Assembly: GCA_964528475.1 (NCBI GenBank)
Contig: CAZGSX010000003.1
Span: 1,681-65,680, forward strand
Direction: 5' to 3'
Length of the DNA: 64,000 nt
Origin: an uncultured Anaerolineales bacterium
GTDB lineage: Bacteria; Chloroflexota; Anaerolineae; B4-G1
In this document: positions 1 to 64,000 of the stretch, piece after piece
Layout: each line of letters begins with the position of its first letter
Numbering within the stretch: the stretch's first letter is position 1
Translations under genes and position numbers: made by a program
Notes under the pieces: model-generated
The model's input: only the letters and a program-made list of their open reading frames with translations
Told to the model about the DNA's origin: nothing
Databases searched by the model: none

Positions 1-18
1 GGAATCCCTAGTGGCAAT

Positions 19-564
19 GTGCGCAATCACTGGACGCTCGCCTTCTCGCCCCAGACCGCCCTGAAGATGAATGTGAGGGCTGGAGCGGCAGATGGCAAGC
101 TCGACTTCACAGGGCTGCAGGTCTCTGAACTGGATGTCGACCTGGGAGCCGGCACGTTCACCCTGCTCTTCGACGCCCCGAATCCTGTGCCCATGGACCA
201 CCTGACGCTCGATACCGGGGCCTCGAAGATCCAGGTCGAGGGCGTAGGAAATGCGAGCCCAGGGACCGTTCGTGTTCAGGGAGGCGTTGGCGACATCAGC
301 CTGGACCTAACCGGGAACTGGACAAGATCAGCCGATGTGACAATCAGGGCGGGAGTCGGAGCACTGCGGGTGACCTTGCCCTCTGACGTCGGTGTCGAGA
401 TAAAAACAACGAGCGGTCTGACCAACATTGAGGCCTATGGACTTAGACAGATGGGCGGGACGTACACGAATGACGCCTTCGGCGAGACGGATGTCGAGTT
501 GCGAGTCAGCGTCATGACAGCGCTTGGCAACGTCCGGTTGATCGAAGAAGGCGCGGAGGAGTAG
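19..564 (+). CDS. DUF4097-like putative adhesin / toast-rack beta-helical protein (5' end probably upstream of window start)
   Basis: Repetitive G/V/D-rich beta-strand pattern (GVGNASPGTVRVQGGVGDISLDLTGN, IRAGVGALRVTLPSDVGVEIKTTSG) typical of DUF4097/LiaG-like C-terminal domains. Open to the window edge; followed 1 nt later by a related repeat protein. Confidence 0.5.
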   Translation: MRNHWTLAFSPQTALKMNVRAGAADGKLDFTGLQVSELDVDLGAGTFTLLFDAPNPVPMDHLTLDTGASKIQVEGVGNASPGTVRVQGGVGDISLDLTGNWTRSADVTIRAGVGALRVTLPSDVGVEIKTTSGLTNIEAYGLRQMGGTYTNDAFGETDVELRVSVMTALGNVRLIEEGAEE

Positions 565-1727
565 TGATCCTGCCGAACCAGGGGCTGAAAGGAAGAGCAG
601 AGATGTATCAGCGAATAGGGATTGGATTGGTCGCAGTTCTCGCCTTGGGACTTCTGCTCCCGTTGATGTCGGTGACGGCCGCAAGCGGGCGTCCCGATGA
701 TGGCATCGTCATCTGGAATGAGGACTACATCCTCGCCGAGGGTGAAACAGTCGACGGCAATGTCATTGTCTTCAACGGGAATACAACCCTGGAGACGCAG
801 AGCCGGGTGAGAGGGGATGTAGTCGTCTGGAATGGCAACATCGATGCAGACGGCGTCATTGAAGGTAATCTCGTGGCGTCGAACGGGGACATCCAGCTAC
901 GCAGAAACGCTGAGGCCCAAGGCGACGTGGTATGCAGTTGGAACTGCAACATCGAGCGGGAAGAGGGATCCAGCGTCGGGGGAACGCTCGTGAGAGGGCC
1001 CTCGCTCCGGGGGTTCCTCCCCTTTGCTCAGCTCAGCCAGCCGAGGGCGATGGTGAGCAGGCCGGTCGAAGAGACGAGGCCGTTCTGGCTCTCGACCATG
1101 GAGCAGCTGCTCAGGGGGATCTTCCGCATGGCTCGCTGCTTGGCGACGATCCTGGTGATCGCCGTGACAGCAGGACTGGTGGCGCTCATCTGGCCAGATG
1201 CGACCTCTCAGATGGGCCAAACTGCCTTCGAGTCCCCGGGGACCAGCTTTGGGGTCGGCCTGCTCACCGTGGTCGCCGGCGTGGCTCTGATCATCACTTT
1301 GGCGGTCACCATCTGCCTCTCGCCCGCCGCCCTTCTCATAGCCGTCGCCCTCAGCGCTGCTGGACTGCTGGGATGGGTTGCGGTTGGGGCTCGGGTGGGC
1401 AGACGGCTCCTGAGAGCGTTGAACGCCAGTGAGGTCACGCCGACGTTGAGCGCTGGCTTGGGCACGCTGGTCATCAGCCTGGTCAGTGCAGGACTGAGTC
1501 GCGCCCTCTGCCTTTCTCCTCTCGGCTGGTTCCTCGTCCTCGTGCTGGGCTGTCTTGGGCTTGGCGCGGTTGTGCTGACACGTCTGGGCACCAGAGCCTA
1601 TGTCCCCGCACACGCTCGGGAGCCGATCGCCCCCGGCCCCCCGCTGGACGGTGGGGAAGGACCAGGCGAACTGGGCGTCGAGGAGGAAGGTGTAGAACAG
1701 CCTTCTGAGGGAGAGAATGGCGGCTGA
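564..1727 (+). CDS. Membrane protein with N-terminal bactofilin-like (polymer-forming cytoskeletal) repeat domain and C-terminal multi-TM region. Likely real start is ATG at 603, preceded by GGAAGAG.
   Basis: GNVIVFNGNTTL / GDVVVWNGNIDADGVIEGNLVASNGDIQL repeat motif. Four or more hydrophobic helices (ATILVIAVTAGLVALIW, VGLLTVVAGVALIITLAV, LLIAVALSAAGLLGWVAV, WFLVLVLGCLGLGAVVL). Acidic Pro/Gly tail. Confidence 0.45.
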   Translation: MILPNQGLKGRAEMYQRIGIGLVAVLALGLLLPLMSVTAASGRPDDGIVIWNEDYILAEGETVDGNVIVFNGNTTLETQSRVRGDVVVWNGNIDADGVIEGNLVASNGDIQLRRNAEAQGDVVCSWNCNIEREEGSSVGGTLVRGPSLRGFLPFAQLSQPRAMVSRPVEETRPFWLSTMEQLLRGIFRMARCLATILVIAVTAGLVALIWPDATSQMGQTAFESPGTSFGVGLLTVVAGVALIITLAVTICLSPAALLIAVALSAAGLLGWVAVGARVGRRLLRALNASEVTPTLSAGLGTLVISLVSAGLSRALCLSPLGWFLVLVLGCLGLGAVVLTRLGTRAYVPAHAREPIAPGPPLDGGEGPGELGVEEEGVEQPSEGENGG

Positions 1728-1992
1728 ACAGGCACCGTGATTGACCGTCCTATTGCGGAACATCCAGAGGGTCGGCGTCGTCTATAGACTGGATAGGACG
1801 GAGCAGAGCCTGACGAGCTCGTCCGCTGACGGCAGAGCGAGGGATGTGACAAAATCAAGGATGCGCCACAGAGAACAGACTAGAACCGCAAAGCCAGCTA
1901 GAATCAGGGGGCGACAGGTGGGCAGCCATCAAAGAAACAGCAAGATGCCTCTGATGGGGCGTGGTCGAGATCATCTTGATCAGCCTTAACGA

Positions 1993-2880
1993 ATGACATA
2001 TGCAAGAGCTAGGGAGAGGGCTATGAAGACGCGACGGTTTGGCCGCACTGATCATCGCAGCACGCTTGCCATTCTGGGGGGCTTTGCGTTCTCTGAGGTG
2101 ACGCAGGCTAGAGCTGACGAGGTGATGGAGAAGGTCATTGATGCCGGCATCAACCACATCGACGTGGCTCCGAGTTATGGGCGCGCCGAAGAGCGCCTGG
2201 GCCCGTGGTTGGCGAGAGAACGAGGGCGCTTCTTCGTCGGCTGCAAGACGACGGAGCGGACGAAGCAGGGGGCGGCGCGAGAGATGCGAGAATCGCTGGA
2301 GCGCCTCCAGATTGACGCGTTCGATCTATACCAGTTGCACGCCGTGACGAGCCTGGAGGAGTTGGATGAGGCGACAGCGGCGGACGGGGCACTTCAAGCG
2401 ATTCTGGATGCGCAGCAGGAAGGACTGACGCGTTTCATCGGCATCACGACGCACGGCATGGACGCCCCATCGGTCCTGTTGGAGGCGCTCAGCCGGTTCG
2501 ACTTCGACTCGGTGCTCTTCCCAGTGAACTTCGTCCTCTACTCGGACGACGATTACCGCCGCACGGCCGAAGAGCTACTACAAGTGTGTCTGGCCCGCGA
2601 CGTGGGGATGATGGCCATCAAGGCGATCGCAAAGGGCCTGTGGGAGGATGATGGAGAGAGAACGTACACGACCTGGTACCAGCCCTTTGACCAGCCTGAG
2701 GACATCCAGAGGGGCATCGACTTCGCTCTGTCGCAGGGAGTCAGCGGACTCTGCACGGTGGGTGACATAAGCTTGCTGCCACGTTTTGTCGCCGCGTGCG
2801 AGTCGTTTACGCCAATGGATGAGGAGGAGCAGGAGGCGATAATCGCCAAAGGTGAGCAATACGAGCCCATCTTCAACTGA
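1993..2880 (+). CDS. Aldo/keto reductase family oxidoreductase (probable start at ATG 2023, MKTRRFGRT)
   Basis: AKR signature GINHIDVAPSYG...E; LYQLHA motif; about 285 aa, typical AKR size. Confidence 0.8.
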   Translation: MTYARARERAMKTRRFGRTDHRSTLAILGGFAFSEVTQARADEVMEKVIDAGINHIDVAPSYGRAEERLGPWLARERGRFFVGCKTTERTKQGAAREMRESLERLQIDAFDLYQLHAVTSLEELDEATAADGALQAILDAQQEGLTRFIGITTHGMDAPSVLLEALSRFDFDSVLFPVNFVLYSDDDYRRTAEELLQVCLARDVGMMAIKAIAKGLWEDDGERTYTTWYQPFDQPEDIQRGIDFALSQGVSGLCTVGDISLLPRFVAACESFTPMDEEEQEAIIAKGEQYEPIFN

Positions 2881-2957
2881 CGCTACCGGTCTGATGCTAG
2901 CTCGGCCGCAGACACCTTCGTCCTGAACATGTCTTTGCCAGCAGCGGAGGAGGAGAA

Positions 2958-3677
2958 ATGAACCCACGATCAATCGTTTCAATATGTCTACTTGTGCTGA
3001 TGGTGGCAGGTTGTGGTAGGCGTGCCATACCAGCACCTGCTACGCCGACGCCCGAGCGGACGGTCAGCGAGAGCCCTCTCGCGCCTCCCCTCACACCCAC
3101 ACCCGCACCGACGGAGCAGACAAGTCCACTGCCTGATCCCGACACCAGTCCCCTCCAGCCGCCCGTCAGCAAGACTGAAGACGTCGTAGCTGCTGCCCAG
3201 GCCTACCTGGCCGAGGAGTTATCCGTCGATCTTGACCGGATAGAAGCAGTCAGTGTTGAGCCTGTCGAGTGGCCGGACACCAGCCTGGGATGCCCGGAGC
3301 CGGGGGAGGCCTACCTGCAGGTCATTACACCGGGGTATCGAATCATACTGGAGGCCGACGAGAAGCGGTACAGGGTACACACCGACCAAGACGGGGAGGC
3401 GATCCGCATCTGCGAACCACAACTGGAGAAGGGCCCTGCCGCCGCCGTGGCCTACCTGGCCCAGGCACTGGACATATCGGAGGAAGAGATCGAGGTGATG
3501 TCCATCGAAAGGTACGAATGGCCGGACGCCAGCTTGGGCTGCCCGGAACCGGGCAAGTCGTATATTCAGGTCGTCACGCCCGGCTACCGGGTGATTCTGA
3601 GGGCCCGAGGAGAGCTGTATGAGGTCCGCACCGACCTAGAGGGTGGGATCACGGTCCTCTGTGACCGCACTGACTGA
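2958..3677 (+). CDS. Lipoprotein of unknown function with internal tandem duplication (two ~85-aa Cys-containing repeats)
   Basis: Signal peptide plus lipobox (LLVLMVAGC-G). Pro/Thr linker. Repeat 1 VEPVEWPDTSLGCPEPGEAYLQVITPGYRIILEADEKRYRVHTDQDGEAIRICEP and repeat 2 IERYEWPDASLGCPEPGKSYIQVVTPGYRVILRARGELYEVRTDLEGGITVLCD. Confidence 0.6.
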   Translation: MNPRSIVSICLLVLMVAGCGRRAIPAPATPTPERTVSESPLAPPLTPTPAPTEQTSPLPDPDTSPLQPPVSKTEDVVAAAQAYLAEELSVDLDRIEAVSVEPVEWPDTSLGCPEPGEAYLQVITPGYRIILEADEKRYRVHTDQDGEAIRICEPQLEKGPAAAVAYLAQALDISEEEIEVMSIERYEWPDASLGCPEPGKSYIQVVTPGYRVILRARGELYEVRTDLEGGITVLCDRTD

Positions 3678-3828
3678 GACGCCAGATCATGCTGCGGGGT
3701 CCCTCTCAAGCACCCCCGCGGGCGGCGAGACCGAATGGGTTACCAACAGGAGCTCCGCAATGCGGAGCTCCTTCTCTTTCCGACACTCGTTCGCCGGAAG
3801 CGACGCATTAGCCGGCGCGATATCGAGT

Positions 3829-4737
3829 CTACTGACCTTCGACAATCGCCGCAAAGTCGTCCAGAGTCATCCCTCCACGAACTCTCAGCCGCGGCATCGT
3901 GAAGAGGCCTGCACGCGTGTGCATCTTTCCCCACTCCGTGGTGACGGCTCCCCAGTAGCCAGCTGACGCAAGCACGTCCACTACGTCAGCGTCCCATCGC
4001 CCTGACGGATAACAGAAGAAGCGGGGTGCGCGGTCGGTATGGTATTCTATGGCCTCTTTGATGCCCAGGATCTGATAGACGAGAAAGTCGTAGGAGCGTC
4101 CTCGGAGATCCACGTGGTCTCGACCGTGAGCTTGGATGTCCATGCCCGCGTCGGACATCTCCCGCATCTGCGCCCAGGTGAGGTAGGCAGCACTCTCCTG
4201 GTGAGCGGGAGTCGCCAACACGAAGAAGGTGGCCGGGAAACCGTACTCCAGAAGTCTAGGGAAAACAACCTCGTGGGCGTCGCGGTAGCCATCGTCGAAC
4301 GTGAGGGCGATCGGGTTCTCCGGGAGCGGGTATCCCTCGGTGAGGTAGAGATACAGGTCAGTCAAGGTGATGGGGTGGTACTCCGCTTCCTCCAGGAACG
4401 CCAGTTGGGCGTCAAAAGCCTCCGGAGAGACGGTCAGGTCACGTCGGTACTGATCGGAGTTGGCAGGCAGATCCGAGACATAATGGTACATCAGGATCGG
4501 CACATCCGCCTGCTCGGGCAAAGGCACCGGCGTAGCGGTAGGCCGGGATGCACGCTGAACCGCATCCGCTTCGGAGTCCTCGGCAACGTCCAGCGCTGGG
4601 CTGTGATAGGGAATCTCCCAGCGTCCGTGACTCGGAACGGCAGCGAGGGCAAGCAAGATCACCACTAGCAGGAGGCCAGATCCCAGAACCTTCGCTGTGC
4701 GCCACGTTCCCCGTCGCAAACATTCACCCAGTTTCAT
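3829..4737 (-). CDS. Polysaccharide deacetylase (NodB-homology, CE4) with N-terminal signal/TM
   Basis: NodB motifs TFDDGYRD, HGRDHVDL; N-terminal hydrophobic helix LLLVVILLALAA. Confidence 0.85.
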   Translation of the reverse strand: MKLGECLRRGTWRTAKVLGSGLLLVVILLALAAVPSHGRWEIPYHSPALDVAEDSEADAVQRASRPTATPVPLPEQADVPILMYHYVSDLPANSDQYRRDLTVSPEAFDAQLAFLEEAEYHPITLTDLYLYLTEGYPLPENPIALTFDDGYRDAHEVVFPRLLEYGFPATFFVLATPAHQESAAYLTWAQMREMSDAGMDIQAHGRDHVDLRGRSYDFLVYQILGIKEAIEYHTDRAPRFFCYPSGRWDADVVDVLASAGYWGAVTTEWGKMHTRAGLFTMPRLRVRGGMTLDDFAAIVEGQ

Positions 4738-4921
4738 CGTTACAATTCTCAGCCTCCACCAACCAGCGATACAATACCCTGATCATATGGGGCTGTCAAC
4801 CTTCCCGTCTCGCCGAGATGTGATGAAGCGACCGTCTGGGCAAACGCACGCAACGCAGATGCCCGCATACTAGCTCTTGCCGGACAAGGCCGGGCTTGAA
4901 GCTGACGTCCGACAGAACTGA

Positions 4922-5560
4922 TCAGTCTCGCCGAGAGACGCGCCACTGCCGGAGAGCCTGACGTGTGGCATCGAATGCCAGGGATGGAAGCCGATCGGGG
5001 TCAAAAAAACGAGCACGATCCGCGTCATCAGCGCCGTGAGGTACACCACCCGGCACCTTACCGCTATAGACAATCACAATATCTGCACCAGCCGCGTGTT
5101 CCTCCCCACCAACGACGTCCACCAGACCGGTGATCTCAACATCCAAGCCAGTCTCCTCGCGGCATTCTCGAACAGCTGCCTCGATCGGCGCCTCATCGTA
5201 ATCCACAAATCCACCGGGGAAAGTCCACAGCCCGCGTCGGGGTTCCATCCGTCGTCGGACGAGAAGCACCTGGCCGTCGCGCTCGGCGATCACCCCGGCT
5301 GCCACCTTATGCTCGCGAAAGACCACCATTTGACAGGAAGGGCAATAGCACCTTGAACGTCCGAACACATGCTTGACCTCAAGCGCGTGGCCACAGCGGG
5401 GGCAGTAGTTCAACTCCGGGGTTCGTGCCAAGGTGTATTGTCCTACGTCAGACTTCGGGGTGGCTGGCGCTGCTCGGCAGGACGGTACCCAGCGGGTGTC
5501 GCTGCTTCGCTTAAGACCGTGCTTGCCGACGGCGGCGTCGCCAAGCGCGAATCGTGGCAA
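4922..5560 (-). CDS. NUDIX hydrolase with N-terminal C4 zinc-ribbon (NudC-like). Annotated start overlaps the upstream anti-sigma gene by 50 nt; the true start is probably an internal or non-ATG codon.
   Basis: CPRCG...CPSC zinc ribbon. Nudix box GGFVDYDEAPIEAAVRECREETGL. Confidence 0.8.
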   Translation of the reverse strand: MPRFALGDAAVGKHGLKRSSDTRWVPSCRAAPATPKSDVGQYTLARTPELNYCPRCGHALEVKHVFGRSRCYCPSCQMVVFREHKVAAGVIAERDGQVLLVRRRMEPRRGLWTFPGGFVDYDEAPIEAAVRECREETGLDVEITGLVDVVGGEEHAAGADIVIVYSGKVPGGVPHGADDADRARFFDPDRLPSLAFDATRQALRQWRVSRRD

Positions 5561-6494
5561 CTACCAGTCCCACAGAGGCAAGGCCCAGCGAAATCTCGAG
5601 CGCAATCCATCCCCAAGGGCGCGACCTCAGAGCACCTATCTCCCTTGCACCTGGATCTGGCACAGCAGTAACCTCCGTCTGGTCAGGCGTGGGGGCCACC
5701 CACTCTGATCCGTTCCGGGCCAGCGCCGGTGCCTCGGCAGGGATGGTCGGGGTGAGATCAGTCATGGCCGTCACCGTGGGAGCCTCCAGGTCTCCACCCA
5801 GCTCCGCAGCTTCCTCCTCAGGGAGAATCTCCGCGGGAGGCGGAGTCGCCCCCGCTCCAGGTGGAGCTTGAGCCGCTCTGGTCGCCGCGGCGGAATCGTC
5901 TATCTCCTCAGTGAACGCCTTCTCCCCTTCTGGCAGCGGCTCCATCCCCTCCTGTGGTGGGACAGGAGAGGAGGGCGCGCGGTCCTTTGCTGGGTACGCC
6001 CCTGACTCACCTTCTTCAGCGGTCATCGCCTCAAGCGGCGCCTCCAGTTCCGCAAGCGGCGCAGGTGCGGAGGCCAGCCCCCCCACGCCAGGCAGCAGCA
6101 GATCACTGACCAATACCACAACAAAGAGAAGGCTCACCAGCGCAGTCGCCATTGTCAGCGCCGGCGCCACCCAGGCTCTCGTTCTCCTTTCTGGCTCCAG
6201 GCGTGGGCGGTGCACTTCAGCCCCTGAGCTCCGCTGTTCGACCATTGACTGCATCACTAAGAAGTTACGCGGTGCAGGCACCGACGGCAACTCGCGCACC
6301 AGTGAAACGGTCCGATGCATCGCTCGCAGTTCCGCACGCAGGGTCGGGTCCCGGGACAATCGTGCATCCAGATCGGCCTGCTGTGCCTCGCCTAGCTCAC
6401 CGTCCAGGTATGCCGAGAGTAACTCGTCAAGCTGCTCTTTGTCTTTGTCCCGATGACGCCCGAATAGTGGTAACATGCTCTTTGGTCGATCCAC
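5511..6494 (-). CDS. Membrane-spanning anti-sigma factor (cognate to the upstream ECF sigma factor)
   Basis: N-terminal anti-sigma domain (LDELLSAYLDGELGEAQQADLDARL). TM helix, Pro/Ala/Glu-rich extracytoplasmic region, second C-terminal TM. Start codon 36 nt downstream of the sigma gene stop. Confidence 0.7.
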   Translation of the reverse strand: MDRPKSMLPLFGRHRDKDKEQLDELLSAYLDGELGEAQQADLDARLSRDPTLRAELRAMHRTVSLVRELPSVPAPRNFLVMQSMVEQRSSGAEVHRPRLEPERRTRAWVAPALTMATALVSLLFVVVLVSDLLLPGVGGLASAPAPLAELEAPLEAMTAEEGESGAYPAKDRAPSSPVPPQEGMEPLPEGEKAFTEEIDDSAAATRAAQAPPGAGATPPPAEILPEEEAAELGGDLEAPTVTAMTDLTPTIPAEAPALARNGSEWVAPTPDQTEVTAVPDPGAREIGALRSRPWGWIALEISLGLASVGLVVATIRAWRRRRRQARS

Positions 6495-6530
6495 GCTTTC
6501 TAGATACTGCGTTTGATTGTTGTCCGTCTC

Positions 6531-7139
6531 CTATTTAAGACGATATTGATGGGGCAAAAGTTCCCCTTGGTCGCGGAGATAGTCTCGCAGCTTACCTCGC
6601 GCCCGTGCCAGACGCGACTTCACAGTCCCCAGCGGTACATCCGTTGCCTCGGCCACGTCCTGATAGCTGAGACCTTGAACGTCCGCCAGCACAAGGGTGA
6701 CCCGTTGGTCTGCGGGTAGCATCTGGATGCCGGACTGGATCACGCGCGCCATTTCCTCGCGCTCGGTGTACGCCTCCGGCCCCTCGATATCGCTGACCAG
6801 CGCAGGATTAGCCTCCTCGTCAATCTCGAAATCCTCGATCGATGTCGTGGGGTGACGCTTACGGCGACGCAGCTCGTCGTAGCAAGCGTTCGACACAATG
6901 CGCATCAGCCACGACTTGAAGGAAGCGGGATGCTCTCCTCGGAAACCCTCGATGTGCTGATAGGCGGAGATGAAGGCCTCCTGAGTGGCGTCCGAGGCCG
7001 CAGCGGGATCGCTCATGATGCGATAGGCGAGATTGTACACCTGACCCTGGTACGCCAACACGAGCTCGTTGAAGGCATCTAGATTCCCTCGCTGAGCCGC
7101 CGCGATCAGCCGATCCCGCTCTTCATCTTTCAGAGGCAT
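6531..7139 (-). CDS. ECF (sigma-70 family, group IV) RNA polymerase sigma factor
   Basis: Region 2 (AFISAYQHIEGFRGEHPASFKSWLMRIVSNACYDELRR) and region 4 (LADVQGLSYQDVAEATDVPLGTVKSRLARARGKL). Confidence 0.9.
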   Translation of the reverse strand: MPLKDEERDRLIAAAQRGNLDAFNELVLAYQGQVYNLAYRIMSDPAAASDATQEAFISAYQHIEGFRGEHPASFKSWLMRIVSNACYDELRRRKRHPTTSIEDFEIDEEANPALVSDIEGPEAYTEREEMARVIQSGIQMLPADQRVTLVLADVQGLSYQDVAEATDVPLGTVKSRLARARGKLRDYLRDQGELLPHQYRLK

Positions 7140-7423
7140 GGTTTCCGGGCGCTACTCATCCACAGGCTGCTCTGTCGCTTGCCAGTGAGCCACACTCATT
7201 ATGGCACAGAGAGGGCTTCGCGTCAAAGCGTAGCTCCCTTGCTCACAAACCCGAGAGCCGCTCAGCTCAGGTCATTGAGCCGGAGAAGATGGGACACGTG
7301 AACCGGGTGAGCGGCAAGATGTGCGGAGGCCGTCCGCAGATTTCGCAGCTCATACGGATTACGGCGGAGGGCTGGAGAAGCTGTCCGCAGGTGGGGCGCA
7401 GGCGGTTCGCAATCCCCGGCTCG

Positions 7424-9541
7424 CTAGGCTGCCTCGTCCAGCACGACCCGCACATCCACGGCCCAGGCCCCTTCACCAACCTGACCAACGATGAGCGGGT
7501 TCAAATCGATCTCAGACACCTCCGGGAGGTCCATTATCAGCCTCGCGACCCGACCTAGGGCATCAACAACGGCCTCCGTATCCGAGGCCGGCTGTCCGCG
7601 AACGCCCTCGAGGAGCTTCCCGGCCGCCGTCTCCTGGATCATCTCACGAGCATCCGCCTCACTCAATGGGGCCAGACGGAAAGCTACATCCTCAAACACC
7701 TCAACGTACACGCCACCGAGCCCAAACATAACCAGCGGTCCGAACTGCTCATCACGTTGGGCCCCCACGATCACCTCTAGCCCATCCGGCGCCATCCGCT
7801 GCACGTAGGCCTGCTCATCGACCCCGATGATTCTGCCAAAGGCGTCCCGCACGGCCTGCGCATCCGAAAGGTGCAACGCTACTCCCCCTACGTCGGTCTT
7901 GTGGACCACACCCGGTGCTACACGTTTCAGCGCCACCGGGTATCCCAGTCGATCGGCAGCAACGACGGCACCATCCGCCGTCTCCACCAGGTCCGCCGAA
8001 GGCACCGTCAGCCCATACGCCTCAACCAGCTGAGCCCCAGCGTTCGCGTCCAGCACGTGTCCCTCGGGCACCCTCTCCAGAAGAGCACGCGCCCGCTTCC
8101 GCTTGATCCCGATCGGCGCTGTATATTCCCGTCTGCGTTTCTTCTGTATCTGGTTGTAGCGCCGCAAGGCCCCGAGGCCGAGGGCTGCCCGTGCTGGCGT
8201 CAGGTAGTGGGGGACAAGATGTCCGTGGAGAATCTTTGCTGCACGACGGATCTTCCCACCGCCGTAGATGCAACAGACCACCGGCTTCTGCATGTCCCGA
8301 GCACGCGCACCTACCGCCTCGGCAACCTCGGGCGGGCCGGTCAAAGCTTGCGGAACGAAGACCACCAGTACGCCGTCCACCTCCGTCGCCTGGGACAGGA
8401 CATCCAGGGCATCTGTGAAATGCTTGGGCTCCGCTCCGCCAAGCATATCAACAGGATTACGCAGCATCGTGCCGGGCGGGCAGACCCCGCTCAAACGGGC
8501 CTGCGTATCGTCGCGGAGATGGCCCAGATGTAACCCCTGTCGGTCCAAGGCATCCGCTGCCACAGCTGCCGGGCCGCCAGCGTTGGTGAGCAAAGCGATG
8601 CGATCGCCAGACAGTGGCCGTCGGTAGGCGAGGGCCAGGCTGGCGTCCATCAATCCCTGCAGATCCTCCACATCTAGCGCTCCGGCGCGACGGCAGGCGG
8701 CCTCGAAGGCCCGGGCCTCACCAGCCAGAGCGCCGGTGTGAGAGGCTACAGCTCGCGTCCCGCTCGGTGTGCGTCCGGCCTTGACCACCACCAGCGGCTT
8801 CTCCTGCGCAAGATCAGACGCCACATCGACAAACGCCCGTCCGTTCGGAAGTCCCTCCACGTACGCCGCCACCACCCGAGTATACGGGTCAGCTGCCAGA
8901 GACGCGAGGGCATCGGCCATGTTCACATCGACCTGATTGCCCAAACTGATGATGCGAGAGAAGCCAACCCCCACGGTGTTGGCCCAGTCAACCGTGCCTC
9001 CGCAGATCGCCCCGGAATGGGATGCGAAACCGATGGGCCCCCGCTCCGGCATGGCCGTCAAGAACGTGGTGTCAACACGGCTAGTCGTGTCGAGTACCCC
9101 TATGCAGTTTGGTCCGATGACACGCATTTCGTATCTCTCGATGATCTCTCGCAGCTCCGCCTCTCGCTCCTCACCGCTGGCGCCCAGCTCGCCAAAGCCG
9201 CTGGCGACGACCACGGCCGCGCGGATACCACGCTCCCCGCAAGCCGCGACAGTCTGAATCGATAGATCCGGAGGGAGGACGATGACCGCGAGCTCCACCG
9301 GATCCGGCAGATCTGCCACGGAGGTATGGACATCCAACCCCAAGATCTTCCGCCCCTTGGGATTGACTGGGTACACCGGGCCGTCATAGCCGTGAGTCGC
9401 TAGATTATGCAGCACACCGTAGCTGAGCTTGTTCGGGTTCGAGCTGGCGCCGATGACAGCCACACCGTGGGGATGGAAGAAGGTATGCAGAGGATCCATA
9501 GTGAGCGTACACCTCCAGGCAGTAGGCACTAGACACCACAC
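7424..9541 (-). CDS. Acetyl-CoA synthetase (ADP-forming) / acetate--CoA ligase family, fused CoA-binding, ligase-CoA and ATP-grasp domains (probable start MDPLHTFF near 9499)
   Basis: CoA-binding Rossmann (VAVIGASSNPNKLSYGV...YPVNPKG), succinyl-CoA synthetase-like core, C-terminal ATP-grasp (GYPVALKRVAPGVVHKTDVGGV...MFGLGGVYVEVFED). Paralog of 26393-28501. Confidence 0.85.
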   Translation of the reverse strand: MWCLVPTAWRCTLTMDPLHTFFHPHGVAVIGASSNPNKLSYGVLHNLATHGYDGPVYPVNPKGRKILGLDVHTSVADLPDPVELAVIVLPPDLSIQTVAACGERGIRAAVVVASGFGELGASGEEREAELREIIERYEMRVIGPNCIGVLDTTSRVDTTFLTAMPERGPIGFASHSGAICGGTVDWANTVGVGFSRIISLGNQVDVNMADALASLAADPYTRVVAAYVEGLPNGRAFVDVASDLAQEKPLVVVKAGRTPSGTRAVASHTGALAGEARAFEAACRRAGALDVEDLQGLMDASLALAYRRPLSGDRIALLTNAGGPAAVAADALDRQGLHLGHLRDDTQARLSGVCPPGTMLRNPVDMLGGAEPKHFTDALDVLSQATEVDGVLVVFVPQALTGPPEVAEAVGARARDMQKPVVCCIYGGGKIRRAAKILHGHLVPHYLTPARAALGLGALRRYNQIQKKRRREYTAPIGIKRKRARALLERVPEGHVLDANAGAQLVEAYGLTVPSADLVETADGAVVAADRLGYPVALKRVAPGVVHKTDVGGVALHLSDAQAVRDAFGRIIGVDEQAYVQRMAPDGLEVIVGAQRDEQFGPLVMFGLGGVYVEVFEDVAFRLAPLSEADAREMIQETAAGKLLEGVRGQPASDTEAVVDALGRVARLIMDLPEVSEIDLNPLIVGQVGEGAWAVDVRVVLDEAA

Positions 9542-9746
9542 GGAGCATCCACCCCGCGTCAGCCAGTGCTCTTGCTTTCACGGTGCCATGATACTGGCAC
9601 AGGCCCGGTCTTGTCCAGCGACGGGCATTGCGCCTCAGGGCACGAATGACGTTCGGACCAAAGATATCATCTGACCCAGGCTTCGCGCCCACCCAGCTGG
9701 CAATGAAGCGAGATGGTGGTCAGGATACAAGATCGGAAGGGAGAAG

Positions 9747-9775
9747 TTGACCGGAGGGAGGTTCTCTGGTATAGT
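9747..9775 (+). promoter_or_regulatory. Putative sigma-70 promoter for tRNA-Leu: TTGACC -17- TGGTATAGT (extended -10)
   Basis: TTGACC 9747-9752, 17-bp spacer, TGG + TATAGT 9767-9775; tRNA 5' end 10 nt downstream. Confidence 0.5.
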
Positions 9776-9784
9776 TATTTTGGA

Positions 9785-9868
9785 GCCGGAGTGGCGGAAC
9801 AGGCAGACGCGCGCGACTCAAAATCGTGTGGGCTTTGACCCATGTGGGTTCGACTCCCACCTCCGGCA
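9785..9868 (+). tRNA. tRNA-Leu (anticodon CAA), class II with long variable arm
   Basis: 7-bp acceptor GCCGGAG/CTCCGGC, D-arm GCGGAACAGGCAGACGC, anticodon stem CGCGA/TCGTG with loop CUCAAAA, long variable arm, T-arm GGGTTCGACTCCCAC, discriminator A; CC but not full CCA encoded. Confidence 0.85.
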
Positions 9869-10324
9869 CCTCAGTATCAAGAACTTCTTGCGGCGTCCGG
9901 AGGGTGGCCACCTGCCCTGAGCGCCGCATTCGTCTATCAGGGATGCGAAGCCCGACCGATGCCCGCCCCGGCGCACTCCGTGACCCGGGCTTCTTCGTCG
10001 ACTTCGGCGCCCGCCTGACTATTGCTTACGGGAGTCCCGGCCAGACCCTTTGGGCCAGGAGGAGGTCCCCAAGGCCAGCGAGCCGCCTTACATCAGCGTG
10101 GTCGCGGGCGGTGGAGAAAGCAAAGGGCAGTGGTTGCCGCATGGGCGACGTCGACCAGGGACGCCGGTCCAGAGCTAATTGCCCCCAAGCTCAACGACGG
10201 GTTGGGACATGGGGCAACCAAGATGATTCGCCTCACCCGCTGTGGCGTCACTGTCTTGCAGTTGGGCCAACCAGTGACCAAGGGGTGAGTCATAGAGTCA
10301 TCCACGCTTCGAAGGGAGTAAGCG

Positions 10325-13168
10325 ATGAAGAGACGCGTATGGCCGTTCATTCTGGGCGCCCTGGCCGCGCTGGCCGTGGCGGCAGCCCCACTGCAGCAGA
10401 GAAACGTCACGTATCAGCGCTACGATGTGGTCATCGACGTGCAGCGGGACGGCTCGTTACTCGTGACAGAGACGTACGAACTGCGCTTCGAGGGTGAGTT
10501 CCGCACCGGGTTTGCGGAGATTCCACTGGACAACGTGACCGACATCGTAGACGTCACGGTGCGGGAAGGCGAGCGCCCTTACGTCCAGGGTGGTTACGGC
10601 ACGGGAACTTTCACCCTGGAACGGGGTTACGATGCCATTCGTGTCAACTGGGAGTACGAAGCCACCAGCGGCACCGAAGTTCGGACCTTCACGGTCGCCT
10701 ATCGCGTACTTGGGGGTCTGTGGGTCTATCCTGATTTCGACTGGCTGATGTGGCAGGCAGTACCAGCCGATCGCAGCGGGATCCCAACAGAGGCGAGCAA
10801 AGTGACAGTGCGCCTGCCGGCCCCAGTCGACGAAGAGCAGCTGGTCGTCAATTCCAGGGGCATAGACGCTACGGCTACCGTGGTTGACGCCACTACCGTG
10901 GTCTTTGAGTCCAGGGGTTCGCTCCGTCAGAACACGGCCTTCGAGGTGGAGGTCGGTTTCCCGCACGGTATGACCAGCGCTGGCATCTCTGACTGGCAGA
11001 AGCGCGCCGATGAGACAGCGGCGGATTACCGCTGGACCGATGTGACAGTCGACCTGGCGGTCGCTCAGGATGGATCGGTGACCGTCCACGAAAGGCACGC
11101 GTTGGACGTGAAATCCGGATACCTCTACAGCGGGTACCGGATCATTCCCTGGCTCTACTTGGACGGAATCGAGAGCGTGTCCGTGGAGTCGGCCGGGCAG
11201 TCCTTCCAGTTCAGCTCAAGCCCCTGTGAGTCCTGCTACGTGGTTGAGGAGAAGCCGAGACAACCGGATTGGGTTCTGTTTGACGGGGAACAGGTGGTAA
11301 TCGACAGCGATCGAGCAGGCGTGACCTTGGTCGAATGGTCCTTTCCCCCCCTAGGCGCCGGCGACACAGGGGCTTTCGACCTTAGGTATTCGGCGACGGG
11401 TGCCGTCAGGGTGCTAAGTGACACGCAAGAGATCAACTGGACCGTCGTCTTCGCGGACCGAGGTGTGCCCGTCGAAGGAGCTACCCTGAACGTCACCCTG
11501 CCTCCGAGTGTGGCGCCTGACCAGATCACCATCTCTGGAGGAGCACCCACCGTCCGGTCAGATGGTGTCCTACAGGTGCACCACGACGGGCCTGTGCCAG
11601 AAGGTCGTCCCTGGTCGGTTCTCATTCAGATGCCCCCGGGCACAACGGCAGCTAAGAAACCCATCTGGCAGCAGCAGCTGGAGCAGCAGCTCCGGAAGGA
11701 ACAGGCGCACTTCGAATCCGCACAGCAAGCAGCGGTCCGCACAGCCCGCTGGCAGGTGGCACTGGGGGCACTCGGATGTCTTTTCCCCATCCTGGGCCTG
11801 GCAGGCGTCGTGGCAGCGTGGTACGTGTGGGGTCGCGACCGGGCGGCACCCCCGGTGGCCGCATACCTCACCGAGCCGCCGTCAGACCTCCCGCCAGGGA
11901 TCGTCGCCTACCTGGTCGACGAGGAGCCGACGGTCAAGGGCGTTCTGGCCGATCTTCTCCGTCTGGCGACGCTTGGCCTGATCAGCGTGGATCTGCAGAA
12001 GGAGGATTTCACGGTTCAGCTGAACTGGCCCAACAAGCTAGAGGATGGCGAAACCGTCCGCGTAGGCGATGGAGAGCCCGTCGCGTTGAGCCAGCACGAG
12101 CGCACGCTCTTCAATCTGCTGGTCGAGCGAATCACTGAGCTTGGCGCAGGGACGGATCAGGTCGATGAGGCGGGCCAACGGCCCGTGGCCTTCTCCAAAA
12201 TCCAACGTGCCTTCCTGCGGGAGTTGCCCACGATTTACGAACAGATGGGCAAAGCGGCAGCCCAGTACTTCTCCGTGCTGCCGGAGACCGCGCGTCGACG
12301 CTGGACCCGTATCGGACAAGCAGTGGTGGTGGCCGCGATTACGCTGGGGCTCGCTGCCCTGTGCAGCAGCACCACGTTGGGCTGGCCTGCCCTCGCCCCC
12401 CCAGTTGGTCTGATGGTGGTGGGCCTGATGTTCATGGGCGCGAGCCGTTGGATGCCCCAGCGCACCACGCTGGGGATCGAGGAGGCAGCGAAGTGGCGGG
12501 CCTTCCGGCGCTACCTGAAGAACCTCAAGCAATTCGGCGATCTCGAGGACGCGCAGGTCGTGCTGGACGATCACTTCCCCTACGCTGTGGCGCTCGGGAT
12601 CGACGAAATCGTCCTGCGGCAAGCCGAGAAGATGGACGCCCAGGTACCGATCTGGATGGTCCCTGTTCCGGTACAGGTGGGCCCGCCCTCCGTCGCGCCC
12701 CGGTCGCAGCGGAGCCTCCGGGACCTAGTGGAGGGCACGCAGCACGGGCCGGCCTCCACAGTCGGCGACGCCAGGCCGGTGGAAGGCCGCCCTTCACCGA
12801 CCGGCCGACCTGCGGGGGCCAACCTGTCGCTCCAAGGTTTGTCGGACAATCTGAGCCGTTCCCTGAACAACGCCAGTCGGTCGCTCAGCTCATTGTTGAA
12901 TACGGCGGCCGGCCGCCAGGACGACATCGATTCCCCAGTTGGAGTGAGGGAGAAAGGAGCGAGCGAGGCTACCCAGATCCCACGGACGGCTGGGACCTCT
13001 ACGATGAAGATTCTGAGCGATATCCTGAAGGAATCCTCCTCAGGTGGCGGAGGTGGGGGTTTCAGTGGAGGCAGCTTCCGATCGAGCAGTTGGGGTGGAA
13101 GCCGGTCAAGATCCAGCAGTAGTTCCTCCCGACGCAGCGGCGGGGGCGGCAGCAGAGGGTTCGGATAG
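10325..13168 (+). CDS. DUF2207-family large membrane protein (signal peptide, extracytoplasmic beta-rich domain, central TM helices, C-terminal Gly/Ser-rich tail)
   Basis: Signal peptide MKRRVWPFILGALAALAVAAAP. TM helices ALGALGCLFPILGLAGVVAAWYVW and VVVAAITLGLAALCSS...LMVVGLMFMGA. Terminal GGGGGGFSGGSFRSSSWGGSRSRSSSSSSRRSGGGGSRGFG, typical of DUF2207. Confidence 0.7.
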   Translation: MKRRVWPFILGALAALAVAAAPLQQRNVTYQRYDVVIDVQRDGSLLVTETYELRFEGEFRTGFAEIPLDNVTDIVDVTVREGERPYVQGGYGTGTFTLERGYDAIRVNWEYEATSGTEVRTFTVAYRVLGGLWVYPDFDWLMWQAVPADRSGIPTEASKVTVRLPAPVDEEQLVVNSRGIDATATVVDATTVVFESRGSLRQNTAFEVEVGFPHGMTSAGISDWQKRADETAADYRWTDVTVDLAVAQDGSVTVHERHALDVKSGYLYSGYRIIPWLYLDGIESVSVESAGQSFQFSSSPCESCYVVEEKPRQPDWVLFDGEQVVIDSDRAGVTLVEWSFPPLGAGDTGAFDLRYSATGAVRVLSDTQEINWTVVFADRGVPVEGATLNVTLPPSVAPDQITISGGAPTVRSDGVLQVHHDGPVPEGRPWSVLIQMPPGTTAAKKPIWQQQLEQQLRKEQAHFESAQQAAVRTARWQVALGALGCLFPILGLAGVVAAWYVWGRDRAAPPVAAYLTEPPSDLPPGIVAYLVDEEPTVKGVLADLLRLATLGLISVDLQKEDFTVQLNWPNKLEDGETVRVGDGEPVALSQHERTLFNLLVERITELGAGTDQVDEAGQRPVAFSKIQRAFLRELPTIYEQMGKAAAQYFSVLPETARRRWTRIGQAVVVAAITLGLAALCSSTTLGWPALAPPVGLMVVGLMFMGASRWMPQRTTLGIEEAAKWRAFRRYLKNLKQFGDLEDAQVVLDDHFPYAVALGIDEIVLRQAEKMDAQVPIWMVPVPVQVGPPSVAPRSQRSLRDLVEGTQHGPASTVGDARPVEGRPSPTGRPAGANLSLQGLSDNLSRSLNNASRSLSSLLNTAAGRQDDIDSPVGVREKGASEATQIPRTAGTSTMKILSDILKESSSGGGGGGFSGGSFRSSSWGGSRSRSSSSSSRRSGGGGSRGFG

Positions 13169-13334
13169 GGCTCAACGACGACGCCCTGTGGGCTATGCCG
13201 CTGATCTGCTTCAACCGGTGGGGGATGGAGGACGACAACTAGCGTACCGCACGCGTACTATGATGAATGCCGGAAACGGCAGCCCGCATCCCTTCGAGTG
13301 ACAAGGACTGACCATTTCTTCTCCTGTTGCGCCA

Positions 13335-13343
13335 TGGTATAAT
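13335..13343 (+). promoter_or_regulatory. Extended -10 element TGGTATAAT upstream of 13373 gene
   Basis: TGGTATAAT 30 nt upstream of GTG start; GGGGAGG RBS at 13361-13367. Confidence 0.4.
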
Positions 13344-13372
13344 GGCCTCTAGATTACGTTGGGGAGGTCGAT

Positions 13373-14605
13373 GTGTCGCTTGTGGATGACTTGGTTGAAT
13401 TGATCACGACCCCACATGGGGCGTTGGCTTATCATCTGGTCACCCTGTTTGCGATCCAGTTGATCGTGGGCGTGGCGCTGGGTCATTGGCAGCGTCAGCG
13501 GGACCGAGCTGCCGCCCGTCTGGTGATTATGGCGCTGGGTCTTCTCCTGGCACGCCTTGTCATGATGCTGCTGGCCGTCGTAGCAGGCGTCAACCTCGTT
13601 TCGTCAGCCCTCGTGCTCCCTCCCCTGGAACGCTTTCTACAGTTCGTAACCTCCCTGCTCGTCATTTGGGCTTTCCTGCCCATTTTGAGAGAGAGAGTCC
13701 ATCTGAGCACATTCCTTCTCCTCTCTGGTGTCGTGTTGGCAGCGGTGGCCTATGCGGCATCCGCATCGCTCTGGTCTGAGGTGGAAACTGCGGGGACCTC
13801 CTATGCCATGGCGTGGCAAGGGAGGCTGTGGGAGCTTTCGACTGCCGCTGTGATCGGGCTGGCACTCCTGATAGGCCTCGCCTGGCGAGGAGCCGATTGG
13901 GGCTGGATGGCCTGCCTTCTCGCCCTGTGGCTCACAGGGCACATCCTGCAACTGATCGCTCCCATCCGAGACGTGCATTCTGCCCCTTGGGTACGACTGG
14001 CGAACCTGGCCGCTCTTCCGCTTCTCGCTGCCCTTGTCTATCGCCGGGCATTGGCCATGGCCAACGTGCCTGCAACCAGCAAGCAGGGCGTCTCTTCCAG
14101 CGCCATCGACCTGCTGACGGCAGTCCGTAGCATCCACTCTGAGGGCGACCTCAGGGCAGGCCTTGAGCTAGCACTGCCCACCATCGCTCGGGCCGTCGAC
14201 GCCGACATGGCGGCAGTTGGGCTTCTCGTTCCTGGCCTGGTAGACACGTTGCGCGTCGTCGCTCTGCACCCCAAGACAAACCCAGCCACCGAAAGAGGGG
14301 CCGTCGTCATTTCTCTCTCGGACTATCCGCTCTTGAACAGAGTGGCCCACAGTCGTCGCCCGGACGACACAAGCGGAGACGCCAGCACCGTGCCGGAAAC
14401 AGGGGATCTGTATCGCAGGCTCGGCTGGGAAAGCTCCGGGCCCTTGTTGGTGGAGCCGTTGATCAGCGGTAGAGAGATCCTGGGGCTGGTATGGGTGGGA
14501 AATCCGGAGTCCGAGCGAGAATGGAGCTCGCGTGAGGCGCAGATTCTTGAGGGGGCCGCCTTGGTGCTTGCCTGCGCCATCGCCGGCGAAGGCAATGGAG
14601 AGTAG
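13373..14605 (+). CDS. Polytopic membrane protein with C-terminal GAF-like domain (7TM-GAF sensor, no output domain)
   Basis: Six to seven N-terminal hydrophobic helices. C-terminal region (AVGLLVPGLVDTLRVVALHP...LLVEPLISGREILGLVWVGN) resembles a GAF fold. GTG start with RBS. Confidence 0.55.
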   Translation: MSLVDDLVELITTPHGALAYHLVTLFAIQLIVGVALGHWQRQRDRAAARLVIMALGLLLARLVMMLLAVVAGVNLVSSALVLPPLERFLQFVTSLLVIWAFLPILRERVHLSTFLLLSGVVLAAVAYAASASLWSEVETAGTSYAMAWQGRLWELSTAAVIGLALLIGLAWRGADWGWMACLLALWLTGHILQLIAPIRDVHSAPWVRLANLAALPLLAALVYRRALAMANVPATSKQGVSSSAIDLLTAVRSIHSEGDLRAGLELALPTIARAVDADMAAVGLLVPGLVDTLRVVALHPKTNPATERGAVVISLSDYPLLNRVAHSRRPDDTSGDASTVPETGDLYRRLGWESSGPLLVEPLISGREILGLVWVGNPESEREWSSREAQILEGAALVLACAIAGEGNGE

Positions 14606-14726
14606 CCGGGCATCACAGGACGCCGCGCTGTCAGTCGGATCCAGTCGGAGAGTGACTTGGCCATAGATAGGATGCACAACTCCGCACTCCGCCTTCATTC
14701 CCGCATCCAGGGGTGCAAGGTGTGGG

Positions 14727-15794
14727 GTGCAGGAGCTTGGTGGCGGAACGATGACTAACCAGCGCCATCCTGGCGAGTCGCAGCAAGGCCTCGTACGTCA
14801 GTTCCTCGTGCCTCTGGTGGTCACGCTCGTCAGCGTCGCCATGGTGTTGGGAGGCTTCCTGCTGGTGTGGCTAGACACTGCTCCGATGTCGCCGATGCCA
14901 ACCCAGGTTCTTGTCCAGCGGCCCTCCGTCACCCCTTTCCTGCCCACACTCACGCAGCAGCCACCGGCGACCCCCGTGGCTACCTTCGTGAGCCCCCTCT
15001 CGCCGCCGGAAGGGCAGACAGCGGAGCCGGAGATCAGTGTCGAGCCACCGATGGGAACACTTGCTCCCACCGCTCCGTGGACGCCAGTGCCTCCCCGTAC
15101 CGGAGCTCCCACAGCAGCACCCACGTGCGCTCAGCCGCCAGGCTGGTTCATCTACACTGTGCGGGAAGGCGATACGTTGACCGGACTGGCTCGGCTGTCC
15201 GGAGTGACGACGTGGACTCTAATGCGCAGCAACTGCCTGGAGACAACGGTCCTCTACGCTGGTCAGCGGCTCTACGTCCCACCGTCTTTCTACACTCCGC
15301 CCACGCCACAGCCCTCTCCGTGCGGACCCCCTAGCAACTGGGTGGTGTACACGGTACAGCCGCAGGAGACCCTCTACAGCCTGTCCATTCGCTTTGGTGT
15401 GGACATCGAGGTTCTGCGACGGGCCAATTGCCTGCGGAGCTACACGATCTATGCCGGGCAGGTGCTGTATGTGCCGCCTGGCCCGTGGCCGACCGCCACG
15501 TCCACCCCGTCCGTCTCGCCCACTCCCACGGAGCAGACGACAGCGACATCAACCCCGCCCTCGGTAACCCCGAGCCCGACGTTGCCCCATGCCACCGCGA
15601 CGCCATCGCCCAGCGCCACACAGGCGCCAGAACCGAGCGGCAGCCCCTCGCCAAGTCCGACGCCCTCTTCCACCGGCACGCCGACTGCCACCGGCACTTC
15701 CACGGTCACAGCGACGCCGACGGCGACATGGACGCCGACAGTGACGTCAACCGCGACGCCTACCCCAACCACCCCAACTCCTGAAGGCAACTAG
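14727..15794 (+). CDS. LysM-domain peptidoglycan-binding membrane protein with Pro/Thr/Ser-rich linkers
   Basis: N-terminal TM. Two LysM motifs (YTVREGDTLTGLARLSGVTTWTLMRSNCL...YAGQRLYVP and YTVQPQETLYSLSIRFGVDIEVLRRANCL...YAGQVLYVP). C-terminal PT-rich low-complexity tail. Confidence 0.8.
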   Translation: MQELGGGTMTNQRHPGESQQGLVRQFLVPLVVTLVSVAMVLGGFLLVWLDTAPMSPMPTQVLVQRPSVTPFLPTLTQQPPATPVATFVSPLSPPEGQTAEPEISVEPPMGTLAPTAPWTPVPPRTGAPTAAPTCAQPPGWFIYTVREGDTLTGLARLSGVTTWTLMRSNCLETTVLYAGQRLYVPPSFYTPPTPQPSPCGPPSNWVVYTVQPQETLYSLSIRFGVDIEVLRRANCLRSYTIYAGQVLYVPPGPWPTATSTPSVSPTPTEQTTATSTPPSVTPSPTLPHATATPSPSATQAPEPSGSPSPSPTPSSTGTPTATGTSTVTATPTATWTPTVTSTATPTPTTPTPEGN

Positions 15795-15924
15795 ACGCAG
15801 CTCCCGACTCACACGGTGGGTGCCCTCCAGCCACCGCATGCGGCAAGTTGCCTGGACGCGTAAAGCGTTCGTGGTAGAATGCCATTGACATCGTCCGTGA
15901 CGCCCTAAGGAGCGGCCTACTGCT

Positions 15925-17478
15925 ATGAGAGAGCTGGATAGTCGCTGGTGGAAGGGACTGGCACTCGTCGTCAGCGTGGCGCTGATCGTAGTGGCCGTGC
16001 ACGTGTTTACGACGACGCCGTTTGATGCAGCTGAGTTGACAGCGACGTCAACAGCAACGACATCGTATCACGTAACTCCTTCCCCAACAGCTACCTCCAG
16101 CGCGACGCCGCGCCCGACCGCCACTTCCAGACCGACAGAGACGCCCAGCAGGACGCCCAGCCCAACGCTGACCCCGTCTCCCACGCCTCCCCAACCAACG
16201 GCCACACCGACACTGACGCCGACACCGAGTCCAACGCCGCTCCCCAAGTGGATACCCACACCGGTCACGTTCCTGCCCGGGACCCCAACGCCCACGCCCG
16301 TCGTCGTGACGCGGACCAACTCGATCACAGAGACATTGACCCTAACCGCGCCAGAGCCCCTACCACTTGTGGATCAACGGGAAAATGTCATCAATGTGCT
16401 TCTCCTGGGCTCAGATCAGATCGGCACTGAGCAAGTAGGTCGGACCGACACAATCGTCGTCGTCAGTATCCATCCCGAGTTGCCCTCGGTCTCGCTCTTG
16501 TCCATTCCGCGCGACTTCTACGCCTGGGTTCCCGGCCGTGGCTTTGAGAAGATCAACACAGTGTTCAGCCGCGGAGGGCCAGCATTGATGAAGGCGACCA
16601 TCCTTCAGAACTTCGGGATACCTATCGACTACCATGCAAGGGTGGGATTCGATAGCTTTGCCAGGATCGTCGATGCCCTAGGCGGTGTAGAGGTGGCGGT
16701 CGAGTGTCCCCTCCACGACACCTTCCCCGATCCAGCGTCTCCCTCTGGGACAACCGACGTGGACTGGGAGCCGGGCATTCATCACCTGGACGGCAAGCAC
16801 GCCCTCTGGTACGCTCGATCTCGCTGGAGCACCAGCGACTTCGACCGCCACCGCCGCCAGCAGCAGGTGCTGCGCGGCCTCTATCGGCGTGCGATGAGCC
16901 TGGGCATCATCCCCAAGATTCCGTCTATCTGGAGCGCCTGGCGCGATAGCGTGTCCACCGATCTGGACCTCCAGGGGCTGATCCGCCTGGGCGCGATTGG
17001 GGCGCGGTTGGATACAACGTATATCAAGAGTCGCTTTGTTGATCAGTCCGTCCTGACCTCGTGGCGGGGTCCGGAGGGGATGTACCTTCTTCTCCCCGAC
17101 CACGAGGCGCTGGCATCGCTGGTTCGCTCAGCACTGGCGCCGCCACAGCCCGTGGAACGGAGGCCGCTGTGGCGCGTTGAGGTGGTGAATGGCGCACCTC
17201 GCGGGGACTGGGGGCTGGTGGCCGCAGAGAGACTGCGGTGGGAGGGCTTCGGTGTGGTGGACGTCCGGGCTGCGGATGGACCGCAGATTCGTACTCAGAT
17301 CATCGATCTGACGACAGCGTCGGATCCGGGATCGGCAACGGCTCTGAGCCAGCTGATGCGCCTGTATAAGCGACGACCAGATGATGTCATCACCAGCCCA
17401 ACTGAAGATAGAGGGATCGATTTTCAAGTGCTGCTGGGACTGGACTATGATCCCTGCGCAGCAGTCCGATCGCGCTAG
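15925..17478 (+). CDS. LytR-CpsA-Psr (LCP) family cell-envelope phosphotransferase with C-terminal LytR_C domain
   Basis: N-terminal TM, PT-rich linker. LCP core [25 protein letters not shown]...[23 protein letters not shown]...[47 protein letters not shown] -10 at 15875-15880. Confidence 0.9.
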
Positions 17479-17926
17479 ATCCAGTCATCAGCGACGCACC
17501 GGTCCCCCCACTTCTCCCGACCTACCCGTGTCGAACTGAACCAAGAACCGAACCGCTGTCCGGTGAGCATGCCGAGCCTACTGTCCAAACGTCCGTCAGA
17601 ATGCGTCTGTCTTCAGGAGGGGCTGTAATGGCAACTGCGCATGGTACGGAGTATCTCCGACTACGCTGGGGCCTGCGCCCGCCACCGAACGAGCCAACCG
17701 ACGGCAGTTGCGCCCCTTCCTCAGGAGTTAGGACTGCCACTCCAGCCTGGGCAGGACACGTCTGTCCGAGACTGGTCATTCACGGCGCCTTTCTCCCGCT
17801 TTGCTTCGGACCCGAAGGCCGGGGACTAGGGTGACGATGAGGTAGCATCTCGGGCGAGAGACAGGACCGCCACCACAGCGGGTCCCACAAGCAACGCTCT
17901 GGCGACGGATCCCTCGCGAGGAAGGA

Positions 17927-19399
17927 CTATGCAGACTGGATTCCGGATATCGGAAGAGCGTAGCGGACCGTGAGTCCTCCTCCGGGCGTCTCCTCGGCCC
18001 ACATCCGCCCCCCGTGCGCTTCCACAATGTGACGGGCAATGGAGAGCCCTAACCCACTCCCTCCAGTTGCCTGGCGGCGACCCGGATCACCACGCCAGAA
18101 GCGCTCGAATAGATGTGGCAACTGGTCAGGCGATACCCCCGGGCCGTCATCGATCACGGAGATGACGGTCTCTGTGCCTTCCCGCAGAGCTTCCACCCTG
18201 ATGCTTCCGCCCCGAGGGACATAGTGTAGGGAATTGGTGAGCAGGTTCCCCATTACCTGGGCCAGCCGGTCCCGGTCGGCGAAGACAGTGGGCAGAGCAG
18301 TCCTTGTCTCCAGGGCCAGGGCAACCCCTTGCTCTTGAGCCGCGGGCTGATACGCCTCCACAATGCCCTTGAGAAAGGCCTGGAGGTTCACACTGTCCCG
18401 CGCCAGCTGCAGCTTCCCGGCATCGGCGAGAGCCAGGATGCGCAAATCCTCAATCAAGCGGGCGAGTGTCCGGGTTTGAATGAGCGCTGACTCCAGATTC
18501 TCACGATCAGTAGGATAGATCTCGTCCAGCATAGCCTCCAATGTGCCCTGGAGAACAGTGAGAGGGGTGCGCAGCTCGTGAGCAATGTCAGCCGTCTGAC
18601 TACGGCGGGCTTCCTCTATGCGGTGAAGGCTCTCCGCCATTTCATTGAAGGACTCCGCGAGCTGCGCGACTTCGTCCTGTCCCCCAACCTCTGCCCGGAC
18701 CGAGAGATCGCCCTGCGCGATGGCCTCGCTGGCAGCTGTCAGCTCTCGCAGAGGAGCGGTGATCGAACGAAACAGCAGCCCCCCGATGATGAGCGCAACG
18801 CCCATGGCCACAGCCCCTCCTATCCAGAGATTCCTTCGGACGCGAGAGAGAAAGGCCGCTTGGGCAGGATCCAGGGGCCAGTCGGGCTGGGCTCTGAGCG
18901 CCGGGAGTAGGTAGCCCACAACCTCCCCGCCCACTTCGATGGGAACCCCCTCATCGACGTCAACCGGCGAGACCACCCCGCCGGGGAGGCCTTGAGTGTC
19001 CGCGACGACCTGCCCCTGCGGCTCTGCAACCCGGAACTCCAACACAGTTGGCGGACCACCCGGGCCGCCAGAATCCCTGCTCCGCCAGCGGTGCCACGGA
19101 CTGTGCCGCTCCTCGAGGGTGTTCTGAAGTCCTTCCCAGGAGCCACGCACCTCATAGTAGTCAGCCAGCTGAGTCGTCAACTCCTCCCATGCGCCACTGC
19201 GGGTCACTGCGTACCGCCGGAAGGCGCTCTCGGTGGCGCGGCCCGTCAGTATCGAGACAGTTCCCACGGCGACGAGGATGACAACCAAGAAAGCTAGCAT
19301 CCCCTTGCCGAATAGACTACGCATAATCACCCCGTCCAACTGAGTCGCTGTCGCCAGCGAGGCCTTGGGATCCGTTGCCCGCGAGAGGGACCCGCGCAC
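17927..19399 (-). CDS. Sensor histidine kinase (periplasmic sensor, HAMP, HisKA, HATPase_c), OmpR-partner type
   Basis: Two TM helices flanking a ~150-aa periplasmic domain. HAMP. H-box HELRTPLTVLQGTLE. G-boxes GGSGLGLSIARHIVEAHGG. Immediately downstream of the response regulator gene. Confidence 0.9.
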   Translation of the reverse strand: MRGSLSRATDPKASLATATQLDGVIMRSLFGKGMLAFLVVILVAVGTVSILTGRATESAFRRYAVTRSGAWEELTTQLADYYEVRGSWEGLQNTLEERHSPWHRWRSRDSGGPGGPPTVLEFRVAEPQGQVVADTQGLPGGVVSPVDVDEGVPIEVGGEVVGYLLPALRAQPDWPLDPAQAAFLSRVRRNLWIGGAVAMGVALIIGGLLFRSITAPLRELTAASEAIAQGDLSVRAEVGGQDEVAQLAESFNEMAESLHRIEEARRSQTADIAHELRTPLTVLQGTLEAMLDEIYPTDRENLESALIQTRTLARLIEDLRILALADAGKLQLARDSVNLQAFLKGIVEAYQPAAQEQGVALALETRTALPTVFADRDRLAQVMGNLLTNSLHYVPRGGSIRVEALREGTETVISVIDDGPGVSPDQLPHLFERFWRGDPGRRQATGGSGLGLSIARHIVEAHGGRMWAEETPGGGLTVRYALPISGIQSA

Positions 19400-19419
19400 T
19401 GCTTGCGGGCCGGGAGATG

Positions 19420-20121
19420 CTAGGCACTTTCCAGCTCCGGGTTCAATCGGTACCCCGCCCCGCGAACAGTGAGGACGTAACGAGGATCGGAGGGTGCGGA
19501 CTCGATCTTCTGGCGCAAGTTCTTGATATGGGCATCGACCGTGCGCTCGTAGGCCTCGAACGCCACCCCTTGCACCGCCTCGAGAATCTCCGCCCGAGAG
19601 AAGACTCGCCCCGGTCGGCCCATCAGAACCTCCAGCACATCGAACTCGGTGGGGGTCAGGTCCACTCGGTCACCCTCAACGGTCACCGTGTGGGTAGCCC
19701 GGTCCAGAGTGATCGGTCCCGCCCGCAGTACTGGAGCCGGCTCCCTGCCCTCGGAGGGCTGGGCCCGGCGCAGGACAGCGCCTACACGGGCGACAACCTC
19801 CCGAGGGCTGAAAGGCTTGGTGACATAGTCGTCAGCCCCCAGCTCCAGCCCCACAATACGGTCGGTTTCCTCAGCCCGGGCGGTGAGCATGATGATGGGA
19901 ACATCTCGCTCGCGACGAATTCGCCGAGTGAACTCGAGGCCGTCCATCTTAGGCATGAGAATGTCGAGGACGACCAGATCCGGCTGTTCGTGGCGTGCCG
20001 TGTAGAGGGCATCCTCGCCATTGTAAGCTGTAACGACGCGGTAGCCGGCCTGTTCCAGGTACGAACGTAGCAGCCGGACGATTTCCGGCTCATCATCGAC
20101 GACCAAGATTGTCTGGCTCAT
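19420..20121 (-). CDS. OmpR/PhoB-family response regulator (REC + winged-helix)
   Basis: ILVVDDEPEIVRLL...DLVVLDILMPKMDGLE receiver. C-terminal winged helix LTPTEFDVLEVLMGRPGRVFSRAEILEAV...VDAHIKNLRQKIE. Confidence 0.9.
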   Translation of the reverse strand: MSQTILVVDDEPEIVRLLRSYLEQAGYRVVTAYNGEDALYTARHEQPDLVVLDILMPKMDGLEFTRRIRRERDVPIIMLTARAEETDRIVGLELGADDYVTKPFSPREVVARVGAVLRRAQPSEGREPAPVLRAGPITLDRATHTVTVEGDRVDLTPTEFDVLEVLMGRPGRVFSRAEILEAVQGVAFEAYERTVDAHIKNLRQKIESAPSDPRYVLTVRGAGYRLNPELESA

Positions 20122-20371
20122 GGATCACCTTCCCTGCTCATCACGGTGCAAGATGGACTCAAGGTAGTATAGCGGGAACACCTCGATTCGAACAGCACCC
20201 GGACGTGCAGGGCGGCGACTGAGAAGCGTATCACCGCCTCTGCTGTGACGTGGATGGGCTCTAGATCATGCCACAAGGAACTCGCCCCACGGTCTCTGCT
20301 CCACGCAATTCCCTTCGTGTGTCCTCGCATCGCCAATCGCTGCGGATGTTCTGAGCTTCATCGTAGGATAC

Positions 20372-20410
20372 CAGCATTGCGTGAAGATTTGATGAAGGTC
20401 GGATGAAGAT
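20372..20410 (+). promoter_or_regulatory. Array of four direct hexamer repeats at exact 11-bp periodicity: putative OmpR-family response-regulator binding site upstream of the TCS operon
   Basis: TGAAGA(20372) N5 TGAAGG(20383) N5 TGAAGA(20394) N5 TGTGAT(20405). Adjacent to a minus-strand extended -10 TGGTATCCT (reverse complement of 20355-20363). Confidence 0.6.
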
Positions 20411-20843
20411 CCGATGTGATTCAGCAGATCCAGGCGGTGAGGTGCAGCGGATGTACGTCGTCGAAAGGAAGCATCGAGTGCACGCAAGGCACCATCTGGA
20501 GGCCACCGTGGAGAAGAGTGCGACTCCAACGCCCACATCACCCTCTGGCGCAAGGTTGACGTCGGATGCGGACTTTCGCGCGGACATGGCTGATGGGCCC
20601 CACTCCCTAACGTCACGACTGAGGCAGGTGCAGCACTTGATGGTGTGTGCATACCCTGCACTAAAGATCAGATTCGGATGCAGATTGAGAATCGTGGGTG
20701 GTCCGGCTGCAGGGTCACAAATAGAGGACGGTACGCGCGCTAACAACAGCTACGAGAGGGGGCGACTGGGATAGACCAAGTCATAGAATCGATGGATGTT
20801 ATTGAATGGCGTTGCGGATGATCTACAAAGCCTAGGCAAATAC

Positions 20844-20872
20844 TTGACAAACTGCCCGTTGTGTGTTATAAT
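20844..20872 (+). promoter_or_regulatory. Consensus sigma-70 promoter TTGACA-17-TATAAT upstream of fasciclin gene
   Basis: TTGACA 20844-20849, 17-bp spacer, TATAAT 20867-20872. About 150-nt 5' UTR before ATG 21024. Confidence 0.7.
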
Positions 20873-21023
20873 GTTGATAGTAAGAGTTCAGATTGAGGTT
20901 CAAAGAAGCAAGAGCTCAGATACGGGGAACGATGTGACAGCCGGGGACAGGAGGACACCAGACCCTCCCGCGGTTCAGACAAAGATCATCTGGTGATCAC
21001 ATAAAGACAGGAGAGTAGACATC

Positions 21024-21989
21024 ATGTTGAAGGCAAGAGTTGGCTTATTACTGGCGGTCGCAATGTTGGTCGCCGCGGTACCCGTGGCGTCCGCTGCTGG
21101 ACATCAGACGATCGTCGATATCGCCGTGCAGGATGGCCGATTCGAGACGTTGGTCGCTGCTGTGACGGCTGCGGATCTGGGCGGCGCTCTGTCCGGTGGG
21201 GAATGGACGGTTTTCGCTCCGACCGATGAGGCTTTCGCGAAGCTCGGGTTGAGCCCCAGCAACGTCGCGACTGCGTTTAGCAAGGACGAGCTGACGGATA
21301 TCCTGCTATACCACGTGCTCGAGGGGGAAGTCTATTCAGATAAGGCACTGGCCCTACAGGGTGACGTCACGATGGCCAACGGTCAGCGGGCTGGCCTCAA
21401 GAGCTTCCAGGGCGACATCTACGTCAACGATGACTCCAAGGTCATTATTGCGGACATCCCCGCCTCCAATGGCGTGATTCACGTAGTGGACACAGTGATT
21501 CTGGGACCATGGCCCAGGACAGGCGAGGAGTCGGATGCACCAGTGTCGGCTCCGGCAACGGGCGACACCATCGTCGACATAGCAGCAAGTGATGGGCGGT
21601 TCAGCACGTTGGTGGCAGCGGTAACAGCCACTGGCCTGGCAGACGCGCTATCCGGCGGGGAATGGACGGTGTTCGCTCCCACCGATGAGGCCTTCGCGAA
21701 GTTGGATTTGAATGCTGGCAACATCGCGCAGGCATTCAGCAAGGACGAGTTGACCGATATCCTGCTTTATCACGCCCTCCCGGTGGAGGTGTTCTCGGAT
21801 AAGGCCCTGACCCTCGTGGGCGACGTGACCATGGCTAACGGTCAGCGCGCCGGCCTGAAGAGCTTCCAGGGCGACATCTATGTCAACGATGACTCGAAGG
21901 TGATCATCCCCGACATCAACGCATCCAACGGGGTGATTCACGTCGTCGATACCGTGATTCTGCCGCCGTGGCCGCGGACCGATAAGTAA
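21024..21989 (+). CDS. Secreted protein with two tandem fasciclin (FAS1) domains
   Basis: Signal peptide. Two ~155-aa repeats each with FAS1 motifs (TLVAAVTAA..LGGALSGGEWTVFAPTDEAFAKL, DILLYHVL, SNGVIHVVDTVIL). The repeats are also about 85% identical at DNA level (21096-21560 vs 21561-21985). Confidence 0.85.
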   Translation: MLKARVGLLLAVAMLVAAVPVASAAGHQTIVDIAVQDGRFETLVAAVTAADLGGALSGGEWTVFAPTDEAFAKLGLSPSNVATAFSKDELTDILLYHVLEGEVYSDKALALQGDVTMANGQRAGLKSFQGDIYVNDDSKVIIADIPASNGVIHVVDTVILGPWPRTGEESDAPVSAPATGDTIVDIAASDGRFSTLVAAVTATGLADALSGGEWTVFAPTDEAFAKLDLNAGNIAQAFSKDELTDILLYHALPVEVFSDKALTLVGDVTMANGQRAGLKSFQGDIYVNDDSKVIIPDINASNGVIHVVDTVILPPWPRTDK

Positions 21990-22023
21990 CGCTCTCTGTC
22001 TGACAGGGGCTACGGGCAGGTTT

Positions 22024-22059
22024 GCAGCGACGGAGGCCATCGAATGGCCTCCGTCGCTG
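22024..22059 (+). terminator. Rho-independent terminator for fasciclin gene
   Basis: Perfect 16-bp inverted repeat GCAGCGACGGAGGCCAT-CGA-ATGGCCTCCGTCGCTG followed by TCTTATTTCC. Confidence 0.75.
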
Positions 22060-22546
22060 TCTTATTTCCTCTCGCACCATTGACCACCACTGTAGGGGCA
22101 CAATGCCCTATGTCTCCCCGCCAGCAGCCCCCCCAATCGGAGAACGCCAAGCCGCTTCGGCGAACTCCCAGGTCAGCTTCCAGGCATCTGCGTTGTCTCA
22201 ACCTCTCATGGGCTGCTGCGCGCTGCCTTCCCGGTGCTCCGCCGTCATGGAGAATTGTTAGGGCATGTATTAACAGGGACTCGAGCCTCAAAGCGGCTCA
22301 AGACCGGGTCAGGCGACGGGGGAAGGAAGCGGGAACTCGCATGTAGATTTGCCGATCATCAGCCGCAGAATGCCAAGACGTGCGTGCTCCGGAAGGCTTC
22401 AAGAGCGGTAAAAGACGAGAGGGGGAGTGTGGTCCACCCCCCCCGCCGGCACTACCTAGATGGCAGGACGGCAGTCCTGATCAACATCCGTCACGGCCAT
22501 CTACCGTCGTCCTGCATCTGGTTCTCAATACTGACACCATCTGGGA

Positions 22547-23368
22547 CTAGCGGCCCATGCCTCGACCACGCGGGCCCTGCTGTGGTCGGGGGCGTCCCCC
22601 GCGTCCAAAGCCCTTCGCACCGGGCATGAAGCCCCGGTCCAATCCTTCCTTCATCCACTCGGCCCGGTCCTCTGACAGACGTCCCTCCTCGATCGCCTGC
22701 CTCCTGGCCTCGCTCTGAGCCGCCTCCAGGGCGTCCCGCACTGCCTCCAAGTCGACTTCTCCAGCCTCAGCAAGCTCCTCCACGCTCTTCCCACCGTGGA
22801 GTTCCTTGAAGAGCTCGACGGGCTCCATTCCCAGCGCATCGGCCACCGCATCGAATAGCCCCGTCCAGCCATCACCAAACCGACCGAGAAGACGACCTCC
22901 GAAACGCTTAGTGCCAACTATCCGCGGCTCGCAGGACCGGTTGAGCTGGTCAGCAATGCGCTGTTCTAGCTGCTCCAGCATCTCCTCTCTCTGTGCCTCG
23001 GTCAGCCGACCTGCCTGCACCGCGTCGTCCAGCCGGACCGCGTGCTCCGCCAGAGCGCTCTCAAGCAGCTCCTGGGGATCAGCGCCCTCGGCCTTGGCGA
23101 TCTCGACGAATGTGTGGCCGTCTTCGAGGGCGGCCATGACCTCCTCCTCGCTCAGCCCTGTGAGATCGGCGGTCACGCTCGCCAGGCCCTGAAAGGGCAG
23201 CGGATCGGCAAAGCGACCTCCGCCAGGGAACGGTCCCCTGCGCATAGTCTGCCAGTCACCAAACGGCGGCTGAGGGCCCCGGGCATAGGCCACGCCCACG
23301 CCCATCAGCAACGCCAAGGTACCTGCAACAATGCCCAGTACGACGTAGCGTCTCCTACCCTGAAACAT
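22547..23368 (-). CDS. Exported hypothetical protein, possible CpxP/Spy/ZraP-like (LTXXQ-motif) periplasmic stress protein with Gly/Arg-rich tail
   Basis: N-terminal TM/signal (VVLGIVAGTLALLMGVGVAYA). LTEAQREEMLEQLEQ (LTXXQ-like). Helical Glu/Ala-rich repeats. GAGGAGG RBS. Promoter carries the same 11-bp repeat array as the TCS operon. Confidence 0.5.
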   Translation of the reverse strand: MFQGRRRYVVLGIVAGTLALLMGVGVAYARGPQPPFGDWQTMRRGPFPGGGRFADPLPFQGLASVTADLTGLSEEEVMAALEDGHTFVEIAKAEGADPQELLESALAEHAVRLDDAVQAGRLTEAQREEMLEQLEQRIADQLNRSCEPRIVGTKRFGGRLLGRFGDGWTGLFDAVADALGMEPVELFKELHGGKSVEELAEAGEVDLEAVRDALEAAQSEARRQAIEEGRLSEDRAEWMKEGLDRGFMPGAKGFGRGGRPRPQQGPRGRGMGR

Positions 23369-23430
23369 ATCGCACCTCCTCGTAGACGTAATCGTAGCCT
23401 AAACGCTCCTAGTATGATACCACAATAATA

Positions 23431-23469
23431 TGAAGATCTGATGAAGAAACAGTGCAGAATCGATGCAGG
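23431..23469 (+). promoter_or_regulatory. Second array of four hexamer direct repeats at 11-bp periodicity at the promoter of 22547-23368 (minus strand)
   Basis: TGAAGA(23431) N5 TGAAGA(23442) N5 TGCAGA(23453) N5 TGCAGG(23464). Minus-strand extended -10 TGGTATCAT (reverse complement of 23413-23421) about 9 bp away, so the repeats occupy the -35 to -75 region. Confidence 0.6.
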
Positions 23470-23473
23470 TCGC

Positions 23474-23665
23474 TTAGCTCTGCGTCAATTCGCCTCGCCA
23501 TGACTCAGGGAGCCGCAGCCAGTATCCGCCGTAGCCTCCGATGTAGAAGCGCAGCTTCGTGGCATCCGGTTCCTGACGCCGCAACAGATCGCGCGAGACG
23601 CACACCGTCAGGCCATCCACGGTCTCAAAGCTTACATAGGCGTCTGGATTGTCGGGCGCGGCCAT
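23474..23665 (-). CDS. Small hypothetical protein (63 aa), uncertain
   Basis: ORF only; lies between the CDF gene and the repeat array; no recognisable motif. Confidence 0.25.
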   Translation of the reverse strand: MAAPDNPDAYVSFETVDGLTVCVSRDLLRRQEPDATKLRFYIGGYGGYWLRLPESWRGELTQS

Positions 23666-23780
23666 CCGACCGGATGGTCCCTTGAAAAACGTTCATCACC
23701 CCATACACACCCACGTCCAGCGGATGCTCAGGATCCCGCCCCGCTTGCGGATGTATGCACGGGCAAAGGTGGATGGTATG

Positions 23781-24713
23781 TCAGCCGTTCTCTGATTCAT
23801 GGTTGTTCCCCTGATACGGACAGATGATCGTTCCGCCAGCACAACTCTGACACTCGACCTGGATGGTGGTATGCTCGATCCCGAACTGTTCAGCGAGCGC
23901 CGCCTCCAGGCGCTCCAAGATGCTTTGAGCTTCACTGATCGACTGGTCATCAAACACTACATGAGCGCTGAGCGCGATGTATCCGGGGCTTACCGTCCAG
24001 ACGTGCAGATCGTGGACCTGGGAGACGCCGGGGACGTCATTCATGGCCTCTGCCACCTGCGTTGCTGTCAAGCCCTGTGGCACACCTTCGATGAGGATGT
24101 GAAGTGCCTTGCGAAGTACGTTCCCAGCACCCACCAGGATAATGACAGCGATGACCAAACTGATCAGCGGATCGACAATTGTCCACCCGGTCAATACGAT
24201 GATCACGCCCGCGACGATGACGCCGATCGACGCCAGCGTGTCGCCGAGGACGTGCAAGAAGGCACTGCGGACGTTGAGATCCTCATGGTCGTGTCCACGC
24301 AAGACGAACGCCACCACGAGGTTCACGATCAAGCCGATGACGGCCACGACAAGCATCGGGCCAGCTAGGATGGGTTGGGGGTTCGAAAAACGTCCGATTG
24401 CCTCACGGACTATCTCGAACACCACCAACATCAGCGTCGTACCATTCACCAGGGCTGCCAGCACCCGCAGACGATGATACCCGTACGTGTGGCGGTCATC
24501 GGGTGGGAGCGACGTGAGGCGAATGGCAACGTAGCTCAAACCGAGAGCAAATGCGTCCAAGAAGACGTGAGCGGCATCTGATAGAAGCGCCAAGCTTCCG
24601 GTGACCAGCCCGCCCACCAATTCGGCGAAGAAGATCAGCCCGGTCAACGCCAGGGAGACGATGAAGCGCCTCTCTATCCCGCCGGACCCAACATGACCAT
24701 GGCTGTGACTCAT
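23781..24713 (-). CDS. Cation diffusion facilitator (CDF) family divalent metal exporter (CzcD/ZitB-like)
   Basis: His-rich N-terminus MSHSHGHVGSGG. Six TM helices with HxxxD motifs (LLSDAAHVFLDAF; FLHVLGDTLASIG). C-terminal cytoplasmic domain with Cys/His cluster. Confidence 0.9.
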   Translation of the reverse strand: MSHSHGHVGSGGIERRFIVSLALTGLIFFAELVGGLVTGSLALLSDAAHVFLDAFALGLSYVAIRLTSLPPDDRHTYGYHRLRVLAALVNGTTLMLVVFEIVREAIGRFSNPQPILAGPMLVVAVIGLIVNLVVAFVLRGHDHEDLNVRSAFLHVLGDTLASIGVIVAGVIIVLTGWTIVDPLISLVIAVIILVGAGNVLRKALHILIEGVPQGLTATQVAEAMNDVPGVSQVHDLHVWTVSPGYIALSAHVVFDDQSISEAQSILERLEAALAEQFGIEHTTIQVECQSCAGGTIICPYQGNNHESENG

Positions 24714-24941
24714 CGACCAGATCTCCGATGGGCCATTCCACCCTGTTTAACATTCATCTTGATGCATATCGTACCTCCAGACAGGGCGGCTGTCAAGAGA
24801 TGCATCCGGCGCAACACCGTTCGCTCGTACTCCGGGTCGCGCTGGCGAGCGGCACCCAGTCCAGCGGGGTGGGGTGAGACATTAGGCCCAAGACCTCCCC
24901 TCCGCCCAAGCGCCAGCCGGCTGAGAGTCGGCTGCGCCGCT

Positions 24942-25469
24942 CTAACCACCCTGGTCTTCCCTCTGTCGGTACGACCTCGCGCGGCTGACGTAGTGAGCGG
25001 CGCCATGCCGGAGGCGCTCAAGCTCCTCGTCGGTAAGCTCGCGAGCCACCCTGGCCGGCATCCCCAGAGCCAGATGACGGGGTGGAATGGCCTGATCCTC
25101 GGTCACCACCGCACCGGCACCGACCATCGCCTCACTGCCCACACTGGCGCCATTCAGCACGATGGCCCCGATGCCGATGAGTGCCCCGTCAGCCACAGTG
25201 GCCCCGTGTACCACTACGTGATGACCAACCGTAACGCCGGCACCCAGGCTGCACGGCAGGCCATCGTCGGTGTGAATCACCGACAGATCCTGCACATTGG
25301 TGCGGGGCCCGATCACGATTGGCGCGTTGTCGCCCCGGAGGACACAGCCGAACCAGATGCTAGACAGGGCACCGATTTCCACGTTTCCCACAACGGTAGC
25401 ATTTGGCGCGACAAACGCGCTGTCGGCAATCAGCTCCGGATGATCGATCATTAGTAGCCCTTCCCACAA
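24942..25469 (-). CDS. Gamma-class carbonic anhydrase / hexapeptide-repeat (LbH) family protein
   Basis: Left-handed beta-helix hexapeptide repeats (VGNVEIGALSSIWFGCVLRGD, VIHTDDG..., VGHHVVVHGATVADGALIGIGAIVLNGASVG). Likely start MIDHPEL. Confidence 0.85.
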   Translation of the reverse strand: MWEGLLMIDHPELIADSAFVAPNATVVGNVEIGALSSIWFGCVLRGDNAPIVIGPRTNVQDLSVIHTDDGLPCSLGAGVTVGHHVVVHGATVADGALIGIGAIVLNGASVGSEAMVGAGAVVTEDQAIPPRHLALGMPARVARELTDEELERLRHGAAHYVSRARSYRQREDQGG

Positions 25470-26392
25470 GGAATGCAGATCGCCGCACGAACCTGGCCCG
25501 CCACCCCCTCAACTGACGAGATCTGGAGCAGACAGTCACTGTACGTCTCTCCTGAGATGACGCCATATGGCGCTGACCAGTATGAGGCCCGTCTTTATTG
25601 TACCACAGTCAGCGCTACACCCCAGTGCCCGCCAAGGCGAAACGTGGGAAGCGCGCGGACGGCAGGAGTCAATACAGGCTTTCACCTCATTTCACCCGGA
25701 AGGGCCGTCTCCGAGACAAAGTCTGTCTGGACGAACGGCAAATCATCCCGAGGATCCTTGCCGAGGCCAGATCTCGGAATGCCCGCCAGCTTCGACGGAG
25801 AGAGCGCGATGGTGCCCAGATGGCATTCATCGATGCCTCTGGTGCGGCCTCCCAGGTGTTGGACCAACCGAACGGAGCGGGCTGGCGCCACGGCCTGCTT
25901 CCGGTACAATCCCCGTCATTGAATGAAGTACGTGGTTCGAGGTGTGCGAAGAGAAGCGACCGCCAGACAAGCGGAGCTGAGAGCCCTTCCGGGTTTCGTT
26001 CTCATCGACACCGACAAGACCGCAGTTTGGGTTGAAGGGCCCGGAGCGGAGGTGACCACCTCTGGGGTAGGTCTCATGTCCGATTTCACGATTATAAAGA
26101 TGCCCCTCGGGCACGAGTACTGCCGTCAAATGGGCACGTCGCGGCATAACCCAGTCCCGCCGCGACAGGGGTTGGGAATTCCAAGATGCCTCGATGGCGC
26201 CCTCTCGGTAACTTTCGTGGCGTCCTCCTTGCCCGGCGCGCTGACGGGGGAGGCTCCTCGATTCCATATCGCTGGCCTCTGCTTCAATCCGGAAGCATCG
26301 CCCACGAGTACAAGAGGTGGGGTTCTGCCGATACGCGTCGTCGCGGACACGCCATGAGACTGCAACTGGGCCGCTAGGTAAGGAACACGACT

Positions 26393-28501
26393 ATGCGCCA
26401 GATGGAACACGTGGCATTGGATAGGATCTTCTATCCGGAAAGCATTGCGGTCATCGGTGTGTCCGAGAGACCGGACAACTTGGCGGCCAACATCGTGCAC
26501 AACTTGCTCGCCTTCGAGTATCAGGGTGACGTCCACGCCGTGGGGCTCAAAACCGGTGAGGTGCATGGGGTCCCCATTCTCAACTCGGTCGAAGCCCTCC
26601 CTGACAACGTGGACCTGGCAGTAATCCTCACGCCGGCAACCGCCGTTCCTGGCCTACTCCGAGCCTGCGGAAAGAAAGGGATTAAGAGGGCGATCATTGA
26701 GTCCGGCGGTTTCACGGAGCGCTCAGACGCAGGGCATCTCCTTGAGCAGGAGGTGGTCGCGGCAGCCCACGCCTGGGACATACGCTTCATGGGACCAAAC
26801 TGCATCAGCGTCATCAATCTGGAGAACGGGCTCTGCCTGCCCTTCGTCCGGCTGGATCCGAAAGCGATCAGACGAGGACGCGTCTCGGTAGTGGCCCAGA
26901 GTGGCGGCATCTCGATCACCTATCTGATCCTGCTTAGCGAAGCCGGCCTGGGCGCCAACAAGATTGTGAGCATGGGGAATAAGACCGATCTGGACGAAGT
27001 CGACTACCTGGCCTATCTGCTGAATGACCCGACCACAGAAAGCTTGTGCCTCTATCTGGAGAGCATGGAGCGAGGGCGGCAGCTGCTCGAAATAGCGGCG
27101 GCCTCATCCAAGCCCATCATCGTGCAGAAGGCCAACCGCGGCCGCGCCAGCCGCCAGATTGCCTTTTCCCACACGGCGGCACTGACCAGCGATGATGTCA
27201 TCGTCGATGCCGCGCTACGGCAGGCCGGTGTCGCCCGTGCGCTCAGCTTCGATGACGCGGTGGCGCTAGCCCAGGCATGCACCCTCCCTGCGGTGAGAGG
27301 CGAGGATCTGCTGATCATCTCCCGATCAGGAGGGCATGCGGTGGTCGCTGCCGATGCAGCAGAGGCCCAGGGCTTCCATCTGGCGCCAATCCCGGAGAGC
27401 TTCGCCAGCGAGGCACGAGGCCTGTTCCGCGCGGATGTGATTGCGCCCACCAATCCACTCGATCTGGGCGCAATCTTCGATTTCGACCTCTATGCCCATA
27501 TCGTGGAGCGGGGGCTGCAAGCCCTGGATCCCGATGTACTGCTCCTGATCCATACATATAGCTCGGGACCCGAGGCGACCATGTCTCTGCACATGGTTCG
27601 GCGTCTGGAAGCATTGAGCCGGGGCCTGGAGACCCCGCTGGCCCTCTGTGCGTTCGCGCAGCGTGCAGACGTAGAGGCGCTCAGCCTCGAGACGGAACTA
27701 CCCGTCTTCACGAAGATCGAGTCTGCGGTGCGGGCGCTAGCGGCGTCGCGTGAGCGACACACTCGAACCGTCGGGCTCCTTCCCCTGCCTTCGACACCCC
27801 CTCAGAGATCTGACGAGGTGGAGGCCATCGTCGCCCAGGCAGGGACCCTGACCGCGGATCGAGCCCTCCATCTGTGTGCAGCCTTCGACGTCCCGGTGGA
27901 GACCTGGGCCGTCGTAGAGGACCAGGAAAGCGCCGTCAGCGCGGCCGCCAAGTTGGGATATCCCGTTGCCCTTAAGGGCCTCTCGTCCCGCGTTTCGCAC
28001 AAGTCCGACGCCGGGCTCGTCGTGCTGGACATTGCCGATCCCGAACGGCTTCGCCACGCCTTTGAGGAGATCGTTGAAGGGTTGAGCAAGGCTGACCACG
28101 ACGAACCGTGCAGACGGGTGATGGTACAGCCTATGGTATTCGGAGGGCGAGAGGTCATCATCGGCGGGAAGCGCGACCCCAACTTCGGCCCGGTGGTGAT
28201 GTTTGGCCTTGGTGGTGTGTATGTGGAGGTTCTGAGGGACGTCGTTTTCCGCCTGGCCCCGCTCTCTCGTGATGAGGCCTGGCGCATGTTGGATGAGATA
28301 CGCGGTCGTCAGCTCCTACATGGTGTTCGAGGCGCAGGGGGAGTAGACCGGGAGGCCATCGTCGACGCACTCCTGTGTTTATCGGATCTCATGGTCGCCT
28401 GCCCGGAAATCGCGGAGCTCGACATCAACCCGCTCCTCGTTCTCGAGCAGGGCGCTGCGGCAATAGATGCACGGGCGGTCGTCAGAAGCCAAACAGCTTG
28501 A
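26393..28501 (+). CDS. Acetyl-CoA synthetase (ADP-forming) / acetate--CoA ligase family protein (second paralog)
   Basis: CoA-binding domain (IAVIGVSERPDNLAANIV...). ATP-grasp C-terminus (GYPVALKGLSSRVSHKSDAGLVVLD...MFGLGGVYVEVLRDVVFRLAPL). Collinear homology to 7424-9541. Confidence 0.85.
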   Translation: MRQMEHVALDRIFYPESIAVIGVSERPDNLAANIVHNLLAFEYQGDVHAVGLKTGEVHGVPILNSVEALPDNVDLAVILTPATAVPGLLRACGKKGIKRAIIESGGFTERSDAGHLLEQEVVAAAHAWDIRFMGPNCISVINLENGLCLPFVRLDPKAIRRGRVSVVAQSGGISITYLILLSEAGLGANKIVSMGNKTDLDEVDYLAYLLNDPTTESLCLYLESMERGRQLLEIAAASSKPIIVQKANRGRASRQIAFSHTAALTSDDVIVDAALRQAGVARALSFDDAVALAQACTLPAVRGEDLLIISRSGGHAVVAADAAEAQGFHLAPIPESFASEARGLFRADVIAPTNPLDLGAIFDFDLYAHIVERGLQALDPDVLLLIHTYSSGPEATMSLHMVRRLEALSRGLETPLALCAFAQRADVEALSLETELPVFTKIESAVRALAASRERHTRTVGLLPLPSTPPQRSDEVEAIVAQAGTLTADRALHLCAAFDVPVETWAVVEDQESAVSAAAKLGYPVALKGLSSRVSHKSDAGLVVLDIADPERLRHAFEEIVEGLSKADHDEPCRRVMVQPMVFGGREVIIGGKRDPNFGPVVMFGLGGVYVEVLRDVVFRLAPLSRDEAWRMLDEIRGRQLLHGVRGAGGVDREAIVDALLCLSDLMVACPEIAELDINPLLVLEQGAAAIDARAVVRSQTA

Positions 28502-28526
28502 CGAAACCATGCTTTTCCGCTACAAT
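28498..28526 (+). promoter_or_regulatory. Putative promoter TTGACG-17-TACAAT for ffh
   Basis: TTGACG 28498-28503, 17-bp spacer, TACAAT 28521-28526; ffh ATG at 28567. Confidence 0.5.
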
Positions 28527-28566
28527 CGTTTCGCATTTTGGCGAAGCAGTATAGCTCACTGTAACC

Positions 28567-29892
28567 ATGTTTGAAAGCTTAACCGAAAAGCTGCAGTCTG
28601 TCTTTAGAGATCTGGGCAACCGAGGGATCCTGCGCCAGGAAGACGTGGACGAGGTGCTGCGCGAGATCCGTTTGGCGCTGCTTGAAGCAGACGTCAATTA
28701 CAAGGTTGTCAAGGACTTCACGGCGCGTGTGAAGGAGCGCGCCGTGGGGGCCGAGGTGACGAGGAGCCTCAGCCCAGCTCAGCAGGTCATCAAGATCGTC
28801 CACGAGGAGCTGATCGAGACGCTCGGCGAACCTGGTCGTCTGCAGCTGGGGGGACCAGCGCCTTATGTCATCATGGTCGTCGGCCTGCAGGGCTCTGGTA
28901 AGACCACAACCGTCGCCAAGCTGGCTCAGCACCTGTCGAAGAAGGGGCGGCTACCCTTGATGGTGGCCGGTGACACCTATCGACCCGCAGCAGGAGAGCA
29001 GCTTCAAGTGCTGGGCCGCCAGCTGGACTTGCCAGTCTATGGAGAGCGAGAGAGCAGCCCGCCCGATATCTGCGCCCACGGCGTCGCCGAGGCGCGTCGT
29101 CGCGGCCGTGACGTGGTTATCCTGGACACGGCCGGCAGGCTGCAGATCAACGATGATATGATGTCCGAGCTTGAGGCGGTAAAAGAGGCGACAAATCCTG
29201 TTGAGACGCTTCTTGTCGCCGACGCCATGACGGGACAGGAGGCCGTGAACGTTGCGGAGGGTTTCGATCGCCGCATCGATCTGACTGGCCTCATCCTAAC
29301 CAAGGTCGACGGTGACGCACGCGGTGGGGCTGCCATCAGCATCCGTGCAGTGACCGGCGTGCCGATCAAGTTCCTGGGAACCGGGGAGAAGACGGATGCA
29401 TTGGAAGTCTTCCATCCCGACCGGCTCTCATCCCGAATCCTGGGCATGGGGGATGTACTGACGCTCATTGAGCGAGCCGAGCAGACGTTCGATGAAGAGC
29501 AAGCCAAGCAGATGGAGCGCAAGATCCGCGAGGCCAGCTTCGATCTCGAGGACTTCTTGGAACAGCTCCAGCAGGTGAAACAGATGGGACCGCTGACTCA
29601 GCTTCTGGATATGATCCCCGGCATGAGAGGCCTGTCCCAGCAGGTCTCCCCGGAGGCCACCGATGACCAGCTGAAGCATATTGAGGCTATGATCCTCTCG
29701 ATGACCCCTGAGGAGCGACGCAACCCGCGCATCATCAAGGGGAGCCGCAAGAAGCGCATCGCTGGGGGCAGCGGCACGTCAGTGCAAGAGATCAATATGC
29801 TCCTCAAGCAGTTCCGCCAGATGCAGCGCATGATGAAGCAACTGGGACAGGGACGCGGGGAGATGAAACGGATGATGCGAATGTTGGGATAG
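28567..29892 (+). CDS. ffh: Signal recognition particle protein Ffh (SRP54)
   Basis: N-domain, G-domain P-loop GLQGSGKTTTVAKLA, DTAGR, TKVDGDARGG. Met-rich M-domain (MRGLSQQ...MMKQLGQ...MKRMMRMLG). Confidence 0.95.
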   Translation: MFESLTEKLQSVFRDLGNRGILRQEDVDEVLREIRLALLEADVNYKVVKDFTARVKERAVGAEVTRSLSPAQQVIKIVHEELIETLGEPGRLQLGGPAPYVIMVVGLQGSGKTTTVAKLAQHLSKKGRLPLMVAGDTYRPAAGEQLQVLGRQLDLPVYGERESSPPDICAHGVAEARRRGRDVVILDTAGRLQINDDMMSELEAVKEATNPVETLLVADAMTGQEAVNVAEGFDRRIDLTGLILTKVDGDARGGAAISIRAVTGVPIKFLGTGEKTDALEVFHPDRLSSRILGMGDVLTLIERAEQTFDEEQAKQMERKIREASFDLEDFLEQLQQVKQMGPLTQLLDMIPGMRGLSQQVSPEATDDQLKHIEAMILSMTPEERRNPRIIKGSRKKRIAGGSGTSVQEINMLLKQFRQMQRMMKQLGQGRGEMKRMMRMLG

Positions 29893-30009
29893 GTAGGGAG
29901 GCCGGCAGAATGGCCGAGGGGCGACCCGATCTTGGAGCTTTAGAGATCCGCATCGACCACCATCCCAGCGCGCTTATCGCTACTATTAACCAATCTGAAC
30001 AGGAGGAGT

Positions 30010-30576
30010 ATGGTCAAAATTCGATTACGTCGAGTGGGCTCGAAGAAGCAGCCTAGTTTCCGGGTGGTCGTAGCGGACTCCCGGGCCCCGCGAGACGGTC
30101 GGTTCATTGAGGAGATCGGCTTCTATAATCCGCGCACCGAGCCAGAGACGCTCCGTGTCAAGGAGGAACGAGCCCTCCATTGGCTGAGCGTCGGGGCGCA
30201 GCCCACCGAGTCCGCGGCGCGACTACTGAGGACGTTGGGTACCCTGGACCGCTTCGAGCGCCTGCAACAGGGAGAACCCTTGGAGGAGTTACTGGCTGAA
30301 GCAGAGGCCGTGGAAGAGGAAGCGATGGAAGAGCCTGCGGTGGAAGAAGCACTGGAGGCCGAGGAGGAGGCCGAGGGCGCGGAGGATGTAGCCGAGCAGG
30401 CTGAGCCGGAAGAAACGTTGGAGCCCGAAGAGACTGAGCCAGAAGAACCAGCAGCAGAGGATGAGGCAGAAGAGACCGCTGAGCCACCTGAGCCAGCAAC
30501 GGAGGATGAGACGGAAGAGACCGCTGAGCCAGAAGAAGCCGAAGGGGCTCAAGAAGAAGACGAGCCACAGGAATAG
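30010..30576 (+). CDS. rpsP: 30S ribosomal protein S16 with ~100-aa poly-acidic (Glu/Ala/Pro) C-terminal extension
   Basis: [41 protein letters not shown] conserved S16 core. Tail contains a tandem 45-nt repeat ([15 protein letters not shown] / [15 protein letters not shown]). Confidence 0.9.
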
Positions 30577-30743
30577 CGGGACATCTGTCGCCGGTGGTGT
30601 CGATGTATCCCGCCCCAGTGTGACCATAGGAGCTTGAACCGAGACCTTCGGCCCGGGCTATACCTAGTCGTGGAACGCTCGCCCACTGCGTCTTCGCAAT
30701 CACACATCCGGCCACGTCATCATTTGGAAGGGGGAGAACAGCC

Positions 30744-30983
30744 ATGGCTTCATCAATGAAGGATTTGGTTGAGTACGTCGCCAAGGCAATCGTGGATGAA
30801 CCTGAACAGGTACACGTTTCGGAGATAGAGGGTGAGAATTCGATCATCCTTGAGCTTCGCGTGGGGCCCGATGATATGGGCCGCGTCATTGGCAAAGGCG
30901 GACGCACCGCGAATGCGATGCGCCGCCTGGTACGCGTCCTGGCTGCCAAGCAGGACAAGCATGCCAACCTGGAGATTGTCTAG
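30744..30983 (+). CDS. KH-domain RNA-binding protein (YlqC/UPF0109 family)
   Basis: IGKGGRTANAMRRLV KH GXXG loop; 79 aa; canonical position between rpsP and rimM. Confidence 0.85.
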   Translation: MASSMKDLVEYVAKAIVDEPEQVHVSEIEGENSIILELRVGPDDMGRVIGKGGRTANAMRRLVRVLAAKQDKHANLEIV

Positions 30984-31053
30984 ATCAAACCCATGATGGA
31001 TCATCACGCATGGCGGGCTGATGAACTGCACCCGCCCGTAGCGTCGGGATGAC

Positions 31054-31641
31054 ATGAACGAGAGCAAACCAGCAGGTGGCTACCAGCAAGGCTCAGGAGT
31101 AGGAAGAGATCCTGAGCCTTCGTATATCGTCGTGGGTCAAGTGCGCCGCCCGCACGGCATTGGCGGGGAGATACGGGTCGAGATCCTCACGGACTACCCA
31201 GAAAGACTGGTCCGGCACCCGTACCTCTATCTCGCGTATCCGCAGTCGCCCGACGATGTGGAGCGGTACCCCCTGGAGTCAGTGCGGCCCCACAAGGGTG
31301 TCTTTCTCATCAAGCTCGAGGGGATCGATGATCGGGATGCGGCAGAGGAGCTGCGCGGCATGCTGGTGCAAGTACCGTTGGAGGACGCTGTCCCTCTTGA
31401 GGAGGGCGAGTACTACCACTTCCAGCTTCTGGGGATGGACGTGACAACCGATAGCGGAGAGTGGCTTGGGCGGGTGGCCGACGTGGTGGCCGCTGGTGCC
31501 CACGATGTCTATGTGATCCACGGGCCGCGAGGCGAGATCCTCCTCCCAGCTGTCGAGGACGTCATTCTGGAACTGGACACGGAGAGCGGGAAGATGATGG
31601 TCCATCTGCTCCCTGGGATGGTCGAGGAGAGTGAGGCGTGA
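31054..31641 (+). CDS. rimM: Ribosome maturation factor RimM
   Basis: VGQVRRPHGIGGEIRVEILTDYPERL N-terminal RimM domain; C-terminal PRC barrel; gene order rpsP-KH-rimM. Confidence 0.85.
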   Translation: MNESKPAGGYQQGSGVGRDPEPSYIVVGQVRRPHGIGGEIRVEILTDYPERLVRHPYLYLAYPQSPDDVERYPLESVRPHKGVFLIKLEGIDDRDAAEELRGMLVQVPLEDAVPLEEGEYYHFQLLGMDVTTDSGEWLGRVADVVAAGAHDVYVIHGPRGEILLPAVEDVILELDTESGKMMVHLLPGMVEESEA

Positions 31642-32747
31642 GCGACTTGCGCTATTGGGTAGGGTTCAACGAGGTTCGCGGCATTGGCCCCCTCAGACTG
31701 CGTGCACTGCTGGACCACTACGGGAGCATCGAGCGGGCTTGGCAAGCCTCGCCTGGAGGGCTGCGCAGCGTTGGCGTCGATGGCCGGACGGTGAAAAACC
31801 TGCAGAAGGTCCGCTCCGAGATGGATCTCGGCCAGAAGCTGCAGCAGATAGAGGCCGCTGGCGCACACGTGCTGACATGGGACAGCCCAGACTATCCGCC
31901 TCTCTTGCTCGAGACCTACGCACCGCCACCCGTCCTCTACGTCAAGGGGGAGCTTCAGAAGCAGGACGCCTGGGCAGTTGCCGTGGTCGGCACCCGCCGG
32001 GCCTCAACGTATGGTCGTGAGGTCACGCGTCGTCTAGCTGATGCCCTAGCCCGCAACGGCGTCACCGTAGTCAGCGGTCTGGCCCGTGGGATTGACGGTG
32101 TCGCTCACCGTGCGGCACTGGAGGCAGGGGGGCGCACCATCGCAGTATTTGGCTGCGGCATCGACACAATCTACCCCGCTGAACATCGGCAGCTGGCTGA
32201 GCAGATCGTTGCTCAGGGGGCCCTCGTCAGCGACTATCCGTTGGGCACCCGGCCTGAGGGCAGGAACTTCCCGCCGCGGAATCGCATCATCAGCGGCCTT
32301 AGCCTGGGCGTGCTGGTGACGAACGCTGGCAAGTCCAGCGGCGCCCTGATCACGGCCGACTTTGCCGCTGAGCAAGGGCGGGACGTATTCGCCGTCCCAG
32401 GCAGCATACTCACGCAGGGTAGCGTGGGGCCGAATCACCTGATCCAGGACGGCGCCAAGCTCGTCATCCGGGCCGAGGATATTCTTGAGGAACTTAATCT
32501 GACCATGGTCGCCGAGCAGAAACAAGCTCGGCTGGCCTTGCCAGAAGACGAGACGGAGGCAGCGCTACTGAAGCACCTCTCCTCGGACCCCACCCACGTC
32601 GATGAACTCCAGCAGCAGATCGCTCTGCCGATCTCCCAGGTGACCAGCACCCTGGCGATGATGGAGTTGAAGGGCATGGTCCGGCAGGTGGGCGGCATGC
32701 AATACGTCATCGCCCGGGAACCGGGGGTATCATACGTTGTAGAGTGA
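31638..32747 (+). CDS. dprA: DNA processing protein DprA (Smf)
   Basis: Rossmann-like core VVGTRRASTYGREVTRRLADALARNGVTVVSGLARGIDGVAHRAALEAGGRTIAVFGCGID; C-terminal winged helix. Confidence 0.85.
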   Translation: MSDLRYWVGFNEVRGIGPLRLRALLDHYGSIERAWQASPGGLRSVGVDGRTVKNLQKVRSEMDLGQKLQQIEAAGAHVLTWDSPDYPPLLLETYAPPPVLYVKGELQKQDAWAVAVVGTRRASTYGREVTRRLADALARNGVTVVSGLARGIDGVAHRAALEAGGRTIAVFGCGIDTIYPAEHRQLAEQIVAQGALVSDYPLGTRPEGRNFPPRNRIISGLSLGVLVTNAGKSSGALITADFAAEQGRDVFAVPGSILTQGSVGPNHLIQDGAKLVIRAEDILEELNLTMVAEQKQARLALPEDETEAALLKHLSSDPTHVDELQQQIALPISQVTSTLAMMELKGMVRQVGGMQYVIAREPGVSYVVE

Positions 32748-32840
32748 GAAGAGGGATGAACAGCCCTCGATCTCCGCGAGCACGCCCCAGCTGCACCTGC
32801 CTGGCGGCAATTTCATTCGCATTTTGAGAGGGAAACCACT

Positions 32841-33926
32841 ATGGCATTCTATGCACTAATCATGGCGGGTGGCACAGGGACAAGGCTTTGGCCAGCCAGC
32901 CGCCGAGATCGGCCCAAACAATCGCTCAAGCTGGTTGGCAAACGTACCATGTTTGAGCATACGGTGGATCGAATCGCTCCCCTCCTTCTACCGGATCAGA
33001 TGTTCGTGGTCGCGGGGGGTGAACACGTCCCGGATCTAGCGGATCAGGCGCCGGAGCTGCCAGAGGAGAACTTCATCGTCGAGCCAGTAGGCCGCGGCAC
33101 GGCGCCAGCCATCGGGCTTGGCGCCATCCATCTGCGCCGCAGGGATCCCAATGCGGTGATGGCGGTGCTCACCGCGGATCATTTCATCGCCGACGTCGAG
33201 CGCTTCCGATCGGTGCTTGAGGCCGCAGCGAAGGTTGCGGGCCAGGGCCACCTGGTGACGTTGGGGGTGGAGCCCTCCGCGGCGTCGACTGGATACGGCT
33301 ACATTCAGCGAGGCGAGCCCTTAGATCCTGTCGACGGTTTCCACGTCTTCCGGGTGGCACGCTTCACGGAGAAGCCAGACCAGGAGACAGCCGAGCGCAT
33401 GGTGGAAAGCGGTGACTACACATGGAACAGTGGCATGTTTATCTGGAGCGTGGAGCGGATCATTGAGGAGTTTCAGAAGCAGATGCCCGACTTCTACGTC
33501 AAGCTTGCGGAGTTGCAAGCAGTACTGGGAACGAACGGCTACCGGCCCACCCTGGAGCGCGTCTGGCCACAAGTCACCAAGCAAGCCATCGATTATGGCG
33601 TGATGGAGGGCGCCGAGGACGTCGTGGTCATCCCCGTCGACATTGGTTGGTCCGACATAGGAAGCTGGGGCAGCCTCGCGGATCTGCTGGCACGGATGGA
33701 GAACGAGGATAGCGAAGGGAATGTTGTCGTCGGCCAGCACGTGGGTATCGACACCAGGAGCTCAATGGTGTTTGGTGAGGATCGGCTGATCGCCACCATT
33801 GGGGTGGAGAATATGGTCATCGTGGATGCAGGGGATGCGATCCTGGTTTGCCCGATCGAGCGCGAACAGGAGGTCCGAGATCTGGTCCGCCGTCTTGAGC
33901 AAGAGGAGTTGAATCAGTACCTGTAG
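32841..33926 (+). CDS. Mannose-1-phosphate guanylyltransferase (nucleotidyltransferase domain only)
   Basis: MAFYALIMAGGTGTRLWPASRRDRPKQ sugar-nucleotidyltransferase signature; about 360 aa; no isomerase domain. Confidence 0.85.
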   Translation: MAFYALIMAGGTGTRLWPASRRDRPKQSLKLVGKRTMFEHTVDRIAPLLLPDQMFVVAGGEHVPDLADQAPELPEENFIVEPVGRGTAPAIGLGAIHLRRRDPNAVMAVLTADHFIADVERFRSVLEAAAKVAGQGHLVTLGVEPSAASTGYGYIQRGEPLDPVDGFHVFRVARFTEKPDQETAERMVESGDYTWNSGMFIWSVERIIEEFQKQMPDFYVKLAELQAVLGTNGYRPTLERVWPQVTKQAIDYGVMEGAEDVVVIPVDIGWSDIGSWGSLADLLARMENEDSEGNVVVGQHVGIDTRSSMVFGEDRLIATIGVENMVIVDAGDAILVCPIEREQEVRDLVRRLEQEELNQYL

Positions 33927-34047
33927 ACTCACCCAGCCGGGTTCCTGGTGACTTCTGAGGCCCTCTTGCGGAACACAGGTTCCAAGAGGGTCTCGTTGGG
34001 TTGAGGTTAGTGAGATATCAAATGACATTATTGCCGAAGGTTGGACT

Positions 34048-36423
34048 ATGAAAGCTTATTGTGTCAAATGCAAGGCCAAGCGAGAGATGGAAAGCCCCGA
34101 GCCAGTCTACACGAATAGGGGTGCGCCGGCTACGAAGGGTGTCTGCCCCGAGTGCGGCACGAAGCTGTTCCGAATGGGCCGCACTCCAGCTCACGAGGGT
34201 TTGGATCCGGACGAGCACACCGTGATGTCAAAGGCCCGAGCCAGGCGCGAAAAGCAACCCGGTCTGGTCATTGTGGAGTCGCCAGCCAAGGCGCGGACCG
34301 TCAATCGTTTCTTGGGCGACGACTACAGTGTTCGAGCATCGGTGGGTCACATACGTGACTTGCCCTCCAACCGGATGGGAGTCGACATCGATCGGGGCTT
34401 CGAGCCGCACTACGTCGTCCCCACGAAACGGAAGGACGTAGTACGGGAGCTCAAGGACGCCGTTAAGGAATCATCTGAGCTCTATCTGGCGACCGATCCG
34501 GACCGGGAGGGGGAGGCCATCTCCTGGCATCTCCTTGAGGTATTGGATCCCGTGATCCGGTGGCGTCCGGTCCATCGGGTCGAGTTCCATGAGATCACAG
34601 ATGAGGCGATTGAACACGCCTTTACCCATCCTCGTGAGATAGACATGCGTCGGGTGGATGCTCAGCAGGCGCGCCGGATCCTTGACCGCATTGTGGGATA
34701 CACCATCAGCCCGCTGCTGCGCGATAAGTTGGGACGACGCGGGCTCTCTGCCGGACGCGTCCAGTCGGTTGCCTTGCGGCTGGCAGTGCAGCGAGAGCGT
34801 GACATTGAGGTCTTCGTGCCGCTTGAGTATTGGTCTCTAGAGGCGGAGCTGGCGAAGACGGAGCCCGAGCCGGGCTATCCGGCCAGCTTCCTCGCCAAAC
34901 TACACCGTATTCGCGGTGAGGAAGTTGATCTCCACGGGGAAGACGACGTTCAAGCAGTGGTGGACGAGCTCGAGCAGGCGACGTATTCGGTGATCAGCGT
35001 GAAGGAGGGACAGCGCCGACGGAGGCCGTATGCTCCTTTCACCACCAGCACGATGCAGCAGCAGGCATCCTACAAACTAGGCTACACCACGCGGCGCACG
35101 ATGGCCGTCGCCCAGCAACTATACGAGGGTGTCGATCTGGGAGACGGGCCTGTCGGTCTGATCACGTATATGCGGACGGACAGCACGAACGTCGCTGAGC
35201 AAGCGCAAGCCAACACGCGACAGTTCATAGCCGACGAGTACGGTGAGGACTATCTGCCCCCGGAGCCCCCGCGGTACAAGACCAAGTCGAAAGCCGCGCA
35301 GGAGGCCCACGAGGCGATCCGTCCCACCAGTGTCTTTCGAACGCCGGAATCGCTGAAAAAGGTCCTGGATCGGAACCAGTACCAGCTCTACGAACTGATC
35401 TGGCGCCGGTTCGTGGCCAGTCAAATGACGCCCGCTATCTACGATACCATTGCCGCGGAGATCATTGCCGGGCCTTCCACGAATGAGGAGGAATGCCCTT
35501 ACCTCTTCCGCGCGAGCGGATCGACGCTCCGCTTCGCCGGATTCCTCATCGTGTACGAGGAGGAAAGGGACGAAGACGACGAGACCCCCGAGGAACGAAA
35601 ACGGGAGGAAATCCCGCCCCTGTCGGTGGACGAGCTGCTTGAGATGCTGCAACTGCTCCCGGCGCAGCACTTCACCCAAGCCCCGCCGCGTTACTCCGAG
35701 GCGACCCTGGTCCGCGATCTTGAGGAATATGGCATTGGCCGCCCAAGTACGTATGCTCCTATCCTATCCAAGATCCAGGAGCGCGGCTACGTGGAGCGAC
35801 GGGGAAAACGTCTCTATGCCACCGAAATCGGGATGATCGTCAACGACCTGCTTGTTGAGTACTTCCCCGACTATGTGGACATCATGTTCACGGCGCAGAT
35901 GGAGGAGGAACTCGACCTTATCGCCACTGGCGAGCGGGAGTGGGTGCCCATCCTCGAGTCCTTCTACGAACCCTTTGCAGAAGCGCTCGCCGAGGCACAA
36001 GATCGAATGCCTGAAGTGGACATCAATAGCCAACCCACCGGGGAGATGTGCCCGGAGTGCGGCAGCCCTCTCGTGTATCGCTATGGGCGTTATGGCAAGT
36101 TCATTGGCTGCAGCAACTTCCCCGACTGCCGCTTCAGCAAGCCGATCCTAGTCAAGACGGGAGCCAAATGCCCGCAGTGCGGCGGGGACCTGGTAGAGAA
36201 GAAGACTCGGCGGGGACGTACATTCTACGGGTGTGCGAACTACGACCCTGCTAACCCTGAGTCGTGTGATTTCGCGGTGTGGAAGCGACCGCTACCGCAA
36301 CCGTGCCCAGAGTGCGGAGGTTTGTTGCTGGAGGTACGCCAGGGATGGGCCAAGTGCGAAGCGTGTGAGCAGGAGTTCGAGATGGCGGACTTACCGGAGA
36401 AAGTCGACGAGTCAGGCTCGTGA
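34048..36423 (+). CDS. topA: DNA topoisomerase I with extra N-terminal C4 zinc-ribbon extension and three C-terminal zinc ribbons
   Basis: N-terminal CVKC...CPEC ribbon (aa 5-38). Toprim (LVIVESPAKARTV...DPDREGE). Catalytic Tyr region (ITYMRTDS). C-terminal CPECG/CPQCG/CPECG ribbons. Alternative start at internal Met (MSKARARRE). Confidence 0.95.
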   Translation: MKAYCVKCKAKREMESPEPVYTNRGAPATKGVCPECGTKLFRMGRTPAHEGLDPDEHTVMSKARARREKQPGLVIVESPAKARTVNRFLGDDYSVRASVGHIRDLPSNRMGVDIDRGFEPHYVVPTKRKDVVRELKDAVKESSELYLATDPDREGEAISWHLLEVLDPVIRWRPVHRVEFHEITDEAIEHAFTHPREIDMRRVDAQQARRILDRIVGYTISPLLRDKLGRRGLSAGRVQSVALRLAVQRERDIEVFVPLEYWSLEAELAKTEPEPGYPASFLAKLHRIRGEEVDLHGEDDVQAVVDELEQATYSVISVKEGQRRRRPYAPFTTSTMQQQASYKLGYTTRRTMAVAQQLYEGVDLGDGPVGLITYMRTDSTNVAEQAQANTRQFIADEYGEDYLPPEPPRYKTKSKAAQEAHEAIRPTSVFRTPESLKKVLDRNQYQLYELIWRRFVASQMTPAIYDTIAAEIIAGPSTNEEECPYLFRASGSTLRFAGFLIVYEEERDEDDETPEERKREEIPPLSVDELLEMLQLLPAQHFTQAPPRYSEATLVRDLEEYGIGRPSTYAPILSKIQERGYVERRGKRLYATEIGMIVNDLLVEYFPDYVDIMFTAQMEEELDLIATGEREWVPILESFYEPFAEALAEAQDRMPEVDINSQPTGEMCPECGSPLVYRYGRYGKFIGCSNFPDCRFSKPILVKTGAKCPQCGGDLVEKKTRRGRTFYGCANYDPANPESCDFAVWKRPLPQPCPECGGLLLEVRQGWAKCEACEQEFEMADLPEKVDESGS

Positions 36424-36524
36424 CGAAGGCTTGAGTGCCCTGAACGCGTTCGTTGGTCGTGGACCCGGCGTGATTTGTCCTATAGTCAACTCTGTGATAC
36501 ACTAGTCCGGCACCAAAGCGGCCG

Positions 36525-37619
36525 GTGAGATGCCCCGCTTGGCAGTGTCTTCAAGCAGGCTACATAGGCCAGGGGGTGAACATGACCATGCAATTCTTTC
36601 GGGAGCGCCAGGTTCCAGTGGCCGCGATCGGCGGCATCGTAGTTGGTCTGCTTCTTGGTCTGGCCGTGGGCTGGGGATTGTGGCCTGTTCAATGGACCAA
36701 CGCCACACCTGCGCAGCTTCGGTCTGACTTCCAGGAAAGCTATATCCTCCTGGTTGCCAACGAATACGCAGAAACGGGCGACCTGGAACGGGCACGCGAG
36801 AGGCTGGGTGTGACGTTCTGGGAAGGCGAGGAGCTCAGCCAGGCACTTCAGCGGGTAGAACAAGCCGAGGACGGACAGACTGCGCTTGACGTGCGCAGAC
36901 TGGCGCGGGATGTGGAAGCAGGAGCTTCAACCCCGGTCGACGAACCGTCAGAGGGCTTGGTTTCCAGGCTGCGCCCACTCACCCTGGTGTGCGGCATCGG
37001 GCTGCTGGTGGTGGCTCTGGTCGGAGGAGGCCTGTTCCTCTACTCGCGTCTGACCGAAACTCGTACGGCCCCGGTAGCGATAAAAGGTGAGAGGCGCCCA
37101 AGCCCGGCAGAGGAGACCGTTGCGGAGAAGGTCGCCTGGCAGGGTCAGTCGCCGAATGCGCAGTTCATCACCACATACGCGCATGGCGATATCCACTATG
37201 ATCCCTCCTTCAGTATCGAGCTGGAGAATGGCGAGTTCATGGGTGAGTGCGGGGTCGGCATCTCCGAAGTCATCGGTGCTGGTGATCCCGACAAGGCCAC
37301 AGCCCTTGAAGCCTGGCTGTTCGACAAGAACGATATCCGCACAGTCACGAAGGTGCTCATGTCCAAGTACGCCTTCAACGACGAGGCACTCCGCACCAAA
37401 CTCGCCCCCAAAGGGGAACCGGTGCTCGTCGAGGAGGACAAGGATGTGATTTTGGAGACGAAGGTGCTGCGCTTGCGCGCCCACATCGTGGAGGTGGTCT
37501 ACGGGGACGGAGATATGCCACCTGAGAGCTTCTTCGAGAAGCTGACAGTGGAGCTGGCTGCTTGGGTCAAACCTGACGCCCAGGACGCCGAGGCCCGCGT
37601 CCCAGTCTCTGCTCCTTGA
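36525..37619 (+). CDS. Hypothetical membrane-anchored protein (two TM segments); probable start ATG at 36582 (MTMQFF)
   Basis: TM helices VAAIGGIVVGLLLGLAVGWGLW and LVCGIGLLVVALVGGGLFLY; no recognised domain. Confidence 0.5.
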   Translation: MRCPAWQCLQAGYIGQGVNMTMQFFRERQVPVAAIGGIVVGLLLGLAVGWGLWPVQWTNATPAQLRSDFQESYILLVANEYAETGDLERARERLGVTFWEGEELSQALQRVEQAEDGQTALDVRRLARDVEAGASTPVDEPSEGLVSRLRPLTLVCGIGLLVVALVGGGLFLYSRLTETRTAPVAIKGERRPSPAEETVAEKVAWQGQSPNAQFITTYAHGDIHYDPSFSIELENGEFMGECGVGISEVIGAGDPDKATALEAWLFDKNDIRTVTKVLMSKYAFNDEALRTKLAPKGEPVLVEEDKDVILETKVLRLRAHIVEVVYGDGDMPPESFFEKLTVELAAWVKPDAQDAEARVPVSAP

Positions 37620-37722
37620 CAGTGTTGACTAGATTGGCTCTGCTCCTCTTTCTGACCGCCGGCAAGACAGGTGTCGATCGACTGGCGCATTGAGAAGCAG
37701 GACGTACTGAGCCATCTTCCGA

Positions 37723-38469
37723 ATGGACGCTGAGCACGAGAACAATCGCGACAAGAGGCATCCCCCGGAACCCCGTCTGCGGACACGCAGCGGGGTTCTT
37801 CCATGGATGCGCAGTATCGAGGGTGTGCGGCAGCATGTCCTGCATCGCTTCTTCCAGCTGCTCTATAACGAACTCGCAGGGTGCTACGACCTTGTGGCCT
37901 GGGCAGCATCGCAGGGCCGCTGGCGAGCTTGGAGGCGGGCGGCTCTGCGCCATCTGGCGGGTAAGAGCGTTCTAGAGCTAGGACACGGGTCTGGACATCT
38001 GCTGGTGGAGCTTGATCACCAAGGCTTTGTGCCTGTGGGGCTTGACGCCTCGCCCTTCATGGCCCGGCAGGCCAAACGACGGCTCCACAGTCAAGCCGTC
38101 CATGTCCCTCTCGTGCAAGCACGGGCTCAAGCCCTGCCGTTTCTGGGGGAGGCCTTCGATAGCGTGGTGGCCACCTTTCCCACCGACTTCATCATCTACC
38201 CACAGACATTGAGGGAAGTGGTTCGTGTCTTAAGACCCAGGGGGCGCCTCGTTGTCGTCCTGGGAGCGTCGTTTGTGGGCAGGGGCCCCATTTCGGGGCT
38301 TCTACGGTGGGTCTATCGGGCCACGGGGCAGGAGCCCGCGTCCGCCGACTTGATGATACCCCAGTTGGAACGCGCAGGTCTCTCGCCGCGCTTGATCTCA
38401 AGGCGGGTAGATCACACCGCCGTGGTGCTCCTGATTGCAGAAAGGCATGTTGAGAGGGGCTCTGCCTGA
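37723..38469 (+). CDS. Class I SAM-dependent methyltransferase
   Basis: Motif I VLELGHGSGHL, post-I DAS, motif II-like region; about 250 aa. Confidence 0.75.
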   Translation: MDAEHENNRDKRHPPEPRLRTRSGVLPWMRSIEGVRQHVLHRFFQLLYNELAGCYDLVAWAASQGRWRAWRRAALRHLAGKSVLELGHGSGHLLVELDHQGFVPVGLDASPFMARQAKRRLHSQAVHVPLVQARAQALPFLGEAFDSVVATFPTDFIIYPQTLREVVRVLRPRGRLVVVLGASFVGRGPISGLLRWVYRATGQEPASADLMIPQLERAGLSPRLISRRVDHTAVVLLIAERHVERGSA

Positions 38470-39154
38470 GATTCCGCGCACCACGCGCCGATCGATCCAG
38501 CGCACCAGGCTGAGACACGGCGTTGGGAAGAGTGTGTTGAAGTGGTTATTCTGCAGGTAGTGCACAGCACTCACACAGTACCGGCGCTGAGTGTGGCGAA
38601 GGATGATCAACGAACCGGACAGGGCAGGCCACGACGGGGAGGGGATGCTCGCTGGAAAGTGAAGAAGAAGCAACGAAACGGACGAGCGGCCCCGAGCAAG
38701 GCCAGGAACGGGCCCCAGCCGCTGCACGTCTGCCACACGGCGGTCATGACCCTCGAAAACCTCCCCTTATGGCCGCCTCAGCTCTTTCCAACTCACTACT
38801 CACCCTTCGCGCAGCAAGGGGGGTGTTGAAGAACACGCTAGGCGCCCAACTGTGCAGGACGGGTCTCAACCCGACGTCCTGATCGGGCCCGAATGGAGTG
38901 ACCTTGGTCCGAACTTGTTGCTCCGGGCCGTGCCTGTCTCACCTATTGAGCTAGCGGGGACTTATTGTACACTCTCTCGGCACGCGGGTGTTGAAGAACG
39001 ACTGGATAGACTGATGGCACAGGCTGGACGCTTCACTTCAAGCGTGGGATACGTGCGAGATGGGGAAGCCCTGGCGAGAATGCCCGATCCTGCTGCCTCG
39101 ATATCCCGCCGGTGGACCCGGATGCGACCTATTCAAAACCCGCCAGCCCACCAC

Positions 39155-39183
39155 TTGCCTCGGCACACCGTCTGTGGTAGAAT
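39155..39183 (+). promoter_or_regulatory. Promoter TTGCCT-17-TGGTAGAAT for tRNA-His/tRNA-Arg
   Basis: TTGCCT 39155-39160, 17-bp spacer, TGG + TAGAAT 39175-39183, tRNA 5' end 12 nt downstream. Same architecture as 58169-58197. Confidence 0.55.
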
Positions 39184-39194
39184 ATTGGCAACAA

Positions 39195-39269
39195 GGTGGG
39201 TGTGGCCTAATTGGTTAAGGCACCTGGTTGTGGCCCAGGCGATTGCGGGTTCGAGTCCCGTCACTCACC
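39195..39269 (+). tRNA. tRNA-His (anticodon GTG) with encoded G-1
   Basis: Extra 5' G (G-1) before acceptor GTGGGTG/CACTCAC. D-arm GCCTAATTGGTTAAGGC. Anticodon loop TTGTGGC. T-arm CGGGTTCGAGTCCCG. Discriminator C (pairs with G-1). Confidence 0.85.
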
Positions 39270-39274
39270 CAGCG

Positions 39275-39298
39275 AAAGCCGGATCAAGATCCGGCTTT
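39275..39298 (+). other. Spacer hairpin between tRNA-His and tRNA-Arg (likely processing/insulating structure)
   Basis: AAAGCCGGATC-AA-GATCCGGCTTT perfect 11-bp stem. Confidence 0.4.
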
Positions 39299-39309
39299 CA
39301 TAGTACTAG

Positions 39310-39386
39310 GCCCCCGTAGCTCAACTGGACAGAGCGTCGGACTTCGAATCCGCAGGCTGGGCGTTCGAATCGCCCCGGGGGCGCCA
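39310..39386 (+). tRNA. tRNA-Arg (anticodon TCG) with encoded CCA
   Basis: Acceptor GCCCCCG/CGGGGGC. D-arm GCTCAACTGGACAGAGC. Anticodon stem TCGGA/TCCGC with loop CTTCGAA. T-arm GGGCGTTCGAATCGCCC. Discriminator G, then CCA. Confidence 0.85.
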
Positions 39387-39752
39387 GGCGAAGCCGCCTC
39401 GCCCTGCGCGGTCGGGGCGGTTTCCATTGCTGAGGCAGGATCTTGAAGACGGCTGCATCCTGGTTATGCGTCGACACCCTCCCATCCGGTATCCCAAAGC
39501 ACTAGCATCCACAATCATCACGCTGTCAGGACTCGCACAGGAAAATGCGACGGACTTGCCGAGTGAGGAGACACGCCGTCCAGGCCCTGCGGTCGGAGCG
39601 CAGCCTCGATCAGCGGAGGCATCTTCTTCCCTCCAACAAGCCGTGTCGCACGGTGAAGGCGCCTTATGCCCGTAGGCCCGGACCGTCGATTGCCGTGACG
39701 ATTGGGCCAGAGACAGAGGCTGATATGAAAAGCAAGTCTACGAGGAGGCATT

Positions 39753-41063
39753 ATGACGCTGCGCATAGGCATTCGTCGGGAGGACAAGAGCAGATGGGAG
39801 CGCCGCGTGCCCATCATTCCCGAGCACGTACATGAGCTGCGAACAGACCACGGCATGGAGGTATGGTTACAGCCGTCGCAGATCCGGACATTCCCTGACG
39901 AGGCTTACCGCGCAGCGGGGGCGCACATCTCAGAGAGCCTGTCAGCGTGCCCTGTCGTCTTCGCGGTGAAGGAGATGCCTGAGGACTTCTTTGATCGCGG
40001 ACACACTTACGTCTTCTTCGCCCATGTGATCAAGGGACAGCCCTACAATATGGAGATGCTGCAATCCCTGCTGGATAAAGAGTGCCAGCTGATTGACTAT
40101 GAGAGGGTCACGGACGAAGAGGGGCGGCGCTTGATCTTCTTCGGCCACCAAGCGGGACAAGCTGGGATGATCGATACACTGTGGGCTCTGGGGCGCCGAC
40201 TTGAGCGGGAGGGAGTGGAAAGCCCTTTCTCGACCCTGCAACAGACCCACGCTTACGAGGATCTAGACCAGGCCAAGGAGGCCATCTCCATGGTGGGGAG
40301 TCGCATTGCCCAAGGAGGATTGCCGAAGCCTGTGAGGCCCCTCGTGTGTGGCTTTGCCGGCTACGGCAATGTGTACCGTGGAGCAGATGAGATCATAGAG
40401 CTGTTACCCGTGGAGGAGATTGAGCCCGACGAGGTGGAGACGGTGGCAGAGAGGAGCGGGACAGGAGACAGGGTGTACAAGGTGGTGTTCAAGGAAGAGC
40501 ACACCGTAGAGCCCAAGCACCCCGAGGACACGTTCGAGCTGGAGACGTATTACGCTCACCCAGAGAGATACCGCTCCAGATTCGACACGTATCTGCCCCA
40601 TTTGACCCTGTTGGTCAACTGTGTCTATTGGGAAGAGGCATATCCTCGATTGGTCACGAAGCAGGATCTGCACGCGCTGTACGGTGCCTGTGATCAGCCG
40701 CGACTGCGTGTCATCGGCGACATCAGCTGCGACATCGAAGGGGCGATTGAGGCCACCGTGAAGTGTACAGAGCCGGGTGCACCGGTCTACGTCTACGACC
40801 CCTTCGAAGATCGAGCCGCCGAGGGTGTAGCGGGACGTGGTCCAGTGGTACTGGCCGTGGATATCCTGCCCAGTGAGCTTCCCCGCGAGTCCTCCCGCTA
40901 TTTCAGCGGCGTGCTGATCGACTACGTACCGGCCATCGCCAGGGCCGATTACTCGCTTCCATTTGAGGAGCTGGACCTGCCGCCCGAGATCAAGAGAGGC
41001 GTCATCGTCCATCAGGGTAAGCTGACGCCTGACTACGGCTATCTCCGGGAACACCTTCCCTAG
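39753..41063 (+). CDS. Lysine-ketoglutarate reductase (saccharopine dehydrogenase, L-lysine-forming; AlaDH/PNT-like LKR domain)
   Basis: Strong similarity to the LKR half of eukaryotic AASS, recalled from memory: IGIRREDKSRWERRVPIIPEHV; YVFFAHVIKGQPYNMEMLQSLLDKECQLIDYERVTDEEGRRLIFFGHQAGQAGMIDTLWALG; YWEEAYPRLVTKQD. Confidence 0.8.
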   Translation: MTLRIGIRREDKSRWERRVPIIPEHVHELRTDHGMEVWLQPSQIRTFPDEAYRAAGAHISESLSACPVVFAVKEMPEDFFDRGHTYVFFAHVIKGQPYNMEMLQSLLDKECQLIDYERVTDEEGRRLIFFGHQAGQAGMIDTLWALGRRLEREGVESPFSTLQQTHAYEDLDQAKEAISMVGSRIAQGGLPKPVRPLVCGFAGYGNVYRGADEIIELLPVEEIEPDEVETVAERSGTGDRVYKVVFKEEHTVEPKHPEDTFELETYYAHPERYRSRFDTYLPHLTLLVNCVYWEEAYPRLVTKQDLHALYGACDQPRLRVIGDISCDIEGAIEATVKCTEPGAPVYVYDPFEDRAAEGVAGRGPVVLAVDILPSELPRESSRYFSGVLIDYVPAIARADYSLPFEELDLPPEIKRGVIVHQGKLTPDYGYLREHLP

Positions 41064-41223
41064 AGGGTCCGGGGAGACGGTTGCCCTTAATGCAGCTGCC
41101 GCTCGCCAGAGGCCTCCGGGCCTTGGAGACAGCGGCAACAGGGACACTGGGCTTGTCCGCAGTTCAAACATATACTATGCTTTGACAGCGCGATAGAAGT
41201 CAAGTTGGGCTGAAAAGCACGAA

Positions 41224-42549
41224 ATGGAGGCTGCAATGAAGAGCGTTCTGGTCTTTGGCGCCGGTCTGGTCGCAGGCCCGCTGGTTCGGTATCTGCTTGA
41301 TCACGGATTTCATGTGCAGGTCGCCAGTCGTACCCTGAGCAAGGCACAATCGCTGGTCGAAGGCCATCCGCAGGGAGGAGCTATCCAATTCGACATGGGT
41401 GAGGATGAAGCTCAGCTGGAGAGCTTGGTCGCTGAAGCCGACGTCGTCGTGAGCTTGCTGCCCTACACCTTCCACGTGCAGATAGCAAGAGCCTGCATCC
41501 GCCAGCAGCGCCCGCTGATCACGACCAGCTACGTGAGCGACGAGATGCAGGAGCTCGATGGGAACGCGCGAGAGGCCGGGATCATCATACTCAATGAGCT
41601 AGGCCTCGACCCAGGCATCGACCATATGTCTGCCATGCGCATCATCGACCAGGTGCACGAGAACGACGGTCAAATCAAGGCCTTCCGGTCCTTCTGCGGG
41701 GGGTTGCCGGCGCCCGAGGCCAACGATAACCCCCTGGGCTACAAATTCTCCTGGAGCCCGCGGGGCGTGCTTCTGGCCGGGCGGAACGACGCGCGCTATC
41801 TTGAGCACGGCTGTGTGGTGCAGGTGCCGAACAGCCGATTGTTCGCCACACATTATGTGACCTGGGTCGGGGATCTGGGCGACTTCGAGGCCTACCCCAA
41901 CCGCGACTCACTCCCGTACATCGAGCGTTACGGTATCCCGGAGACGGAGACGATATATCGGGGCACGTTGCGCAACCTGGGGTGGTGCGACGCCATGCAG
42001 AAGCTCAATCAGCTGGGGTATTTTGGGCTGGAAGAGCGCCCGGGCCTGCCGGAGAAGACCTTCCGCCAGGTGATGACGGAGCTGATCGGAAGGGAAGGAA
42101 CCTCCGATCTGAGACACGATCTCGCCCAGCATCTGAACGTAGCACCCAACTCGGGGGTCGTGGGTGCTTTCGAGTGGCTCGGGCTGATGGAAGATGAACC
42201 AGTGCCACAGGAAACGACGCTGCTCGACGTACTTGCCCATCGCATGCTGGACAGGATGGTATATGGTGAGGGCGAACGGGACATGGTGATCCTAGTTCAT
42301 GAGTTCGTCGCGGACTACGGAGATCGGGGGGAATCCATCACCTCCACGTTGGTTGACTTCGGCCGACCCGACGGTGCTACGGCGATGGCGCGCACAGTGG
42401 GGACGCCAGCGGCCATCGGCGCACGTATGATTCTGGAGGGCAGGATCACGCTATCCGGGGTTCAGATTCCGGTGGTGCCCGAGATCTATGAGCCGATCCT
42501 GGAGGAGCTGGAACACTTAGGCATCGCCTTCGAAGAGAAAGTGATCTAG
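41224..42549 (+). CDS. Saccharopine dehydrogenase (L-glutamate-forming; SDH, Rossmann NAD(P)-binding)
   Basis: N-terminal Rossmann KSVLVFGAGLVAGPLVRYLLDHGFHVQVASR. Sacchrp_dh C-domain similarity to the AASS SDH half. Confidence 0.8.
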   Translation: MEAAMKSVLVFGAGLVAGPLVRYLLDHGFHVQVASRTLSKAQSLVEGHPQGGAIQFDMGEDEAQLESLVAEADVVVSLLPYTFHVQIARACIRQQRPLITTSYVSDEMQELDGNAREAGIIILNELGLDPGIDHMSAMRIIDQVHENDGQIKAFRSFCGGLPAPEANDNPLGYKFSWSPRGVLLAGRNDARYLEHGCVVQVPNSRLFATHYVTWVGDLGDFEAYPNRDSLPYIERYGIPETETIYRGTLRNLGWCDAMQKLNQLGYFGLEERPGLPEKTFRQVMTELIGREGTSDLRHDLAQHLNVAPNSGVVGAFEWLGLMEDEPVPQETTLLDVLAHRMLDRMVYGEGERDMVILVHEFVADYGDRGESITSTLVDFGRPDGATAMARTVGTPAAIGARMILEGRITLSGVQIPVVPEIYEPILEELEHLGIAFEEKVI

Positions 42550-43298
42550 TACTCGACGTAGACGCCACGGATGCGACTCAAGCCCCACTCACCAAGGAGA
42601 ATGAGTCCAACAAAGGGCAGATCTACGACGGCGGTGAACGCATACATCACCGTCAACCAGCGGATGGCCAGCTGCAGAGGCTGACCGAGACGCTGCATGA
42701 TCGCGGGTCCCAGCCCGGCGAACCACGCCAGAGCGACAGCTATCAGCAGGAACAGGATGAGTGGCGTCCAGGATTCTCTGTCAGACTGGCTGGGCAACAT
42801 GGTGTTGCTGATGGCGAAGATGAGATACGCCCACAGCCACACGTCCGGCGTGTGAAGCATGGCCACAAAATGACGAGCCAGGCCAGACAGGCTTCCGTCC
42901 CCCAGGGCTTCCCGTAATCCGCCAATGCCGAAGACCAGATAGCCGATGGCGAGAATGGCAGCACTGCCAACGAGCAGCGGCGCCAGTCCAATCAGACTAG
43001 CGCGCACGACGTCACTTGCCTCGACGGGCACGAACCCCAACTGAATGCGCTCATCGGCCACGCGGGGGCGAACCGAGACGCGCCCCACACGGACGCCAAG
43101 CAGCTTCGCCATCAGCGCGTGGCTGAGTTCGTGGAGCAAGATGCCAGGCATGAGGGGGAGGGCGTACAAGACGACGGCGATCTCACGATCACCGGTAAGG
43201 AGCAACATCGCCCCTTGGAGATGGCGGTGAATCCAGCGCTCCAAGAGCAGCAGGAGCGCCAGGGCCACCGCCAACCCGACCAAGAGGATCCAATTCAC
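42546..43298 (-). CDS. Polytopic membrane protein with HExxH motif (putative M50/site-2-like or DUF3267-type zinc metalloprotease)
   Basis: HELSHALMAKLLG within a TM helix; five to six TM segments. Confidence 0.5.
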   Translation of the reverse strand: MNWILLVGLAVALALLLLLERWIHRHLQGAMLLLTGDREIAVVLYALPLMPGILLHELSHALMAKLLGVRVGRVSVRPRVADERIQLGFVPVEASDVVRASLIGLAPLLVGSAAILAIGYLVFGIGGLREALGDGSLSGLARHFVAMLHTPDVWLWAYLIFAISNTMLPSQSDRESWTPLILFLLIAVALAWFAGLGPAIMQRLGQPLQLAIRWLTVMYAFTAVVDLPFVGLILLGEWGLSRIRGVYVEY

Positions 43299-44068
43299 GA
43301 GCCCTGGTGGGCGGTAAGCCCCTTCTTCACGATCTCTGCGAAGTCACGGGCCTTCAAGCTCGCCCCACCGACCAGTGCACCGTCGATCTCTGGCTGCGAC
43401 AGGAATTCCACCACATTGGCCGGCTTAACGCTTCCTCCGTATTGGACGCGCATCGTCTCTGCCACACTGTCGTCGTAGAGATCCGCCAGTACCTCACGGA
43501 CGGCTCTTCGAATGATGTCGTTTGCGTCTTCGCCATGAGCCGGGACGCCGGTCCCAATGGCCCAAATCGGCTCATAAGCCATCGTGACCAGGCGAGCCTG
43601 CTCAGCCGTGACGTCCTGAAAGGCGGCCCGCACCTGGCGCCCACAGAACTCCTCGGTCTTTCCAGCTTCGTTCTGTTCCAGGTTCTCGCCAACGCATACG
43701 ATAGGCTTGAGGCCGTGGGACAGTGCCGCTCGCAACTTCCTATTAATCCACTCGTCAGTCTCGCCAAAGAGCGTGCGGCGTTCCGAATGGCCAATGATGA
43801 CGTAGTCGCAGAGCCCCTTGAGCATCAGGGGGCTGATCTCCCCCGTGAAGGCGCCCTCTTCCTCCCAATGCATATTCTGCGCACCGAGACCAATGGTCGA
43901 ACCGGCCAGTGCGTCCTGCACGGCATCCAGGGCCACAAAGGGTGGGCAGACAGCCACATCACACCCTTCCACACCTTCGAGCTCTTCCTTGAGCGCCTCT
44001 ACCAGTGACAGGGCTTCGGCGATCGACTTGTGCATCTTCCAGTTACCGGCGATGAACGGTCTGCGCAT
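43295..44068 (-). CDS. tpiA: Triosephosphate isomerase
   Basis: MRRPFIAGNWKMHK; catalytic region HSERR...; AYEPIWAIGTG; about 257 aa. Confidence 0.95.
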   Translation of the reverse strand: MRRPFIAGNWKMHKSIAEALSLVEALKEELEGVEGCDVAVCPPFVALDAVQDALAGSTIGLGAQNMHWEEEGAFTGEISPLMLKGLCDYVIIGHSERRTLFGETDEWINRKLRAALSHGLKPIVCVGENLEQNEAGKTEEFCGRQVRAAFQDVTAEQARLVTMAYEPIWAIGTGVPAHGEDANDIIRRAVREVLADLYDDSVAETMRVQYGGSVKPANVVEFLSQPEIDGALVGGASLKARDFAEIVKKGLTAHQGS

Positions 44069-44080
44069 GTTATCTCTCCC

Positions 44081-45304
44081 CTATAGGTCGTCCAGTGCGG
44101 CCACGCCTGGGAGCGTTTTGCCCTCTAGGAATTGGAGACTTGCACCTCCTCCCGTAGAGACATGACTCATCTGGTCAACCAGGCCAACTTGCTGTACAGC
44201 CGCTGCGGACTCTCCTCCGCCAACGATGGTCGTCGCGTCCAGTTCGGCCAGCAGACGTGCCATCTCGAAGGTTCCGACTGCAAACGTCGGCATCTCAAAC
44301 ACCCCAAGCGGTCCGTTCCAGGTGACTGTCTTGGCCCCTTTCAGCGCCGAATCGAAGGTGACGAGGGTCTTTGGCCCAATGTCGAGGATCTGCCATCCTG
44401 CCGACACCTCGTTTGGAGCAACAACCCGCGTCTGGGCATCGTTGTCGAAAGCGTCAGCGACCACGACGTCGACGGGTAGCACCAGCTTCCCCGCCGCCTT
44501 GTTCAGCAGCGACTTGGCCGTCTGGATAGCATCCTCCTCCACCAGACTGTCACCCACCTCAAAGCCCATGGCCTTGAAGAACGTATTGGCCATGCCCCCT
44601 CCGATCAGAATGCGGTCGCACCTTCCCAGCAGGCTCTCGATGACCGAGATCTTGCCTGAGACCTTCGCCCCTCCGAGAATCGCCACAAACGGCGGCTCTG
44701 GATCCTCCACCGCCCTTCCCAGGAACTCCAACTCCTTCTCAACCAGAAGGCCAGCGACCGCGGCGCCTCCTTTGGCCCGCATCGCCCTGGCCACTCCCTC
44801 CGTCGAGGCATGGGCGCGATGGGCGGCACCGAAGGCATCGTTAACGTAGACGTCGGCAAGGGCTGCAAGCTCAGACGCGAGGTCGGGGTCGTTTGGTTTC
44901 TCCCCGGGATGGAACCGCGTGTTCTCCAGTACGATCACCTCGCCAGACTGCATCTGCTCAACGGCCTGGGCAACAGCCTCACCCACACAGTCATCCAGCT
45001 TCTCCGCCTGTTGACCCAGCAACGCCGACAACCGCTCGGCTACTGGATCCATCCTGAGCCCTTCGACGACCTCCGCTTTGGGGCGACCAAGATGGGACAT
45101 CAGAATCACAGCCGCGTCATGATCCAGCAGATGTCGAATCGTCGGCAGAGCGGCCTCAATCCGGGTATCGTCCGCTACTTCGCCCTCCTTGAGCGGTACG
45201 TTGAAGTCGACACGCACGAGAACGCGTTTTTCCGCCACATCTACATCGCGCACCGTCTTCTTGTTCATGAACTCTCCTTTCCCGTCAACCAGCTGAGCAA
45301 GCAT
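44081..45304 (-). CDS. pgk: Phosphoglycerate kinase (probable start at MNKKTVRD)
   Basis: [20 protein letters not shown]-terminal [17 protein letters not shown] motifs. Confidence 0.95.
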
Positions 45305-45380
45305 CCATCACACCAGTCCTAAACAGAACCTGACAGGCCCGGTAAGCCGCGGGCCTGTCAGATCCTGCCAACCGCCCTCG

Positions 45381-46382
45381 CTATAGGGTCTTGCTGACCC
45401 TGACACCCTCGCGGACCATCTGACTGGTGAAGCCCCACTCATTGTCGTACCAGCTCATAATCTTGACCAGCGTCCCATTGACTACCTGAGTCATGCCCAC
45501 GTCAACAATGGAAGCGCGAGAATCTCCAATGACATCGGACGAGACGATTGGGTCTTCAGCCACGCCGAGGATACCCTTGTACTTGTCGCTCGCAGCCTCT
45601 TCCCTGAAGATATCGTTGACCTCCTCGACGGACGTCTCCTGCGAGGTCACGAAGATGATATCCGAAATGGAGCCCACGGGGATGGGCGCACGAACGGCGA
45701 CCCCGTCGAATCGACCCTGGAGCTCAGGAAGAACCTTCGTAGTAGCGATGGCCGCACCGGTGGTGGTGGGCACGAAGTTCGCCGCTGCCGCTCGGCCCCT
45801 CCTGACCTTCTTGCTCGGCCCGTCGACAATGGCCTGGGTTGACGTATAGGCGTGGATCGTGGTCATGATGGCGTTCTCCACACCGATGCGTCGCCCCATA
45901 ACCTCCACGACCGGTGTGATGCAGTTCGTGGTGCAGCTGGCGCAGGAGAGATAGCGGACAGACTCGTCCTCGGGGACGTTCACGCCGTGCACGATGGTCG
46001 GGACACCCTCGCCCTTGGCTGGGGCTGACAGGATCGCGAACTTGGCGCCCGCCTCCAGATGCTTCTTCAGGCCCTCCTCGTTGCTGAAGATCCCAGTGCA
46101 CTCAAACGTGATGTCCACACCGAGCTCGCCCCACGGTAGCTGGGCCGGATCCCTCTCGGCGAAGAACGCAATTTCCTTACCGTCGACGATGAGGCCGTTT
46201 TCACCGACCTCGACATCCTTCTCATACCTCCCGTAGACCGTGTCGTACTTGAGGAGGTAAGCCAGGTTGTCCAGCGGCACGATATCGTTGACGCCCACAA
46301 GCTCCAACTCAGGGGTGTCGAGGATGATCTTGAATGCCGCCCGCCCAATCCTTCCGAATCCGTTGATTGCTACTTTAGCCAT
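45381..46382 (-). CDS. gap: Glyceraldehyde-3-phosphate dehydrogenase (type I)
   Basis: MAKVAINGFGRIGR; active site ASCTTNC; about 333 aa. Confidence 0.95.
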   Translation of the reverse strand: MAKVAINGFGRIGRAAFKIILDTPELELVGVNDIVPLDNLAYLLKYDTVYGRYEKDVEVGENGLIVDGKEIAFFAERDPAQLPWGELGVDITFECTGIFSNEEGLKKHLEAGAKFAILSAPAKGEGVPTIVHGVNVPEDESVRYLSCASCTTNCITPVVEVMGRRIGVENAIMTTIHAYTSTQAIVDGPSKKVRRGRAAAANFVPTTTGAAIATTKVLPELQGRFDGVAVRAPIPVGSISDIIFVTSQETSVEEVNDIFREEAASDKYKGILGVAEDPIVSSDVIGDSRASIVDVGMTQVVNGTLVKIMSWYDNEWGFTSQMVREGVRVSKTL

Positions 46383-46495
46383 TGTCTTCTTTTCTCCTTT
46401 TCCTCATAGATCGATGTGTACTGTGGGTCAACGTGCCCTCGCGGACAGTTGACGTGCCATTGTGGACTAGTTCCACGTAGATGCGGCTCTGTGAG

Positions 46496-47911
46496 TCATC
46501 CGGACCTCACGAGTCGCTCCTCGAACTGATGGATCAGTGTCTGCGCCAACTTCTGGCTGTCGTGACGCCAAGGTCGTTCCTTATCAACCAGATCTGCCGT
46601 GACCAGACGGTACTCGGCGTCTGAAGGGACTTGAGTTTTCACCATCTCGACCTCCGGCTGGTCTTCTGCAGAAGCGGCGGAGGCCAGGCCGGACTCCAGA
46701 TCTGCATTGGCCAGCACTACCGGAAAGAGGGCTTCCCCCACGTGATTCGTAAGCGCCGCGACGTGGTCGCCAACGGTGTAGCCCTCGGTTTCCCCCCGCT
46801 GGCTGGCCACGTTGCAGACGTAGACCTTGAAGGCTCGACTGGCGGCAATAGCTTCCGCTATGGCAGGGACGAGAAGATTGGGTAGCACACTGGTGTACAG
46901 ACTCCCGGGTCCAGCCACAATCATGTCCGCGTCCAGAAGAGCACGAACCGCGCCAGGATACGCAGGCGCATCGCCGGGATCCAGATAGACACGCTGGATT
47001 GCCCCTTCCGCCTCTGGAATGCGGGACTCGCCGGTTACCCGGCTGAGCTTTGCACCCGCGAGAGCATCAGCTCCATCAGACGGCGAAGACTGCATCGCCT
47101 GCACCAGGTCGGCAGTAAGCGTCACGTTCTGCAGCGTGCTGGGCACCACCTGCCCCTGTACAGCCAGCACCCGACCGGATTCCAGAATAGCGCGTTCAAA
47201 ACTCCCCGTCACCCCTGCCATGGCGGTGATGAACAGGTTGCCGAAGCTATGCCCGTTCAGACCGCTTCCCCCACCAAACCGATATTGGAACAGATGCGTG
47301 GTCAGAGCCTCATCATCAGCGAGCGCGGCGATGCAGTTGCGAAAATCCCCTGGGGGAAGCACGCCGAGCTCGCGCCGCAGCCGTCCCGAGCTCCCTCCGT
47401 CGTCAGCCACTGTGACAATGGCAGTGATATTCGATGTGTACTCCTTCAGGCCGCGCAGGAGAGTGGAGAGCCCGTGCCCCCCACCAATAGCGACCACCTT
47501 GGGACCGCGCTCTCGGCGCCGATATCGCCACAGGGTCCTGGCCAGCGTCTCGGGGCTGACGTCCACAAATGGTCGCAACAGGGCGCGATTAAGCCCCACA
47601 ATCGCTGCAGACACGGCAGCGAGGCCAAAGAGGACGAACAGCCCAGCCCGGGCAGCACGCGGTATGAACTGCAGCGTCAAGTAGTAGAAGACTCTCGGCA
47701 GCGGGTAGAGCTCGCGCAGCAGGAAGCTGAAGCCCAGACTTAGGACAGCGACGCCAGCCACCAGAACCAGCAACCAGCGCTTCACGTACATGCCGACAGG
47801 GAGACACTGGATAGCGAAGCGGAGATACCGGCGCAGATTGCGGGCTGCAGTGTTCTCGTTACCCACCAGGCGACCTCTCTTGTCAGCGTCCGCGTCACGG
47901 TTCCCAGTCAA
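46496..47911 (-). CDS. Gluconeogenesis factor YvcK/CofD-family (UPF0052) with ~130-aa N-terminal two-TM extension
   Basis: VVAIGGGHGLSTLLRGLKEYTSNITAIVTVADDGGSSGRLR core. N-terminal helices WLLVLVAGVAVLSLGFSFLL and LFVLFGLAAVSAAIVGL. Confidence 0.85.
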   Translation of the reverse strand: MTGNRDADADKRGRLVGNENTAARNLRRYLRFAIQCLPVGMYVKRWLLVLVAGVAVLSLGFSFLLRELYPLPRVFYYLTLQFIPRAARAGLFVLFGLAAVSAAIVGLNRALLRPFVDVSPETLARTLWRYRRRERGPKVVAIGGGHGLSTLLRGLKEYTSNITAIVTVADDGGSSGRLRRELGVLPPGDFRNCIAALADDEALTTHLFQYRFGGGSGLNGHSFGNLFITAMAGVTGSFERAILESGRVLAVQGQVVPSTLQNVTLTADLVQAMQSSPSDGADALAGAKLSRVTGESRIPEAEGAIQRVYLDPGDAPAYPGAVRALLDADMIVAGPGSLYTSVLPNLLVPAIAEAIAASRAFKVYVCNVASQRGETEGYTVGDHVAALTNHVGEALFPVVLANADLESGLASAASAEDQPEVEMVKTQVPSDAEYRLVTADLVDKERPWRHDSQKLAQTLIHQFEERLVRSG

Positions 47912-48128
47912 CGATTCCAGTCTATTATAGCTGAATGCATCCTCATCGTCAACGGGCGAGCGCCGCCAGAGGGCGCCATTTGCGGCTGGGTTCCAGGATC
48001 CTTCCAGGGCCTGGGCGCTCAGACCCCGTTGGTCCGGCCAGATTCTTCTGCTGCCCTCTGTGCTCTCTATCGGTTCGCCCTGGACTAAACAAGCAGCGAC
48101 CCCACGGGGGCTCTCAGCTCAGGCCCAC

Positions 48129-48998
48129 CTACTCGTACCAGTCTTCAGCACTCAGAGGCATCCCGGGCTGTCCCGTCGTGATTCCGGGGCCAAGGGCCTG
48201 TCGAACGCGTTGGGCAATCAAGCTGCACGCTGGCGCCTCTCGCACGGTCTGCGTTCGGGGACGTGGCAGGTCAACGTGCACCTCCGCGATGATAGAGGCC
48301 GGGCGGGGGCCGAGCACCAGCACACGGTCCGCGAGGTAGACAGCTTCGGGCACGGAATGCGTCACCATCACCACAGTCTTCTGTCGAGCCTGCCAGATGC
48401 GGAGCAACTCCCGTCCCATGCGCTCTCGAGTCAGGGCATCCAGCGCCCCAAAGGGCTCATCTAAGAGAAGGAGCTGCGGATCGTGCACCAGGGCCCGGGC
48501 CAGCGCCACCCGTTGGGCCATGCCACCTGACAGTTGGGCCGGATACGCATCCTCGAAACCCCTCAAGCCCACCAGATCCACAAGCGCCTGCGCTTTCTCC
48601 TCAGCCCTCTCGTCCCTGACCCCGTTCACCTCCAACGGCAGTGTCACGTTCTTCCTGACCGTGCGCCACGCCATCAGCGTAGGGTCCTGGAATACGAAGC
48701 CCACGCGACGGCTGGGACGCTCAACCCTGTCGCCGTTAAGATAGATGGCCCCGGTCGTCGGCCGCTCCAGACCTGCGATCAGCCGAAGCAGTGTTGATTT
48801 CCCGCAACCGGAGGCACCGACCAGACAGACGAACTCCCTCTCCTGTACCTTAAATGAGAGGTTCTCCAGCACAGATAGACGTTCAGCGGGTCGCTGATAG
48901 GACTTCCCAACATTTTCGACAGTCAGCAGGTGGTGGTTGTCAGACACGTGATTATGGCAGGTACTCATTGGTGAAGGCTTCTTGAGGATCGACATCAC
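48129..48998 (-). CDS. ABC transporter ATP-binding protein (NitT/TauT nitrate/sulfonate/bicarbonate family)
   Basis: Walker A GASGCGKST, signature LSGGMAQRVALARAL, Walker B LLLDEPFGALD, H-loop. Confidence 0.9.
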   Translation of the reverse strand: MMSILKKPSPMSTCHNHVSDNHHLLTVENVGKSYQRPAERLSVLENLSFKVQEREFVCLVGASGCGKSTLLRLIAGLERPTTGAIYLNGDRVERPSRRVGFVFQDPTLMAWRTVRKNVTLPLEVNGVRDERAEEKAQALVDLVGLRGFEDAYPAQLSGGMAQRVALARALVHDPQLLLLDEPFGALDALTRERMGRELLRIWQARQKTVVMVTHSVPEAVYLADRVLVLGPRPASIIAEVHVDLPRPRTQTVREAPACSLIAQRVRQALGPGITTGQPGMPLSAEDWYE

Positions 48999-49938
48999 CA
49001 GTCAGCAGATCGGCCTCCCGCATCACTTCGACGGTATTCTCCCACGCTTCCGGACTCGATGCACCAAGGGGTTCGCCGCGCCAGTAGTCAAGAGAGGCCT
49101 CAAGAACGCCCCTCTGCACCGCCTCATTCTCCTCGAGCCCTTCCACATAAGCCTTGCAGATCTCGAACGCAGCATCCGGATCACTCAGCGTGTCCTCCAG
49201 CCCCCGCAGAAAAGCGCGAGCGAAGGCCCGCACCAAGTCCGGTCTGTCTCCAAGGATCTCCTCACTGGCGATAACGCCATTGGAGACCAGTGGGGCGTAA
49301 TCAGCCACAGGCATCAGCTCGATCTCATACCCTCGCTGTCTGAGCTGAACTGGCTCATTGTTGGCGTAAACGACAGCTGCGTCAACACGTCCGACAGTGA
49401 GGTTCTCCAGGGCAGCGTACCCAATGACCTCCAGGTCGATTTGCTCTTCGTCGACGCCCGCGGCCGAGGTAAACGCCTTCCAGCCGATGTAGCTGGCTGC
49501 ACCAAACGTCTCCGGTATGCCAACCTTTCGCCCTTCCAGGTCAGCTGGTTGCTGGATGGCACTCTCCTTCAAGGCCACGACAGCAACGGGAAACTTCCGC
49601 CACCAAGCGACGAATGTGACCACGGGCATACCCTGGGCCCGAGCCTTGATGATCTGATCCCCACTGGCAATCGCGAAGGGGGTCCACCCGGCGGCCACCA
49701 ACTGGACGCCTTTGGTGTCGTAATCACCATAGTCCAACTCGAGCTGAATGCCTTCTTCCTGGAAGTAACCGCGCTCGATGGCCACGTACCAAGGGGCAAA
49801 CTGGACGTTGGCGACAAAGCCCATCGGCAGGCGCACGTCAACAGGTTCCGCCGTAGGTGCCGGATTCCCGGGACGACCACAGGCCATCAAAGCAATGAGC
49901 GTTGCCACCGTCACCACCGGGGCAGCATATCTGATCAT
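48952..49938 (-). CDS. ABC transporter substrate-binding protein (NMT1/THI5/SsuA-like periplasmic component), lipoprotein
   Basis: Signal peptide plus lipobox (LIALMACG). NMT1-like fold (QLVAAGWTPFAIASGDQI...VGIPETFGAASYIGW). Confidence 0.85.
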   Translation of the reverse strand: MIRYAAPVVTVATLIALMACGRPGNPAPTAEPVDVRLPMGFVANVQFAPWYVAIERGYFQEEGIQLELDYGDYDTKGVQLVAAGWTPFAIASGDQIIKARAQGMPVVTFVAWWRKFPVAVVALKESAIQQPADLEGRKVGIPETFGAASYIGWKAFTSAAGVDEEQIDLEVIGYAALENLTVGRVDAAVVYANNEPVQLRQRGYEIELMPVADYAPLVSNGVIASEEILGDRPDLVRAFARAFLRGLEDTLSDPDAAFEICKAYVEGLEENEAVQRGVLEASLDYWRGEPLGASSPEAWENTVEVMREADLLTGDVDPQEAFTNEYLP

Positions 49939-50033
49939 TGTGTCTCCTTAGCTATTACTGACATCTCCCTATTCCCTATAGACCGTTCTCAGTTGACGGT
50001 GGGGATGCAAGCAGGAAATCGTGATTCGAAACC

Positions 50034-50942
50034 TCACCTTGCCTCAGTGTCTCGCCACCGCAGCAGTGCGCGCTCAGCTAGACCTACGATGCCGTAGAGC
50101 AGCTGCGCCAGTATGACCAGCGTTCCGATTCCTACGAACACCTGGGGCGTGTCATAGACTTGTTGACCCTGCTTGAGCAGATATCCCAACCCCTGGTCAG
50201 CTGCGACGAACTCCCCAACCACGGCGCCGATGACGGCCAGCGTGGCGCCCACCTTGACGCCCCCCAGCAGCGTAGGCAGGGCTGCTGGCACCTCCAACAT
50301 CCAGATCATCTGCCAACGGTTGGCCTCCAGCGTGCGCATCAGATCGTGCAGATCCTGCCCCACACCTCGTACACCGACGACCGTGTTGACCAGGATGGGG
50401 AAGAAGACAATCAAGGCGCAGACTAGAACCTTAGACAGGATCCCGGTCCCGAACCAGATCACCAGCAGAGGGGCGATGGCCACGGTGGGGACCGACTGGG
50501 ATGCCACAATGAAGGGTGACAACAACTGCTCCGCCAGGGGGGAATGAGCGAGCAGATACCCTATCAGGGTGGCAGCTGCCGCGCCAATACCCAGCCCAGT
50601 CAGAATCTCGGTCAACGTCACCCGTACATGGAGCCAGAGGGTACCGCTGGCAATCAGGCTGCCCCAGCGCTGGACGACGGCAGCGGGCGACGGCAGAATG
50701 AAGACGGGGTAGTTGCCCACCCAGATGATCGCCTGCCAGAGCACCAAGAATACGGTCAGGCTCAGCAAGGCGAGGCCCATTCGCGACACGCGTCTGTTGG
50801 TCATACAGGCCATCCAACAAGAACCTCGCAGATGATCACTCATCCGCGAGGCAGAACCCACGGAAAAGAAAAACCCCGAAGACTGATCAAGCCTCCGGGG
50901 GACAAATCTGCTTCGCCGCAAGAAAGCTGCGGCACCTCTCAT
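50034..50942 (-). CDS. ABC transporter permease (SsuC/TauC-like)
   Basis: Six TM helices. EAA-like loop (LMRTLEANRWQMIWMLEVPAALPTLLGGVKVG). First gene of the permease-SBP-ATPase operon. Confidence 0.85.
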   Translation of the reverse strand: MRGAAAFLRRSRFVPRRLDQSSGFFFSVGSASRMSDHLRGSCWMACMTNRRVSRMGLALLSLTVFLVLWQAIIWVGNYPVFILPSPAAVVQRWGSLIASGTLWLHVRVTLTEILTGLGIGAAAATLIGYLLAHSPLAEQLLSPFIVASQSVPTVAIAPLLVIWFGTGILSKVLVCALIVFFPILVNTVVGVRGVGQDLHDLMRTLEANRWQMIWMLEVPAALPTLLGGVKVGATLAVIGAVVGEFVAADQGLGYLLKQGQQVYDTPQVFVGIGTLVILAQLLYGIVGLAERALLRWRDTEAR

Positions 50943-51120
50943 CTCCTTCCATCCGGACTTTTACCGTCGGCCCCGGTCTGGGTGGCTTTGTCATCGTCCG
51001 CCACCGTCACCGGATCGACCGCCTGCGCGGCTCGCGGGCTCGGCGAGCGTCTGGCTCACCTTACCGCCGGTCGGGAATCACACCCTGCCCCGAAGATGAT
51101 TATTCAATTGTGTGGTGCAA

Positions 51121-51148
51121 ATTATACTGCCCTTGGAGCACCTGTCAA
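51121..51148 (-). promoter_or_regulatory. Consensus sigma-70 promoter (TTGACA-16-TATAAT) on minus strand for ABC transporter operon
   Basis: Minus-strand read TTGACAggtgctccaagggcagTATAAT (TTGACA = reverse complement of 51143-51148; TATAAT = reverse complement of 51121-51126). About 170-nt leader to permease ATG at 50942. Confidence 0.65.
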
Positions 51149-51261
51149 GCCGCCACCGCATACAGGCACGCTCGGTCTTCTCCCTTCGGGAAAACCGCTG
51201 CTCCTCCCGGCGGAGGGTCCACAGGCTGAAGGAGCGCTCTGTCGTAACACCCGGTGGGGAG

Positions 51262-52464
51262 CTAGATCAACCCGAGCTTCCGCCCTCCCTTCTTGAAGGC
51301 CTCGATGGCATGGTCCAGCTGGTCCTCAGTATGCTCCGCGCAGAGCTGGACCCGAATGCGAGCCTTGTCCCGGGCCACCATCGGGAAGACGATGGCAAGC
51401 ACATAGACACCCTCTTCCCACACGAAATTCGCCAGCTCCTTTGCAGTCTTGCTTTCCCCGCACATGATGGGCACAATTGGCGTCTCGCTGTGGCCGGTAT
51501 CGAAGCCCAACTCCTTCATCCTATCGAGGAAGTACTGGCGGTTCTTCCATACGCGTTCGACGCGCTCTGGATGCTCGGTCATGACGTCGATGGCGGCGAC
51601 GGTGGCCGCCACGACCCCAGGCGGAAGGGCGCCACTGAGGAGCCAGGTCCGGGCCTTGTTCATGGAGAACTTTATCAGCTCCTCGCTGCCGCTGATGTGG
51701 CCACCGACGATGCCAAAGGCCTTGGAGAAGGTACCCATCTCCGCGTGCACTTGGTCGCGGGTGAGGCCGAAGTGATTGACGATGCCCCGTCCCCCTTCAC
51801 CGAGAACGCCCTCGCCGTGGGCGTCATCGACGTAGACGCCGGCGCCATGGCGGGCGGCGATGTCCGCGATCTCCGGCAGGGGCGCGAGGTCGCCGTCCAT
51901 GCTGAAGACCCCATCGGTGACGATCCAGATGTGCTGATAGGGGGGCTGATGTGTCTCCGCCTCCTCCATGATACGGGCCAGGTCATCGACGTCCTTGTGC
52001 TTGTAGATGGCCTTGTCGGCTCGCGTGAGGCGCATGCCGTCGATGATGGATCCGTGGTTGAGCTCGTCGGAGACGTAGAGATCGCCCTCTCCAGCCAATT
52101 GGGCGATGATGCCCTGGTTGGTCATGAAGCCGGTCTGGAAGGTCAGGGAGGCAGGTGCGCTTTTGAACTCGGCCAGGCGCTGGTCGAGGGCTCTGTGGAC
52201 GGACATGTCGCCGGCAATGGATCGATCGCTCCCGGCCCCCGCCCCGTATTTCTCCGTGGCGGCAATCATGGCCTCCACAACCTTGGGGTGGGTCGACAGG
52301 TTCAAGTAGTTGTTGGAGCAGAGGACGACGACCTCCCTGCCCTGTACGACGGAGACAGGCTCGCTGGGACCCTGTAACTCCCGGGGTTCCCACGTCAGCC
52401 CCTCCTCCTTAAGCCGCTCATATTCTTCACCAAGATAATCTATAGGGTTCCGCTCGACGCTCAT
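51262..52464 (-). CDS. kbl: 2-amino-3-ketobutyrate CoA ligase (glycine C-acetyltransferase), PLP-dependent alpha-oxoamine synthase family
   Basis: Class II aminotransferase-like fold with PLP lysine region (GTFSKAFGIVGGHISGS). Immediately downstream of the tdh-type gene. Confidence 0.85.
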   Translation of the reverse strand: MSVERNPIDYLGEEYERLKEEGLTWEPRELQGPSEPVSVVQGREVVVLCSNNYLNLSTHPKVVEAMIAATEKYGAGAGSDRSIAGDMSVHRALDQRLAEFKSAPASLTFQTGFMTNQGIIAQLAGEGDLYVSDELNHGSIIDGMRLTRADKAIYKHKDVDDLARIMEEAETHQPPYQHIWIVTDGVFSMDGDLAPLPEIADIAARHGAGVYVDDAHGEGVLGEGGRGIVNHFGLTRDQVHAEMGTFSKAFGIVGGHISGSEELIKFSMNKARTWLLSGALPPGVVAATVAAIDVMTEHPERVERVWKNRQYFLDRMKELGFDTGHSETPIVPIMCGESKTAKELANFVWEEGVYVLAIVFPMVARDKARIRVQLCAEHTEDQLDHAIEAFKKGGRKLGLI

Positions 52465-52531
52465 GTGTGTTCTCCTTTGGATATAGTACTCTGCAGCCCG
52501 GGCGATAGTCCGGGGGTGAGATACAGCGCAC

Positions 52532-53500
52532 TCAGACGTCCAGCTTCTTCCTCAGGGCGCTGAGCATGTCCTCAACCATCGCAGGGAGGTCATACTCCGG
52601 GCTCCATCCCCACTCCTCCCGTGCTGCGCTATCATCGATGGAGCGCGGCCACGAATCGGCGATTTCCTGACGGTAGTCAGGCTCGTACTCAATTTCGAAG
52701 GTCGGGATGTGTCTCTTGATCTCGGACGCCAGCTCCGCCGGGGAGAAGCTAAGCGCTGACAGGTTGAAGTCCGCATGGTGCTCGAGCTGATCGAACGGCG
52801 CGTCCATCAACATCAGCGTCGCCTGGATGCAATCCGGCATATACATCATGGGGAGCACGGTATCCTTCTCCAGGAAACAGGTGTAGCGCTGATGTTTGAG
52901 CGCCTCGTAGAATATCTCCACGGCGTAGTCGGTGGTGCCGCCACCGGGCAACGTCTCACTGCTGATGATGCCTGGATAGCGCACACCGCGCACGTCGAGC
53001 CCGAAACGGTCAACGTAGTAGTCACAGAGCAGCTCTCCGGCGACCTTGGTCACGCCGTACATGGTGGTGGGCCGCAGAATCGTCTCCTGGGGTGTATCGT
53101 CCTTGGGCGTATCGGGCCCGAAGACGGCGATGGAGCTGGGCCAGAACACCTGCGATATCTCACGCTGCCGTGCAATCTCCAGGACCTGATAGAGACCGTC
53201 GAGATTGACGCGCCAGGCTAGCTGAGGGTTCTTCTCACCGCTGGCGGACAGAAGTGCGGCCAGGTGATAGATGGTGTCGATCTCGTACTGATCGAGCACC
53301 GCCTCGATGGTCTCCGGTCTGGTCGCGTAGATCCTCACAAAGGGGCCGGAATCGCGCAGCTCCGGCTCGGGTTCGGTCTTGTGACCAGCAGCTACCACAT
53401 TTTCGCCGCCATACCGTCTCCGCAGCGCCATGGTTAACTCAGAGCCGATCTGACCGACGGCGCCGGTCACCAAGATTCTGGGTCTCCGATGGTTGGACAC
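52532..53500 (-). CDS. tdh: L-threonine 3-dehydrogenase of the NAD-dependent epimerase/SDR-extended type
   Basis: ILVTGAVGQIGSEL Rossmann; YxxxK-type SDR-extended fold; about 320 aa; tdh-kbl adjacency. Confidence 0.8.
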   Translation of the reverse strand: MSNHRRPRILVTGAVGQIGSELTMALRRRYGGENVVAAGHKTEPEPELRDSGPFVRIYATRPETIEAVLDQYEIDTIYHLAALLSASGEKNPQLAWRVNLDGLYQVLEIARQREISQVFWPSSIAVFGPDTPKDDTPQETILRPTTMYGVTKVAGELLCDYYVDRFGLDVRGVRYPGIISSETLPGGGTTDYAVEIFYEALKHQRYTCFLEKDTVLPMMYMPDCIQATLMLMDAPFDQLEHHADFNLSALSFSPAELASEIKRHIPTFEIEYEPDYRQEIADSWPRSIDDSAAREEWGWSPEYDLPAMVEDMLSALRKKLDV

Positions 53501-53634
53501 TATGATACCTCCATGTTACTCATTCCGGATGTAGCCAGCTATGGCTCCCACTGATAACGGCTCTCAGCCTGCCACGACGTAACAGGATCAGCACGAGAGC
53601 GACCGCAGTGAGTATAGCACATGGCGGCTCTTTT

Positions 53635-53662
53635 TTCAATGGCGAGCGGTGTGTGCTATAAT
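53635..53662 (+). promoter_or_regulatory. Promoter TTCAAT-16-TGcTATAAT (extended -10) for alpha-galactosidase gene
   Basis: -35 53635-53640, TGC + TATAAT 53654-53662, RBS AAGGGGATAGGGG, ATG 53696. Confidence 0.5.
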
Positions 53663-53695
53663 GGGCATCCGGCCATCGAACAAGGGGATAGGGGA

Positions 53696-55912
53696 ATGAG
53701 CTACACTGTTGGCAACGGAACACCCACGTGGAGCGAACCCGACCGGCTCGCCAGGGTGCGCTATCGCGTCGGCGACCGCACCGAGGTGATGGAACTGAAC
53801 GAGCCGAACCGAGCCCGCCATCTGGAGGGGATTCGATTCATCTGGCGCTGGCAAGATGAGGACGGGGGCTATCGGATGTGGGTCCGGGTGACGCATCGCG
53901 GCGAGGAGCCGATCTACGTCCATGAGATCGACGTCCTGGAGGCGCCGGTGCCCCGGCTGGGCTCAGCACCCAGCGCGTGGTCTGTCTATCAGAACGGCTG
54001 GCAGTCGTGGTCGCCCTGCTTCGCCCGCCGCCTGGGGAATGGGCTTCAGACGACGCCGGAGACTCCGGCGTATCGTCGCAAGCACCAACCGCACTGGCGT
54101 CCCGGGCGGGAAAGGGCGATCTCGTCCGAGTGGGTGACGGTGCTGTCGTCCAGGGGCGGTGAGGATCGCGCCGCGCTGCTGGTGGGATTCATAACGGCGG
54201 CGAACCAACTGGCGGAGATCCGCGTGCGCGAAGACGGGACGCAGTTGACGGCTCGCTGCTATTGCGATGCGGTGAGACTCGACCCAGGCGACTCGCTGAG
54301 CTCGGAGACGCTGATTCTGCGCGCGGGGCCAGATCCCCTCTCCCTACTCGAGGGTTGGGCGAGCGAGATGGGGAGGGAGATGAAGGCGCGGGTGCCCTCG
54401 AGCTCGCCCACGGGTTGGTGCACGTGGTACACTTTCTACGGGGAGAACACGGCCCGGGAAGTGGTGGACAACGTGGCGACCATCGATGACTACGCACTTC
54501 CGCTGGACGTGGTGCTGATCGATGATGGGTATCAGACGGCGATCGGCGACTGGTTCTCGCTGGATGAGGAGAAGTTCCCGGATGGGATGGAGGCGGTGAC
54601 GGAGCAGATCGGCCGCAGCGGACGGACGCCGGGACTATGGACGGCGCCGTTCGGGGCAGCCGCGGACTCGCAGCTCTTTGCGCGGCATCGTGAATGGTTC
54701 CTGCAGGATGAGGATGGGGAGCCAGTCGTAGGCTGGATCCACTGGGGGAAGACGTGTCACGCGCTGGACTGTACCCACCCAGAGGTACTGGACTGGCTGG
54801 GGGAGGTGTTCGGCCGGTTGCGCCGGGAGTGGGAGATCTCGTTCTTCAAGATCGACTTCCTGTTCGCGGCTGCGCTGGCCGGCCGGCGGCAGGACGAGAA
54901 GGCGACTCGGGCGCAGGCGCTGCGCCGCGGGGTGGAGGAGATCCGGAAGGCGATCGGTAGGCGAGCGTTCCTGCTGGGCTGCGGGGCGCCGCTGGGGCCG
55001 TGCGTGGGCTTGGTGGACGGGATGCGGATTGGGGCGGACGTGGATCCAAACTGGTATCCGATCTGGCGGAACGATCTATCCGCGGTGTCCACGCAGAACG
55101 CGCTGCGCAACGTCATCACCCGCTCCCCCGTCCACGGCAGGCTGTGGGCGAACGACCCCGATTGTCTGTTGGTGCGCCAGCGGGGAGACGACATGGACCT
55201 TGTGCTGAACGAGATGCGCACTCTAACGGCGCTGGTGGCGCTATCGGGCGGCTTGACGCTCAATTCGGACGATCTCACAGCGGTGGAGGAAGGTCGACTG
55301 AAGTACCTGCGTCAAGCCCTGCCTCCCACGGGCGTGTCCGCTCGCGCCGTTGACCTGTTCGAGCGGGAGATGCCGCGCTTGTTCGTGCTCTCCGTGGAGC
55401 GAGACTGGGGGCGATGGTGGGTGGCCGCAGCTACCAACTGGGAGGACGCCACCACTGAGACAACGGTCCAGCTCTCCGAGGTGGGCGTGCCGTCGGGACG
55501 TTACCACGTGTTCCATTACTGGCGGCAGCGTTACCTGGGAGTGGCGGACGAGGTGGTGACGGTGCGCCGGCACCAGCCGCACGAGACGGCAGTGCTTCTG
55601 CTGAAGCCGGTGTCCGACCGGCCGGACCTGCTGACGACGACGTTCCATGTGAGCCAGGGCCTGGCGGAAGTGAGCCACTACCAATTCGAGCTGATCGACG
55701 CCAGATGCACGATGGAGATCACGCTGGAGAAGGCGGGGCGACAGTTCGGCCGACTGTTCTTCACGGTGCCGAGGAGATGGCGCGTGTCGGAGGCGCAGGT
55801 GGACGGCCGTCGGCAGGCACCGGTGGACGAGCAGGCGCATGTCGTCAGTCTTGGCCTGACATTGGAGGACAAGGCAGAAATCGAGATCTCCTTCGAGAGA
55901 ACAACCACCTGA
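53696..55912 (+). CDS. Alpha-galactosidase (glycoside hydrolase family 36, melibiase-type). ORF track start 53621 is probably too far upstream.
   Basis: GH36 motifs VLIDDGYQ, GLWTAPF, FFKIDFL (KxDF), CGAPLG; about 740 aa with N-terminal and C-terminal beta-sandwich regions. Confidence 0.75.
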   Translation: MSYTVGNGTPTWSEPDRLARVRYRVGDRTEVMELNEPNRARHLEGIRFIWRWQDEDGGYRMWVRVTHRGEEPIYVHEIDVLEAPVPRLGSAPSAWSVYQNGWQSWSPCFARRLGNGLQTTPETPAYRRKHQPHWRPGRERAISSEWVTVLSSRGGEDRAALLVGFITAANQLAEIRVREDGTQLTARCYCDAVRLDPGDSLSSETLILRAGPDPLSLLEGWASEMGREMKARVPSSSPTGWCTWYTFYGENTAREVVDNVATIDDYALPLDVVLIDDGYQTAIGDWFSLDEEKFPDGMEAVTEQIGRSGRTPGLWTAPFGAAADSQLFARHREWFLQDEDGEPVVGWIHWGKTCHALDCTHPEVLDWLGEVFGRLRREWEISFFKIDFLFAAALAGRRQDEKATRAQALRRGVEEIRKAIGRRAFLLGCGAPLGPCVGLVDGMRIGADVDPNWYPIWRNDLSAVSTQNALRNVITRSPVHGRLWANDPDCLLVRQRGDDMDLVLNEMRTLTALVALSGGLTLNSDDLTAVEEGRLKYLRQALPPTGVSARAVDLFEREMPRLFVLSVERDWGRWWVAAATNWEDATTETTVQLSEVGVPSGRYHVFHYWRQRYLGVADEVVTVRRHQPHETAVLLLKPVSDRPDLLTTTFHVSQGLAEVSHYQFELIDARCTMEITLEKAGRQFGRLFFTVPRRWRVSEAQVDGRRQAPVDEQAHVVSLGLTLEDKAEIEISFERTTT

Positions 55913-55969
55913 GCGAGACGCTGGCCGCGGCAGGCGTCATCTGGCACGGGACCATCCTGGCTGGAGCTA

Positions 55970-56647
55970 ATGAAACGGAAAACGGAATCTGCTGTATACG
56001 CGCACAGGGAATTGCTGGACGAGTATGGCGACCGCGCCTGGCACCCGCGGGATCCCGTCGCCACCCTGGTTAACACTATCCTGTCGCAGAACACGAACGA
56101 TGTCAACCGCGATGCCGCCTACTCTAGCCTGCGGGAGCGATTCACGACGTGGGAGGAGGTGCGCGACGCGCCGGAGGACGAGCTGATTGAGGCGATCCGC
56201 TCCGCAGGGCTGGGGCCGACGAAAGGGCCACGGATTCAAGGGGCGCTACGGCAGATCACGGACCGAGAAGGGGAAATCAGCCTGGAGTTCCTGCGGGACA
56301 TGTCGACGGGGGAAGCGCGGGAATGGCTGGCGGACCTGCCCGGGGTGGGCCCGAAGACGGCGGCCATTGTCCTCTGCTTCGCGCTGGGCAAACCGGCCTT
56401 CCCGGTGGATACACACGTGCATCGGGTGAGCCAGCGGCTGGGACTGATTCCCGAGGGGACGAGCCGGGAGAAGGCACACGACATACTGGAGGAGATCGTC
56501 CCGGAGGAGCACTACTACACATTTCACCTTAACCTGATCGCGCACGGTCGCGCCGTCTGCCACTCGCGCACTCCCGAGTGCCCGGGCTGCCCCCTGCGGG
56601 AAGACTGCGACTATTACGCACAGAAGCAGAGTGACGGCGCTGCCTGA
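55970..56647 (+). CDS. nth: Endonuclease III (HhH-GPD base-excision repair glycosylase with 4Fe-4S cluster)
   Basis: HhH motif LPGVGPKTAAIVL; catalytic D; C-terminal C-x6-C-x2-C-x5-C (CHSRTPECPGCPLREDC). Confidence 0.9.
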   Translation: MKRKTESAVYAHRELLDEYGDRAWHPRDPVATLVNTILSQNTNDVNRDAAYSSLRERFTTWEEVRDAPEDELIEAIRSAGLGPTKGPRIQGALRQITDREGEISLEFLRDMSTGEAREWLADLPGVGPKTAAIVLCFALGKPAFPVDTHVHRVSQRLGLIPEGTSREKAHDILEEIVPEEHYYTFHLNLIAHGRAVCHSRTPECPGCPLREDCDYYAQKQSDGAA

Positions 56648-56790
56648 TCAATTCCTGGAGCAGTCCCATTGAAGACCAAAGTGCTCGCCTCTGTCAAGGC
56701 AGCGCCAGGCACCGCCGGATCGCCGCCGGGATCGGACTGAGGGGGGTCGACTCGAGGGAGCTTCGCAGGCGACTGCCGTGGTAGATCACG

Positions 56791-57159
56791 ATGAGTAGAG
56801 CACGCGTCAAGTTGGGGCGCAGGGGAGAGGAACTGGCCGCGGACGCACTATCCCGACGCGGCTACGAAATCGTCAGCCGAAATTGGCACTGCCAGCTCGG
56901 GGAGGTCGACATCGTGGCCCGTCGCGGCGGGACCTGGGCCTTCTTCGAAGTGCGCACGCGGCGCGGTCGAGCGTTCGGCACCCCGGAAGAATCGGTCACG
57001 GCGAGCAAGATAGAGCGTATGGCTGATGTGGCGCGGCTGTTTCTTGCCGAGAATGACGTTAACGTAAACGCCGTCAACTGGCAAATCGGCGTCGTCGCCG
57101 TGGAAATGGATGAGGTGGGACATCTGCTGCGGATCGAGATCTATGAGACGCTCTGGTAA
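56791..57159 (+). CDS. yraN: YraN-family (UPF0102) endonuclease
   Basis: GEELAADALSRRGYEIVSRNW...GEVDIVARRGGTWAFFEVRTRRG canonical YraN motif; 122 aa. Confidence 0.85.
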   Translation: MSRARVKLGRRGEELAADALSRRGYEIVSRNWHCQLGEVDIVARRGGTWAFFEVRTRRGRAFGTPEESVTASKIERMADVARLFLAENDVNVNAVNWQIGVVAVEMDEVGHLLRIEIYETLW

Positions 57160-58156
57160 CGACGACAAGCAGGGGCCCGCCTCCTGGACCACAGGCTCCC
57201 CTTCGCCGCTGGTGGTGATCGTGGGCCCGACCGCGGTGGGCAAGACCTCCCTCTCCCTCCACCTTGGCGAGGCTCTAGATGGCGAGATCATCTCGGCCGA
57301 TTCCCGTTCCTTCTACCGCGGCATGGACATCGGCACGGCCAAGCCAACCCGGGAGGAGCGAGAGCGCGTCCACCACCACCTCATCGACATCGCCGATCCG
57401 GATGAGACCGTAGGACTGGCAGAGTACCAGGACCTGGCCTACGCAGCCATCGACCAAGTGCTGGCGCGCGACAAGCTTCCGCTCCTCGTGGGCGGGACCG
57501 GTCAGTACGTCAAGGCCGTTGTCGAGGGGTGGCGGATCCCCCGCGTGATGCCGCATCCGCACCTGAGAGAGGAACTGGAGGACAAGGCCGAGCGGGAGAG
57601 TCCCTATGCCCTGCACGCCTGGCTGGAGCAGCTCGATCCCCAGGCTGCTGAGGACATCCATCCCCATAACGTGCGCCGAGTGGTACGCGCCCTCGAGGTC
57701 TGCCTAGTCACAGGGAGGCCCATCTCCAGGCAACAGGGAAAGGATCCCCCGCCGTACCACATCCTCCAGATTGGCCTCACCATGGACCGTGAGAAGCTCT
57801 ACGAGCGCGCCGATCGGCGCCTGGAGATGATGATTGAGGACGGCCTGGTGGAAGAAGTGCGCAGCCTACTCCAACAGGGATACATCTGGGAGCTCCCCTC
57901 CATGTCAGCGGTGGGCTACGCCGAGTTTCGCCCCCTGTTGGAGGCCGAGCGCCAGGGAAGCGCGCCTACGCCGGAAGATCTGGACGCAGTCCTTGACGAG
58001 ATTCGGCATGACCTCCGGCGCTTCATCCGTCACCAGTACAACTGGTTTGATCCCGACGACACAAGCATCCACTGGTTCGACGCCTCCGAAGCCACCCACG
58101 AGGAGATAGAAGGCATGGTCCGCGAATGGCTCAACGAGCTGCGCTCGCCATCGTGA
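57146..58156 (+). CDS. miaA: tRNA dimethylallyltransferase MiaA (start placed at ATG 57146, overlapping yraN by 14 nt; ORF track gives 57110)
   Basis: P-loop VVIVGPTAVGKTSLSLHL; DSRSFYRGMDIGTAKPT; HHLID; about 335 aa. Confidence 0.9.
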   Translation, partial: RRSGNDDKQGPASWTTGSPSPLVVIVGPTAVGKTSLSLHLGEALDGEIISADSRSFYRGMDIGTAKPTREERERVHHHLIDIADPDETVGLAEYQDLAYAAIDQVLARDKLPLLVGGTGQYVKAVVEGWRIPRVMPHPHLREELEDKAERESPYALHAWLEQLDPQAAEDIHPHNVRRVVRALEVCLVTGRPISRQQGKDPPPYHILQIGLTMDREKLYERADRRLEMMIEDGLVEEVRSLLQQGYIWELPSMSAVGYAEFRPLLEAERQGSAPTPEDLDAVLDEIRHDLRRFIRHQYNWFDPDDTSIHWFDASEATHEEIEGMVREWLNELRSPS

Positions 58157-58168
58157 GGGTAGGGTAGT

Positions 58169-58197
58169 TTGCCTCAACGACGCCCTGATGGTAGAAT
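58169..58197 (+). promoter_or_regulatory. Promoter TTGCCT-17-TGGTAGAAT for GNAT gene
   Basis: Identical hexamers and spacing to the tRNA-His promoter (39155-39183). Confidence 0.5.
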
Positions 58198-58251
58198 GAA
58201 CGACACTGTGTAGCGCTCAGCCGCGGACCGATCAACCCAGGAAATCACGTC

Positions 58252-58782
58252 ATGCACGTTCGCCCAGCCGAACCAAAGGACTTATCCGCCTGCAGCGAGC
58301 TGGACCACTCATATACCACTGATCAGGTATGGCAGATGGACACCCGCAGGACAGATGGGGCTTGGCGAGTGGTGTTCCGCACAGTCCGGTTGCCTCGGGA
58401 GATCCAGGTCGATTATCCGCGGCAAGGGGAGGATCTTCTGGCGGGCTGGAGGCGCCGCGACGGCTTCATCGTGGCAGAAATAGACGATCGCGTGTGGGGC
58501 TATGCCACCCTGACTGTGCAGCCCGAGCATGGCATCCTGTGGGTGGACGATCTGGTTGTAGATCGATCTCAAAGACATCGTGGGGTTGGAACCGCGCTCC
58601 TGAAGGCCTGTGCCCAGTGGGGATGCAGTCAGGACATGGTCCGGCTAACCGTGGAGGTGCAGACCAAGAACTACCCCGCCATACGCTTCTGCCGCACGCG
58701 CGGCCTCACGTTCTCCGGATATAACGATCACTATTGGGCAAGTGAGGACATCGCCGTATTCTTCACGGGTAGGCTGCGGTAG
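58252..58782 (+). CDS. GNAT family N-acetyltransferase
   Basis: Acetyl-CoA binding motif A LVVDRSQRHRGVGTALL; about 176 aa. Confidence 0.85.
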   Translation: MHVRPAEPKDLSACSELDHSYTTDQVWQMDTRRTDGAWRVVFRTVRLPREIQVDYPRQGEDLLAGWRRRDGFIVAEIDDRVWGYATLTVQPEHGILWVDDLVVDRSQRHRGVGTALLKACAQWGCSQDMVRLTVEVQTKNYPAIRFCRTRGLTFSGYNDHYWASEDIAVFFTGRLR

Positions 58783-58943
58783 TCGATCGGGCCCAGGGCG
58801 ACGGGAGTCCCGTCGTTAGAGTCGCTTTTTGACAAGGTACGCATCTGCTTCTGCCCCCGACAGACTGGGACCAGTGCTTACAGCAGAAGACGAGAGCCGG
58901 GAGGGGAGAAGCAACAGGGTATCATCTGGTACTGGTTAATGTA

Positions 58944-60959
58944 TTGATTGGGTCGATGGGTTCTTTATTGGTATTAGATATTCAGAGGCTACTTGAGTGG
59001 GTTAATGTCGTGCTCACCTCCGGCATTGTCATCTTCTCCTTTGCCCTTCTCCTGTATCTCCTGATTCACAGTCATCACAACCGAGTTGCGCGTACGTTTG
59101 CCTTCTTGCTGGGATGCGTTCTGCTCACGTACTTCGTGGATCTGGCACTGTTTGGGGTTAAGGAGGCGCGGGCGGCGCAGCCGTGGCTCAGAGTGCAGTG
59201 GGTCGGGATTGCCCTTGCGCCAGCCGCCTATCTCAACTTCTCTAACGCCTTGCTGAACACGACAGGAGAGCGGAGCAGGCTGCAGACAGTCGCCGTCTAT
59301 GTGAGCTATGTGCTGAGCGGTCTCTTGCTGGGAGGCGCAGCCTTTGGAGACCTGGTGGTACAAGGCAGCTTGTCCACAGATCAGCTGCCACACCTGCTCC
59401 CGGGTCCCCTGTTCCCCTTGTTCACTCTGTACTTCTCAGTGGCGGTGGCCTGGGGCGCAGCTAACGTGTTGCGCGCGCGGAGTCGCTGTCTCACCTCGAC
59501 CTCTCGACGACGCATGTCGTACCTGGCAGCTACCTTCGCTGCCCCGGCCGCAGGGGTCTTCCCGTATCTGCTGCTCGCAGGTTGGCCCACCCCTGCACCG
59601 GGAATAGGGCTCTGGCTGGTCCTGATCGTCGGGAACATCTCCGTGGGGGCGATGCTGGTCGTTCTGTCCTACAGCGTGGTTTCCTTTGGTGCTCTGACCC
59701 CTGACCGTGTGGTGAAGCACCGCCTGGTGCACTTTCTCCTGCGAGGGCCCTTCGTGGCCACGCTAGTAGCTATCATCATTATTGTGACCTCCCAGACGGA
59801 AGGGTGGCTGGGACTCCCCAGTCGGCGCCTCATGCTGTTCGGTGTCGTCGGCTTGATTCTGCTGCTGCAAGTCGCCATTGAAGTCGCCAAGCCATTGATT
59901 GACCGAGCGCTTTACCGCCAGGATCGGGCAGAGATCGAATGGATCCAGGGGCTCTCGAATCGTCTTCTCACCTCGACTGACCTCCACCAGTTCCTGGAGA
60001 GTGTGCTGACAGCGCTGTGCGAGCTCCTAAGAATTGACACAGCTTTTGTGGCAGTCATGGACGACGGCGAGGCCCATCTGGAGGTCGCCTGTGGAGACCT
60101 GAAGACCAGCCAGCCCGGGGATCTGTCCCTGGAGGCTTGGCGTGTGTCTTTGCAGCGAGTGGGCACGACGGAGAACCATGAGACACGCGCCGGCGATGAG
60201 TCGCCAAGCCGAAGAAAGAGGAATGGCGAACAGCGGCAACTGGTCCGCCATGGTGATCTTTTCGTATGGAATGGGTACTGGCTTGCCCCGCTTCGCTCAA
60301 GCGGCGACACAACTATGATCCTGGGCGTGCTTGGTCTTGCGGCGCGGGCCCCCGAGCCGAACCTGACACCGGAGGAGAAGCGCGGCGTGGACAACCTGCT
60401 GGCCCAAGCAGCCGCGGCTCTGGAGGACCGACAGCTCCAACAGGGCATCTTCAGCGCCCTGGGACGAATCATGCCGGAGATTGAGGACATTCAACGACGT
60501 CGGGGAATGGTCCACTATTCAGGCGACGAGGCCCTCTCCGGGTTCAGGGCAATCGGGTCCAGTGAGTTCCGCGAATGGGTATTCGAGGCGCTCAAACACT
60601 ACTGGGGAGGCCCCAAGCTGACCACCAGTCCCCTTATGTCGCTGCAGATTGTGGAACGGGCAACCCGCGAGCAAGATGGCAACCCGATGAAGGGCCTCCG
60701 CTCGGTGCTTCGCCAGGCCATCGAGCGGCTGCGACCCGAGGGCGAGCGGAAGATGACCGCTCCCGCCTGGGTCCTGTTCAATATCCTGGACCTGAAGTTC
60801 CTTCAGGGGCAGAAGGTACGGGAGGTGGCGCAACGCCTGGCGATGAGCGAGTCGAACCTGTACCGGAAGCAGCGCGTGGCGATCCAAGCGGCGGCTCAGA
60901 TGCTCGCGGAGATGGAGCGCGAGGAGTTAGAGAACCAAGCGGAGGGAGCCAAGACGTAG
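58944..60959 (+). CDS. Polytopic membrane sensor protein: N-terminal 7-8 TM domain, central GAF-like domain, C-terminal sigma-70 region-4-like HTH
   Basis: TM helices through about aa 300. LRIDTAFVAVMDDGEAHLEVACGD...GVLGLAARA (GAF-like). C-terminal ILDLKFLQGQKVREVAQRLAMSESNLYRKQRVAIQAAAQML resembles the sigma70_r4_2 HTH. Confidence 0.6.
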   Translation: MIGSMGSLLVLDIQRLLEWVNVVLTSGIVIFSFALLLYLLIHSHHNRVARTFAFLLGCVLLTYFVDLALFGVKEARAAQPWLRVQWVGIALAPAAYLNFSNALLNTTGERSRLQTVAVYVSYVLSGLLLGGAAFGDLVVQGSLSTDQLPHLLPGPLFPLFTLYFSVAVAWGAANVLRARSRCLTSTSRRRMSYLAATFAAPAAGVFPYLLLAGWPTPAPGIGLWLVLIVGNISVGAMLVVLSYSVVSFGALTPDRVVKHRLVHFLLRGPFVATLVAIIIIVTSQTEGWLGLPSRRLMLFGVVGLILLLQVAIEVAKPLIDRALYRQDRAEIEWIQGLSNRLLTSTDLHQFLESVLTALCELLRIDTAFVAVMDDGEAHLEVACGDLKTSQPGDLSLEAWRVSLQRVGTTENHETRAGDESPSRRKRNGEQRQLVRHGDLFVWNGYWLAPLRSSGDTTMILGVLGLAARAPEPNLTPEEKRGVDNLLAQAAAALEDRQLQQGIFSALGRIMPEIEDIQRRRGMVHYSGDEALSGFRAIGSSEFREWVFEALKHYWGGPKLTTSPLMSLQIVERATREQDGNPMKGLRSVLRQAIERLRPEGERKMTAPAWVLFNILDLKFLQGQKVREVAQRLAMSESNLYRKQRVAIQAAAQMLAEMEREELENQAEGAKT

Positions 60960-61059
60960 CAAGCGGTATTGACGGTTCATCCAGTCCCGAGGGGGACATC
61001 CAGCGTCCGGGCCTCGTGAAAAGCACCAGAGAGCCCTCACGCATGGCCCAGGGCGGAGC

Positions 61060-62151
61060 ATGGCGCGAGGAAGGACCGGCACGGAGGTAGTGATGGGGCG
61101 TAGAGGAGAATGGATCCCTCCCGAAGCACCACTAGGCGAGGGATACTGGCGAGCGCTGTTGCGCGATGGAGAAGCCGCGAGCGCTGCGCCCGCGGTCAGT
61201 CCCACGGAGGTGTGGAGAAATCGTGCGCCTGAATCAGGCACGGCGCCCGAGCAGACCGCTGAGTCATCCGACGTTGAGGACCCTTGGGAGCGGGCCCGTC
61301 ACCTGATGGCTGTAGAGCGTACGATGGAGCTGCCGGTTGTGGGCTGCAACCGCGGAGGGTTGCTCGTGGCCTGGAATGGCCTGACCGGATTCGTGCCAGC
61401 CTCCCATCTGCTTGAACTGACTCCGGTGGCCGACGAGCGAGAGCGCCGGAAGGCCATGGAGGAGTACATTGGCAGCCGGTTGCCCCTTCAGATCATCGAA
61501 TTGGACCGCGACAGGGAGCGCTTTGTTCTATCGGAGCGCGCAGCGCAGATCGACTCTCAAGAGGGCGAGGGATTGCTTGACCAGCTTGAACCTGGGGAGA
61601 TCTGTCAAGGCCGGGTGACCAGTCTGTGTTCCTTCGGTGCCTTCATTGATTTGGGAGGGTTTGAGGGGCTGGCGCACATCTCCGAGCTTTCCTGGGGAAG
61701 AGTGGGGCACCCCAGAGAGGTGTTGGAGCCCGGGGAGATGGTGGGCGTGTACGTTCTGAACGTGGATCCCAAGCGGGAACGGGTGGCGTTGAGTATCAAG
61801 CGCTTGCAGCCTAACCCGTGGGAGTCCGTCGAAGAGCGGTACGCCGTGGGGCAAATGCTGGAGGGCAGGGTGAGTCACGTGGTGGACTTCGGCGCCTTCG
61901 TTCAGATAGAGAAGGGACTCGAGGGGCTCATTCACGTCTCGGAGCTGCAACCCGGCAACCCGTGTGATCCGCGCGATCTGCTGAGAGCCGGTGACCAGGT
62001 CTCCGTGACCGTGCTGTCGATAGACGGCGGCCGACAGCGCATGGGGCTGAGACTCGACGAACGGCAGTCGACGACCGCAACAGCTTCAGCCTTATCCGAG
62101 GGTGCTGAGACACCCCTTAGAGCATCGGAAGAGCATGAGAGACAGATATAA
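61060..62151 (+). CDS. S1 RNA-binding domain protein (three S1-like domains; ribosomal protein S1 paralog), probable start MGRRGEW at 61093
   Basis: S1 OB-fold motifs: GRVTSLCSFGAFIDLGG.EGLAHISEL; GRVSHVVDFGAFVQIEKGLEGLIHVSEL; VVGCNRGGLLVAWNGLTGFVPASHL. Confidence 0.8.
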   Translation: MARGRTGTEVVMGRRGEWIPPEAPLGEGYWRALLRDGEAASAAPAVSPTEVWRNRAPESGTAPEQTAESSDVEDPWERARHLMAVERTMELPVVGCNRGGLLVAWNGLTGFVPASHLLELTPVADERERRKAMEEYIGSRLPLQIIELDRDRERFVLSERAAQIDSQEGEGLLDQLEPGEICQGRVTSLCSFGAFIDLGGFEGLAHISELSWGRVGHPREVLEPGEMVGVYVLNVDPKRERVALSIKRLQPNPWESVEERYAVGQMLEGRVSHVVDFGAFVQIEKGLEGLIHVSELQPGNPCDPRDLLRAGDQVSVTVLSIDGGRQRMGLRLDERQSTTATASALSEGAETPLRASEEHERQI

Positions 62152-64000
62152 CAGCCAGCAGCCACGCGGCGGCGTACTGAGCCCCCTGTTGCAGCAAATT
62201 CTCGCCTTGCTGGTCATCGCCCTGGGCAGCATCACCTTGCTGGCGGTCTTTGGTGTGACCGACGGTCAATGGGCCAACGCTTGGGTCAGGCTTCTCCATC
62301 GTGCCGTGGGTTGGGGCGCCTACCCGTTGGGCGCATCGATCGTCTTCGCAGGCTTGCTGTGGCTCCAGTACCTTCTGGACCGAGACATTCATTGGCGATG
62401 GCGGCCGTTTGTCGGTGCCGAGCTGGTCTTCTTCAGCCTGCTGGGCCTGACGCATGCGCTCCTCGGTCGGAACGATCCCTGGATGTGGACGCAGAGGGAT
62501 TGGGGGGGCGGATTGGTGGGATGGGGGCTGTCGATCCTACTGTCAACGTACCTCGGCTGGCCCATCGCTGTTCTCAGCCTAGCGCTCCTCTCAGTGCTGG
62601 GGCTGGCCCTCGTATTTGACGTGACGTTAGATGAGCTGAAACGGAGTATCCGGGTGGTGCAGGGTGGCATCGCCGCCTATCGAGCGCGACGCGCCAGGGC
62701 CCAACTGGCGCGCGAGCGCTCGACAGGCGCCGGACCCTCGAACAACCCGGAGGGTTCCGGCGCCGCGGACAGTGCATCCAAGCACCCATCCAACGCCTCC
62801 TCGTCATCGAGATCGAAGGGCGGATCACGTGACCGCCCGAGCCGGACGCGGGGCGCCACCCCTGAGAGAGCTACCCTACCTCCCCTCAGCTTGCTGGACG
62901 AGTCTGAAGGCCCCCCGCTGACGGATCAGCAGATTCGTCACAAGTCCCGGATCATCAGAGAGACATTGGCCCAGTTCGGCCTGCCCGTGGAGGTGGTGGA
63001 GGTGCGAATGGGCCCAGCAGTCACCCAGTTTGGGGTGGAGCCGGGATTCGTGGAACGCGCCCGTTCTGGAGACCGGAAGGTACGGGTCCGCCAGATCACC
63101 CAGCGCACTGATGACCTAGCGCTGGCTTTGGCGACGCCGCGCCTACGTGTGGAGGCCCCGGTCCCGGGTCGACCATTTGTCGGCATTGAGGTCCCGAACG
63201 AGGACATCCAGGTGGTCGGTGTGCGGGAGGTCATGGCGTCGGACGCCTTTCAGCGGCTCGACTCTCCTCTGGCCATCGCCCTCGGCCACGACGTGGCCGG
63301 TCAGGCGGTCGCTGCCGACCTCATCAAGATGCCCCACCTCTTGATCGGCGGGACGACAGGCTCCGGCAAGTCCGTCTGCATCAAGTCTATCACCACCTGC
63401 CTGGTCTGCAACAACACGCCCGATGACCTGCGCCTGGTGATGATCGATCCCAAGATGGTCGAGCTTGTCCGCTTCAGCGGCCTTCCACACCTCTACGGTA
63501 GCGTGGAGGTCGATCTGGATCGGGTTGTCAAGGTGCTCCGATGGGTGGCCCTGGAGATGGATGAGCGGTACAAGCGCTTCTCGGACGCATCAGCCCGCCA
63601 TCTGGACGACTTCAACCGGCGGATGGACAAAAGAGACAAGCCTACCTTGCCGCGCATAGTGGTGCTGATTGACGAGCTAGCTGACTTGATGATGCTAGCA
63701 CCGGAGGCCGTGGAGCAGCTTCTGTGCCGCATCGCCCAGATGGGGCGCGCCACGGGGATTCATCTGGTCGTAGCGACCCAGCGTCCCAGCACCGATGTGG
63801 TGACAGGCCTGATCAAGGCCAACTTCCCAGCCCGCATTGCCTTCGCTACAGCCAGCCAGGTTGACTCCCGCGTGATTCTAGACATGCAGGGGGCGGAGAC
63901 TCTCCTGGGCGACGGCGATATGCTCTTCCTGGCCCCCGATGCGGGATATCCCAAGCGTGTCCAAGGCTGTTATGTCTCGCCCGAGGAGCTGGATCGGGTC
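62135..64000 (+). CDS. ftsK: DNA translocase FtsK/SpoIIIE (5' part; truncated by window end). Absent from ORF track because it has no stop codon in the window.
   Basis: N-terminal four TM helices, Ser/Arg linker. Motor domain LIGGTTGSGKSVCIKSI (Walker A), IVVLIDELADLMM (Walker B), IHLVVATQRPSTDV. ATG 62135 overlaps the S1 gene stop. Confidence 0.9.
   Translation, partial: MRDRYNSQQPRGGVLSPLLQQILALLVIALGSITLLAVFGVTDGQWANAWVRLLHRAVGWGAYPLGASIVFAGLLWLQYLLDRDIHWRWRPFVGAELVFFSLLGLTHALLGRNDPWMWTQRDWGGGLVGWGLSILLSTYLGWPIAVLSLALLSVLGLALVFDVTLDELKRSIRVVQGGIAAYRARRARAQLARERSTGAGPSNNPEGSGAADSASKHPSNASSSSRSKGGSRDRPSRTRGATPERATLPPLSLLDESEGPPLTDQQIRHKSRIIRETLAQFGLPVEVVEVRMGPAVTQFGVEPGFVERARSGDRKVRVRQITQRTDDLALALATPRLRVEAPVPGRPFVGIEVPNEDIQVVGVREVMASDAFQRLDSPLAIALGHDVAGQAVAADLIKMPHLLIGGTTGSGKSVCIKSITTCLVCNNTPDDLRLVMIDPKMVELVRFSGLPHLYGSVEVDLDRVVKVLRWVALEMDERYKRFSDASARHLDDFNRRMDKRDKPTLPRIVVLIDELADLMMLAPEAVEQLLCRIAQMGRATGIHLVVATQRPSTDVVTGLIKANFPARIAFATASQVDSRVILDMQGAETLLGDGDMLFLAPDAGYPKRVQGCYVSPEELDRV

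What the first reader, a model, noticed from the sequence alone, without database searches (positions are those of the whole stretch)
58944..60959. Unusual one-component membrane regulator: 7-8 TM sensor + GAF-like domain + sigma-70 region-4-type HTH
The C-terminal about 60 aa (DLKFLQGQKVREVAQRLAMSESNLYRKQRVAIQ) match the ECF sigma factor region-4 HTH rather than a classical LuxR/OmpR output. They are fused to a large polytopic membrane domain and a GAF-like module. A membrane-tethered protein with an r4-type HTH is an uncommon architecture. It could be a membrane-bound transcription regulator or a sigma-factor mimic or decoy. A paralogous 7TM-GAF protein without the HTH is encoded at 13373-14605.
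Basis: partly seen in the sequence, partly recalled or inferred. Interest (0 to 1): 0.6.

Follow-up and report, generated by a model that had tools for sequence, protein, structure and literature searches.

The report
Membrane sensor fused to sigma-like HTH
This gene encodes a nine-helix membrane sensor joined to a GAF domain and a sigma-factor-region-4-type DNA-binding fold; it is a real but unstudied protein family found throughout the Anaerolineae, and most likely a transcription regulator that works from the membrane.

Summary
The ORF at 58944-60959 (+) is real; the start is more likely the ATG at 58956. It has over 1,100 full-length homologues and occurs in at least 593 species-level genomes, essentially all Chloroflexota of class Anaerolineae.

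Domain order:
- A HisKA_7TM sensor, above Pfam's cut-off, with nine TM helices in all (N-terminus out, C-terminus in).
- A GAF domain.
- A 50-residue helix and a short flexible tether.
- A 130-residue C-terminal domain that no Pfam model covers.

The C-terminal domain models at pLDDT 96.5. It is a 40-residue helical cap carrying the family's most invariant motif (HYWGGPxLxxSPL), followed by a four-helix HTH. The best structural and sequence matches of the HTH are region 4 of ECF sigma factors. There is no kinase core and no sigma region 2.

Three points do not:
- The protein has nine TM helices, not 7-8.
- The "paralog" at 13373-14605 shows no detectable homology.
- Membrane-tethered transcription regulators are not rare.

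A GNAT acetyltransferase gene lies directly upstream in 54 of 67 loci. An S1-domain gene and then ftsK follow downstream.

The function is inferred, not shown: a membrane-integrated one-component regulator. I found no DNA target.

The parts
58944..60959 (+). ORF of the 9TM-GAF-HTH protein (671 aa from the TTG at 58944; the likelier start is the ATG at 58956, giving 667 aa)
   Evidence: P0001 is 100% identical and starts at the ATG, and homologues align from that Met.
58992..59891 (+). Polytopic membrane domain, residues 17-316: nine TM helices with the N-terminus outside and the C-terminus inside. An outside beta-hairpin lies at residues 139-153. The cytoplasmic loops 178-192 (RARSRCLTSTSRRRM) and 248-269 are highly conserved.
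   Evidence: AlphaFold model. Hydropathy and the positive-inside rule give K+R of 13 in odd loops against 4 in even loops, and loop conservation is 0.71-0.74.
59028..59579 (+). Pfam HisKA_7TM (PF16927) match, residues 29-212
   Evidence: E=2.6e-8, 34.4 bits against a cut-off of 28.6. The same family is precomputed on essentially all homologues and found in 8 of 10 distant representatives.
59979..60422 (+). GAF domain, residues about 346-493, with a variable low-confidence insert at about 388-433
   Evidence: GAF_2 at 28.8 bits against a cut-off of 28.6. Foldseek hits 3cit, 3eea and 2y8h. Low pLDDT at 390-393 and 415-429. Insert conservation is 0.15.
60369..60518 (+). Single long helix, residues 476-525, linking the GAF domain to the output domain. 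It holds the invariant PEIEDIQRRR and no His-box.
60519..60560 (+). Flexible, poorly conserved tether, residues 526-539
   Evidence: pLDDT below 50 at 524-534; conservation 0.30.
60561..60677 (+). Helical cap subdomain, residues 540-578, with the family's most invariant motif AL.HYWGGP.L..SPL. It matches no known family.
   Evidence: Invariant columns A549, L550, W554, G555, G556 and L564 across 45 diverse sequences. Modelled at pLDDT above 90.
60684..60923 (+). Four-helix sigma-70 region-4-type HTH, residues 581-660: H1 581-595, H2 607-620, H3 625-631, and a recognition helix from 636
   Evidence: TIGR02937 E=4.7e-4 on residues 569-650. Family-wide sub-threshold r4 hits. Profile hit to region 4.2 of a PDB sigma factor. 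Foldseek finds 3hug at rmsd 2.6 A over 72 aligned columns, plus 2h27, 3vfz and 6dxo. hhalign to E. coli sigma-E residues 126-183 in the right register.
60846..60893 (+). Turn and recognition helix, SESNLYRKQRVAIQAA (residues 635-650). R641, K642 and A646 are invariant; S635, Y640 and Q643 are at least 90% conserved.
58252..58782 (+). GNAT acetyltransferase gene directly upstream; the conserved partner and probably the first gene of the transcription unit
   Evidence: Pfam Acetyltransf_1 E=1e-16. It lies directly upstream in 54 of 67 loci, with a gap of 50 nt or less in 32 of 54.
58169..58197 (+). Promoter-like site TTGCCT-N17-TAGAAT with a TG extension, upstream of the GNAT gene
   Evidence: The same TTGCnn-N14-TGnTAnAAT arrangement occurs upstream of the GNAT gene in 23 of 52 loci.
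61060..62151 (+). S1-domain (ribosomal protein S1-like) gene directly downstream, followed by ftsK. This is conserved context and probably a separate transcription unit.
   Evidence: Words resembling TTGACA and TATAAT are enriched in the spacer in several loci.

Best explanation
The gene encodes a membrane-integrated one-component regulator. This family of transmembrane transcription regulators appears specific to the Chloroflexota class Anaerolineae.

Shown:
- A HisKA_7TM-type sensor of nine TM helices, with the N-terminus outside.
- A cytoplasmic GAF domain, then a 50-residue helix and a flexible tether.
- A C-terminal domain made of a 40-residue helical cap packed onto a four-helix HTH of the sigma-70 region-4 type.
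- No histidine-kinase core and no sigma region 2.
- The family keeps this architecture down to about 30% identity.
- It is usually encoded just after a GNAT acetyltransferase gene.

Inferred:
- A signal is perceived in the membrane domain, the GAF pocket, or both.
- The signal travels through the long helix, probably within a dimer, and changes how the C-terminal HTH is presented.
- The HTH binds a conserved DNA element while the protein stays in the membrane, as ToxR and CadC do, or after cleavage at the tether. This represses or activates transcription.
- The near-invariant recognition helix across the whole class points to a target that is itself conserved across the class.
For: Architecture:
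- HisKA_7TM is above Pfam's gathering score.
- GAF_2 is at the gathering score on the isolated region, with GAF structural hits.
- The full-length model has mean pLDDT 85.5. It shows nine long helices, a GAF fold, a helix at 476-525, a disordered stretch at 524-534 and a confident C-terminal domain.
- The topology places the GAF and HTH domains in the cytoplasm.

Output domain:
- The C-terminal model has pLDDT 96.5 and pTM 0.89.
- Its Foldseek hits are almost all sigma region 4. SigL sigma-4 aligns at rmsd 2.6 A over 72 aligned columns with TMt 0.70 and probability 1.0. Sigma-E region 4 on -35 DNA, SigD4, BldN, SigK and FliA also appear.
- TIGR02937 gives E=4.7e-4.
- DUF1492 hits 29 of 36 members, Sigma70_r4_2 18 of 36, Sigma70_r4 11 of 36 and Sigma70_ECF 11 of 36.
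- A PDB profile search puts region 4.2 of a sigma factor first.
- hhalign to sigma-E covers all of region 4.

Selection:
- Over 1,100 homologues, 852 clusters and at least 593 species genomes.
- The HTH (0.67) and two cytoplasmic loops (0.71 and 0.74) are the best-conserved parts.
- The invariant residues cluster in the turn and recognition helix.

Precedent: transmembrane transcription regulators are common, and they act on DNA from the membrane (PMC10269533).
Against: - DNA binding is inferred from the fold alone.
- Every sequence match to sigma region 4 is below the curated cut-offs. The Foldseek E-values are weak (0.05-2) because the domain is small.
- I found no candidate operator. K-mer enrichment in the spacers upstream of the gene, upstream of the GNAT gene and downstream of the gene gave only housekeeping-type promoter words.
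- Sigma region 4 domains also serve as protein-docking surfaces (RNA polymerase beta-flap, anti-sigma factors), so the fold does not prove a DNA-binding role.
- Class-wide presence, high conservation and a housekeeping neighbourhood (miaA, S1 gene, ftsK) are unusual for an environmental-response regulator.
Confidence: 0.55

Rival explanations
1. Sigma region-4 mimic or decoy. The membrane-tethered sigma-4-like domain does not read DNA. It docks onto a protein that normally binds sigma region 4, such as the RNA polymerase beta-flap tip or an anti-sigma or anti-sigma-like factor. This would sequester or recruit that protein at the membrane in response to the sensor.
For: - Many of the closest structures are sigma-4 domains solved in complex with anti-sigma factors (3hug, 3vep, 6dxo, 4nqw, 1sc5).
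- The domain is a lone region 4 with no region 2.
- An invariant surface across a whole class would fit binding to an invariant protein such as RNA polymerase.
- I found no DNA motif.
Against: - The invariant residues are basic or polar (R641, K642, Q643, Y640) and sit on the helix that reads DNA in sigma-4, in the same register as sigma-E and a group-3 sigma.
- No anti-sigma-like gene is conserved next to it; the conserved neighbours are the GNAT, S1 and ftsK genes.
- I know of no precedent for a polytopic-membrane sigma-4 decoy (own knowledge).
Confidence: 0.15
2. A structural or cell-biological role rather than gene regulation. The protein would be a constitutive membrane anchor that ties DNA or a cytoskeletal or division protein to the membrane in these filamentous bacteria. 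RodZ is the analogy: its cytoplasmic HTH binds MreB.
For: - The family is present class-wide, with one copy per locus sampled.
- Conservation is very high along the whole length, including the TM helices and cytoplasmic loops.
- The gene sits in a conserved housekeeping block, GNAT-gene-S1-ftsK, down to 36% identity.
Against: - HisKA_7TM and GAF are typical signal-input modules (PMC5847659).
- Synteny with ftsK may be inherited gene order; the S1 gene appears to have its own promoter.
- No direct evidence links the protein to division or segregation.
Confidence: 0.15
3. A proteolysis-released regulator. The membrane form is inactive, and on signal the protein is cut in the flexible tether (residues about 524-539), releasing a soluble cap-plus-HTH domain that acts as the transcription factor. 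This is a variant of the best explanation.
For: The tether between the long helix and the output domain is disordered and poorly conserved (pLDDT below 50, conservation 0.30), while both flanks are highly conserved. Cleavage-dependent activation has been reported for CadC, going by the title and abstract of PMC11484849 listed.
Against: No protease gene is conserved nearby. A flexible tether is equally what a membrane-bound factor needs in order to reach DNA. No conserved cleavage motif is visible in the tether.
Confidence: 0.1

Closest known systems
Transmembrane transcription regulators / membrane-integrated one-component systems (ToxR, CadC, TcpP, BcrR; census in PMC10269533)
   Same: Sensor, membrane anchor and an HTH output sit in one polypeptide, and the output domain is cytoplasmic. 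They are presumed to act on DNA from the membrane.
   Different: ToxR and CadC have an N-terminal OmpR-type winged HTH, one TM helix and a periplasmic sensor (own knowledge; PMC5430869 abstract). Here the HTH is C-terminal and of the sigma-4 type. The membrane part is a nine-helix HisKA_7TM domain, and a GAF domain is inserted between them.
HisKA_7TM histidine kinases (Pfam PF16927; for example haloarchaeal VNG_2180C, PMC5847659)
   Same: The N-terminal 7TM sensor domain is homologous and scores above Pfam's gathering threshold. It is often followed by PAS or GAF domains.
   Different: There is no DHp/His-box and no HATPase_c domain. The kinase core is replaced by a helix plus an HTH domain, and two extra TM helices follow the seven.
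Region 4 (sigma-4) of ECF and other sigma-70-family sigma factors (for example M. tuberculosis SigL 3hug, E. coli sigma-E 2h27)
   Same: The four-helix fold is the same. An H1 "LR..L..AIE.LRP" corresponds to the ECF "L..al..Lp". The HTH register and the recognition helix "S...LYRKQRVAI" resemble "S...VSRLQRTAI".
   Different: There is no region 2, so the protein cannot be a sigma factor. About 10 residues are inserted between H1 and H2, an extra N-terminal cap is present, and the domain is covalently tethered to a membrane sensor.
Haloarchaeal Bat-type regulators (PAS-GAF-BAT-HTH_10; PMC5847659)
   Same: A GAF domain is followed by a small helical linker domain and a C-terminal HTH output, within a one-component layout.
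   Different: Bat proteins are soluble and archaeal. The window protein and the family scan gave no BAT or HTH_10 match, so this is an analogy of layout only.
ECF sigma factors with fused transmembrane extensions (own knowledge, not checked here)
   Same: A sigma-type DNA-binding module is covalently attached to membrane helices.
   Different: Those proteins are complete sigma factors (regions 2 and 4) at the N-terminus, with TM helices at the C-terminus. Here the order is reversed and only a region-4-like domain is present.

Membership tests
HisKA_7TM (PF16927) sensor domain | Match to the Pfam model at or above the gathering score | tested here: met
   34.4 bits against 28.6, E=2.6e-8, model positions 6-191 of 224. 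Precomputed on nearly all homologues; found in 8 of 10 distant representatives.
HisKA_7TM (PF16927) sensor domain | N-terminal bundle of seven TM helices | tested here: met
   nine TM helices, the first seven covering the Pfam match. There is weak 7TM-bundle similarity to GPCRs and none to transporters.
Sensor histidine kinase | DHp domain with a phospho-accepting His (HisKA) and an HATPase_c catalytic domain | tested here: not met
   No HisKA or HATPase_c hit at E<=1. The helix at 476-525 has no conserved His. The sequence after it is the HTH domain.
GAF domain | Profile match and GAF fold | tested here: met
   GAF_2 gives 28.8 bits against 28.6 on residues 331-519. PF13185, PF01590 and PF13492 are precomputed on many homologues. 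Foldseek finds 3cit, 3eea, 2y8h and 5m82 with TMt 0.55-0.58.
GAF domain | Known ligand-binding signature (cyclic-nucleotide NKFDE motif, or a bilin- or haem-binding Cys/His) | tested here: inconclusive
   No NKFDE motif is visible in residues 346-475. C359 is nearly invariant, but it lies in a helix and its role is unknown. The ligand cannot be inferred.
Sigma-70-family sigma factor | Region 2 (core binding and -10 recognition) | tested here: not met
   No Sigma70_r2 hit. The TIGR02937 match covers only model positions 91-161 of 165, that is region 4.
Sigma-70 region 4-type HTH (fold level) | Four-helix domain with an HTH in helices 3-4 that superposes on solved sigma-4 domains | tested here: met
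   Model at pLDDT 96.5. 3hug_K aligns at rmsd 2.6 A over 72 aligned columns, TMt 0.70, probability 1.0. 2h27, 3vfz, 3vep, 6dxo, 4nqw and 1sc5 are also among the top hits.
Sigma-70 region 4 (Pfam Sigma70_r4 / r4_2 membership) | Score at or above the Pfam gathering threshold | tested here: not met
   The window protein gives r4_2 E=0.017-0.049, 13.7-15.2 bits against 25.7. The best family member reaches E=2.5e-4. The hits are consistent but all below threshold.
LuxR/GerE-type HTH | Match to the GerE model or sequence | tested here: inconclusive
   GerE hits only 2 of 36 members, best E=0.091. It belongs to the same broad tetrahelical HTH class, with sigma-4 the better match.
Transmembrane transcription regulator (TTR, as defined in PMC10269533) | At least one TM region plus a DNA-binding domain in one protein | tested here: met
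   Nine TM helices. The DNA-binding-type domain is met at fold level only, and it would not pass a Pfam-threshold filter.
Transmembrane transcription regulator (TTR) | Sequence-specific DNA binding and control of transcription | not testable with these tools
   No operator motif was recovered by k-mer analysis of 50-70 orthologous spacers. This needs DAP-seq, EMSA or ChIP.
ToxR/CadC family | N-terminal OmpR-type winged HTH, a single TM helix and a periplasmic sensor | tested here: not met
   No Trans_reg_C hit. The HTH is C-terminal and there are nine TM helices.
Bat-type GAF-BAT-HTH_10 regulators | BAT (PF15915) and HTH_10 (PF04967) domains after the GAF domain | tested here: not met
   Neither family is listed for the window protein's C-terminus at E<=10, nor among the 25 most frequent of the 37 families matched across 36 members; the other 12 were not shown.

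The most novel reading that the evidence does not exclude
The protein may not be an ordinary environmental regulator. It could instead be a lineage-defining core component of Anaerolineae cell biology: a membrane-embedded sensor whose lone sigma-region-4 domain docks RNA polymerase, or a fixed chromosomal element, at the membrane. That would couple transcription or chromosome handling to the envelope or to septation in these filamentous bacteria. The co-transcribed GNAT enzyme might modify the invariant Lys/Arg surface of the HTH. The following observations are consistent with this reading without demonstrating it:
- the family is present class-wide;
- the recognition helix is near-invariant;
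- the cytoplasmic loops are highly conserved;
- the GNAT-gene-S1-ftsK gene block is conserved.
Probability: 0.15. Interest if true: 0.75.

Novelty: new variant of a known kind. Interest (0 to 1): 0.42.

Why it matters
If the inference is right, this is a large regulator family conserved across a whole bacterial class whose output domain current domain libraries do not recognise. Public records call it only a "histidine kinase N-terminal 7TM domain-containing protein" or a hypothetical protein. Pfam-based censuses of one-component and transmembrane regulators would therefore probably miss it.

It would add a third type of output, after kinase and cyclase cores, to the HisKA_7TM sensor. It would also give a clean example of a kinase core replaced by a sigma-4-type HTH.

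Anaerolineae are abundant in digesters, sediments and wastewater, yet they are barely tractable genetically. A conserved, single-copy membrane sensor with a predicted DNA-binding end is a concrete handle for biochemical work on how they sense their surroundings.

The practical gain is modest. It amounts to a better annotation and a defined new domain, the HYWGGP cap plus sigma-4-like HTH, that could be turned into a profile.

Tried and rejected
1. Paralogy with the ORF at 13373-14605. BLASTP gives E=6.7 and hhalign against the 45-sequence family profile gives probability 0.5%, aligning only GAF on GAF. Rejected.
2. A transporter or other known membrane family for the N-terminus. Foldseek against the PDB gave only weak GPCR-like 7TM matches and no transporter. 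Rejected.
3. A degenerate histidine kinase. There is no HisKA or HATPase_c domain and no conserved His in the helix at 476-525. Rejected as a kinase, though it probably derives from one.
4. A true sigma factor. There is no region 2. Rejected.
5. A search for an operator or -35-like motif. I ran k-mer enrichment against shuffles on 160 nt upstream of the gene (70 loci), 150 nt downstream (68 loci), the 17 long GNAT-gene spacers and the 120-150 nt upstream of the GNAT gene (52-53 loci).
   - The first set was contaminated by the coding sequence at the GNAT C-terminus.
   - The others gave only promoter words: TTGCCN-N14-TGnTAnAAT upstream of the GNAT gene, and TTGACA- and TATAAT-like words before the S1 gene.
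   - TTGCCN is also the -35 hexamer at 8 of 10 other extended -10 sites in the loci, so it is probably the class's housekeeping form and not a specific target.
6. An RNA element in the 173-nt spacer upstream. Rfam gave no hit at E<=1 over 58100-61200, and the fold z-score of -1.4 is unremarkable.
7. The C-terminal domain in other architectures. All short proteins among the top 150 cluster representatives are N-terminally truncated fragments of the same architecture. A family HMM found exactly one copy per locus in about 1 Mb of Anaerolineae DNA and none elsewhere in the window. The roughly 700 weaker cluster hits (E 1e-26 to 1e-3) were not listed and could not be inspected.
8. A single-sequence phmmer search against the PDB found nothing relevant.
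Full report
**1. The observation**

The ORF listing shows a 671-aa ORF at 58944-60959 on the + strand with a TTG start. A database protein that is 100% identical (P0001, 667 aa) starts four codons later at the ATG at 58956. Homologues align from that methionine, so 58956 is the likelier start.

The ORF is not a chance reading frame. A word-indexed search returned more than 1,110 homologues. The best 120 are all full-length, at 63-100% identity.

**2. Domain anatomy**

- **N-terminus.** Pfam places HisKA_7TM (PF16927) on residues 29-212 at E=2.6e-8, with 34.4 bits against a gathering score of 28.6.
- **GAF domain.** GAF models score weakly on the whole protein. On residues 331-519 alone, GAF_2 reaches 28.8 bits against a cut-off of 28.6. 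Many homologues carry precomputed GAF_2, GAF or GAF_3 hits.
- **Full-length model.** An AlphaFold2 model built on a 45-sequence alignment spanning 30-85% identity has mean pLDDT 85.5 and pTM 0.67. It shows:
  - nine long helices within residues 2-323;
  - a beta-hairpin at 139-153;
  - an alpha/beta GAF fold with a low-confidence, variable insert at about 390-430;
  - one continuous helix at 476-525;
  - a disordered stretch at 524-534;
  - a confident all-helical domain at 540-670.
- **Topology.** Hydropathy and the positive-inside rule (13 K+R in loops 1, 3, 5 and 7 against 4 in loops 2, 4, 6 and 8) place the N-terminus outside and the GAF and C-terminal domains in the cytoplasm. The membrane domain therefore has nine TM helices, not 7-8.
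- **Fold search of the full model.** Foldseek against the PDB gives only generic 7TM-bundle similarity to GPCRs, plus GAF domains. No transporter appears.

**3. The C-terminal domain**

No curated model reaches threshold, but the sub-threshold signals agree with one another:

- NCBIfam TIGR02937 (sigma70-ECF) aligns residues 569-650 to model positions 91-161 of 165 at E=4.7e-4.
- Sigma70_r4_2 appears at E=0.02-0.05.
- I aligned 36 diverse C-terminal domains (alignment A2, 41-80% identical to the window protein) and scanned each against Pfam. Hits were DUF1492 in 29, Sigma70_r4_2 in 18, Sigma70_r4 in 11, Sigma70_ECF in 11 and GerE in only 2. DUF1492 is, to my knowledge, a sigma-4-like HTH family.
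- A profile of A2 searched against PDB sequences puts region 4.2 of a sigma factor first (8x6g_H, E=0.28). "LyRkqrvAi" aligns to "VSRLQRTAI".

The isolated domain models at pLDDT 96.5 and pTM 0.89. Its Foldseek neighbours are almost entirely sigma region 4:

- M. tuberculosis SigL sigma-4, at rmsd 2.6 A over 72 aligned columns, TMt 0.70 and probability 1.0;
- SigD sigma-4;
- E. coli sigma-E region 4 bound to -35 DNA;
- BldN, SigK, FliA and SigF.

The E-values are weak (0.05-2) because the domain is small, but the ranking is unambiguous. "LRSVLRQAIERLRPEGER" lies on "LRQIVFRTIESLPEDLR". GerE aligns over helices 2-3 only.

The HTH is thus a four-helix sigma-4-type domain (H1 581-595, H2 607-620, H3 625-631, recognition helix from 636). 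It is preceded by a 40-residue helical cap (540-578) that matches nothing known. The cap carries the most invariant motif of the family, AL.HYWGGP.L..SPL. There is no sigma region 2, no HisKA and no HATPase_c.

**4. Distribution**

- phmmer of the C-terminal 173 residues against 1.84 billion cluster representatives finds 852 clusters at E<=1e-3 and 121 at E<=1e-30.
- Of the 150 listed, 63 are 620-770 aa with the domain at the C-terminal end. The other 87 are shorter. Their first residues align to internal positions of the full-length profile, so they are N-terminally truncated fragments of the same architecture.
- Of ten distant full-length or near-full-length representatives, eight give a HisKA_7TM match at E<=0.01 and two give no Pfam match.
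The 80 returned loci are from MAGs or genomes named as follows:
  - Anaerolineae, Anaerolineales, Thermoflexales or Thermoflexus, Caldilineales;
  - Ardenticatenaceae, Promineifilaceae;
  - Bellilinea, Longilinea, Litorilinea, Anaerolinea;
  - generic Chloroflexota;
  - one 5-kb contig binned as Thiobacillus, which may be mis-binned.
- A family HMM finds exactly one copy per locus in about 1 Mb of this DNA and no second copy in the window.

**5. Genomic context**

In the window the gene order is yraN (UPF0102), miaA, a GNAT acetyltransferase gene, this gene, an S1-domain (rpsA-like) gene and ftsK. The same block is present in a 67%-identical homologue.

Across the non-redundant loci with enough flanking sequence:

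- The GNAT gene lies directly upstream in 54 of 67. The spacer is 50 nt or less in 32 of those 54, and in two loci the genes appear to overlap by about 20 nt, using start codons I estimated.
- The S1 gene lies directly downstream in 45 of 63.

The GNAT gene is preceded by a conserved extended -10 promoter, TTGCCT-N14-TGGTAGAAT. It lies at window 58169-58197 and in 23 of 52 loci. The spacer before the S1 gene is enriched in TTGACA- and TATAAT-like words. The likely transcription unit is therefore GNAT plus the sensor. In the window itself the GNAT-sensor spacer is 173 nt. It contains a GC-rich hairpin, gives no Rfam match and has an unremarkable fold.

**6. Mechanism**

The architecture, topology, conservation and gene linkage are shown. 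The rest is inferred.

The input modules are of kinds that receive signals in histidine kinases (PMC5847659). The output is a fold that reads the -35 promoter element in sigma factors. The simplest reading is a membrane-integrated one-component regulator. A signal in the membrane domain, the GAF pocket, or both would be relayed through the 476-525 helix, probably in a dimer. That would change how the tethered HTH engages a DNA site.

Two features are notable:

- The turn and recognition helix hold most of the invariant residues of the output domain: R641, K642 and A646 are invariant, and S635, Y640 and Q643 are at least 90% conserved. This suggests that the target is conserved across the class.
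- The two positively charged cytoplasmic loops (178-192 and 248-269) are the best-conserved parts of the whole protein, at 0.71 and 0.74. This suggests a contact with the cytoplasmic domains or with a partner protein.

I found no operator. K-mer analyses of the orthologous spacers returned only promoter words. The TTGCCN -35 form is shared by most other extended -10 sites in the loci, so it is probably the housekeeping form.

**7. Rival explanations**

- **Protein docking.** A lone sigma-4 domain could dock a protein such as the RNA polymerase beta-flap or an anti-sigma factor instead of reading DNA. Many of the nearest structures are sigma-4/anti-sigma complexes.
- **Structural role.** Class-wide presence, very high conservation and the housekeeping neighbourhood with ftsK would also fit a structural membrane-DNA or membrane-protein tether.
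- **Release by cleavage.** The disordered, poorly conserved tether (conservation 0.30) could be a cleavage site that releases the HTH domain.

None of these is excluded. I put the membrane-bound regulator at about 0.55. The mimic and the structural role each get about 0.15, and the released variant about 0.1.

**8. Comparison with what is known**

Transmembrane transcription regulators are common. A census found 50,302 in 9,673 genomes, 27% of them with three or more TM segments (PMC10269533). A membrane-tethered HTH is therefore not rare in itself.

That census required a recognised DNA-binding domain, and this family does not pass Pfam thresholds for one. HisKA_7TM appears in only two papers of the searchable library, both describing it as a kinase sensor.

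The protein is not:

- a ToxR/CadC-type regulator (wrong HTH type, position and TM number);
- a histidine kinase (no kinase core);
- a sigma factor (no region 2).

It resembles haloarchaeal Bat regulators (GAF-BAT-HTH_10) in layout only. I file it as a new variant of a known kind: a HisKA_7TM-GAF sensor with a capped sigma-4-type HTH output.

**9. The proposed paralog**

The ORF at 13373-14605 encodes 410 aa with a hydrophobic N-terminal part and a GAF domain (E=1.1e-5, 26.4 bits against 22.4). It has no HisKA_7TM match, BLASTP against the 671-aa protein gives E=6.7, and hhalign against the family profile gives 0.5% probability, on GAF only. The layout is similar, but paralogy cannot be demonstrated.

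**10. Verdict**

The function remains an inference. The finding matters mainly as a large, unannotated family conserved across a class, with a definable new output domain. It does not represent a new principle. Interest 0.42.

Noticed in passing
L018, L026, L027, L029, L044, L060 (spacer between the GNAT gene and the sensor gene) and L072 (upstream of the GNAT gene); printed: These spacers are built from short 7-13-nt direct repeats. One set of words fills the left half and roughly complementary words fill the right half. L029, for example, has GCAGGATGCAAGA three times, then several GACTAAAGACT-like units. The repeat units differ between genomes, so they are not the target of the invariant HTH. 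Their nature is unexplained.
   Followed up: no
window 58169-58197; the same site upstream of the GNAT gene in 23 of 52 loci: A conserved extended -10 promoter, TTGCC[TC]-N14-TGGTAGAAT. TTGCCN is also the -35 hexamer at 8 of 10 other TGnTAnAAT sites in the fetched loci, while TTGACA occurs only twice. The usual -35 hexamer in Anaerolineae may therefore be TTGCCN.
   Followed up: partly
window 13373-14605 (+): A 410-aa protein with a hydrophobic N-terminal region and a C-terminal GAF domain (Pfam GAF E=1.1e-5). It has no output domain and no detectable homology to the 671-aa protein. Its family and function were not examined further.
   Followed up: partly
window 10325-13168 (+) and 14727-15794 (+): These ORFs flank the 410-aa ORF. 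One is a 947-aa DUF2207 membrane protein with a long Ser/Gly-rich C-terminal tail. The other is a 355-aa protein with two LysM domains and long Thr/Pro-rich low-complexity stretches.
   Followed up: partly
window residues 178-192 and 248-269 of the protein (nt 59475-59519 and 59685-59750): The two positively charged cytoplasmic loops, RARSRCLTSTSRRRM and FGALTPDRVVKHRLVHFLLRGP, are the most conserved segments of the whole protein across 45 diverse homologues (0.71 and 0.74), more so than the GAF domain (0.39). No explanation was tested.
   Followed up: no
L061 (JAWOJD010000004.1, 5,003-nt contig labelled Thiobacillus sp. MAG): This is the only locus among the 80 returned whose record title names a non-Chloroflexota organism. 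Because the contig is short, it may be a binning contaminant rather than a transfer.
   Followed up: no
window 56791-57159 and 57110-58156: The yraN ORF and the longest miaA ORF overlap by 50 nt. Gene callers start miaA 33 nt later (L004 2300-3313), which shortens the overlap to 17 nt.
   Followed up: no
P0026: One homologue (76% identical, full-length) is named "truncated hemoglobin YjbI" by its source. Nothing in the domain analysis supports that name, so it is probably an annotation error.
   Followed up: no
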